The position numbers were made by a program, and so were the translations under genes. Source: Bifidobacterium breve (GTDB taxonomy: Bacteria; Actinomycetota; Actinomycetes; S36-B12). From it: a stretch of DNA of 44,697 nucleotides. Shown here in pieces: positions 1 to 44,697 of the stretch. The notes beneath the pieces were generated by a model. The model saw only the letters and a list, made by a program, of their open reading frames with translations, was not told the DNA's origin and searched no databases. The stretch spans positions 1-44,697 of the forward strand of contig CAMDKJ010000003.1 of the NCBI GenBank assembly GCA_945900705.1, given 5' to 3'. The first letter of the stretch is position 1. Each line of letters starts with the position of its first letter.

Positions 1-2
1 CA

Positions 3-1532
3 AGTGACGCCCTCGCCTCGATCTTCTACGTAAACAACTGGTGGTACATCTTCGCCGATCAATCATATTTTGCATTTACCGGAAGGCCGCCATTCCTAAA
101 GCACCTGTGGTCGCTATCGGTTGAAGAGCAGTTCTATCTGATTTGGCCGGCCATCGCGTACCTTTGTGTCCGAAAATTTGGCCGGCGTGGAGTCGCGTTA
201 CTCGCAGCTGCAGTTGCCTTACTGTCAACGGCGTGGATGCTCTACTTAACGATCGCAGGTGGCTACCCAGATTTCGCTGATCCAAGCCGCGCCTACTTCG
301 GGACCGACTCACACATCATGGGCTTATTGGTGGGGGCACTACTTGCCACTTTCTGGCGCCCGGCACGCCTGACAACTGGAATCCCAAAGAATTATCGGGT
401 CCTCGGCACCACACTTGGTGTCTTAGCTGCCCTGGCAATCATCGCTGTTTTCCTCCGGGCCGGTGAGTTCAGCCCCTGGCTCTACCGCGGAGGCTTCTTG
501 GCGATCGCCGTTGTCACCGCAATCCTCATCGCCTGTGCAACCCACCCGGGTTTACCGATTGGCCGGTGGATCGGCTCGCAGCCATGGCGTTACATCGGCC
601 AGCGCTCATACGGCCTTTATCTTTGGCATTGGCCAATCTTCATGGTAACTCGGCCAATGCTTGATATCGAGATGGATGGCTTAGCCCTGCTCATCTTGCG
701 GCTCGCCTTGACCTTCGTGATTGCCGAAGCAAGTTTCAGATTCATTGAACTCCCGATCAGGCGAGGCGCCATCGATCGTTGGATCAAGTCTTGGCGCGCA
801 TCCACCGGAGAAGATCGTAAGCGTCAGACTCGAATCGGCGTGCGAGTGGCTGTGTGGTCAACTATCGGAGTGCTTGCTCTTGGCACCGCATTAGCAACCG
901 CCCAGGTAGCAACTGCCCCTGATGTGGTTGCCGCAATCGATGACGGTGTGCCCGGAACGACAGAAGTCACCTTCGACGACCTCCCAATTCCAATCGCCAG
1001 CGCAACTTCGTCTCCAGCACCTACCTCAGCACAGCTGCCGTCCACAGCCCCCACTCCAACATTTAATCCGGGACCGGTAAGTGCCATCGGTGATTCAGTC
1101 TTACTCGGTGCCCGCAGCGCCGTAAAAGAAGCTATCCCGGGGATTCGCGTTGATGCAGCAGTAGCCCGAATGCCCGGCGCCTTCATCGGCGATATCCGCG
1201 AGTTGATTGCAGCCGACAAACTTGCACCCATTGTGGTTGTTCACCCTGGCACCAACGGGGTTCTCACTGAAAGCATGTTGCGAAATATGCTAAATCAGCT
1301 CGTCGGCTACCCGCGAGTGGTGATCGTCAATTCGGATGTGCCACGGGTTTGGCAGGACCCAAATAATGGGGTTATTGCCAAGGTGGCGCCCGACTACCCA
1401 AATGCCGTCATCGCCGATTGGTACGCTGTCAGCGCCGGTAAGCGCGACTACTTCGTTTCAGATGGAGTGCACCTCTCGGCAAAAGGTGCAGCCGCATATG
1501 CCAAGGTAATTAAGGACGCCACCGGCCTCTAG
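3..1532 (+). CDS. Acyltransferase_3 membrane O-acetyltransferase fused to a C-terminal SGNH domain (OafA/OatA-like); 5' end lies outside the window
   Basis: Frame is open from base 3 and in frame with the 237 ATG. AT3 motifs HLWSLSVEEQFY and SYGLYLWHWP, a Pro/Thr linker, and SGNH motifs GDSV and DGVH. Confidence 0.9.
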   Translation, partial: SDALASIFYVNNWWYIFADQSYFAFTGRPPFLKHLWSLSVEEQFYLIWPAIAYLCVRKFGRRGVALLAAAVALLSTAWMLYLTIAGGYPDFADPSRAYFGTDSHIMGLLVGALLATFWRPARLTTGIPKNYRVLGTTLGVLAALAIIAVFLRAGEFSPWLYRGGFLAIAVVTAILIACATHPGLPIGRWIGSQPWRYIGQRSYGLYLWHWPIFMVTRPMLDIEMDGLALLILRLALTFVIAEASFRFIELPIRRGAIDRWIKSWRASTGEDRKRQTRIGVRVAVWSTIGVLALGTALATAQVATAPDVVAAIDDGVPGTTEVTFDDLPIPIASATSSPAPTSAQLPSTAPTPTFNPGPVSAIGDSVLLGARSAVKEAIPGIRVDAAVARMPGAFIGDIRELIAADKLAPIVVVHPGTNGVLTESMLRNMLNQLVGYPRVVIVNSDVPRVWQDPNNGVIAKVAPDYPNAVIADWYAVSAGKRDYFVSDGVHLSAKGAAAYAKVIKDATGL

Positions 1533-1653
1533 CGATTCAGCATTCTATCGGCGTGCGGTTTGGGCTGGCTGGGATTTGGGGGTTGGTGGTGGGTCGGCGG
1601 CTACGTATTTTGGCGGACGAGCATTGTCATCATGTTACGGTGGGGAGTGCCCC

Positions 1654-1815
1654 CTACATTCCACATTGTCTCACAAAACTCTCGTCACAATAGGCCGCGG
1701 AAGGGTTTAGTGTGCCGCCGATACCGGCCACACCGGACCGCACCCAACCAACACCGAGTGCGAGCCGATCAGATGGCGCTGAACTTACTGGGGTAGCAAC
1801 ATCAATATTTGGCAT
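1654..1815 (-). CDS. Small peptide gene 1 of the array (53 aa; conserved leader plus core AAYCDESFVRQCGM)
   Basis: Translated by hand; below the ORF track cutoff. GGAG 6 nt before the ATG; leader almost identical to copy 5. Confidence 0.7.
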   Translation of the reverse strand: MPNIDVATPVSSAPSDRLALGVGWVRSGVAGIGGTLNPSAAYCDESFVRQCGM

Positions 1816-1940
1816 TTAGTGCTCCGTCCTTCTCGTTGTTGTGATCTATTACTTCGTTGATAGGTGTGAACTTCTTTTAGTTGAGCGGTCAGGGGCCAGC
1901 AACAGGGTTTAAACACCCCACCTAGCGGTAGGAAAGGGTG

Positions 1941-2126
1941 CTACTCTTCATTACCCTCAAAGCAGCTTCCCCCGTTGAGACCTTCGCCGTACGTATTTAG
2001 TAGGGTGAAGGAGGGGTTTAGGGTGCCGCCGATACCGGCCACACCGGGCCGTACCCAACCAACACCGAGTGCGAGCCGATCGATCGGTACTGAAGTCACT
2101 GGCGAAGTGACATCACTATTTGGCAT
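1941..2126 (-). CDS. Small peptide gene 2 (61 aa; core FTLLNTYGEGLNGGSCFEGNEE)
   Basis: ATG (MPNSD) at the repeat boundary, preceded by GGAG; same leader as the other copies. Confidence 0.7.
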   Translation of the reverse strand: MPNSDVTSPVTSVPIDRLALGVGWVRPGVAGIGGTLNPSFTLLNTYGEGLNGGSCFEGNEE

Positions 2127-2316
2127 CTCATGCTCCAACAGGTCAAAGGGCCAATACCCAAGCGGGCATCTGTAAATGATGGTAGAACACTCCCGACCTA
2201 AAACCAAGGGTTTAGCAAAAGGTTCCCAAGTGCGAAGATGCGTGCAGGGGTAACGGGGCTACCTGTGAGCCGTAGGTTCGACTCCTACTACTTGGAGCGT
2301 TCGAGTTCACTACCGC

Positions 2317-2354
2317 AAACAACTGGCCCCAGACCAACGGCGGTCAGGGGCCAG
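2317..2354 (-). terminator. Putative intrinsic terminator downstream of peptide gene 3
   Basis: Minus strand reads CTGGCCCCTGACC-GCCGTT-GGTCTGGGGCCAG followed by TTGTTT. Variants at about 2835-2872 and 3292-3329; one arm is missing in the copy at 1884. Confidence 0.6.
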
Positions 2355-2447
2355 CAACAGGGTTTAAACACCCCACCTAGCGGTAGGGAACGGAGCTACT
2401 CCTCATATTACCCCCAAGGGTCTCGCTCGGCTGTACAAACAGAACTC

Positions 2448-2615
2448 TCAGATGTGATACCCCCAAGGCTCCCGCGGTGCTGAACAAATAGAACTCTCAG
2501 AGGGGTTTAGGGTGCCGCCGATACCGGCCACACCAGTGCGCACCGAACTAACACCGAGAGCGAGCCGATCAGTTGGTGCTGAACTTACTGGGGTAGCAAT
2601 ATCAATATTTGGCAT
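2448..2615 (-). CDS. Small peptide gene 3 (55 aa; core ESSICSAPREPWGYHI)
   Basis: ATG (MPNID) preceded by AAAGGA; conserved leader. Confidence 0.7.
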   Translation of the reverse strand: MPNIDIATPVSSAPTDRLALGVSSVRTGVAGIGGTLNPSESSICSAPREPWGYHI

Positions 2616-2912
2616 CAGGTTTACGTCCTTTGCGTCAGTAAATGTGGAAACGCTAGCGGCGCCAAGATGGGCCGCTGATTTAATTGGAACACCAAACCCG
2701 GCAAATGGCAATAAGCGCGGCCGTCGAAAAAGGTGCCAGGCACTTTTCCCATTACCCCCGCAACCATTGACACCTGGCCAGCACCGGGGCCACTAAAACT
2801 TAGACCACCAGGGGTGTTCGAGTTCACTCTCCGTTTACAACTGGCGCCAGACCAACAGCGGTCAGGGGCCAGCAACAGGGTTTAAACACCCCACCTAGTA
2901 GCGGGGAAGGGG

Positions 2913-3101
2913 CTACTCTTCAGTTCCCTCAAAACACCAGCTCCCCGAACTGCACCGCCCCATACATTTGAAGGCCCACTCATTAGAGGGGTTTAGCGTG
3001 CCGCCGATGCTTGCCGCACCGGGGCGCACCCAACCAACACCGAGTGCGAGCCGACCGATCGGCGCTGAACTAACTGGTGAATTAACGTCGGTGCTTGGCA
3101 T
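2913..3101 (-). CDS. Small peptide gene 4 (62 aa; core NEWAFKCMGRCSSGSWCFEGTEE)
   Basis: In the ORF track; GGAG before the ATG; conserved leader. Confidence 0.7.
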   Translation of the reverse strand: MPSTDVNSPVSSAPIGRLALGVGWVRPGAASIGGTLNPSNEWAFKCMGRCSSGSWCFEGTEE

Positions 3102-3377
3102 TTAGCGCTCCAATCGTTAGGCAAGCCAATACCCAAACGGGCACCGGTAACTCATATTAAAACACGTCCGACCAAAAACCAAGAGCCTAGTAACATTTTC
3201 TGAGGTGCGAAGATGCGCCCGTGCATAAAGGGGCTACCTGTGCGACGTAGGTTCGGCTGTTACCACTTGGAGTATTCGAGTTCACTACCGCAAACAACTG
3301 GCCCCCAACCAACAGCGGCCAGGGGCCAGCAACAGGGTTTAAACACCCCACCTAGCGGTAGGAAAGGGTGCTACTCT

Positions 3378-3533
3378 TCATCCATAACTTAAGCACGCCC
3401 CACTACAACCAAGGTAGGAGGGGTTTAGGGTGTCGCCGATACCGGCCACACCGGACCGCACCCAACCAACACCGAGTGCGAGCCGATCAGATGGCGCGGA
3501 ACTTACTGGGGTAGCAACATCAATATTTGGCAT
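3378..3533 (-). CDS. Small peptide gene 5 (51 aa; core YLGCSGACLSYG)
   Basis: ATG (MPNID) preceded by AAAGGA; conserved leader. Confidence 0.7.
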   Translation of the reverse strand: MPNIDVATPVSSAPSDRLALGVGWVRSGVAGIGDTLNPSYLGCSGACLSYG

Positions 3534-3676
3534 CAGATTTACGTCCTTTGCGTCAGTAATTGTGGAAACGCTAGCGGCGCCAGGGTGCGCTACTGACTTC
3601 ATTGGAACACCGAACCCGGCAAAAGGCAATAGCAAAACGCCAAACAACTCCCGGTGACCGAAAGTCGCTAATGAAC

Positions 3677-4444
3677 CTAACCGGGCCTGCGAACTGGAGC
3701 GATGAAATCTTTGATCGCCCGTGCCGTGCCTGCTGGGTGCTCCACAATACTGAGGTGGCCGGCGCCGGCGATTTTCACTTCCTGACCGCGGCGCAGCACT
3801 TGCAACATAGCCATCTGGTCAGCCTCGGGACTCAGCGTGTCACCGGTACCCCAAAGTATGAGCACCGGGATATCAAGTGCACCGAGTGTTGTCAGTGATT
3901 CTGCTCGATCGGCCATCGCCTGCTGATACCAAGCAACTGCCTTTGGGCCCGCATCATCTAGCCAAGCGGACACCTGCGCAACAACTTCTGGCCGGGTGTC
4001 ACGGGTAACCTGACCGAGAAGCCCAGCGAGCATCGCCTGCTGCAAAATCCGACCACACTCCTGTGGGTTTTCGGTGACGGCCTTGGCCATCCGAAATCTA
4101 TTTTCGCGGGCTAACTCAGTGTCGGCACTGGCCTTGGTGTCACAGCAGATGGCCGCTGTAAACATTTCGGGGCGTTTGCGCAGCATCGCCATCGCGACGT
4201 ATCCACCAAGTGAGATCCCCCCGAGTACTGCACGCTCGATCCCGCGGTGATCCAGGTCCGCAAGAATCGCATCAGCTACCGAGTCAATACTGGGAGCCCC
4301 CGGCAACAAGTCCGTGCCACCAAAGCCTGGCAGATTAGGTACGTGAACCTGCCAGCCAGCGGCAGCAAGTATCTCGGCTTGAGGTTCCCAAAGCCGGGCA
4401 TCGAAGGGAAATGCGTGCAATAACACCACTGTTTGTCCGCTCAT
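3677..4444 (-). CDS. Alpha/beta fold hydrolase
   Basis: LLHAFP oxyanion motif, GISLGG nucleophile elbow, C-terminal AGHL. Confidence 0.9.
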   Translation of the reverse strand: MSGQTVVLLHAFPFDARLWEPQAEILAAAGWQVHVPNLPGFGGTDLLPGAPSIDSVADAILADLDHRGIERAVLGGISLGGYVAMAMLRKRPEMFTAAICCDTKASADTELARENRFRMAKAVTENPQECGRILQQAMLAGLLGQVTRDTRPEVVAQVSAWLDDAGPKAVAWYQQAMADRAESLTTLGALDIPVLILWGTGDTLSPEADQMAMLQVLRRGQEVKIAGAGHLSIVEHPAGTARAIKDFIAPVRRPG

Positions 4445-5184
4445 AGATCACTCCAGCGTTCCATCGGCCCAGCCCATTGGTGCGGAAGAGGCCACGCGTG
4501 TGGTGCGACCCGCTTGACGATCTCGTCAATGGCGGCGCGAACATTTGTCTCCCCCACCCACAGGTGCTTGGCGCCGGCGACCGCGATGACTTCGGCCTGC
4601 GGAATAATCGAGAACCTAGGGCGCGCAGCTTCAGGGGCCAGGTAATCATCGAGCTCGGGTACCACGCAGGTAAGGGCCCGACCGGTTTCAGCCCAGGTGA
4701 GTAGATCCGAATCGGTGGCAAAACGCAGCGGTGGCGAGAGGAGAATTGCACCACGCACCGGATCCAAATTGCCATGCCGCAAAATCACATCGGTACCAAA
4801 TGACCATCCCACCAGCCACGGGGCTGGAAGTGATCGGGCTTCGATCTCGCCGATGGCAGCCTGTAGGTCGAGGCCTTCGCCGCGCCCATTGTCAAATTCG
4901 CCTTCACTTTGCCCAGCCGCACTTTGAGTGCCTCGAGTATTGAATCGCAACACCGCGATATCGGCGAGTGCCGGCAATCGCCAAGCCATCTTGCGCAGCA
5001 CGTGACTATCCATCATTCCGCCGTGTGTGGGTAGCGGATGCACGCAGACGATCGAAGCCACCGGCGTATTGCGCTCGGGTAGCGCTAATTCGCCAACAAG
5101 TCTTAATCCGTCCGACGTCGTCAGCGTTAGTGGTATTCGTAGCGCCGGCAGCACTGAATTCGCGACGATACTTGCGGTAGTCAT
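4441..5184 (-). CDS. Alpha/beta fold hydrolase (conserved actinomycete type)
   Basis: HPLPTHGGMM and GWSFG motifs. Start moved to the ATG at 5184 to avoid overlapping the upstream gene. Confidence 0.88.
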   Translation of the reverse strand: MTTASIVANSVLPALRIPLTLTTSDGLRLVGELALPERNTPVASIVCVHPLPTHGGMMDSHVLRKMAWRLPALADIAVLRFNTRGTQSAAGQSEGEFDNGRGEGLDLQAAIGEIEARSLPAPWLVGWSFGTDVILRHGNLDPVRGAILLSPPLRFATDSDLLTWAETGRALTCVVPELDDYLAPEAARPRFSIIPQAEVIAVAGAKHLWVGETNVRAAIDEIVKRVAPHAWPLPHQWAGPMERWSDL

Positions 5185-5185
5185 G

Positions 5186-5503
5186 TCAGTAACGTGGCCC
5201 GCCCGCTGACCGCATGGTGCGCGGCCCACGGTTATGGCGCGAACTCCAGCAGGCGGTATGCCAGTGGCGCCTCGACTCGACACCACCAAGGCCATCGGCC
5301 GGGTAGGTCACCACATGTGGTGTGGCGGGTCGGATTTCTTGGTCGCACCCTGGGCAGCGATAGGTTTTGGTCGAACTAGAACCGGTGATGGACTGCACTA
5401 CCCAATCCTCGCCGTCATAGTCTTCAACACGCCGCGCACTCGATCCACCTGGACCGCGCTCCTCACCTGATGAACCAGGTTTACGGTGATGCTTACGCCC
5501 CAT
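5186..5503 (-). CDS. Conserved actinobacterial small protein, probably Zn-binding
   Basis: YRCPGCDQEI...RRHWHTACW pattern; tight operonic spacing. Confidence 0.8.
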   Translation of the reverse strand: MGRKHHRKPGSSGEERGPGGSSARRVEDYDGEDWVVQSITGSSSTKTYRCPGCDQEIRPATPHVVTYPADGLGGVESRRHWHTACWSSRHNRGPRTMRSAGGPRY

Positions 5504-5518
5504 GGCAGCGAGCCAGCA

Positions 5519-7318
5519 TTAGGTGTAAACCCGAAAACCGCGGCCAGTCTTACGCCCTAAGTAGCCGGCGGTAACCAGATGCTCAAGCCTCGGAGCCGGG
5601 GCGAACCCGCGTTCGCGAAATTCGCGATAAAGGGTCTGCTGGATAGCAAGTGAAACGTCAAGGCCAACTACGTCAAGTAGTTCGAATGGACCCATCGGGT
5701 AGCCACAGCCACGCTTCATGGCTAGGTCAATGTCGTCGGCATCGGCATAGTTCATTTCAAGCATACGGATGGCATCATTGAGATACGGGAAAAGCAGCGC
5801 GTTAACAATGAAGCCAGCACGGTCTGCGCAAACAACCGGGTGCTTGTCGATCCGCAGGCAGAGTTCACGCGAGGTTGCAATTACCTCGTCAGCGGTTGCG
5901 ACGGTGCTAACAATCTCGACCAGTTTCATAATTGTGGCCGGGTTGAAGAAGTGCAGGCCAACGACGTCCTGCGGCCTCGAGGTCGCCGCAGCCATTTCAA
6001 CTACCGGAAGGCTCGAGGTAGTGGTCGCCAAGATCACGCCCGGCTTGCATATTTCGTCAAGATTTTCAAAGAGAGCCAATTTGACCGATAACTCTTCAAC
6101 GATTGCTTCGACAACCATATCAACCTTGGCAAGATCATCAAGCCTGGTGGAGCCGACTAGATGCGCAAGTGCTGCATCGCGCCCAGCTTCGTCGAGCTTG
6201 CCACGCTGCACCGCCTTCTCGAGGGATTTTTCGATAGCCCCGTGTACAGCTTTAACTTTATCCTCGGTCCGAGCTACGTAGATAACATCAATGCCCGCTT
6301 TAGCAAAAACTTCGGCGATACCGGTGGCCATCGTGCCGCTTCCGATAACTCCTACCGAGTTAACCGTGCGAGTTGAGCCACTTGTTTGAGTTGGGTCAGG
6401 AGTTTGAGAATCGGCGACAACAACCGGTGAATGCTGTGCCTCATAGGTGTAGAAGCCGCGGCCAGATTTGCGGCCGCGTAACCCGGCGGTGACCATCTGC
6501 TTGATGATCGGCGACGGGGCATGGAGCCGGTCGCGGCCTTCTTTGTACATCGTGTCGAGGATCTCATAGGCGGTATCAAGCCCAATTAGGTCAAGCAGGG
6601 CCAACGGCCCCATCGGCAACCCGCAGCCAAGTCGCATTGAAGCATCAATATCTTCGCGCGTGGCGTATTTCTGTTCATACATCTTGACCGCATGGTTTAG
6701 GTAGCCAAATAGCAGCGCATTTGCGATGAACCCGGCCTTATCTCCAACAACAACCGGTTCTTTGCCGAGCCCGCGGGCGAACTCGGCGACCGCATCTACG
6801 ACTTCAGGTGAAGAAACCACGGTGCGAACAATTTCAACGAAAGCTTGTACCGGGGCCGGGTTAAAGAAGTGCAGGCCGACGACCTGCGAGGGCCGCCCGG
6901 TAGCCACGGAGATTTCAGTTACCGAAAGCGACGACGTATTGCTGGCCAGAATTGCATGAGGTGGGGTAATACCATCAAGGGCGGCGAATAAAGCACTCTT
7001 GATTTCCATACTTTCGGGTACGGCTTCAACCACGAGATCGACTTCGGATAATTCATTAAGGCTGGTCGTGAAAGTGATGCGCGCAAGCAGAGAGGTGCGC
7101 TCCTCCTCCGATAACTTGCCCTTCGCTACGGCCCTGGTGGTTGAGCCTTCGATGGTCTTAACACCCCGCGCCAGATCTACCTCGGTGGCCTCCACCGCCC
7201 AGACCCGCGCTCCGCTGCGGGCGATGACTTCGGCGATGCCCGCACCCATGGTGCCTAAGCCAATGACGCCGACTCTGGTAATCGAACCGGACGCGGAAGT
7301 GGTTGCTGAATTGCTCAT
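5519..7318 (-). CDS. 3-hydroxyacyl(butyryl)-CoA dehydrogenase with two tandem HCDH units
   Basis: Two GxGxM Rossmann motifs, two GLHFFNPA motifs and two PMGP motifs. Confidence 0.92.
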   Translation of the reverse strand: MSNSATTSASGSITRVGVIGLGTMGAGIAEVIARSGARVWAVEATEVDLARGVKTIEGSTTRAVAKGKLSEEERTSLLARITFTTSLNELSEVDLVVEAVPESMEIKSALFAALDGITPPHAILASNTSSLSVTEISVATGRPSQVVGLHFFNPAPVQAFVEIVRTVVSSPEVVDAVAEFARGLGKEPVVVGDKAGFIANALLFGYLNHAVKMYEQKYATREDIDASMRLGCGLPMGPLALLDLIGLDTAYEILDTMYKEGRDRLHAPSPIIKQMVTAGLRGRKSGRGFYTYEAQHSPVVVADSQTPDPTQTSGSTRTVNSVGVIGSGTMATGIAEVFAKAGIDVIYVARTEDKVKAVHGAIEKSLEKAVQRGKLDEAGRDAALAHLVGSTRLDDLAKVDMVVEAIVEELSVKLALFENLDEICKPGVILATTTSSLPVVEMAAATSRPQDVVGLHFFNPATIMKLVEIVSTVATADEVIATSRELCLRIDKHPVVCADRAGFIVNALLFPYLNDAIRMLEMNYADADDIDLAMKRGCGYPMGPFELLDVVGLDVSLAIQQTLYREFRERGFAPAPRLEHLVTAGYLGRKTGRGFRVYT

Positions 7319-7338
7319 GGGTGGATTCTGCCAGTTGA

Positions 7339-8022
7339 TCAGAACAGTCGAAGACTTGGATCAGCCGTGCCCAAAAGCCCGTCATAATCCAAAAGCACGC
7401 ACCTGATCCCGCGATCCTCCGCCAAGGTCCGGGCTTGAGGTTTGATCTCCTGGGCAGCAAATACCCCCAACACCGGGGCGAGCAACGCATCGCGGTTTAA
7501 GAGGGTCAAATACCGGGTTAATTGCTCGACCCCGTCGATCTCACCGCGCCGCTTGATCTCCACCGCCACCGTGGCCCCAGCGCCATCTCGGCAGAGCAAA
7601 TCAACGGGGCCAATGGGTGTTGGATACTCACGGCGAATCAACGTCCAACCGGCTCCCAGCACACTCACATGGGTTGCTAGCAGAGCTTGTAGCTGGGCCT
7701 CAACGCCCACCTTTTGGAGGCCCGGGTCAACCCCAAGGTCATGCTCGGTCTCAGAGATAATCTCGTGAATGGTGACCTGCAACTGCTCCCCGGCCTTATT
7801 TTCAACCACCCAGACAATGTCGGTATTTACTTCGCCCGCGCCCGGCTGAATCCGGATGGTGCACGGCGGGCTCATCCAATTTAACGGCTTATAAGAGCCG
7901 CCATCTGAGTGAATAAGGACGGAGCCATCGCCTTTAACCATGATCACTCGCACGGCTTCGGGTAGGTATGCGGTCAATCTACCGACATAGTTGACGGTGC
8001 AGCGCGCGATAACTATGCGCAC
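7339..8022 (-). CDS. nucS: Mismatch-specific endonuclease NucS/EndoMS
   Basis: MRIVIARC N-terminus, [31 protein letters not shown]. Confidence 0.95.
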
Positions 8023-10028
8023 GGATTTGGCAATGCCGGCATCGATTTCGCAGCACGGACAGTGTCGACGATGGCGCGCATAATCACGGTGGCGTCGTAA
8101 TCCTTCGGCGTAAACACCGCGGCCACCCCGCGCTCACGCAACCAGGTGGCGTCGGCGTCGGGAATGATGCCACCAACGACAACGGGCACCTCGCTTAGGC
8201 CGCGGGCTCGTAAGCCATCAACCACCGCAGGCACTAATGCTCGGTGTGATCCGGACAAAATAGATAGCCCGACGACGTCAACATCCTCGGCAACGGCCGC
8301 CGCCACGATCTGCTCAGGGGTCAACCGGATGCCCTGATAAATTACTTCGAATCCAGCGTCGCGGGCTCGCACCGCTATTTGCTCAGCGCCATTTGAGTGC
8401 CCGTCTAGGCCAGGCTTGCCAACAAGGAGGCGAAGTGGCGACCCACATTCGCGGGAAGTGATCTCGACCGCCTGCCGCACCTCGGCCAAATCCGAACTAA
8501 CCGACCCCACCACGCCGCTAATACCGGTTGGCGCCCGATACTCACCAAAAACCTCACGGAGGGTGGAAGTCCACTCACCGGTGGTGACACCGGCTCGGGC
8601 ACATTCGATGGTCGCACTCATCAAGTTCGCTGAAGTTCTAGCTTTCGCCTGTAGTTCGGCCAGTGCCGTCGCAACGCGGGTGTCATCGCGTGCGGCCCGC
8701 CAAGACTGAAGGTCCGCAATCGCCTGGGATTCAACTTCAGGATCAACAACAAGCACCGCCGAATCAAGATCAGCTAACAGCGGGCTGGCCTCGCTCTCTT
8801 GAAACGCATTAACTCCAACGACTATCTGCTCACCCGATTCAATTCGAGTGCGCCGCTCAGAGTGCGCTTGCACCATCTGCTGCTTCATATAGCCACTGTC
8901 AACCGCCGCGACCGCGCCACCTAGACCCAGCACATAGTCAAGTTCGGCGGTTGCCTCGGCAAGCATTTCAGTCACGATCTTTTCAACAACAACTGAGCCG
9001 GTGAAGAGATCGTCGTACTCCAGCAGATCGCTCTCGAATGCAAGTACTTGTTGAATGCGAAGTGACCACTGCTGATCCCACGGTCGCGGCAGACCTAATG
9101 CCTCGTTCCAGGTCGGCAGTTGGATCGCCCGCGCTCTGGCGTCCTTTGACATAGTGACAGCGAGCATCTCAAGAACTATTCGTTGCACATTGTTTTCAGG
9201 TTGCGACTCGGTCAAGCCCAGTGAATTAACCTGTACGCCGTATCTGAACCTGCGCTGGTCTGGGTTCTGCACTCCGTACCGATCCAAAGTAATGCGATCC
9301 CACATTTCAACGAACGCACGCATTTTGCACATTTCCTCGACGAAGCGCACCCCAGCATTAACGAAGAAGGAAATCCGGGCAACAACGTCACCGAAGTCAT
9401 CCGGGGCCACCTGCCCCGAATCGCGAACGGCATCCAATACCGCAATTGCGGTACTCAACGCATAGGCGATTTCTTGGACGGGAGTCGCCCCAGCCTCTTG
9501 CAGGTGGTAACTGCAGATATTTATCGGGTTCCATTTGGGAATGTTCTGCACCGTATAGGTGACCATGTCCGTGGTCAACCGCAAGGATGGCCCTGGTGGA
9601 AAAACGTAGGTGCCGCGCGATAGATACTCCTTGATGATGTCGTTCTGGGTTGTGCCCTGCAATAAGTTGGCCGGTACGCCAGCGTCTTCGGCGGCAACCA
9701 CGTACAGGGCTAACATCCACATCGCAGTTGCATTGATGGTCATGGAGGTATTCATTTTGTCGAGTGGGATGGCATCTAATAGCATCCGCATATTGCCTAA
9801 GTGCGCAATCGGTACCCCAACTTTGCCAACCTCGCCAAGGGCCATCGGCGAATCCGGGTCGTAACCGGTTTGGGTGGGCAGATCAAATGCCACCGACAGC
9901 CCGGTCTGCCCCTTGGCTAAATTGCGCCGATACAGGGCATTGGACTCACCCGGTGAAGAGTGACCGGCATATGTCCGGATTAACCAAGGTTTGTCCTTGC
10001 GGCGCGAGTTGTCCTTCGAGGCGGTCAC
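8013..10028 (-). CDS. meaA: B12-dependent acyl-CoA mutase, MeaA/ethylmalonyl-CoA mutase type
   Basis: [23 protein letters not shown], and B12-binding [11 protein letters not shown]. Start reassigned to the GTG at 10028. Confidence 0.9.
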
Positions 10029-10099
10029 CCGGTAAGGGTAGCGAGGCCCAGAACCGAGGTCACCGTGCGGGAACGCCCAAAGTGGGTGAGACTTGCGGC

Positions 10100-10426
10100 G
10101 TGCCCTCCTGGAATGCCTACTCCTTCGCTTTTGGACCCGTAATCGCCGTGCTGGGAATCTTGGTACTCGTCTTGATCCTGCGCTGGGCTTTTGGCCGTGG
10201 CTCCTCCGTGGTTGCTGGCCCGGCGCGTTCTGGCCCCCCTTCTGAGTACGGAATGTTGATCGCCATCGCCTCACCAAGTACCTATATCGAAGGGGAAATC
10301 TGGCGCCGGGGGCTCCAAGAGGCTGGACTGCGGGCGAATCTGGCTCAAACTAACGAGGGCCCAAGGTTGATGGTGTGGCCCGCGGATGTCGAAACCGCCA
10401 AAAAGGTATTAGCTCGCATTAAGTAA
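10100..10426 (+). CDS. Conserved hypothetical membrane-anchored protein (~108 aa)
   Basis: C-terminal part of track ORF 9764-10426; one N-terminal TM helix; fills the gap between meaA and murA. Confidence 0.7.
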
Positions 10427-11696
10427 AAAGCGACTCGGCCTCAATTCGTTCAACTTGGGCGCCGAGCTCACGTAGTGCCGGTACCAAGTCGGCATAACCG
10501 CGATCAATATGCGAAACCCCGTAGATGGTCGTGGTGCCATCGGCTACCAAGCCAGCGAGCACCAAGCCAGCTCCCGCGCGAATATCGGTCGCCTCGACCG
10601 GTGCACCGGATAAATGTGAGCGGCCTCGAACCAAAGCATGATGACCATCGGTTCGCACATCGGCGCCGAGCCGGGCTAACTCCTGGACGAAGCGAAAGCG
10701 CGCTTCGAAGAGATTTTCGGTAACCAGAGCGGCGCCACTAGCGATGGCATTTAGCGCGATGAACTGTGGTTGCAGGTCGGTCGGGAACCCCGGATACGGC
10801 AAAGTGACAACATCGACGGCCAAGGGCCGGTTGTCCATGACCACCCGGAAACCGCCAGCGACATGACTCACCTGAGCACCCGCACTAACTAGTTTGTCTA
10901 GGGCCGCCTCTAGGTGGGCTGGATTCGCGTTCAATACCGTGACATCGCCTTGAGTCATCGCGGCTGCTACCGCCCAGGTACCTGCAACGATGCGATCACT
11001 GACCGTGCAATGCGCCACCGGCTCTAATTGCTCAACGCCTTCGATGGTTAAAGTGGAGGTACCTTCACCGTCAATCGATGCACCCATGTTGATGAGCATC
11101 TGACATATATCAACTATCTCTGGCTCGCGGGCCGCATTGTCGATTACCGTGACACCGTTGGCGGTTACAGCGGCCATTAATATCGTTTCAGTCGCCCCGA
11201 CACTCGGGAAGTCGAGCCAAATTGACCCACCCGTTAATCGCTGCTGGGTCGAGGCAATTAGGTAGCCATGGTCATTGGTGACTTCAGCACCCAATTTCCG
11301 CAAGCCCGCTATATGCATGTCAAGCCCGCGCGAGCCAATGTTGTCGCCACCGGGCAATGCCACATCCGCCGCACCACATCGAGCCAGTAGTGGGCCCAGA
11401 ACGCAAATTGACGCACGCATTCGTCGCACGAGGTCATAGTCGGCTCGGTGGGCCAATATTTCAGGAACCGTGATACTTACTCGCCGAGCAGGGCCATCGT
11501 GGTCGACTTCACATCCGAGGCGACGCAGTAACTCCGCCATAATCTCAACATCCAAGATGTCGGGCACCTCGGTCAATGTCGTGGTGCCCTCAGCCAATAG
11601 GGAGGCCGCCATGAGTTTCAAGACGGAATTCTTCGCGCCGGTCACCCGCACGGTGCCGAACAGGTGTTGCCCGCCGGTGATACTCAAGACCTCCAC
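10419..11696 (-). CDS. murA: UDP-N-acetylglucosamine 1-carboxyvinyltransferase
   Basis: [38 protein letters not shown]. Start at GTG 11696. Confidence 0.96.
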
Positions 11697-11760
11697 GTAC
11701 GAATCGTACGAGCGCTGGCCGTGAATGTGGCATAGGGTCTGATAAAGCAAAGGAGCCCCC

Positions 11761-12336
11761 ATGGTTAACCTGACCAGGATTTACACCCGCACCGGAGATG
11801 ACGGCACTACCTCACTCGGGGATATGAGCCGGACCGGCAAGAACGACCCGCGCCTGAAGGCCTACGCCGATGTCGATGAGGCCAACTGTGCAATCGGGAT
11901 GGTCCTTGCGGCTACCACACTGCCCGAGGAGATCCAAGCCTTGCTCCTGCGTATACAAAATGACCTATTTGATGTTGGCGCTGACCTGTGCACCCCGGTG
12001 ATTGATAACCCGGTGCACGAACCACTGCGGGTAACCCAGGACTACGTTGACTATTTAGAACAATCCTGTGACAAATACAACGACCAACTTGACCCGCTGC
12101 GTTCATTTATTTTGCCCGGGGGTACCACCGCGGCCGCCCAGCTGCATGTGGCTCGCACGGTGGCACGGCGAGCCGAGAGGTCTATTTGGGCCGCCTTGGA
12201 CACCTATCACGGCGGCATGAATAAACTAACCGCAACATATGTCAACCGACTTAGTGACCTGCTCTTCATTCTCGCGCGCTTCGCCAATAAAGGAGCCGGT
12301 GGCGACGTGTTGTGGCAACCGGGAGTAAACCGCTAG
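11761..12336 (+). CDS. ATP:cob(I)alamin adenosyltransferase, PduO type
   Basis: [34 protein letters not shown]. Confidence 0.95.
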
Positions 12337-12363
12337 TCGATCGGGCTGGCGCTACTGCTTTTC

Positions 12364-12729
12364 TCAGTCGAGTTGTCCGAGTGCTCGCAACCTAGCTCGG
12401 CCGCGAGCGGAGGTGCGAGGATCATCCGATGCGGCGTCAGCCTTGGCGGCGTCAGCGTCAATCTCTGATTCAAACTCCGCCGACTCAGCCAAAATGGTCA
12501 CGCCGCTCTCGGTCACCGAGAGGTAGCCCCCATCAACGGCAATGCGCAGGTCATCCTCACCCTCGCGCTCCACCCGAACCATTGCATCGTCAACCAGTTG
12601 GGCCACAACGGGGATATGCCGAGGCAGGATCCCGATCTCGCCAGAGGTCGTGCGCGTGAACAGGAAGGTCGCCTTGCCAGACCAGATCTTGCGTTCGACA
12701 GCGACTATCGTTACATCCAATTCGGCCAT
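12364..12729 (-). CDS. atpC: ATP synthase epsilon subunit (short, mycobacterial-type)
   Basis: [11 protein letters not shown] motif; last gene of the atp operon. Confidence 0.96.
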
Positions 12730-12762
12730 CTCATAGCACCCTTCGACTCAGCCAAGTCCGCA

Positions 12763-14241
<1,479 letters not shown>

Positions 14242-15164
14242 TTACTTGACGGCATCGGCGAGGGCATTCGCCCCACCGACGATTTCGCTTATTTCCTGGG
14301 TGATCTGGGCCTGGCGTTCGCGGTTCGACATTAAGGTGAGTTCTTTGATTAGGTCATCCGCATTATCAGTGGCTGCTTTCATCGCGCGGCGGCGAGATGC
14401 CGATTCTGAGGCGGCCGACTCAAGTAGTGCTGAGAATATTCGAGTGGCAACATATCGGGGCACCAGCGACTCAAAGAGTGCATCGGCATTGGGCTCGAAG
14501 GAAAACAGGGTCTGTGGGCCAGAGTCTTCCTCGGCGTACTGCACTTCAATCGGCGCGATCCGCCTAGCCTCAGAAGTCTGGGACAGCATCGATCGAAACT
14601 CCGTATACACTAGATGTAGTTCATCTACACCTAAGATTCCGTCCTCACCGGGGTCATCGCCATCATCATCGGCACCGGAGAGGAAGGCGGCAACTAGGGA
14701 GTCCGCGACCTCCTTGGCGTGTTCGTAGGTAGGCCGCTCGGAGATACCCACCCATGAGTTGGTTATCGCCCAATTTCGGAATTTGAAGTAGGTCAGCGCC
14801 TTGCGCCCAATAACGTAGAGGACCGGGGTCTTGCCCTCAAGGCGCAGCATCGCGATCAACTCTTCGGCAAGACGCAAGACATTCGCGTTGTATCCGCCGC
14901 ATAGGCCACGATCGGAGGTAACCACCAGCACCCCGGCGCGCTTGGGGTTCTCACGGGGCACCAACACCGGGTGGTCAAGTGCTGAACCCGATGCCAGATC
15001 GGACAACATGTTCGTGATCTCGTTTGAGTACGGGCGTGCGGCATGAACGCGCGCCTGTGCCTTCGCGATCCGTGACGTCGCGATAAGTTCCTGGGCTTTG
15101 GTGATCTTCTTGATCGACTCCGCAGAGCGGATACGACCGCGAAGTTCGCGTAATGTCGCTGCCA

Positions 15165-15165
<1 letters not shown>
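14242..15165 (-). CDS. atpG: ATP synthase gamma subunit
   Basis: [22 protein letters not shown], and an acidic loop insertion. Confidence 0.98.
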
Positions 15166-16811
<1,646 letters not shown>

Positions 16812-16891
16812 GTTCTTCGTCTTCCTCTTCGTCTTAGTGGTTGTCTGGTTAAGTTAGTGGTTGGCTCGTTAAGATTCGTTTTTTATTGCAG

Positions 16892-18226
16892 CTAACTAGG
16901 CAATTTCAAGGCGGCCACCGCGAGCCGGGAAGACAGGGTTCCGTCAATCACTTCGTCGCCGACAGCGACCGACAAACCGCCTAGCAGACTAGGACCGATG
17001 GTGAGCTGTACTGAAACGGGGTGGTGATAGATCCGAGTGAGCACCTGGTTCAAACGCTGCCGCTGGGCCTCGCTCAGGTCGGACGCGGCACCTACCTCAG
17101 CGACGATTTCGCCGCGCCGTGCTACCGCAAGTTGAGATAAGTCTGCAACGACTTCGTCAAATCGTTCACCGTGGAGCAATTCGATGCTTTGAGCGAGGAG
17201 CGCGATGGTCGTGGCGTTGGCACCGCGGCTGGCATCCAAAATAGAGCGCAGCAATGCGACCCGCCCCGCAGCCGGCTCGTGGTAATCGCTGAGTAGTGAG
17301 GTGAGGCGCGGTTGTGCTTCTAGTACCCGGCCGAATCGGAAAATCTGCTCGGCAACTTCTTCGGCTTGCTGCTCACGCTCTGCCCGCTCTAGCAGGCTCA
17401 GCCTCGAAATGTGCTCAACGCAGTGGACGAAATCCTTGTTGGTAGACCAGCGTGCCGAAACCGCGGTGCTGAGAATTGCCAGGGTGTCAGAGCCAACCTT
17501 GCCAGCGAGTAATTGCTCGAGCATTAGCTTCTTGGCATCAATGACCCCACCGGTATCAGCGAGATAGCGAGCTAGAGTCGATTCGCGCACCAGCAGTGTG
17601 TATATCGCGGCCAATTCAGCGGACAACTTCGTAAGATCGTCGGTGGAAAGGGGCGCCGAAAGCTCGTCGAACTTCGCCACCACCGCTGCTTGCGCGTCGC
17701 GGCTAGCAGGACGCAGATCGGTCGGGCTGACTGCTGGCGCGGTGACCACCGGGGCCATCGCATCCATCTCGTCAAGGAACCTGTCGACCGTGGCGGAGAG
17801 CTCACGCGGGTCGGCTACATGCGCCCTGACTATTTCTTCTGCTCGGCGCAAGGATTCAGTTCCTAGTTCACCGCGCAGCGCGCGAATGAGTTGCGAGCGC
17901 AACAGGAGTACCTGCTGGTCGCCTTGCACTTTGATTCGTTCGGCCTCGACACCACCTTGGATGCGCAACTGCTCGCCAATTCGGACGGAGTCAGATGCGG
18001 CCTCGTCGATGATGTGACGGGCCTCGACACGCCCCTCATCCATCTTCACTGAGCGGTATTGATCGGCATCGGCAAGCCGCTGGGCAGCCTTTGCACTGTC
18101 TTCAAGTTGGGTTCGCACAACCGTCTGGCGCTCGACCATTGCCTTGCGCACCGGCGGAACCACGTACTTCATGATGATAAGAACGATTACGGCGAAACCG
18201 ATGAGTTGCCCAATGAACGTCCCCAT
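16892..18226 (-). CDS. atpH: Fused ATP synthase b-delta subunit
   Basis: N-terminal b-like TM helix and coiled coil joined to a delta/OSCP C-terminus (LLGGLSVAVGDEVIDGTL); 444 aa. Confidence 0.93.
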   Translation of the reverse strand: MGTFIGQLIGFAVIVLIIMKYVVPPVRKAMVERQTVVRTQLEDSAKAAQRLADADQYRSVKMDEGRVEARHIIDEAASDSVRIGEQLRIQGGVEAERIKVQGDQQVLLLRSQLIRALRGELGTESLRRAEEIVRAHVADPRELSATVDRFLDEMDAMAPVVTAPAVSPTDLRPASRDAQAAVVAKFDELSAPLSTDDLTKLSAELAAIYTLLVRESTLARYLADTGGVIDAKKLMLEQLLAGKVGSDTLAILSTAVSARWSTNKDFVHCVEHISRLSLLERAEREQQAEEVAEQIFRFGRVLEAQPRLTSLLSDYHEPAAGRVALLRSILDASRGANATTIALLAQSIELLHGERFDEVVADLSQLAVARRGEIVAEVGAASDLSEAQRQRLNQVLTRIYHHPVSVQLTIGPSLLGGLSVAVGDEVIDGTLSSRLAVAALKLPS

Positions 18227-18756
18227 CAGCCCCTACCCTCCACGTTCGACTGCTGCTTCGATACGTCGGCATCAACACCAAGTATCCGGTTGGCAAGTGT
18301 CAACGAGAGACTCCCCACCGACGCGCTAAGGCTAGGAGCAAGTGACTCGCCTTCAACTTTTAGCGCATCACCGGCCTGCTGTAACTTGTCAGCTACCACG
18401 ACATTGGCATCCGAGCGCAAGTCATCTGCAACCTGGCGACCCTCGGCCCGAGCTTGGTCGCGCAGGCCTCCGGCCTCGGACCTAGCCGCCGCCAATTCCT
18501 GCTTGAACTCGGATTCGGCGGCTACGTCCTGCTCGGCAGCCTGGCGGTTGTCCTGGGCGGTCTGGGCAATCAACCGTTCGCGCTCGTCAAGGACTTGTTG
18601 AACTGGCTTCACCACAAACTTGGCAATCACCCCGAAGACGATGAGGAAAATCGCCAACACGAAGAAGAAGGTGCCGTTGGGGATTAGGAAGTTGGTAGTA
18701 CCAGCCTCCGCCTCAGCAGACAACAATGTCATTCCCGAAATCACAGCTTCACTCAT
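18226..18756 (-). CDS. atpF: ATP synthase subunit b
   Basis: NFLIPNGTFF, one TM helix and a coiled coil. Confidence 0.95.
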   Translation of the reverse strand: MSEAVISGMTLLSAEAEAGTTNFLIPNGTFFFVLAIFLIVFGVIAKFVVKPVQQVLDERERLIAQTAQDNRQAAEQDVAAESEFKQELAAARSEAGGLRDQARAEGRQVADDLRSDANVVVADKLQQAGDALKVEGESLAPSLSASVGSLSLTLANRILGVDADVSKQQSNVEGRG

Positions 18757-18765
18757 TGCGACTCG

Positions 18766-19026
<261 letters not shown>

Positions 19027-19094
19027 TTAATTTCTTGTCGGTTTGCTTTTATTTCTCAGTGGAAATGTCATTAGTGAAATGGCGCATGCGTAGC

Positions 19095-19856
19095 CTAGTG
19101 GTGCGACTCCTCTGTCTCCGTGGCTTGGCTGAAGTAGAGAATTGTTAACAGAGCGAAAATAAAGGCCTGAATCAGTCCGACAAAGAGGTCGAACGTTTTC
19201 CAGATCGCATTGGGTGCCCACATTATGTAAGAGGGCAGCATCGCGATCAGTCCTACCATGATGACGCCGGCGAAGATATTGCCAAAAAGCCGCAGCGACA
19301 GGGAGATTGGTTTGGCGATCTCCTCCACGAGGTTGATCGGGGCGAGGAAGGCCACGTGGCCCTTGGTGACCTTTATGGGGTAACCGATGATGCCGCTTCG
19401 CTTAAAGCCCGCCGCGTGGTAGCAGATGAAGACGAACAGAGCGAGGGCCAGCACGAAGTTGATATCGGAGGCAGGTGGTTTTAGTAACTCAACGGCGCCT
19501 CCCTCGGCCGAGGCGAACTGAAGTGGGAGTACGGATATCCAGTTCGCGATCAAGATGAAAACGAAAAGGCTTACCACCAGTGGAAGCACGAATGGAGCCA
19601 GTGAGAGGCCCATAGACGCTTGCACTTGCCCGCGCATCTGAACGGTCACGGCTTCCCAGAACAACTGAACACCACTTGGCACACCGGTGGAAGTGACCTT
19701 GGCCCGAAGGACGAAAGCAAGTATGAGGGTAACTACCGCGGCCACCAAGGTTGCGTAGATTGTGTCGGTGTTGACCGTCATACCTAACCAGGTAGCAGTG
19801 GTATGGCTGCCGACCTCGATCGAAGTTACGGGGCTGAATTCTTTTATCAAGGTCAC
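19095..19856 (-). CDS. atpB: ATP synthase subunit a
   Basis: [13 protein letters not shown] and [13 protein letters not shown]. Confidence 0.98.
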
Positions 19857-20302
19857 GACTTCTGGGTCTCCGAATCAACTGGAGCATCGAGCTCACCCTT
19901 GCGGATCTTCATCCAAACAGGAATAACCGTGCTCAGCACTAGGACCACCTGAAACAGTGCGAGGCCAAACAAGACGCCGAAGCCAAATGGTCGAAAGGCG
20001 AATGCGACTACCAGCGCAATAAGGGTGATGACGAGCAGACGGGTCGCAGAGTTCAGCGCCAGCCCGCGCTTAAGTGGGTGATCTTGCGCGGCGATCGCGG
20101 CAACCGACCAACTCACCACCTGTGCATTAGCGAGGCCTAAAACCAGACCGATGGAGAAGAACACGCCAAACATCACCGAGCCCGCAAGGGCGGCCAGCGC
20201 GATTGACACGCCACTTAGAACGATGCAGAACACGGCTAGCCGTGCCGGCCGAAAGACTACGGATGGAAGGACGAACGGCGGCTCTTCCAGAGGCGCTGCC
20301 AA
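19853..20302 (-). CDS. atpI: AtpI-like membrane protein (resembles mycobacterial Rv1303)
   Basis: Four TM segments, HPLKRxLALNSAxRL motif, first gene of the operon, overlaps the atpB start. Confidence 0.8.
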
Positions 20303-20411
20303 AGACCCTCCCGCAAATTTGGCGGACGAAAATAACTTTTTGAAGACCGCGGGCCGAACGCTATCACGGGTTCAAGGGCCCACATTTAAGGGGTGGGATA
20401 CACCTCAGCGA

Positions 20412-21533
20412 CTAGCCGCGAGTGCCACTTCGCAGTTGGTGAACCGCAGCGACCGGGGCCTTGGGCGGACGACGAACCACGAAAATTAACAGACCTAATC
20501 CCACCACAAAACCTGCCACGGCATACGAAATGGGCACAAAAGCAATTGCCACCGCGGTGCCCGCAACCAACGCCGTCCAGGCATACATGATCAAGACAGC
20601 ACGGGCTTGGGAATGCCCCATCTCAAGTAGGCGATGGTGCAGGTGCTGCTTATCGGGGGCAAATGGGTTACGCCCAGCACGGGTGCGGCGCACTACAGCT
20701 AGGAGTAGATCAACCAGCGGAACCGCCATGACCGCGATCGGCAGCAAGATCGGCAGCAAAGTTGGGATAATGGTCGGGCCAGCGAGTGCACTCGGATCAA
20801 TCTGACCCGATAACGTAATCGTGCTCGCCGCGAGCAATAAGCCCAGCATCATGGAGCCGGTATCTCCCATAAAGATGCGCGCCCGGTACACATTGTGGGG
20901 CAAGAACCCAATGCAGATGCCCACCAGAAGTACGGAAACCAAGGTCGCCAAAGTTGCGCGCTCAACCCCGAGCACCACCGAAAGCAGATACGAATAGGCG
21001 AAGAAAGCCCCAGCCGCCACCGCCACGATGCCGGCGGCTAGCCCGTCAAGGCCGTCAATGAAGTTAATGGCGTTAATACTAATTAAGACGATCAAGACGG
21101 TAAAAAGCACACTTGTTAGTGGGTCCAGCACGAAGGTGCCACCGATCGGCAACCAAATAACCGCAATACCTTGAAATGCCATCACGCCCGCGGCTAAGAC
21201 CTGGCCGGCCAATTTAATTGGTGCGTCGAGCCCCCACTTATCGTCGACGATGCCAAGCAAGACAATGATCGCCACCCCGGACAGCAGGGCTAGCGGCGCA
21301 CTACCGGTCTCAAAAACTGAACCCATCATGGGGAGCTTGCTCGCTAGCAATAGTCCGGTAATAAGCCCCAGCATCATCGCTATGCCACCAAGGCGGGGAG
21401 TGGACTCGGCGTGTACATCACGATCGCGTACTTCGGCAACGAATCCGAAACGAATTGCAAAGCGCTCAACAAGTGGCGTTGTCAGATAAGTGACGGCGGC
21501 CGCGGCGAGTAAGCACAATAGATATTCGCGCAC
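20412..21533 (-). CDS. wecA: Polyprenyl-phosphate GlcNAc-1-phosphate transferase (WecA/Rfe, glycosyltransferase family 4)
   Basis: PRLGG, NFIDGLDGL, IFMGDTGS, HLHHRL. Confidence 0.93.
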   Translation of the reverse strand: MREYLLCLLAAAAVTYLTTPLVERFAIRFGFVAEVRDRDVHAESTPRLGGIAMMLGLITGLLLASKLPMMGSVFETGSAPLALLSGVAIIVLLGIVDDKWGLDAPIKLAGQVLAAGVMAFQGIAVIWLPIGGTFVLDPLTSVLFTVLIVLISINAINFIDGLDGLAAGIVAVAAGAFFAYSYLLSVVLGVERATLATLVSVLLVGICIGFLPHNVYRARIFMGDTGSMMLGLLLAASTITLSGQIDPSALAGPTIIPTLLPILLPIAVMAVPLVDLLLAVVRRTRAGRNPFAPDKQHLHHRLLEMGHSQARAVLIMYAWTALVAGTAVAIAFVPISYAVAGFVVGLGLLIFVVRRPPKAPVAAVHQLRSGTRG

Positions 21534-21578
21534 GGCCCCTCCTTTCGGTCAACTCATTCGACATCGATCGGTCAATAG

Positions 21579-22841
21579 TTAGCTCTGCGGGTAGGCCGGG
21601 TGATTCGTTACCAACTCCAACACATCAGCTGCTACCGCGGCAGCGGTCGCTGGCTCACGTACCGCACGACCGATCAATGTGGCAATTTCTTTCATGTTGC
21701 CGGCGTCCATCCCTTGGGTGGTGACCGAAGGTGTACCAACCCGGATACCCGACCCAACCGATGGTGGTTGAGGATCGTATGGAATCGCATTCTTATTCAA
21801 GGTAATACGTGCGGCATCACAGCGAACTTCAGCTTCGGACCCGCTCACGCCAAGGGGCTGCAGATCCACCAGCGCGAGATGGGTATCGGTACCGCCGCTC
21901 ACCGGGCGCATACCTTCGGCCTCCAGGCCCGCAGCCAGTGCCTGCGCATTGACGATGATCTGCTTGGCGTAGTCCTGATAAGCGGGTGTTGCAGCTTCTT
22001 TGAGTGCTACCGCCTTGGCCGCCACCGCATGCATCAGCGGGCCACCTTGCATCATCGGGAATACCGCCTTGTCAATGGCCGCAGCGTGCTCGGCCTTACA
22101 CAAAATCATGCCGCCGCGGGGGCCGCGCAGCACTTTATGGGTGGTGAAAGTAACTACGTCGGCGTATGGCACCGGGCTCGGGATGGCCCGGCCTGCAACT
22201 AATCCGATGAAATGTGCCGCATCAACCATCAAGATGGCGCCCACTTCATCTGCGATGGAGCGAAATGCAGCAAAATCGATGAGCCGCGGATAAGCCGTCG
22301 CGCCGCAGATGATCAATTTGGGCCGGTGTTCAACAGCTAGTGCGCGCACCTGGTCATAGTCAATGAGTTCGGTATCTTTGCGAACGCCATACGAGATCAC
22401 GTTGAACCACTTACCCGAAAAATTGACTTTCGAACCGTGTGTCAGGTGACCGCCATGGGGCAAGCTCATGGCGAGAACGGTCTCACCGGGCATGACGAAA
22501 GCACCGTAGGCAGCGAGATTGGCGCTCGCCCCACTATGGGGCTGGAGGTTGGCATGGTCGGCGCCAAATAGCTCCTTAGCGCGCGCATTGCCGATTTCCT
22601 CGGCGACATCAACTTCAGCGCAACCACCGTAATAGCGCCGGCCGGGGTATCCCTCGGCGTATTTATTACTTAATGTCGAGCCGAGCGCCGCCAAAACGGC
22701 AGGTGAGGTGAAGTTCTCGCTGGCGATCAGCTGCAATCCAGTGCGCAGCCGCTCCAACTCGGCCAGGACGACACCGGCAATTTGTGGATCCTCGGCGGCC
22801 AGCGCGTCGAAATCCGGACCCCAAAATGGCGTGCTGCTCAT
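21579..22841 (-). CDS. glyA: Serine hydroxymethyltransferase
   Basis: [34 protein letters not shown]. Confidence 0.98.
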
Positions 22842-22901
22842 CGAGCTCCCTTGTTGTTGGTGGTCCTAGTCTACGCAATAAGGCCTCGGCTGCCTCTGCA
22901 C

Positions 22902-23591
22902 CTAGACCGCCGTCGAATCGACCAAATCCGGGCAAACCGCCCGCAGCTCCGCTATGCCAACCGCGCCTAACCGAACCACCTCCGGGGCCGGGCCCCGCAG
23001 GTCAACCACGGTGCTGATCATCGCCGCTAAATCAGCGGGTTCGTTTTCGGGAATCACCCCAAGTTCGCCGACGTCAAGGGCGAGCACGATAGCTTCGCCA
23101 AACTGAGCAACGCCATCGTCAACGGTGGTGGCCGCCGGCATCCCGGCCACATTGGCTCCGGTCACCGCCAAGGGGCCTGTTGCTCGCAGCAGTTCAAGAA
23201 GTAGGGGGTGCAGGGGCATTCGCGCCGCAAGTGGGGCATCTTCGGGCAAGTCCCAGGCCAAGGTTGACTGCGGCTCAAAGAGCAAGGTCAACAACCCGGG
23301 CCAAAAGTTGAGCATGAGCGCCCGGGCCGCCGGTAAACCCACGTGCACCGCGAGGCCGCTCATGGTCGCCGCACTGGGCACCATGATTGGCAACGGCACT
23401 TGGTTTGACTGGCTCTTGGCCTTGCGCAAGGAAGCGACTCCACGACTGCTAAATGGGTCGGTCGCCAATGCATAGACACTCTCGGTCGGCACTAAAATCA
23501 AATCGCCGCGTCGAGCAGCTGAAGTAGCGGCATTCAGTGAACGTGGCCGCTCTCCGTTATCGGCGGTAGTACCGCACGCTAGCCGCAACAT
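22902..23591 (-). CDS. tsaC: L-threonylcarbamoyladenylate synthase (Sua5/YrdC family), somewhat divergent
   Basis: PTESVYAL, GPLAVTGAN, STVVDL...RLGA; conserved position after prmC. Confidence 0.85.
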   Translation of the reverse strand: MLRLACGTTADNGERPRSLNAATSAARRGDLILVPTESVYALATDPFSSRGVASLRKAKSQSNQVPLPIMVPSAATMSGLAVHVGLPAARALMLNFWPGLLTLLFEPQSTLAWDLPEDAPLAARMPLHPLLLELLRATGPLAVTGANVAGMPAATTVDDGVAQFGEAIVLALDVGELGVIPENEPADLAAMISTVVDLRGPAPEVVRLGAVGIAELRAVCPDLVDSTAV

Positions 23592-23603
23592 GGTGGCCCC
23601 TTC

Positions 23604-24590
23604 TCAACTAGATCGACGAGCGATAGTAAACCGCGGCAATCCATTTAAATCCTTGCGATCGATGACTTCGGGCCACACTCGGGTGCCGATTGACATTTTG
23701 GCCAGCAGCGCGAGCTCATCGCCCGCGACCAAACTCTGTGCCAGCCCCGCAACCCCGAGGAGCCCAGCATCAGCGCCTTGCACATCTGCATGCTCAATAA
23801 CCAGCAGGCCACCTGGCTTAAGTAAAATTGCCGCGGTGCGCAGCACCCCGCGCACTACGTCGAGGCCATCTTCACCGGCAAACAGGGCAACTTTGGGTTC
23901 ATGATCGCGGACTTCTGGCTCCCTTGGCACCATGCGAGCCGGAATATACGGCGGATTCGCGACGATAACTGAAACTTGACCGGCCAACCGTGCGAGGCCA
24001 TGCCCGGGATCGGCAACCAAGGCGGCGTCATCGTGCACCACATCAACTCGCGAACAGGCTGCAGCCAATGCCACCTCATGAGCCGCGAGGTTCCGCCTGG
24101 TCCAACGAACTGCCTCATCGTCTAATTCAACGGCATAAACCCTCGAGTTTTCAACCTCGATGCCAATCGACAAGGCGATCGCGCCGCTACCCGAACACAG
24201 GTCAACGGCGATTCGCTCCGAAACTGGTAGCTCACGTAATTCACGGATACCAGCTTCGACCACCAGTTCGGTTTCGGGGCGCGGAATGAAAACCCCGGGC
24301 CCAACCTGGAGTTCAATATGGCGAAAAGCTGCCGTACCTAGTAGGTGCTGTAACGGCACCCTAGAAAGTCTTTTAGTCATCAGCTGCTCTACCCGCACCC
24401 GTTGAGCAGGTGTAACTAAATCCTGCAAAATCAATCGGTTGCGCCGAACCCCGAGTGCGAACGCGATAATTTCAGCGGCATCAACATTTGGTGATGGCAC
24501 CCCTGCCGCCACTAATCGACGTTCGGCGTCGATGAGTACGTCGCGGACGGTGGTTCGACCACCGGTGGTGTGGTCAACATCCCAGTTCAC
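23604..24590 (-). CDS. prmC: Release factor glutamine methyltransferase
   Basis: [20 protein letters not shown]. Confidence 0.95.
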
Positions 24591-25660
24591 GATGGGGTGT
24601 CACCCAATCGCACCGCGTTATCAGCCTCCAAACAGGCATTGATGACGTCGTCGAGATCACCGTCGAGAATCTGGTCTAGGTTGTGTGACTTGTAGCCAAC
24701 GCGGTGGTCAGCGAGTCGATTCTCGGGGAAGTTGAAAGTGCGAATTCGCTCACTACGATCGACGGTGCGCACCTGTAGGCGGCGCGCATCGGAAGCATCT
24801 TGAGCCGCTTGCTCTTGGGCGGCGGCCAGCAGCCGGGCGCGTAAAATTCGCATCGCCTGCTCCCTATTTTGCAATTGGCTTTTTTCGTTCTGACAGGAAA
24901 CGACCACCCCGGTAGGCAGATGGGTAATTCGTACCGCGGAGTCGGTCGTGTTTACGCTTTGACCACCGGGGCCTGATGATCTAAAAACATCGATCCGCAG
25001 GTCGTTTGGATCAACTACGACGTCGACATCCTCGGCTTCCGGGAACACAAGAACACCAGCGGCCGAGGTGTGGATACGCCCCTGGGATTCAGTCACCGGC
25101 ACCCGCTGCACGCGATGGACCCCGCCCTCGTATTTGAGCCGGGCATATGGCGCATCACCTGGCTCAGGGTTACCGCGTGCCTTAACCGCCAAAGCCACGT
25201 CCTTGTAACCGCCAAGATCAGACTCAACCGCGTCGATAATTTGCGTTGTCCAGCCGCGGCGTTCTGCATAACGCATGTACATGCGCAGCAGATCGGCGGC
25301 AAATAGCGCCGATTCTTCGCCACCCTCCCCCGCTTTAACCTCCAGGATGACATCCTTGTCATCAAGTGGGTCGCGGGGCAACAGCAATCGAGTTAGGTGC
25401 TCGGCCGCTGCCTTCTCTCGCTCTATCAAGCCCGGAAGCTCATCAGCAAAGGACTGGTCATCATCGGCTAATTCGGTTGCGGCCACCACATCGTCAGCAA
25501 GTGCTGCCCAATCGCGGTAAACCGTGATGATGGGACGCAGTTCGGCATACCGGCGCCCATACCTACGAGCGACCGACTGATCTACGTGCACGGCTGGATC
25601 GGCGAGCTTGAGTTCAAGATCGCTGTACTCAACTGAAAGTTCGGCACATGACTCAAACAT
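24587..25660 (-). CDS. prfA: Peptide chain release factor 1
   Basis: PVT specificity tripeptide, GGQ motif, RSERIRT. Confidence 0.98.
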
Positions 25661-25724
25661 CAATCCTCCTTCCGAGATCCGCCGGCGAGACCCCCGCTGC
25701 CTATAACTACTTGCAGATAAAACA

Positions 25725-25798
25725 ATCCCGGGCGCCGGTCAGGGACCGACCGCATGACGGGGGAGACACGCGGTCGATCCCGGGCCGGCGCCCGGGAT
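25725..25798 (-). terminator. Long hairpin / intrinsic terminator after rpmE
   Basis: About 29-bp imperfect inverted repeat (ATCCCGGGCGCCGG...CCGGCGCCCGGGAT) followed by TGTTTT on the minus strand. Confidence 0.7.
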
Positions 25799-25804
25799 CA
25801 GAAG

Positions 25805-26032
25805 CTAGTTGTCAGCGGACTTATCGGCCGCCTTGCCGTAACGAGTTTCGAATTTCGCGACCCGACCGCCGGTATCGAGTATCTTCTGCTTACCGGTGTA
25901 GAACGGGTGACACTGCGAACAGACATCGGCGTGAATACTGCCGTTCTTCGCGGTGCTGCGGGTGACGAAGGTACTGCCACAGGTGCACGTCACCGTGGTT
26001 TCGGCGTATGCCGGATGAATATCGGCTTTCAT
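25805..26032 (-). CDS. rpmE: 50S ribosomal protein L31 (Zn-binding C+ type)
   Basis: [19 protein letters not shown]. Confidence 0.97.
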
Positions 26033-26050
26033 GGCGAACTCCTCTAGTTA

Positions 26051-26095
26051 GCCCCGGGTCGGCTGCCCGCTCGGAATGAACGGGACCGTGAACCG
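26051..26095 (-). promoter_or_regulatory. Probable structured rpmE leader (L31-Actinobacteria-like)
   Basis: GGTTCACGGTCCCGTTC...GAGCGGGCAGCCGACCCGG just upstream of the RBS; resembles a recalled conserved actinomycete rpmE 5' UTR. Not verified with a covariance model. Confidence 0.4.
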
Positions 26096-26169
26096 CAGCG
26101 TGGTTATTATTACATCCCCGGCCAGCCAGGGAGAAATCCGGCTTTATCGGGGTCGTGGCCACCTACCTG

Positions 26170-27885
26170 CTAATCGTCTTCGCCATTGCCTGATGCCGTG
26201 GTCTTTTGGATCTGCATCAGGAATTCGGTATTGGTCTTGGTGTCGCGCAATTTGGTGAGCAGCAACTCAATCGCCTGCTGCTGGTCCAGCGCGTGAAGCA
26301 CCCGGCGCAACTTCCAAACGATCTTGAGCTCCTCGGGGGTCATGAGCAGTTCTTCCTTGCGGGTACCCGAGGAGTCAACGTCAACCGCCGGGAATACCCG
26401 CTTATCGGCTAGGCGGCGGTCCAACTTGAGCTCCATATTGCCGGTGCCCTTGAACTCCTCGAAGATAACCTCGTCCATTCGCGAACCGGTTTCAACCAAG
26501 GCAGTGGCCAAGATGGTCAGCGAGCCGCCACCTTCAATATTGCGCGCCGCGCCGAAGAACTTCTTGGGTGGGTAGAGCGCGGTTGAGTCGACACCACCGG
26601 AGAGGATTCGCCCTGATGCCGGCGCCGCCAGGTTGTAGGCGCGACCGAGCCGAGTCATCGAGTCAAGTAGCACCACCACATCGTGGCCGAGTTCAACCAA
26701 GCGCTTGGCGCGCTCAATTGATAGTTCGGCGATGATCGTGTGATCTTCGGCCGGACGGTCAAAGGTTGAAGCAATTACCTCGCCCTTAACAGAGCGTTGC
26801 ATGTCGGTGACTTCTTCGGGCCGTTCGTCAACGAGGACGACCATCAGGTGCACCTCTGGGTTGTTCGCCGTGATCGCATTGGCGATTGCTTGCAACACCA
26901 TGGTCTTGCCTGCTTTTGGTGGCGAGACGATCAAACCGCGCTGGCCCTTACCGATCGGTGAAACCAGATCAATTACCCGGGTCGTCAAATTACTCGGATC
27001 ATTTTCTAGGCGCAGGCGATCTTGCGGGTACAACGGGGTTAACTTGGAGAATTCCGGACGATTACGCGAGGCTTCAAGATCTCCACCATTTACGGTCTCA
27101 ATTCGCACGAGTGGGTTGAACTTTTCGCGGCGCTCACCTTCTGGTGATTGCCGCACCAACCCGGTAATCGCATCACCCTTGCGCAGCCCGTGCTTACGGA
27201 CAAGTGACAATGACACATAAACATCGTTCGGCCCTGGCATGTAGCCACTGGTGCGAACGAACGCGTAGTTGTCCATGACATCGAGAATGCCCGCCACCGG
27301 AGTCAGGACATCATCTGGTGAAATCTCGAGTTCGGCTTCGTTGAAGTTGCCTTCACGGCGCGGCCCTCTATCGCGCGACCGATCCCGGCCGCGACGGCGA
27401 CCGCCATCAGGCCCGCGATCATTTCCCGAGTTGCGGTCATTGCCACCGTTATTACCCGTACCGCGGTTATTGCTGTAGTTACGGTTGTTGCGATCGCCGC
27501 GGTCGTTATTGAAGCTGCGATTATTGCGATCGCCGCTCCCGCGGTTGTCGCGGCTATCGCGGCTATCGCGATTGTCGCGGTTGTCGGTACGAGGTGCGTT
27601 GCCCTCTACGGCAGGCTCGGCAACGGTCGCATCGCGCCGTTCGGCATCGACGGCTGAGGTGGCGCTTGGGCGCGAGGTGGTGCGCGCTGCACGACCACCA
27701 CCACTTGAGCTCTCACTGCCGTTACGTTTGTCACTTATTGCTGCTACTAAATCACCCTTGCGCATAGCGCTGGAGCCAGAGATGCCTAACTTGGAGGCAA
27801 CCTGCTTTAACTCTGGGAGCAACATTGCTGATAGGTCACTGCCGCTGCCATTGGCTGATTTTGCGGCGGACGTTGTTTCGGTCAC
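26170..27885 (-). CDS. rho: Transcription termination factor Rho with actinobacterial R/D/N/G-rich insertion
   Basis: [37 protein letters not shown]. Confidence 0.98.
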
Positions 27886-28067
27886 GCATTTCCTTTATTA
27901 GATGGGAACTCCGACACGATGCGCAAGTGACCATCCGAGGTTCCATCGGAAAGAAATACCCGAAAAAGGCTTCGAAATTGTCACTTCGGGAAGAACGGCA
28001 ACTTGGCCGTCATCAGTCGAACAGCCAAACTATAACACGGACTCGAATTATCGGCTGGATCCGGGGG

Positions 28068-28988
28068 TCAGAGGCCAATCGGCACAGCGCGTACCCCCTG
28101 TACGGCGACCCCGACCTGGCGCACCTGCCACCCGGTTCCGGCCAGGACCGCGACCAAATCGGCGGTTGCCGATGATGCCAAAGCCAGGACACTTGGACCA
28201 GCTCCGGAAATTGCCGCCGGGATTCCGGCAGCGCGTAGCGCCTCCACTAAATCCAATGACGGCGCATACATTGACCGGCGCAGCTCTTGATGGAGGCGGT
28301 CAGACGTGGCTTCCATCAAGTGAGCAGGTTCATTCGTCAGCGCATGCAACAGCAACGCAGCGCGCGCGACATTAAATGCCGCGTCACCAAATGCCACCTC
28401 AAGTGGCAACGCCAAGCGGGCTTCGGCGGTTGGCAAACCGGCTGCGGGCATCGCTATTACCGGTCGAATAGCCGGGTGTGGGGCAAGGCGTATATGACCG
28501 GCAAGACCGTCTTCATTAATCCAGGCGAAAGTTAATCCACCATAAAGGGCGGCCGAAATATTGTCGGGGTGCGACTCCATAGATTTTGCCACCTGGAGTA
28601 AATCTGTATCTGGTAGCAAAGTTTCGCCGCCAACTACAAGGGCACGCGCCAAGGCCAGCCCACCGACAATTGCAGCAGCCGATGACCCCAGTCCAAGGCC
28701 GTGTGGGATCGCGTTATCGCACCGCAGAATGAATCCACGCGGATGGGCGTCCATTAACGCAAAACCTCGCGCCATTGCCCGCGCAACTAAGTGCGAATCA
28801 TCAAGTGGAACACTTTCAGCGCCTTCGCCAACAACTTCGATCAATACACCGTCGTCGTCGGTAATCATTGCAACTAAGTCATCGACGATGTCAAGAGCCA
28901 GGCCCGCGGAGTCAAATGCCGGACCGATATTTGCGCTCGATGCCGGCACCTGAATACGCACCGGATCCCGGCGTAGGTCAGCGGCCAT
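28068..28988 (-). CDS. thrB: Homoserine kinase
   Basis: VPASSANIGPAFD, GLGSSAA, HPDN, SGAGPS. ATG overlaps the thrC stop (TGATG). Confidence 0.95.
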   Translation of the reverse strand: MAADLRRDPVRIQVPASSANIGPAFDSAGLALDIVDDLVAMITDDDGVLIEVVGEGAESVPLDDSHLVARAMARGFALMDAHPRGFILRCDNAIPHGLGLGSSAAAIVGGLALARALVVGGETLLPDTDLLQVAKSMESHPDNISAALYGGLTFAWINEDGLAGHIRLAPHPAIRPVIAMPAAGLPTAEARLALPLEVAFGDAAFNVARAALLLHALTNEPAHLMEATSDRLHQELRRSMYAPSLDLVEALRAAGIPAAISGAGPSVLALASSATADLVAVLAGTGWQVRQVGVAVQGVRAVPIGL

Positions 28989-30049
28989 CAGGAGTCCAGG
29001 CCCAAGGCCTGCGCGGCGGCCTTGACCGCAACCGGTACAACAGCTGGATCCTTGGACCCAGCAAGTGCCCATTGTGGGTCTTTGAGTCCGTTACCGGTGA
29101 GGGTGCAAACCACCGACTGTCCGGCGTCAAGCCCGCCTGCCGCGTGCAACTTCAGCAGGCCTGCAACACCGGCGGCACTTGACGGCTCACAGAACAAACC
29201 TTCACGGCTCGCGATTAGGTGATATGCGGCCAAGATCTCATCATCGGTTACCAGATCAATCAAACCTGAGGATTCATCGCGCGCGGCCACCGCGAAATCC
29301 CACGAAGCCGGATTACCAATTCGTATTGCGGTGGCAATCGTCTCGGGGTTTACCACCGGCGCACCATGTACTAGTGGAGCTGCCCCCGCAGCCTGGAAAC
29401 CCCACATGCGCGGACGCGATGTGGCAATGCCGTCGCGGTGATACTCGGTGTAGCCGCGCCAATAAGCGGTGATATTGCCTGCATTGCCCACCGGAAGGCA
29501 GTGGATATCGGGGGCGAACCCCAACATGTCAACGATTTCAAATGCCGCGGTTTTTTGACCCTCAATACGCGATGGATTCACGCTGTTGACAAGCTCGACC
29601 GGGTAGTTGTCGGCTAATTCACGCGCGATGGTTAGGCAATCATCGAAATTACCTTCAACCTGCAGCAAGGTCGCCCCGTGCACAACCGCTTGTGCCAATT
29701 TGCCCATTGCGATCTTGCCCGCAGGAACTAACACCGCGCAACCCATGCCGGCCTTTACCGCGTATGCCGCAGCACTCGCCGAGGTGTTACCGGTCGAAGC
29801 ACAAATAACAACTCGCGCGCCAGCTTCTGCGGCTTTAGAAATTGCCATCGTCATACCGCGGTCTTTGAAGGATCCGGTCGGGTTTGCGCCCTCGTATTTC
29901 AGCCAAACCGAGCAACCGGTTATTTCACTCAATGCGCAGGCGTAAACAAGGGGTGTGCCACCTTCGCCCAAGGTGATAACAGGAGTTGCCGCACTTAACG
30001 GCAATCGGTCGCGATACTCCTCAATCAATCCTCGCCACTGTTGCACCAT
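28988..30049 (-). CDS. thrC: Threonine synthase
   Basis: [25 protein letters not shown]. Confidence 0.97.
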
Positions 30050-30051
30050 GA

Positions 30052-31344
30052 CTATTCCCCGGCCTCGCCTTCGACACGCATGACCCCAACCACGCGCTTT
30101 ACGTTCGCGAGTTCACGAAGTTGATCCACGGTGGCCCGCAAATCAGCATCCCTAGCCAGGTGCGTGCGAACGAGTAAACCGGCTTCGTCGCCATGGCCGT
30201 CTTGACGCACAACTTGAATACTTACTCCGTTATTAGCGAACGCGGCGGCAATGCCAGCGAGTACACCGGGGCGATCAGCAACGTCAAGATTGACGTAGTA
30301 GCGAGTCATGGCATCACCGATTGGCAGGGGCACTAACTTTGAGTAGGTGCTTTGCCCAGGGCCGCGACCACCGGTTAGCCGATTACGGGCTGCAGCCACT
30401 ACATCACCAAGCACCGCACTAGCTGTTGGCGCTCCCCCAGCGCCTCGGCCATAGAACATCATTTGACCAGCAGATTCTGCCTCAATGAAAACCGCATTGA
30501 AGGCACCGCGCACACTGGCTAGCGGGTGATCACGCGGCACCATCGAGGGGTGCACCCGCACAATCACGCCTTCGTTATCGCCTTTGATCTCCGCGACAGC
30601 AAGTAACTTAATAACAAAACCCATTTGCTGCGCTGCACGGATGTCGGCAGACGTAACTTTTGAGATTCCCTCGCAGTAGACGTCGTCAAGGGTGACTTTT
30701 GTGTGGAAAGCCAACTCGGCAAGGATCGCGGCTTTAGCAGCTGCATCGTGGCCATCGACATCAAGAGACGGATCAGCTTCTAGATAACCAAGTTCAGCCG
30801 CCTCGGCAAAAACTTCGTCATAATCGGCGCCTTCTTCGTCCATCTTGCTCAACATGAAGTTGGTGGTGCCGTTGACGATGCCCATCACCTTGGTGACCCG
30901 GTCACCCGCAAGTGACTCACGCAGTGGACGCAGCAACGGGATTGCCCCCGCCACCGAAGCCTCGAAGTAGAGATCGACACCATGCTTAGCCGCCGCCTCA
31001 TGCAAGGTGGCTCCGTCAGCCGCGAGCAATGCCTTGTTGGCTGTCACGACACTTGACCCCGCAGCCATTGCGGCCAAGATCAGTGAGCGGGCCGGCTCAA
31101 TACCACCAATGAGTTCGACCACGATGTCGACACCACTAGTAGCGACCGCCATTGCATCACCGGAAATCAACTCTGCGGGTACCCCCTCACGCACTTTGCC
31201 GGGCTCGCGCACAGCAACCGCGGTCAATACCAACGCGGCACCAACCCGCTGCTCTAAATCAGCGGCACTGGAGGCGATTAGGCGGGCAACTTGGGCACCT
31301 ACGGTGCCGCCGCCAAGCAGGGCAACGGTCAAAGAGCGCGACAT
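30052..31344 (-). CDS. hom: Homoserine dehydrogenase with ACT domain
   Basis: GGGTVG, VVTANK, NGTTNF, C-terminal DRPGVL ACT domain. Confidence 0.96.
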
Positions 31345-31404
31345 GGGTTAAGCCTCTCAGGTCGACCTAAGGTGTCCCCCATCTGGGCATCAACGGCGCG
31401 CCAT

Positions 31405-31482
31405 GGCCAAGTCTGGCTCTTCATTTTGGCGCCATTAGTTGGTGCGGTTATCGCCGTGGGGATCTGGCTGATCACCCGCTGA
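31405..31482 (+). pseudogene. C-terminal remnant of an aquaporin Z / MIP channel
   Basis: GQVWLFILAPLVGAVIAVGIWLITR* matches the last MIP helix (W-x4-P-x2-G-A pattern). No NPA motifs or valid start upstream. Confidence 0.6.
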
Positions 31483-31547
31483 ACCGAAGAAATGCCTGCA
31501 GAATTAGTTGCCGGCTCAGAGCGCCAATAGATCCGGGTGCCAGTAGA

Positions 31548-32930
31548 TCAAGGTGCCAGTACGTCAGGACCGGGATCCAAAGCCAATAGGTCATCCATGG
31601 TTTCGCGTCGCAATACCACCGAGGTGACTCCATCGTGCGCCGAGATAACCGCCGGTCTCGGCAAGTAGTTGTAGTTGGAAGACATCGAACGGCAGTAGGC
31701 GCCGGTTGCCGCTACCGCCAATAGATCACCCGGTGCGATATCTGAGGGTAGCCACGCATCACGGACCACGATGTCGCCCGACTCGCAATGTTTACCCACC
31801 ACCCGGGTCAACATGGGTTCGGCACTTGATACCCGAGAGGCCAGCACCACCGAATAATCCGCGCTATAAAGAGCCGTGCGAATGTTGTCGCTCATCCCGC
31901 CGTCAACGCTGACATAGGTTCGGATCACACCACTATCGAGTTCAATCGGCTTTACCGTGCCGACTTCATAGATACTCACTCCGGCTGGCCCGATGATTGC
32001 CCGGCCGGGCTCAAATGCCAACTCGGGCAGCTCAATACCGGCCAATTCGCATTCGGTGCGCACGACTGAGCAGATTTGCTGGGCCATCGCGGCCACCTCA
32101 AGGGGATCATCACCTTCGACATAAGCGATGCCCATGCCACCACCTAGGTTGAATTCTCGGACAACCACCCCTTGATCATCACGAAGTGATCTCGTGAATG
32201 CGGCTACTCGCCGAGCGGCCTCATCAAAGCCGGATGCGTCAAAAATCTGCGATCCAATATGTGAATGCAATCCCGCAAAGAATAGTGACGGCAGTTTCAC
32301 GATGCGCCTAATTGCTTCGGCCGCATCACCTGACGCAACCGAGAGCCCAAACTTTTGATCCTCGTGCGCCGTGGCGATGAACTCGTGGGTGTGCGCCTCC
32401 ACCCCAACATTTACCCGGACCAAAACCTGCTGCACGATGCCAGCTCTCGTCGCAGCATCAGCTACGCGCACGATCTCATCGAATGAATCAATGACGATGC
32501 GCCCAACTCCGGCCGCCAACGCCATTTCAATTTCAGCCATAGCCTTGTTATTTCCGTGCATCACAATGCGGTGCCCCGGCACCCCGGCGCGCAGAGCTAC
32601 CGCGAGCTCACCGCCAGATGCAACGTCAATGCCAAGGCCTTCTTCGGTCACCCATCTTGCGATTGCCGTTGCGAGAAACGCTTTAGCCGCGTAGTAAACG
32701 ATACTTGCACCAGCAGTTTCGTAGGCCTCACGAAAGAGGCGGGCCCTTGTTCGAGCATCCCCTTCATCAAGTAGATACACCGGCGACTGATACTCCGCAA
32801 CTAAATCGCGACAATCTACGCCGGCAATCTCAAGGGCACCCGCGATATTACGCAGCGCCGACTTCGGCCAGATCGCCTGATTTAAGTCAGCAGCGGGAAT
32901 GGCGCTGAGTGAAGATTCGGAATTGAGCAC
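31548..32930 (-). CDS. lysA: Diaminopimelate decarboxylase
   Basis: YAAKAF, DQKFG, HSHIGSQ, EPGR, HCESGD. Confidence 0.97.
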   Translation of the reverse strand: MLNSESSLSAIPAADLNQAIWPKSALRNIAGALEIAGVDCRDLVAEYQSPVYLLDEGDARTRARLFREAYETAGASIVYYAAKAFLATAIARWVTEEGLGIDVASGGELAVALRAGVPGHRIVMHGNNKAMAEIEMALAAGVGRIVIDSFDEIVRVADAATRAGIVQQVLVRVNVGVEAHTHEFIATAHEDQKFGLSVASGDAAEAIRRIVKLPSLFFAGLHSHIGSQIFDASGFDEAARRVAAFTRSLRDDQGVVVREFNLGGGMGIAYVEGDDPLEVAAMAQQICSVVRTECELAGIELPELAFEPGRAIIGPAGVSIYEVGTVKPIELDSGVIRTYVSVDGGMSDNIRTALYSADYSVVLASRVSSAEPMLTRVVGKHCESGDIVVRDAWLPSDIAPGDLLAVAATGAYCRSMSSNYNYLPRPAVISAHDGVTSVVLRRETMDDLLALDPGPDVLAP

Positions 32931-32954
32931 AGGCGCAGAGTATTCGATAGCCGG

Positions 32955-34610
32955 TCACATGCGATCAGGTGCGCTGACCCCGAGCAATTGCAGGCCGTTG
33001 AAAACCGTTTGCCGGGTCGCGGCACATAGCCAAAGTCGCGCCACCTGCTCCGGAGTTAACTCCTCATCACCGCGTGGCAAAACCCGGCAGCTGTCGTAGA
33101 AGCGGTGATAGATCGATGCCAAATCCTCAAGATAGCGAGCTACCCGATGGGGCTCGCGGAGCTCAGCCGCGCCAGCCACAACTCTCGGGAACTCAGCGAG
33201 TGCGCCAAGGAGCTCGTTCTCACGCTCATGCGAAAGTAGGCCACTGTCAAAATCAAGGTCTCGCCAAACTATGCCAAGCTCGGCAGCGTTACGCAGTACC
33301 GAGGCGATTCGCGCATGAGCATACTGGACGTAGAAAACTGGATTGTCATTGCTGCGCAGCGTGATGACCTCAAGGTCAAGGGTCAACGGAGAATCCACCG
33401 GGTACCGGATCAGCGAGTACCTTGCGGCGTCGACCCCCACTTCGTCAACGAACTCATCAAGGGTCACGATGTTGCCGGCTCGTTTTGACAGCTTTACTTC
33501 CTCACCACCACGAGTGATTTTTACCAACTGCCCAATCAGGACTTCTACCTGGTCGAGTTGATCACCGTTGCAAGCAGCAACGGCCCGCAGCCTATTCACG
33601 TATCCGTGATGATCTGCACCGAGTAAATAAATGCAAATATCAAAGTTGCGCTCACGTTTGTCTACGTAGTAGGCAGTATCGGATGCAAAGTATGTGTATT
33701 CGCCATCGGCTTTGATCAATACCCGGTCTTTATCGTCACCAAAATCCGTGGTACGCAACCACACCGCGCCATCAAGCTCATGCACATGGCCCTGTGCTCG
33801 CAGCCGATCCATCGCGTGCTCAACCGAATTTGACTCATGCAGCGCACGCTCAGATGCCCATAAATCAAAATGTGTCCGGAACTGTTCAAGAACCTGCTGC
33901 TGCTGCTTTAGCTGAAGAGCGTAGGCGGCTTCACGAAATGCGATGAATTGTTCTTCGATCGGTAACTCTTTGATACTCGGGCGCGCAATGACAATGGCCG
34001 CGGCAAGATCATGGATATAAGCACCCTGATAGCCATCTTCGGGGATCAACTGATCATGTGCCGATGCCATAACAGATGCGCCGAACTTATCCATCTGCAC
34101 ACCGCGGTCATTGATATAGAACTCGGTCGACACGTTAGCCCCGGCGGCAACAAGTACCCGGGCCATGGCATCACCCACCGCGGCCCATCTGGTGTGACCA
34201 AGATGCAACGGGCCGGTGGGGTTCGCTGAGATGAATTCGAGGTTGATTTGCTGTCCGGCAAGGGCGGTACCGGTGCCATAGGCGGCACCCTTCTCGACAA
34301 TCATCTGTGCCGTTTGGCCCAAAGTGGCACTATCGAGGCGGATATTGATGAATCCCGGCCCAGCAATCTCAGCCGCCGCGACCCCGGGAATTTCGGCGAT
34401 CAGAGGCGCCAAGGATTCGGCTATTACCCGGGGGGCCAACTGGGCAGCCTTTGCTAATGCTAGGGCGATATTGGTCGCATAATCCCCGTGGGCACGTGAT
34501 TTTGGGCGTTCCAGCCTCAACTCCTCCGGGATTTCTAGTACCAGGCCGCTCTGGGATACCCACTCCAAGGCCGCGGCTCGCACGCTCACCGCTAGGTCCT
34601 CTGGAGTCAC
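32955..34610 (-). CDS. argS: Arginine--tRNA ligase
   Basis: SANPTGPLHLGH, KLSKRAG, YVQYAHAR. Start at GTG 34610. Confidence 0.97.
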   Translation of the reverse strand: MTPEDLAVSVRAAALEWVSQSGLVLEIPEELRLERPKSRAHGDYATNIALALAKAAQLAPRVIAESLAPLIAEIPGVAAAEIAGPGFINIRLDSATLGQTAQMIVEKGAAYGTGTALAGQQINLEFISANPTGPLHLGHTRWAAVGDAMARVLVAAGANVSTEFYINDRGVQMDKFGASVMASAHDQLIPEDGYQGAYIHDLAAAIVIARPSIKELPIEEQFIAFREAAYALQLKQQQQVLEQFRTHFDLWASERALHESNSVEHAMDRLRAQGHVHELDGAVWLRTTDFGDDKDRVLIKADGEYTYFASDTAYYVDKRERNFDICIYLLGADHHGYVNRLRAVAACNGDQLDQVEVLIGQLVKITRGGEEVKLSKRAGNIVTLDEFVDEVGVDAARYSLIRYPVDSPLTLDLEVITLRSNDNPVFYVQYAHARIASVLRNAAELGIVWRDLDFDSGLLSHERENELLGALAEFPRVVAGAAELREPHRVARYLEDLASIYHRFYDSCRVLPRGDEELTPEQVARLWLCAATRQTVFNGLQLLGVSAPDRM

Positions 34611-34829
34611 TGGTGGAGCGTATCTACCCATTTTTACTTAATTTCAGGGGGCCGGCCGCTATGCTCCCAGCAGGCAAGGCCAGATCAGCACCACCGTTCT
34701 ATGGTGCCCACTTTGGTGGGTGCCCGAGTTTCTGAGCACGTGCACAGATGCCGGGACGAGGTTTGAACGGCTAGGCCACGCGACGGGCGACCGTCCGTCG
34801 CGACGTTCCGCGCAAGGAGAATGTGCACC

Positions 34830-35033
34830 ATGGCTCAAGGCACCGTGAAGTGGTTTAACGCTGAAAAGGGCTACGGCTTTATCGCCCAGGCTGACGGCGG
34901 ACCGGACGTTTTCGTCCATTACTCGTCAATCCAGTCGGACGGCTACCGTTCACTGGAAGAGAACCAGGCAGTCGAGTTCGAGATCGTTCAAGGCCCCAAG
35001 GGCCCACAGGCTGACAAAGTTACCGTTGGCTAG
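34830..35033 (+). CDS. cspA: Cold-shock protein
   Basis: [18 protein letters not shown] and DVFVHY; AAGGAGA RBS. Confidence 0.96.
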
Positions 35034-35048
35034 CTAAACCTGCTTAAC

Positions 35049-35082
35049 GTGAAGGGCCTCGCCGATTGGCGGGGCCCTTCAC
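35049..35082 (+). terminator. Hairpin terminator after csp
   Basis: GTGAAGGGCCTCGCC-GATT-GGCGGGGCCCTTCAC followed by TTAT. Confidence 0.85.
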
Positions 35083-35240
35083 TTATGCCACTTCCTCATC
35101 CCCCGATTCGGTAGTGACACTTACTGATGTACCTACATTTTGATCAGGTCAAACATCAAATGCGGCGAGTCTTGTAAGCAAACTGTCAGGATTGGTTGTT
35201 TAACTCAACTCCTGCCACACGCGCCACAGGCCTCTCAAAT

Positions 35241-36098
35241 TTATTTTGCGGAATCACTTTTACGCTGGCATTGTGCCTCAATCTCGGCACCTGCTAGCAA
35301 GCCCAGGAACCCCACATAAAACCAGAGCAAAAAAACCACAACCCCGCCAAATACGGCAATGGATGAACCAAGGGTTGTCGACAAATTTGCATAGACCCCA
35401 AGTCCGGCGCTAACGAACAGCCACCATATTGTCGTGACGATCGGCCCGAGGGCGAGCAGGCGAACCGGCCTTGGGTTATTCGGCGCATGCTGCATGACCC
35501 ACCTTGTCGCCAGCCAAATGAGCAGTGCGCCAACTACCCAGTCAATTACCCCGATCCCCGAAAAGACGCGCACGTCCGTAAAACCAAGCCAATACAGAAT
35601 TCGAGGCAACACCGTCAGGGCGACAAAGGCGCCAACCACTACCACCATGCCAATCAAGGTGATCAACGTCGCTATAACGCGTCCTAAAATTCCCCGGCGT
35701 TTGGCTGTTGTTTCGAATACGCCATCAAGTGCCAGTCGCAACCCATACACAACTTTAGAAGCGGCGTAGACCGCCACCAGCGCGCCGACTAGAGACGTAG
35801 CGGTAACTCCACCCACGGATGAATGCTCGGTAGCAGCAATAAGGGAATCAGTCACTGGCTTTAGCGCACCCGCTTCGATTGGGGCCTGCACTGCTAGTGA
35901 ATTTATCGCTTCGCGCACTTGATCAGGACCAAGCAGCAGGCTGGTCAAGGCACCAATGACTATTGCGGCGGGTGCAACCGCTAGGGCGACGAAGTAGGCC
36001 AAGCCACCGGCAGCTAGTGAGTTTCGGTGTTCGGTGAACCGCAATCCGATTTCTCGAATGTCGGTGGTCGCGGCCTCAACTCTTGGGTGCACAGGCAT
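35241..36098 (-). CDS. YihY/BrkB family membrane protein
   Basis: AAGGLAYF and FLLWFY...GAEI motifs; about 6 TM segments. Start uncertain. Confidence 0.85.
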   Translation of the reverse strand: MPVHPRVEAATTDIREIGLRFTEHRNSLAAGGLAYFVALAVAPAAIVIGALTSLLLGPDQVREAINSLAVQAPIEAGALKPVTDSLIAATEHSSVGGVTATSLVGALVAVYAASKVVYGLRLALDGVFETTAKRRGILGRVIATLITLIGMVVVVGAFVALTVLPRILYWLGFTDVRVFSGIGVIDWVVGALLIWLATRWVMQHAPNNPRPVRLLALGPIVTTIWWLFVSAGLGVYANLSTTLGSSIAVFGGVVVFLLWFYVGFLGLLAGAEIEAQCQRKSDSAK

Positions 36099-36173
36099 AT
36101 CGTTGCACCCTTCGCTACCGCGAGCTCGCGCACTCACCAGGGCAGGGCGCTGCTTACCTGACATGATTACCCG

Positions 36174-37136
36174 GTGAGCCATAGTTCGATAACTGGTCGC
36201 ATCACCGGGCCAAGATCCTTGGCACTTTGGGCCTGGCTCTCGATAGCCGCTGCCCTAGCGACAATCGCACTTAAGTTTTGGGCGTACCTGCTGACCGGCT
36301 CGGTCGGCCTGCTATCCGATGCCCTTGAATCGGTGGTAAATCTAGTAGCGGCAATCATCGCGGTAATCGCATTGTCCATCGCCTCGCGCCCCGCAGACAG
36401 CAACCACCACTACGGCCACGGCAAGGTGGAGTACTTCTCCGCGGGCATCGAAGGTCTGATGATCTTCGTCGCTGCCATGGTCATCGTGTACTCCGCCGTC
36501 GAAAGACTCCTGCACCCACAGGCCCTTGAAGCCGTCGGGGTCGGCTTACTCATCACACTCATTGCGACAGCGATTAATGCCGCGGTCGGCTGGCTGATCT
36601 TGCGGGCCGGGCGCAGGCACCGATCACTGACTTTGGTCGCCGACGGCAAGCACCTGCTCACCGATGTCTGGACATCAATTGGCGTCGTGATCGGCGTTGG
36701 GTTAGTTGCCCTCACCGGCTGGCTGCCACTGGACTCAATAGTTGCCATTGCAGTCGGGCTGAATATTTTGTGGACGGGATTCACCTTGGTCCGCAATTCA
36801 GTCCACGGGCTGATGGATCGAGCACTAAATGCCGCCGATGAAGCCCGCGTCATTGAAGTCGTCAACTCATTTGTTGCCGAGTACCCACCCGGCCAGCTGG
36901 CTTTTCACGCCCTGCAGACCCGAGAATCCGGCCAGCAGCGGTTCGTCTCACTGCATGTACTGGTACCCGGCCAGTGGACGGTCGCCACCGGGCATGATTT
37001 AGTCGAAAGAGTCGAGTCGGCAATCGCACTAGCGCTACCCGGGGCCCATATTCAGACCCATCTAGAGCCCAGTGAAGACCCAAGGTCATACGACGACGTA
37101 GGCGGCGGCCATAGCGGACTCGATACCCGTAACTAG
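36174..37136 (+). CDS. Cation diffusion facilitator family transporter
   Basis: SVGLLSDALES, HHYGHGKVEY, ADGKHLLTD, THLEP. Confidence 0.93.
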   Translation: MSHSSITGRITGPRSLALWAWLSIAAALATIALKFWAYLLTGSVGLLSDALESVVNLVAAIIAVIALSIASRPADSNHHYGHGKVEYFSAGIEGLMIFVAAMVIVYSAVERLLHPQALEAVGVGLLITLIATAINAAVGWLILRAGRRHRSLTLVADGKHLLTDVWTSIGVVIGVGLVALTGWLPLDSIVAIAVGLNILWTGFTLVRNSVHGLMDRALNAADEARVIEVVNSFVAEYPPGQLAFHALQTRESGQQRFVSLHVLVPGQWTVATGHDLVERVESAIALALPGAHIQTHLEPSEDPRSYDDVGGGHSGLDTRN

Positions 37137-37219
37137 CTCAAGGCGCCACCAGCGCGCACCCCAACAGCTTGTGCGCCACCCACTGCGGCACAATGTGCCA
37201 TTGAGCGAAGTCGCTCTGC

Positions 37220-37292
37220 GCCTCCGTAGCTCAGGGGATAGAGCGCCGGTTTCCGGTACCGACGGTCGCAGGTTCGAATCCTGCCGGGGGCA
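37220..37292 (+). tRNA. tRNA-Arg(CCG)
   Basis: Acceptor GCCTCCG/CGGGGGC, D arm GCTCAGGGGATAGAGC, anticodon loop TTCCGGT, T arm GCAGG-TTCGAAT-CCTGC. CCA not encoded. Confidence 0.95.
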
Positions 37293-37310
37293 CGTTAGGA
37301 GGTGATCGTG

Positions 37311-37634
37311 ATGGCATATCTGCTGCTTTTGCTGGCTATCGTCAGTGAAGTAATCGGCACGCTTGCGCTCAAAGCTAGCGACGGTTTCAGCCGACTGTGG
37401 CCATCATTGATCGTGGTTGCCGGATACGGCTTGGCATTCACGTTACTGGCCCAGACCCTAAAAAGTCTTGGAGTTGGGCCCACTTACGCAACTTGGTCGG
37501 CCCTGGGCACCGTTGGCGCCGCCGTTGGTGGTTGGTTGATCTTCGGCGAGAAGATGAGCCCGCTGTCCATCGGGGGAATGGGCATCGTCATTGCCGGCAT
37601 CGTGATCATGCAATGGGGCAGCGTCACGAGGTGA
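37311..37634 (+). CDS. SMR family small multidrug transporter
   Basis: AIVSEVIGTLALKASDGF (conserved TM1 Glu), YATWS, four TMs; AGGAGG RBS. Confidence 0.9.
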   Translation: MAYLLLLLAIVSEVIGTLALKASDGFSRLWPSLIVVAGYGLAFTLLAQTLKSLGVGPTYATWSALGTVGAAVGGWLIFGEKMSPLSIGGMGIVIAGIVIMQWGSVTR

Positions 37635-37643
37635 TGGTCCTTA

Positions 37644-38303
37644 ATGAATAGAACGGCCACCACCCCCCATTTTGCCACGGTAACTACCGGCTACTACCCG
37701 ATCGTGGTGGCTGTGTTTTGCGGACTACTACTCATCTCGAATATTGGTGCTACCAAACTAATTGAGTTTGGGCCCATCATCACCGATGGTGGCGCTTTCT
37801 TGTTCCCGCTCGTCTACATCACCGGCGACGTCTTGAGCGAGGTTTATGGACTAAAGGCGGCCCGCAGGGCGATCTATCTTGGCTTCGCGCTCGCTGTGCT
37901 TGCGGCCTTTACTTTTTGGTTAGTGCAGATTTCGCCACCGGCCACTGGCTATGAAAATCAGGAGGCATTTGAGGCCGTCTTGGGCTTCGTGCCGCGAATT
38001 GTGCTAGCCAGTATTTGCGGTTACCTAGTCGGGCAACTCCTTAATGCCTATGTTCTCGTCAAGATCAAGGAGCGCACTCAAGAAAAAGCGCTCTGGCTGC
38101 GCTTGATCGGATCTACGGTCATCGGTGAATTAGCCGACACCGTGGTCTTTTGCACGATTGCGTTCTACGGAATTATCACCGGGGGCGAATTCATCAACTA
38201 TGTGATCGTTGGATACATCTACAAGACCCTCCTCGAAGTCGTCTTGTTACCCCTCACCTATCGGGTAATTGCCGCGGTCAAAAAGCGCGAGCCCACGTAT
38301 TGA
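37644..38303 (+). CDS. Queuosine precursor transporter (QPTR/YhhQ/VUT family)
   Basis: SNIGATK, DVLSEVYG, PRIVLAS, RLIGSTVIGELADT. Confidence 0.9.
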   Translation: MNRTATTPHFATVTTGYYPIVVAVFCGLLLISNIGATKLIEFGPIITDGGAFLFPLVYITGDVLSEVYGLKAARRAIYLGFALAVLAAFTFWLVQISPPATGYENQEAFEAVLGFVPRIVLASICGYLVGQLLNAYVLVKIKERTQEKALWLRLIGSTVIGELADTVVFCTIAFYGIITGGEFINYVIVGYIYKTLLEVVLLPLTYRVIAAVKKREPTY

Positions 38304-38409
38304 TTTGCCAGATCCCACAGAAACAACTAGTTTTCCCCCGCAATTCAACGCCAAGCGTTAGACTTAGCCGCTCGTAGAGCACTCCCCCTGACCCTGGAAA
38401 GGCTCCGCC

Positions 38410-39858
38410 ATGAAAGCACGTGCAACCGGATCTCGAGTAATTGCCGGGGTGGCCGCCATGGCCGCTTTCGCCACCATTTTCGTGGGTGCCGCTTCGGCGG
38501 CAGTGTGTGAAGTGGAGGTGTGCACGCCGTGGCCAACCAAGCTACCTACTTACCCGACTACGACCCTTGAATATTTGTCAGGTCCACTCGCCCAGCAGAA
38601 CATGGAAGCAAAGCCCTACAGCACCGGCAAGAACAAGATGTGGCTATTACCGGCAACACCTGCCACCACTCAATGGGGAGTCTTTGACAACACCGTGACG
38701 CCGGCGCTTCGCATTAACTCAGGCGACACTGTCGCCATTGAGACATTGCGTGCTGGCAATGGTCAAGTGGTGCCCGGCATCTCAATCGAGCAGCTGATCA
38801 CGATCAACACCGCCTTGCCAGGCCGCGGCCCGCATACTGTCACCGGCCCGATTTACGTTAATGGCGCCGAGCCAGGTGACGTAGTCGCGGTTCATATAAA
38901 CAAGATTCGGATGCTTAGCAATGCCACCAATAACAGCTCGCCAACAGGAGGCCTCTTCCCCGAGATCTTCCCGTCTCGAGTCGACAGTTATTACCTAGAT
39001 AACGACAAGATGGAGGCTAAGTTCACTAAGAACATTGTTATTCCGCTTGCGCCGTTCCCTGGAATATTGGCAGTCGGGCGTCCGGACGCGGACTCAACCG
39101 GGAGGCTTTGCACCGTACAGACCGTTGCTCCTGGTAGCGCGCCAAATAGCTGCAACACCGTCCCACCGGGTGACTACGGTGGCAACCTCGACCTAAAGGA
39201 AATGCAGGTTGGTTCTACTACATATCTGCCGGTTTTCGTGCCGGGAGCCTTGATCTGGACAGGTGACTCGCATGCCGCTCAAGGCAATGGAGAGTTTGAT
39301 CTGGATGCCCTTGAGACGGCTTTCCCGGAATTGAATGTCACGATCACGTTAATCAAGAACCAGCCCCAGGTCACTTGGCCAATTGTTGAAAACCCAACCA
39401 CCTACACAGCCATTGGGTACGACACCACCCTGCAGTTAGCGGTGGCCGCCCTGAAGACTGAGACAACCAGGCTCATCATGGAGAAGTTCAAGATGACCAA
39501 GACTCAAGCTACTGATTTTATGTACAAGACCTGGAACTGCCCGATTTCTGAGGTAGTTGACATTGTGCTGGGCACTTACTGTGTCATACCCAAGGATCGG
39601 AATGCACCGGCCGCCAATCCATTGCCTAGAAAGGACAACTCGGATTTTTGGGTAACTCATGCTTCCAACGCTGATCCGATGATTGCGCTAAAAGCAGCGG
39701 TAATGGCTTCGATAAAGAAGATTTCCAGTAAACTTAATATCACCGCAGACCGTTCATATCGACTTTCAACATTTGTGACCGATTGCCAGTTCGGGCCATA
39801 TCGCTCCGGCCCATACGACATCACGTGCCTAGTCCCCAAGAGCATTTACCGCGGGTAG
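38410..39858 (+). CDS. Acetamidase/formamidase (FmdA/AmdA) family protein with a predicted signal peptide
   Basis: TGPIYVNGAEPGD, GGNLD, GDSHAAQGNGE; N-terminus has basic residues, a hydrophobic stretch and an ASA site. Confidence 0.85.
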   Translation: MKARATGSRVIAGVAAMAAFATIFVGAASAAVCEVEVCTPWPTKLPTYPTTTLEYLSGPLAQQNMEAKPYSTGKNKMWLLPATPATTQWGVFDNTVTPALRINSGDTVAIETLRAGNGQVVPGISIEQLITINTALPGRGPHTVTGPIYVNGAEPGDVVAVHINKIRMLSNATNNSSPTGGLFPEIFPSRVDSYYLDNDKMEAKFTKNIVIPLAPFPGILAVGRPDADSTGRLCTVQTVAPGSAPNSCNTVPPGDYGGNLDLKEMQVGSTTYLPVFVPGALIWTGDSHAAQGNGEFDLDALETAFPELNVTITLIKNQPQVTWPIVENPTTYTAIGYDTTLQLAVAALKTETTRLIMEKFKMTKTQATDFMYKTWNCPISEVVDIVLGTYCVIPKDRNAPAANPLPRKDNSDFWVTHASNADPMIALKAAVMASIKKISSKLNITADRSYRLSTFVTDCQFGPYRSGPYDITCLVPKSIYRG

Positions 39859-39885
39859 GTAAACCTCACCGAATATCGAAATTGG

Positions 39886-39925
39886 GTTGGGCGCCAGCCG
39901 GATAATCTCCGCGTTTGGCGCCCAA

Positions 39926-39926
<1 letters not shown>
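39886..39926. terminator. Inverted repeat between convergent genes
   Basis: GTTGGGCGCCAG...TTGGCGCCCAAT arms. Confidence 0.6.
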
Positions 39927-41185
<1,259 letters not shown>

Positions 41186-41199
41186 TTACAAACTGCCGA

Positions 41200-41718
41200 T
41201 CAACTCGGCGCTAATACCGCTATCGCCGGGAAAAGCTTCAATACCGGATCGACCCAACCAGCCATGGTCGATACCGCAGCATCGTTAACCCCACCACATT
41301 CATCTAGGGCAATATCCTTCAAAACTGTCTCGCCCTGGGTGATCTTGAGCCAGCGGCTTGTGCCTCCAACACAACCTAGTTCGGATTTCACCACCGGTAA
41401 CGCGTCTAGCGACGGGTATGTCTGGGACATAACCTGCCAAGCCTTCTCGACTTCTACGGTTTTCTCATCGGCAAGGATCTCTCCATAGCTATCGACGACA
41501 AGCCGGGCCTCTTTGGAAGTCGCCGTCAATTCGAAGCTGCGGTGGTACTGCGGCGGTACCGAGGAGTCATTGAAGCGATAAACAACTATCGCGTCGTCAG
41601 GTAGCCCCGAGGCCATCGTTCCAGTGGACGAATCGCACCCGGACACGGTTGACAATAAAAGCAGCCCGGTTAAGGCCACCGTAACCCGATTCAATACCTG
41701 CACCACCACCCCATTCAA
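41200..41718 (-). CDS. Hypothetical lipoprotein
   Basis: Hydrophobic N-terminus with lipobox-like VSGC. Start uncertain. Confidence 0.65.
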   Translation of the reverse strand: MNGVVVQVLNRVTVALTGLLLLSTVSGCDSSTGTMASGLPDDAIVVYRFNDSSVPPQYHRSFELTATSKEARLVVDSYGEILADEKTVEVEKAWQVMSQTYPSLDALPVVKSELGCVGGTSRWLKITQGETVLKDIALDECGGVNDAAVSTMAGWVDPVLKLFPAIAVLAPS

Positions 41719-41768
41719 TCACGGCCACCCATGTCAACAGGTGCCATTGAAGGTGCAAGACTGCAGCC

Positions 41769-41972
41769 ATGGCAACCGCGAAGACACCCAAGACCCCCCA
41801 GACTCCCGACCCAAATGACCCAAAGGAGCGCTTCCGTTTGGCACTTGAGGCCAAGAACAAGAAGGGTGGGCACTCGGGCGCCGACCGCGATGCCGACACT
41901 GGCGGGGTCAAGGACGAATCAAGTAAAGCCGGCGGTAAGCGCGAGCACCGGCGCAAGAGCGGGTCAAGTTAA
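41769..41972 (+). CDS. Small basic actinobacterial protein (DUF5302-like)
   Basis: KERFRLALEAK...KREHRRKSG pattern. Confidence 0.75.
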   Translation: MATAKTPKTPQTPDPNDPKERFRLALEAKNKKGGHSGADRDADTGGVKDESSKAGGKREHRRKSGSS

Positions 41973-41981
41973 ATCAGCACC

Positions 41982-43202
41982 CTAATTTTGGCTTCGTATC
42001 CTGACGCTCCCGGGATCTAGCTCACTGATACTGCGCGCGCCTAACAGCGCCATCGTTGTGCGAATCTCTTGTTGCAGGATGTCGACGGCGCGCTGTGCGC
42101 CAGCCTGCCCTCCAGCCATCAATCCATAAAGATACGCCCGGCCAATAAGCACCGCATCGGCTCCGAGTGCCACCGCCGCAACCACATCGCCACCAGTTAG
42201 CACACCACCGTCGATGAAAACTGCGACATGCCCACCGACCGCCGCCTTTACTTGTGGGAGTTGCTCAAGTGGCACCGGGGCTCGATCTAGTTGTCGGCCG
42301 CCGTGATTCGAAAGGACAATGCCGTCAACCCCCAGGTCGGCTAGCAATTTCGCATCAGCAACCGACTGAACCCCTTTGACGACCAGTTTGCCGGGCCAAG
42401 TCTCACGGGCCCAAGTGACATCGGCCGGAGTCAACGATGGGTCAAATACTTTGTTCATTAGGTCGGCGACCGTGCCTTCTGAACTTCTAAACGTTGCAAA
42501 CTCCAGTGGCTCGGTGGTCAGCACGTTGAACCACCAACTCGGGTACCGAGACATATTGGCCAGTGTCGACAGCGACAGCTTTGGTGGGACGGTTAAGCCA
42601 TTTCGGATATCGCGATTACGTATCCCTGCTACCGGAGCGTCCACTGTGAGCATCAAGGTGTCGTAGCCGGCAGCCGCCGCCCGTTCGAGCAAGCCTGTGC
42701 GCAGGCTGCGGTCGCGCATTAGATAGATCTGAAACCACCGTCGTGCAGTTGGCACCGCGCTCGCCAAATCCTCGATGGAGGTGGTACCAAGGGTGGAAAG
42801 GCAGTACGGGATGCCGATGCCTGCTGCCATCGCTGCCACCGCCGGCTCACCAGCGTGGTGCATCATCCGGGTGAAACCTGTCGGCGCCAGCACGATGGGT
42901 AATGCGCTTACGGCTCCAAGAATTTCAGTGCTGGTGTCGAGGTTCGACACATCGCGCAGCACTCGTGGTTCGAACTCCAGACGGCCAAATACCTCACGGG
43001 CCCGCGTAAGCGCTAACTCGTCACCGGCGGCACCATCGGTATAGTCAAATACCGCCGCTGGCGTATGTCGTTTGGCTAATGAACGTAGATCCCAGATATT
43101 CGCCGCGCGCGCCAGAGCGTGAGCCCGTCGATTCGTGAATGGGTTTTCGGTACCAAGCAGGGGCTTAACCTCATGCCACCTCGGCAACCGGCGGGTGGTC
43201 AT
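41982..43202 (-). CDS. lldD: FMN-dependent alpha-hydroxy acid dehydrogenase (L-lactate dehydrogenase-like)
   Basis: FDYTDGAA, APTG, LVVKG, SNHGGRQLD. Confidence 0.88.
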   Translation of the reverse strand: MTTRRLPRWHEVKPLLGTENPFTNRRAHALARAANIWDLRSLAKRHTPAAVFDYTDGAAGDELALTRAREVFGRLEFEPRVLRDVSNLDTSTEILGAVSALPIVLAPTGFTRMMHHAGEPAVAAMAAGIGIPYCLSTLGTTSIEDLASAVPTARRWFQIYLMRDRSLRTGLLERAAAAGYDTLMLTVDAPVAGIRNRDIRNGLTVPPKLSLSTLANMSRYPSWWFNVLTTEPLEFATFRSSEGTVADLMNKVFDPSLTPADVTWARETWPGKLVVKGVQSVADAKLLADLGVDGIVLSNHGGRQLDRAPVPLEQLPQVKAAVGGHVAVFIDGGVLTGGDVVAAVALGADAVLIGRAYLYGLMAGGQAGAQRAVDILQQEIRTTMALLGARSISELDPGSVRIRSQN

Positions 43203-43231
43203 GGCGCCCCCTGAATGAAGCTTGGATTTAC

Positions 43232-44194
43232 CTAGCGACGCGCAGTCGCCGGGATCTGCCCCATCCTACCTGCTTGGAAATCTTCGATAGCGGTATTGAT
43301 CTCGTCTTTGGTATTCATTACAAATGGGCCGTGGTGCGCGATCGGCTCACCAATGGGCTTGCCGCCGAGTATTAACACCTCAAGGGTCGGGGATTTTGAA
43401 TCCTGTTTGGCATCGGCTGCGAAAGTGATCGCATCGCCTGCACCGAAGTCCACTAACTGGCCTTCACCAAAAGCCACGTTTTCGACGCCGGCAGATCCGC
43501 GACCTGATAGTGCGTAGACCATTGCATTAAAGCTTCGGTTCCAAGGGAGCGAAACCTTGGCCCCTGGCTGCACAGTTGCATGCGCATAAGTTATCGGCGT
43601 CCAGGTGATCCCCGGCCCAGAAATCCCGCCGAGCTCACCGGCAATGATGCGCACCAACGCGCCGCCGTCGTGACTTGCCGCCAATGCCACCGAAGACGCT
43701 GAAATATCTTGATATCTAGGTGCTGTCATCTTCAGTTCAGCAGGTAAGTTCACCCATAACTGCACACCGTGAAAAAGTCCGCCGGAGTTAACCAGAGCTT
43801 CCGGTGGGGTCTCAATATGAAGCAGGCCCGACCCCGCCGTCATCCACTGGGTAGAACCGTCAGAGATGAGGCCACCTCCACCGGCGGTGTCTTGATGTTC
43901 GAAGGCGCCATCAACTATGTAGGTGACGGTCTCAAAACCGCGGTGGGGATGCCAAGGAGTGCCTTTGGGTTCACCCGCACCCCACTCGACCGCTCCCATT
44001 TGGTCTAGGAGCAAGAACGGGTCTGAATCGCGAAGTGACATTCGACCCGGGAAGGGCCGGCGTACCGGAAATCCTTCACCCTCAAAGGTCGCAAGTGCGG
44101 TCACTATCCGATTCACCGGACGCAGCACCGCGGTGGCATCGGGTGCGCCAATGCGCGCAAGCACCAAAACATCAGCGACAGTGACAGCAGGCAC
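43232..44194 (-). CDS. Pirin family protein
   Basis: DPFLLLD, HPHRGFETVTY, QWMTAGSGLLHIE, GPFVMNT. Confidence 0.95.
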   Translation of the reverse strand: MPAVTVADVLVLARIGAPDATAVLRPVNRIVTALATFEGEGFPVRRPFPGRMSLRDSDPFLLLDQMGAVEWGAGEPKGTPWHPHRGFETVTYIVDGAFEHQDTAGGGGLISDGSTQWMTAGSGLLHIETPPEALVNSGGLFHGVQLWVNLPAELKMTAPRYQDISASSVALAASHDGGALVRIIAGELGGISGPGITWTPITYAHATVQPGAKVSLPWNRSFNAMVYALSGRGSAGVENVAFGEGQLVDFGAGDAITFAADAKQDSKSPTLEVLILGGKPIGEPIAHHGPFVMNTKDEINTAIEDFQAGRMGQIPATARR

Positions 44195-44261
44195 GGATGA
44201 CTCCCTTGAGTAGTTGAGTTTTCAACTATATCCTCAAAGGGCCGTAAGTGCAAGGTGCGCC

Positions 44262-44469
44262 GGGCTAACTCCTCGGTCTAGGTTTCATCACCAACATCTG
44301 GCTGCCGAAGCGCGCCACCGATCTGCTACGCATCAACAGCACCTTACGCATCAAACACATCACAAGCCACAACTTTCGTTCCTTCACCTGCCAAGCTAAA
44401 GCTGTCGGCCGCGCCAAGGCGAGGTGGGCCACCGGTGACGATGGCTACCTTGCCTTCCAACTTTCCCAT
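44262..44469 (-). pseudogene. Degraded short-chain dehydrogenase/reductase N-terminus
   Basis: MGKLEGKVAIVTGG, then a frameshift into LGAA...LAGEGTKVVACDV with several in-frame stops. Confidence 0.7.
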
Positions 44470-44697
44470 AATAACCCCCCGTCGAAATCCCGATATCTCT
44501 TGCAAAATAAGGCTTTTTTCTACCTGATGTCATGGGGATTAGGTCATACCCACTCATGACCACTCATAACCAAACTACGCAGCGGAAGTGGTCGCCAGCG
44601 AAAATTAATCCAAGTTCGCGGCCAATTCTTTGGTGGTCGATGTGCTGGCGTGACAAATGTTAAACGTGGTGCAACAAATAAAAATATTTTTAAAATA

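What the first reader, a model, noticed from the sequence alone, without database searches (positions are those of the whole stretch)
1654..3533. Hidden array of five peptide genes with a constant leader and hypervariable Cys-containing core (orphan RiPP-like precursor library)
SEEN: five 116-bp repeats without indels each begin with a minus-strand ATG preceded by GGAG or AAGGA. Each encodes about MPNxDVxxPVSSAPxDRLALGVGWVRxGVAGIGGTLNPS (39 aa). Similarity ends abruptly after NPS, followed by cores AAYCDESFVRQCGM, FTLLNTYGEGLNGGSCFEGNEE, ESSICSAPREPWGYHI, NEWAFKCMGRCSSGSWCFEGTEE and YLGCSGACLSYG. Many leader differences are synonymous in this frame (Thr ACA/ACC/ACG, Pro CCT/CCC, Val GTG/GTA, Arg CGG/CGC, Ala GCA/GCT, Ser TCA/TCC). 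Every core has Cys downstream of Ser/Thr (SAAYC, SFVRQC, SYLGC-SGAC, SESSIC, SSGSWC) and aromatic residues. KNOWN: conserved leader, hypervariable core and conserved 3' flank is the layout of combinatorial RiPP precursors such as prochlorosins and cyanobactins. INFERENCE: these are substrates for one promiscuous maturase encoded elsewhere. IGG could be a double-glycine cleavage site, though copy 5 has GD. I do not recognise the leader as any named family. Alternatives are signalling peptides or an LDR/SIB-like type I toxin-antitoxin repeat array.
Basis: partly seen in the sequence, partly recalled or inferred. Interest (0 to 1): 0.9.

Follow-up and report, generated by a model that had tools for sequence, protein, structure and literature searches.

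The report
Dispersed cyanobactin-type peptide precursor library
The five small genes belong to a family of about thirty scattered through a small freshwater actinobacterial genome, each with a constant leader, a highly variable middle and a constant tail, and they most likely feed one cyanobactin-type enzyme set encoded elsewhere, so that one cell can make a whole library of modified peptides.

Summary
Five minus-strand genes (starts 1815, 2126, 2615, 3101, 3533) share a 39-codon leader without indels. The same genome holds 29 copies on 14 contigs. Three of the five window copies lack that tail. The frame is under purifying selection (dN/dS 0.35, against 1.2-1.3 in the other sense frames). No Pfam, NCBIfam or Rfam family matches. 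Contig C22 of the same genome carries a cyanobactin-type cluster: a PatA-type protease, a second PatA/PatG-family protease, a ThcOx-type oxidase, a LynD/TruD-type YcaO cyclodehydratase, a sulfotransferase-RRE fusion and an MFS exporter. All 9 of 301 genomes of the order that hold the peptide family also hold this protease family; none of the 286 without the proteases holds the peptides. In one relative a precursor gene lies directly upstream of the PatA gene. The tail resembles a published cyanobactin C-terminal recognition sequence (FAGDDAE). The second protease lacks the capping helices needed for macrocyclisation, so linear thiazol(in)e-ended products are as likely as rings. This is a new variant of a known kind. 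No product chemistry is shown.

The parts
1654..1815 (-). Copy 1, 53 aa: leader 1699-1815, then AAYCDESFVRQCGM. It has no FEG tail and no conserved 3' flank.
   Evidence: It is 98% identical in DNA to the copy in relative L069, whose surrounding region is 90% identical. An RNA-library contig matches 1600-1745 without mismatch.
1941..2126 (-). Copy 2, 61 aa, canonical: leader 2010-2126, core FTLLNTYGEGLNGGSC 1962-2009, tail FEGNEE 1944-1961, stop 1941-1943.
   Evidence: The same core is found in public proteins P0001 and P0004. An RNA-library contig matches 1936-2036 without mismatch.
2448..2615 (-). Copy 3, 55 aa: leader 2499-2615, then ESSICSAPREPWGYHI. It has no tail. A 44-nt tandem duplicate (2409-2452 and 2458-2501) spans its stop.
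   Evidence: (family D5).
2913..3101 (-). Copy 4, 62 aa, canonical: leader 2985-3101, core NEWAFKCMGRCSSGSWC 2934-2984, tail FEGTEE 2916-2933.
   Evidence: Its orthologue in L069 has one core change. RNA-library contigs cover 2912-3045 and 2980-3130 with 2-3 mismatches.
3378..3533 (-). Copy 5, 51 aa: leader 3417-3533 (IGD in place of IGG), then YLGCSGACLSYG. The stop falls where the tail would lie.
   Evidence: An RNA-library contig matches 3352-3463 without mismatch.
1864..1938 (-). Conserved 3' flank of copy 2. It is cut short and does not fold better than shuffles.
   Evidence: family D4, 71% identity; z 0.02.
2319..2393 (-). Conserved 3' flank of copy 3, with a G+C-rich stem-loop (about 2322-2355) followed by UUGUUUG. 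Terminator-like.
   Evidence: family D4; -48.7 kcal/mol, z -5.26, 0 of 200 shuffles fold as well.
2837..2911 (-). Conserved 3' flank of copy 4, with the same stem-loop in weaker form.
   Evidence: family D4; -35.1 kcal/mol, z -2.18.
3294..3368 (-). Conserved 3' flank of copy 5, with a stem-loop at about 3297-3330.
   Evidence: family D4; -45.7 kcal/mol, z -3.96; one search lists a terminator-like site at 3328-3316.

Best explanation
The five genes are precursor peptides (the counterpart of PatE) of a cyanobactin-type RiPP pathway whose enzymes lie on another contig (C22) of the same genome.

Inferred sequence of events:
1. The leader, whose deepest-conserved part is AP-x-DR-L-x-L-G-V-x-W-V-R-P, docks on the RRE domain of the LynD/TruD-type YcaO cyclodehydratase. 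This enzyme turns the invariant last Cys of the core, and probably the other Cys residues, into thiazoline.
2. The ThcOx-type oxidase may oxidise thiazoline to thiazole.
3. The PatA-type protease cuts after the (T)LNPS site.
4. The second PatA/PatG-family protease cuts between the modified Cys and the FEGNEE tail.
5. An MFS pump exports the product.
6. A sulfotransferase-RRE fusion and a possible HprK-like kinase may decorate the peptide while the leader is still attached.

The second protease lacks the capping helices of true macrocyclases. I therefore put a linear peptide ending in a thiazol(in)e carboxylate at about 55% and an N-to-C ring at about 35%.

One enzyme set thus serves 22-47 dispersed precursor genes per genome.

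Shown here: the coding status of the genes, their family size and anatomy, the enzyme families present, co-occurrence, and adjacency in one relative. Inferred: every chemical step.
For: Coding status:
- dN/dS is 0.346 in frame, against 1.34 and 1.16 in the other sense frames, over 28 leaders.
- An SD-like motif precedes 160 of 168 copies, against 13% of random 17-mers.
- 152 of 168 unique complete peptides reach the tail in frame although cores span 7-20 residues.

Family size: 29 copies on 14 contigs. There are 1106 public 90%-identity clusters, and every source name seen among the 120 listed reads 'hypothetical' or 'unannotated'.

Enzymes on C22:
- Two hits to TIGR03895, the PatA/PatG cyanobactin maturation protease family: 736 and 452 bits against a cut-off of 421. 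Both carry PatG_D and PatG_C domains.
- ThcOx plus nitroreductase domains.
- YcaO plus TOMM leader-binding domains.
- Sulfotransferase plus PqqD domains.
- An MFS transporter.

Nearest solved structures: protease 1 matches PagA/PatA at 282-284 bits against 133 for PatGmac. The YcaO protein matches LynD at 488 bits and TruD at 470. The oxidase matches CyaGox at 145 bits.

Co-occurrence in a 301-genome sample of the order:
- The peptide profile hits 9 genomes.
- The protease family passes its cut-off in 15 genomes, which include all 9.
- None of the 286 other genomes has the peptides.
- In genus g3 only 1 of 10 genomes has either feature, and it is the same genome, G273.

Adjacency: in G273 (L128) a precursor at 9285-9458 lies on the same strand directly upstream of the PatA gene.

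Anatomy:
- P1 before the tail is Cys in 148 of 152, Thr in 2 and Pro in 2. PatG-type enzymes need a thiazoline or proline there (PMC5708355, passages).
- The FEGNEE tail resembles the published PagG recognition sequence FAGDDAE (bioRxiv 10.1101/2020.03.17.996157, passages).
- Across 23 divergent members the invariant columns are M1, P9, two Arg and the Cys-Phe junction. The Pro of NPS is nearly invariant.
- A sister genus has two-cassette precursors of the form core-C|FADE-VETS|core-C|FSDDA.

Predicted complex of the YcaO protein with the peptide: weak support.
- Score 0.54, best control 0.00. The mark was reached by 58 of 80 solved complexes and 2 of 110 mismatched pairs.
- At 0.60 or under it was reached by only 7 of those 80, and by both mismatches that passed.
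- The runs agree in at least 50% of contacts, and partner pLDDT is at least 36.
- A like complex is already solved: entry 4v1t, which I recall as LynD with a precursor peptide. The pass may therefore come from memory.

Other RiPP enzyme families (LanC, MNIO, C39, SPASM) were not found in this 76%-complete genome.

Contigs from RNA libraries of three studies contain these genes, including the unique cores of copies 1, 2, 4 and 5.
Against: - No product has been seen.
- In this genome and the six others of its genus, the fetched parts of the cluster contigs hold no precursor gene. The local scan found none in five of the relatives. In the sixth and in this genome only the listed hits and the contig listing show none. 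The link therefore rests on co-occurrence among related genomes (three genera, so few independent events), on one adjacency, and on motif likeness.
- 6 of the 15 genomes with the proteases lack this peptide family. G108, of the same genus, has the cluster but only leader-truncated remnants.
- The second protease lacks the roughly 32-residue capping-helix insert. Its Asp-His spacing is 35, against 70 in chain 4aks, and the spacing is 34-37 in all 12 such ORFs that a pattern picked out in 8 of 10 loci. A defining cyanobactin step, macrocyclisation, is thus doubtful.
- Three of the five window copies lack the tail and may not be substrates.
- The N-terminal cleavage motif I compare with, G(L/V)E(A/P)S, is recalled and was not seen in any paper passage I read.
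- The antisense frame that shares wobble positions also gives a low dN/dS (0.415).
- The complex prediction is only weak.
- RNA-library contigs cannot show strand or exclude DNA carry-over.
Confidence: 0.8

Rival explanations
1. Same precursors and enzymes, but the products are true N-to-C macrocycles like classical cyanobactins. Some other element would then shield the acyl-enzyme in place of the capping helices, for example the C-terminal PatG_D/PatG_C domains or the conserved 126-aa protein.
For: The Cys, Thr or Pro at P1 and the acidic F-x-G tail are exactly what macrocyclases use. Protease 2 shares the HCAFC and NWC motifs with PatGmac and PagGmac and scores 204-206 bits against them. Core lengths of 7-20 residues would suit rings.
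Against: The capping helices are described as necessary for PatG ligase activity (PMC6010433, passage) and as the element that binds RSIII. They are absent here and in all 12 such ORFs that a pattern picked out in 8 of 10 loci.
Confidence: 0.3
2. The peptides are unrelated to the C22 cluster. They would be unmodified secreted signals or class II bacteriocin-like peptides, cut at the IGG double glycine by a transporter-linked peptidase.
For: IGG is present in 4 of the 5 window copies. Within this genus the genes lie far from the cluster.
Against: Gly-Gly is kept at that place in only 4 of 23 divergent members, whereas the Cys-Phe junction is invariant. No C39 peptidase was found, although the genome is only 76% complete. 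There is strict co-occurrence with the protease family and an adjacency in G273.
Confidence: 0.06
3. The repeat is a non-coding element (a small RNA, or a REP- or MITE-like repeat), and the ORFs are incidental.
For: The copies are dispersed and multi-copy, they break the assembly (8 of 14 contigs have a copy within 1.2 kb of an end), they carry a conserved 3' stem-loop, and the antisense frame is also open.
Against: Purifying selection is frame-specific. Start codons and SD motifs are present. 152 of 168 peptides keep frame through a core of variable length to a conserved tail and stop. Rfam finds nothing.
Confidence: 0.03
4. The genes form a type I toxin-antitoxin array, with small toxic peptides and antisense RNAs, like Ldr or Sib.
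For: They are tandem small genes with a conserved 5' part.
Against: The leader reads as lacking the unbroken hydrophobic stretch of a membrane toxin. This is judged by eye from the sequences and no predictor was run. The variable part is Cys- and Gly-rich (16% and 13.5%). There are 22-47 copies per genome. The copies co-occur with RiPP enzymes.
Confidence: 0.02

Closest known systems
Cyanobactins with heterocycles (pat, tru and similar pathways: PatE precursors with PatA, PatD, PatG and an oxidase)
   Same: The enzyme families match: a PatA-type protease, a PatA/PatG-family second protease with PatG_D and PatG_C domains, a fused E1-like/YcaO cyclodehydratase (LynD 488 bits) and a ThcOx-type oxidase. 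The precursor logic matches too: a leader, an N-terminal site ending in Ser, a hypervariable core ending in Cys, and an acidic C-terminal recognition tail. Multi-cassette precursors occur in a sister genus.
   Different: The host is a freshwater actinobacterium, whereas the class is described as cyanobacterial (PMC4603692, passage). The leader matches no known model. There are 22-47 precursor genes spread over the genome, against up to 10 in a cluster (PMC4663559, passage). The second protease has no capping helices. The cluster adds a sulfotransferase-RRE fusion and a possible HprK-like kinase.
Prenylagaramide pathway (PagG and its recognition sequence FAGDDAE)
   Same: The tail motif F-x-G followed by acidic residues is very close to FEGNEE. 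PagA is the best PDB match of both proteases.
   Different: The pag cores end in Pro and that pathway has no heterocyclase. Here cores end in Cys and a YcaO enzyme is present. PagG has capping helices.
Linear cyanobactins (aeruginosamides, viridisamide)
   Same: If the second protease only hydrolyses, the product would be a short linear peptide ending in a thiazole, as I recall for these compounds. The review passage I saw says only that linear cyanobactins exist (PMC4663559).
   Different: I found no prenyltransferase or methyltransferase in the cluster. I could not check whether the G proteases of those pathways have capping helices.
Prochlorosins (many ProcA genes, one ProcM) in marine picocyanobacteria
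   Same: The genome logic is shared: dozens of dispersed precursor genes with a constant leader and hypervariable cores, served by one promiscuous enzyme set in a small planktonic genome (abstract of PMC10783134 seen in listing; the rest recalled).
   Different: The chemistry and families differ. No LanC-like protein was found and no Nif11 or NHLP model matches. Here the machinery is YcaO plus subtilases.
Actinomycete 'cyanobactin-like' polyazoles (curacozole, aurantizolicin, YM-216391)
   Same: These are actinobacterial RiPPs made by a YcaO and an FMN oxidase.
   Different: [quoted passage not shown] This cluster does contain them.
Paeninodin-type lasso peptide tailoring module (HPr-kinase homologue, sulfotransferase, PqqD/RRE)
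   Same: The fusion's C-terminal domain matches lasso PqqD chaperones (NF033536; TbiB1 5v1u). The 265-aa neighbour looks HprK-like in the ESM Atlas (0.93, a lead only). Such kinase and sulfotransferase genes flank lasso clusters (PMC8498205, passages).
   Different: There is no lasso cyclase or B2 protease here, and the module sits inside a cyanobactin-type cluster. The function of the 265-aa protein is not established: no Pfam hit and a poor AF2 model.

Membership tests
Cyanobactin pathway | PatA-type N-terminal subtilisin-like protease | tested here: met
   C22 3-1985: TIGR03895 at 736.5 bits (cut-off 421), with PatG_D and PatG_C domains. PagA/PatA at 282-284 bits against PatGmac at 133. The D, H and S triad motifs are present.
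Cyanobactin pathway | PatG-type C-terminal protease of the same family | tested here: met
   C22 2572-4608: TIGR03895 at 451.9 bits (cut-off 421), with PatG_D and PatG_C domains. PatGmac/PagGmac at 204-206 bits, with shared HCAFC motif.
Cyanobactin pathway | Macrocyclase insert (capping helices) between the catalytic Asp and His of the G protease | tested here: not met
   The alignment to 4aks and 4h6x skips chain residues 85-116. Asp-His spacing is 35, against 70 in the chain. The spacing is 34-37 in the 12 ORFs that a pattern found in 8 of 10 loci searched. A structure model to confirm this (job) never finished.
Cyanobactin pathway | Precursor with a leader, a hypervariable core, and flanking N- and C-terminal recognition sequences | tested here: inconclusive
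   The layout and the conservation pattern fit. The tail resembles the published FAGDDAE. Cleavage at these sites is not shown, and no precursor model matches.
Cyanobactin pathway | A heterocyclisable residue or proline at the last core position | tested here: met
   Cys 148, Thr 2 and Pro 2 of 152. The requirement is stated in PMC5708355.
Cyanobactin pathway | PatD/TruD/LynD-type fused cyclodehydratase (present in heterocycle-containing members) | tested here: met
   TIGR03604 at 255.6 bits and TIGR03882 at 87.2 bits, both over their cut-offs. LynD at 487.8 bits and TruD at 470.2 over nearly the full length.
Cyanobactin pathway | Producer is a cyanobacterium | tested here: not met
   The record titles of relatives name Nanopelagicales, Actinomycetota or acSTL MAGs. 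The order-level sample is actinobacterial.
Cyanobactin pathway | The modified peptide product is observed | not testable with these tools
   No chemistry is available.
Prochlorosin-type lanthipeptide library | Nif11/NHLP-type leader and a LanM/LanC-domain synthetase | tested here: not met
   No NCBIfam or Pfam hit for the peptides. PF05147 was not found in the genome, but that search's control found it in none of 14 genomes and the genome is 76% complete.
Double-glycine leader peptides (class II bacteriocin or C39-exported) | A conserved GG, GA or GS cleavage motif and a C39 peptidase-ABC transporter | tested here: not met
   Gly-Gly is kept in 4 of 23 divergent members. PF03412 was not found in the genome, while its control found it in 7 of 14 genomes.

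The most novel reading that the evidence does not exclude
A genus of small-genome (about 2 Mb) planktonic lake Actinobacteria keeps 22-47 dispersed, individually conserved precursor genes. RNA-library contigs from three studies contain them. One PatA/PatG/YcaO enzyme set serves them all, and its second protease has lost, or never had, the macrocyclisation cap. The result would be a natural combinatorial library of short, thiazol(in)e-ended, possibly sulfated peptides. That would be a distinct RiPP subclass and the first prochlorosin-style library built on cyanobactin machinery outside cyanobacteria.
Probability: 0.55. Interest if true: 0.8.

Novelty: new variant of a known kind. Interest (0 to 1): 0.72.

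Why it matters
Cyanobactin enzymes are prized because short recognition sequences let them process almost any core. Here nature seems to exploit that on a genome-wide scale in an abundant group of lake bacteria.

- **Scale of the library.** In the set examined, 136 different cores occur among 152 tailed peptides. Public data hold more than 1100 peptide clusters at 90% identity.
- **A second model system.** This gives a second case, independent of the prochlorosins, for asking why streamlined plankton maintain large peptide libraries.
- **A natural test of the capping helices.** The pathway offers a natural PatG-family protease without capping helices, which bears on what those helices do.
- **A possible new tool.** The sulfotransferase with its own RRE is a candidate leader-guided peptide sulfation tool.
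- **A gap in genome mining.** The precursor genes lie far from the cluster and match no model, so they would probably escape routine annotation. In public records, every source name seen among the 120 listed reads 'hypothetical' or 'unannotated'.

Tried and rejected
Tools that gave nothing usable:
- Pfam and NCBIfam on the five peptides gave nothing, apart from one sub-threshold SMIM43 hit at E 0.19.
- Rfam, at gathering and at E-value thresholds, found nothing in the region.
- The sigma-70 scan found 0 sites and its terminator count was no higher than in shuffles. Actinobacterial promoters are not covered by that scan.
- LanC, MNIO, C39 and SPASM families were not found in the own genome, which is 76% complete. 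The LanC control found nothing in any of its genomes, so that negative is weak.

Structure and annotation attempts:
- The AF2 model of the 265-aa protein was poor (mean pLDDT 54, 7-row alignment), so no fold search was run on it. Pfam at E 10 gave nothing for it or for the 126-aa protein. The ESM Atlas gave nothing useful for the 126-aa protein (0.80).
- The structure job for the catalytic domain of protease 2 had not finished at the last of 16 polls. The missing capping helices therefore rest on sequence alignment alone.

Searches for precursors near other clusters:
- A scan for tail-bearing small ORFs in 13 cluster loci of relatives found one real case, in L128. The precursors of the six protease-bearing genomes that lack this family were not identified.

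RNA evidence:
- In X15 and X16 no contig lay on the flanking genes (1400-1567 and 3668-3900). Lack of cover proves nothing, and contig depths cannot rank genes.

Selection on cores:
- The dN/dS of 0.25 for cores between look-alike pairs is biased low, because the pairs were chosen by at least 70% core identity. I use it only as a hint.

Literature:
- Three papers could not be read because they are not held: PMC4384831, PMC3462482 and PMC10294700. The PatA site motif and the effect of deleting the PatG insert are therefore partly recalled.
- Searches for a prior description found none. Supplements are closed.
Full report
**1. The observation.**
The window holds five direct repeats of 127 nt at 1699-1825, 2010-2136, 2499-2625, 2985-3111 and 3417-3543. 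They are 80-91% identical to the reference copy. The alignment shows no indel over the 117 nt that follow each minus-strand ATG.

From copy 1 to copy 5, the parts after the leader read:
- AAYCDESFVRQCGM
- FTLLNTYGEGLNGGSCFEGNEE
- ESSICSAPREPWGYHI
- NEWAFKCMGRCSSGSWCFEGTEE
- YLGCSGACLSYG

A 75-nt 3' flank is repeated behind copies 2-5 (family D4). In three of the four it folds into a strong G+C-rich stem-loop followed by UUGUUUG. The z-scores are -5.3, -4.0 and -2.2, and the flank behind copy 2 is cut short (z 0.0). Each gene therefore looks like its own small transcription unit.

**2. The family is much larger than the window.**
A protein search of the window's own assembly gave 31 matches at E <= 10. 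The assembly is 1.78 Mb in 215 contigs, 75.7% complete, with G+C 57%. Of the 31 matches, 29 had E <= 5.4e-12. My own extraction found 29 copies on 14 contigs. They occur as singletons and as arrays of up to five, and 8 of the 14 contigs have a copy within 1.2 kb of a contig end, so the repeats break the assembly. Neighbouring ORFs, read by eye from their translations and not searched, look like ordinary housekeeping genes.

With 29 copies the real layout appears. A 39-residue leader is followed by a hypervariable stretch and then a constant end, C-F-E-G-N-E-E plus stop.
- Of 27 complete copies, 22 end C-F-E-G-x-x-x.
- One has P-F-E-G-N-E-E and one has C-F-S-N-E-E.
- The three with no such tail are window copies 1, 3 and 5.

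**3. The genes are coding.**
- Over 28 full leaders, pooled Nei-Gojobori dN/dS is 0.346 in the proposed frame, and 1.34 and 1.16 in the other two sense frames. Variation is twice as high at third codon positions (0.168 against 0.079 and 0.077).
- One antisense frame also scores low (0.415). It is the frame that shares wobble positions with the sense frame. It has no conserved start, and its start codons in the five window copies fall in or beside the variable part.
- I pooled the own genome with 93 loci of relatives, which gave 168 unique complete peptides. Of these, 152 reach an F-[EADV]-[GA] tail in frame although the core varies from 7 to 20 residues. Roughly one third would be expected to keep frame if the DNA were not translated.
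- 160 of 168 copies have an SD-like motif at -20 to -4, against 13% of random 17-mers.
- Start codons among 170 complete copies are ATG in 152 and GTG in 15.
- Rfam finds nothing here.

**4. No named family.**
Pfam and NCBIfam give no hit for any of the five peptides at E <= 10, apart from one sub-threshold chance-level hit. The 5.8-billion-protein collection holds 1106 clusters (at 90% identity) with E <= 0.01. Every source name seen among the 120 listed reads 'hypothetical' or 'unannotated'. A profile search of the 50%-identity representatives gives 61 proteins at E <= 1e-3 and 33 at E <= 1e-10. In species-representative genomes the family occurs in about a dozen freshwater actinobacterial MAGs. 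Their record titles say Nanopelagicales, Actinomycetota, acSTL or acI-Baikal, and a few lake MAGs carry an evidently wrong species label.

**5. The enzymes.**
Contig C22 (locus L115) of the same genome carries the genome's only YcaO hit and two of its three subtilase (Peptidase_S8) hits. In gene order the contig holds:
- A PatA/PatG-family cyanobactin maturation protease at 3-1985. TIGR03895 scores 736.5 bits against a cut-off of 421, and the protein has Peptidase_S8, PatG_D and PatG_C domains.
- A 126-aa protein of unknown function.
- A second protease of the same family at 2572-4608 (451.9 bits).
- A 767-aa oxidase with ThcOx and nitroreductase/SagB domains.
- A 265-aa protein of unknown function.
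- A sulfotransferase fused to a PqqD-type RRE.
- On the other strand, a 755-aa protein with a TOMM leader-binding domain (TIGR03882) and a SagD/YcaO cyclodehydratase domain (TIGR03604), both over their cut-offs.
- A DHA2-type MFS exporter, followed by ribosomal protein genes.

Against solved structures:
- Protease 1 is clearly of the N-terminal (A) type: PagA and PatA at 282-284 bits against the PatG macrocyclase domain at 133.
- The cyclodehydratase matches LynD (488 bits) and TruD (470 bits) over nearly its full length.
- The C-terminal half of the oxidase matches CyaGox, entry 5lq4 (145 bits).
- The sulfotransferase domain is nearest to the glycopeptide sulfotransferases Teg12, Teg14 and StaL and to aryl sulfotransferases. 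Its C-terminal domain is nearest to the lasso RRE TbiB1.

An APS kinase gene is present, so PAPS can be made. The 265-aa protein looks like an HPr-kinase-family protein to the ESM Atlas (0.93, 196 of 256 features). That is a lead only: Pfam finds nothing and the AF2 model is poor.

**6. The link between peptides and enzymes.**
I searched a sample of 301 genomes of the order.
- The peptide profile hits 9 genomes: all 7 genomes of the window's genus including the window's own, one genome of genus g3 (G273), and, weakly, one of genus g10 (G140).
- TIGR03895 passes its curated cut-off in 15 genomes, which include all 9.
- None of the 286 genomes without the proteases has the peptides.
- In genus g3 only 1 of 10 genomes has either feature, and it is the same genome.

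These genomes are kin, so they amount to few independent events.

The cluster keeps its gene order from the PatA gene to the cyclodehydratase in five relatives of the genus and in G273. The exporter follows in the five.

In G273 (L128) a canonical precursor gene at 9285-9458 lies on the same strand directly upstream of the PatA gene. The longest ORF of that gene starts at 9465, and homology to PatA begins at about 9645. In the window's own genome C22 begins only about 86 nt before the likely start of the PatA gene, so what lies upstream is unknown.

With a single-protein query at E <= 1e-6, copy numbers are 47, 27 and 22 in three relatives of the genus and 4 in G273. In G108 the count is 0: that genome has the cluster but only leader-truncated remnants.

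A predicted complex of the cyclodehydratase with the peptide gave weak support.
- The score was 0.54 (three runs: 0.49, 0.55, 0.54), with a best control of 0.00.
- The mark was reached by 58 of 80 solved complexes and by 2 of 110 mismatched pairs. At 0.60 or under it was reached by only 7 of the 80 and by both mismatches that passed.
- The runs agree in at least 50% of contacts, and partner pLDDT is at least 36.
- A like complex is already solved: entry 4v1t, which I recall as LynD with a precursor peptide. The pass may therefore reflect likeness to it.

**7. Anatomy read against cyanobactin rules.**
In cyanobactin biosynthesis the A protease cuts after an N-terminal recognition sequence (RSII). 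The G protease cuts before a C-terminal one (RSIII) and joins the ends (PMC4663559, passages). PatG-type enzymes need a thiazoline or proline directly before RSIII (PMC5708355, passages). Published RSIII sequences are AYDGE and SYDD for PatG and FAGDDAE for PagG (bioRxiv 10.1101/2020.03.17.996157, passages).

In this family:
- The residue before the tail is Cys in 148 of 152 peptides, Thr in 2 and Pro in 2.
- The tail F-E-G-N-E-E is close to FAGDDAE.
- Across 23 divergent members (36-64% identical to copy 2) the invariant columns are Met1, Pro9, the Arg of D-R, the Arg of V-R-P and the Cys-Phe junction. The Pro of N-P-S is nearly invariant.
- A sister genus has precursors with two cores, of the form ...C|FADE-VETS|...C|FSDDA (P0277; L142 2228-2419). 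That is a C-terminal site joined to an N-terminal site between cassettes. This is how I recall multi-core PatE to be built, and the review confirms that each core is flanked by RSII and RSIII.

The exact PatA motif that I compare NPS with, G(L/V)E(A/P)S, is recalled. I did not see it in a paper.

**8. Where it departs from the model.**
The second protease shares the HCAFC and NWC motifs with the PatG and PagG macrocyclase domains. It scores about equally against those domains (204-206 bits) and against PagA (210 bits). Its alignment to chains 4aks and 4h6x breaks into two pieces that skip chain residues 85-116. The catalytic Asp and His are 35 residues apart, against 70 in the chain. The skipped stretch should be the capping helices, which the preprint places at Pro579-Val605 of PatG. 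The numbering offset of the chain is my own estimate.

All 12 PatA/PatG-type ORFs that a pattern picked out in 8 of 10 loci of this clade have spacings of 34-37. The helices bind RSIII and shield the acyl-enzyme and are called necessary for ligase activity (PMC6010433, passage). I therefore rate plain hydrolysis, giving a linear product, as somewhat more likely than cyclisation. A structure model meant to confirm this did not finish.

**9. Expression.**
Contigs assembled from RNA libraries of three studies (X15 and X16; X17; X18) lie on the region. They include pieces that match unique parts of the window copies:
- 1600-1745, no mismatch (core of copy 1)
- 1936-2036, no mismatch (core and tail of copy 2)
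- 3352-3463, no mismatch (core of copy 5)
- 2912-3045, 2 mismatches (core of copy 4)
- 2980-3130, 3 mismatches (copy 4)

Contigs cannot give strand or level, and DNA can be present in RNA libraries. This is consistent with transcription but does not prove it.

**10. Evolution.**
- The orthologous site in a related MAG (L069, 90-94% identical in its flanks) has three cassettes where the window has five. The difference equals one 975-nt double unit.
- Copy 1 is 98% identical between the two genomes, more than its surroundings. So despite lacking the tail it is not obviously decaying.
- Between genomes, 33 look-alike pairs in 23 groups keep their cores while their leaders drift. One example is the core FCCCWSG[LM]CGCAC under leaders that differ at many positions.
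- Pooled dN/dS for those cores is 0.25, but the pairs were chosen by core identity, so the figure is biased low.

The picture is a library of distinct, individually maintained peptides rather than a region under constant scrambling. In the set examined, 136 different cores occur among 152 tailed peptides. Cores are rich in Cys (16%) and Gly (13.5%). Among the cores, 54 have one Cys, 59 have two and 27 have three. Tyr occurs in 84 of 152.

**11. Comparison and novelty.**
The enzymes place this in the cyanobactin kind, but three things set it apart.
- The host is an actinobacterium. The known actinomycete 'cyanobactin-like' clusters lack exactly these proteases (PMC11575548, passage), and cyanobactins are described as products of cyanobacteria (PMC4603692, passage).
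- It combines dozens of dispersed precursor genes per 2-Mb genome, a G protease without the cap, and a leader-guided sulfotransferase, perhaps with a kinase. That tailoring module is otherwise known from lasso peptide clusters (PMC8498205, passages).
- The genome-wide library most resembles the prochlorosins.

Five full-text searches found no description of this family or cluster. Supplements were closed and subscription journals are mostly not held, so an earlier mention cannot be excluded. I class it as a new variant of a known kind.

**12. Limits.**
- No chemistry is shown.
- The cleavage sites, heterocyclisation, product topology and sulfation are all inferences.
- The co-occurrence rests on three genera.
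- The genome is 76% complete, so absent families are 'not found'.
- The status of window copies 1, 3 and 5 is open.

Noticed in passing
L142 (G140:C6) 1133-1372 and 2228-2419; protein P0277: A sister genus has precursors of the same family with two cores in one peptide. The cores are separated by a tail-plus-N-site junction (FADE-VETS, or AAEVETS), as in multi-cassette cyanobactin precursors.
   Followed up: partly
L141 (G108:C40) 1339-1569: One genome of the window's genus has the full enzyme cluster, but only remnants of the peptide family were found. The N-terminal half of the leader is replaced by unrelated sequence, while WVRPG...TLNPS, the core and CFEGNEE are kept.
   Followed up: partly
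window 2409-2501: A 44-nt tandem duplication at 84% identity (family D5) spans the end of copy 3. The second copy repeats the core in altered form and runs into a stop. It looks like a recent slip that may have cost this copy its tail.
   Followed up: partly
window 1884-3390 against L069 2435-2969: The array differs in cassette number between close relatives (five against three). The difference equals the 975-nt two-cassette unit, which points to unequal recombination between cassettes.
   Followed up: partly
L115 (own contig C22) 6919-8929: A 265-aa protein with an HPr-kinase-like signature (ESM Atlas lead only) lies next to a sulfotransferase fused to a PqqD-type RRE. This is a lasso-peptide-style tailoring module inside a cyanobactin-type cluster. 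An APS kinase is present elsewhere in the genome (C35).
   Followed up: partly
L134-L139 (G203, G227, G257, G297, G218, G281): Six further genomes of the family have related PatA/PatG clusters but no member of this peptide family. Their precursors were not found and may form other leader families.
   Followed up: no
window 1712-1819, 1975-2175, 2512-2796, 2968-3105, 3430-3657 (+ strand): The frame antisense to all five leaders is also open and shares wobble positions with the sense frame (dN/dS 0.415). I take this as a by-product of codon usage, but it was not tested further.
   Followed up: partly
loci L031, L035, L037, L039 and others: Several lake-water MAG records that carry this family bear the title of a gut Bifidobacterium species. 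That does not fit their content and looks like a labelling error in the public record.
   Followed up: no
window 37220-37292: A tRNA gene is the only Rfam match in the 44.7-kb window.
   Followed up: no
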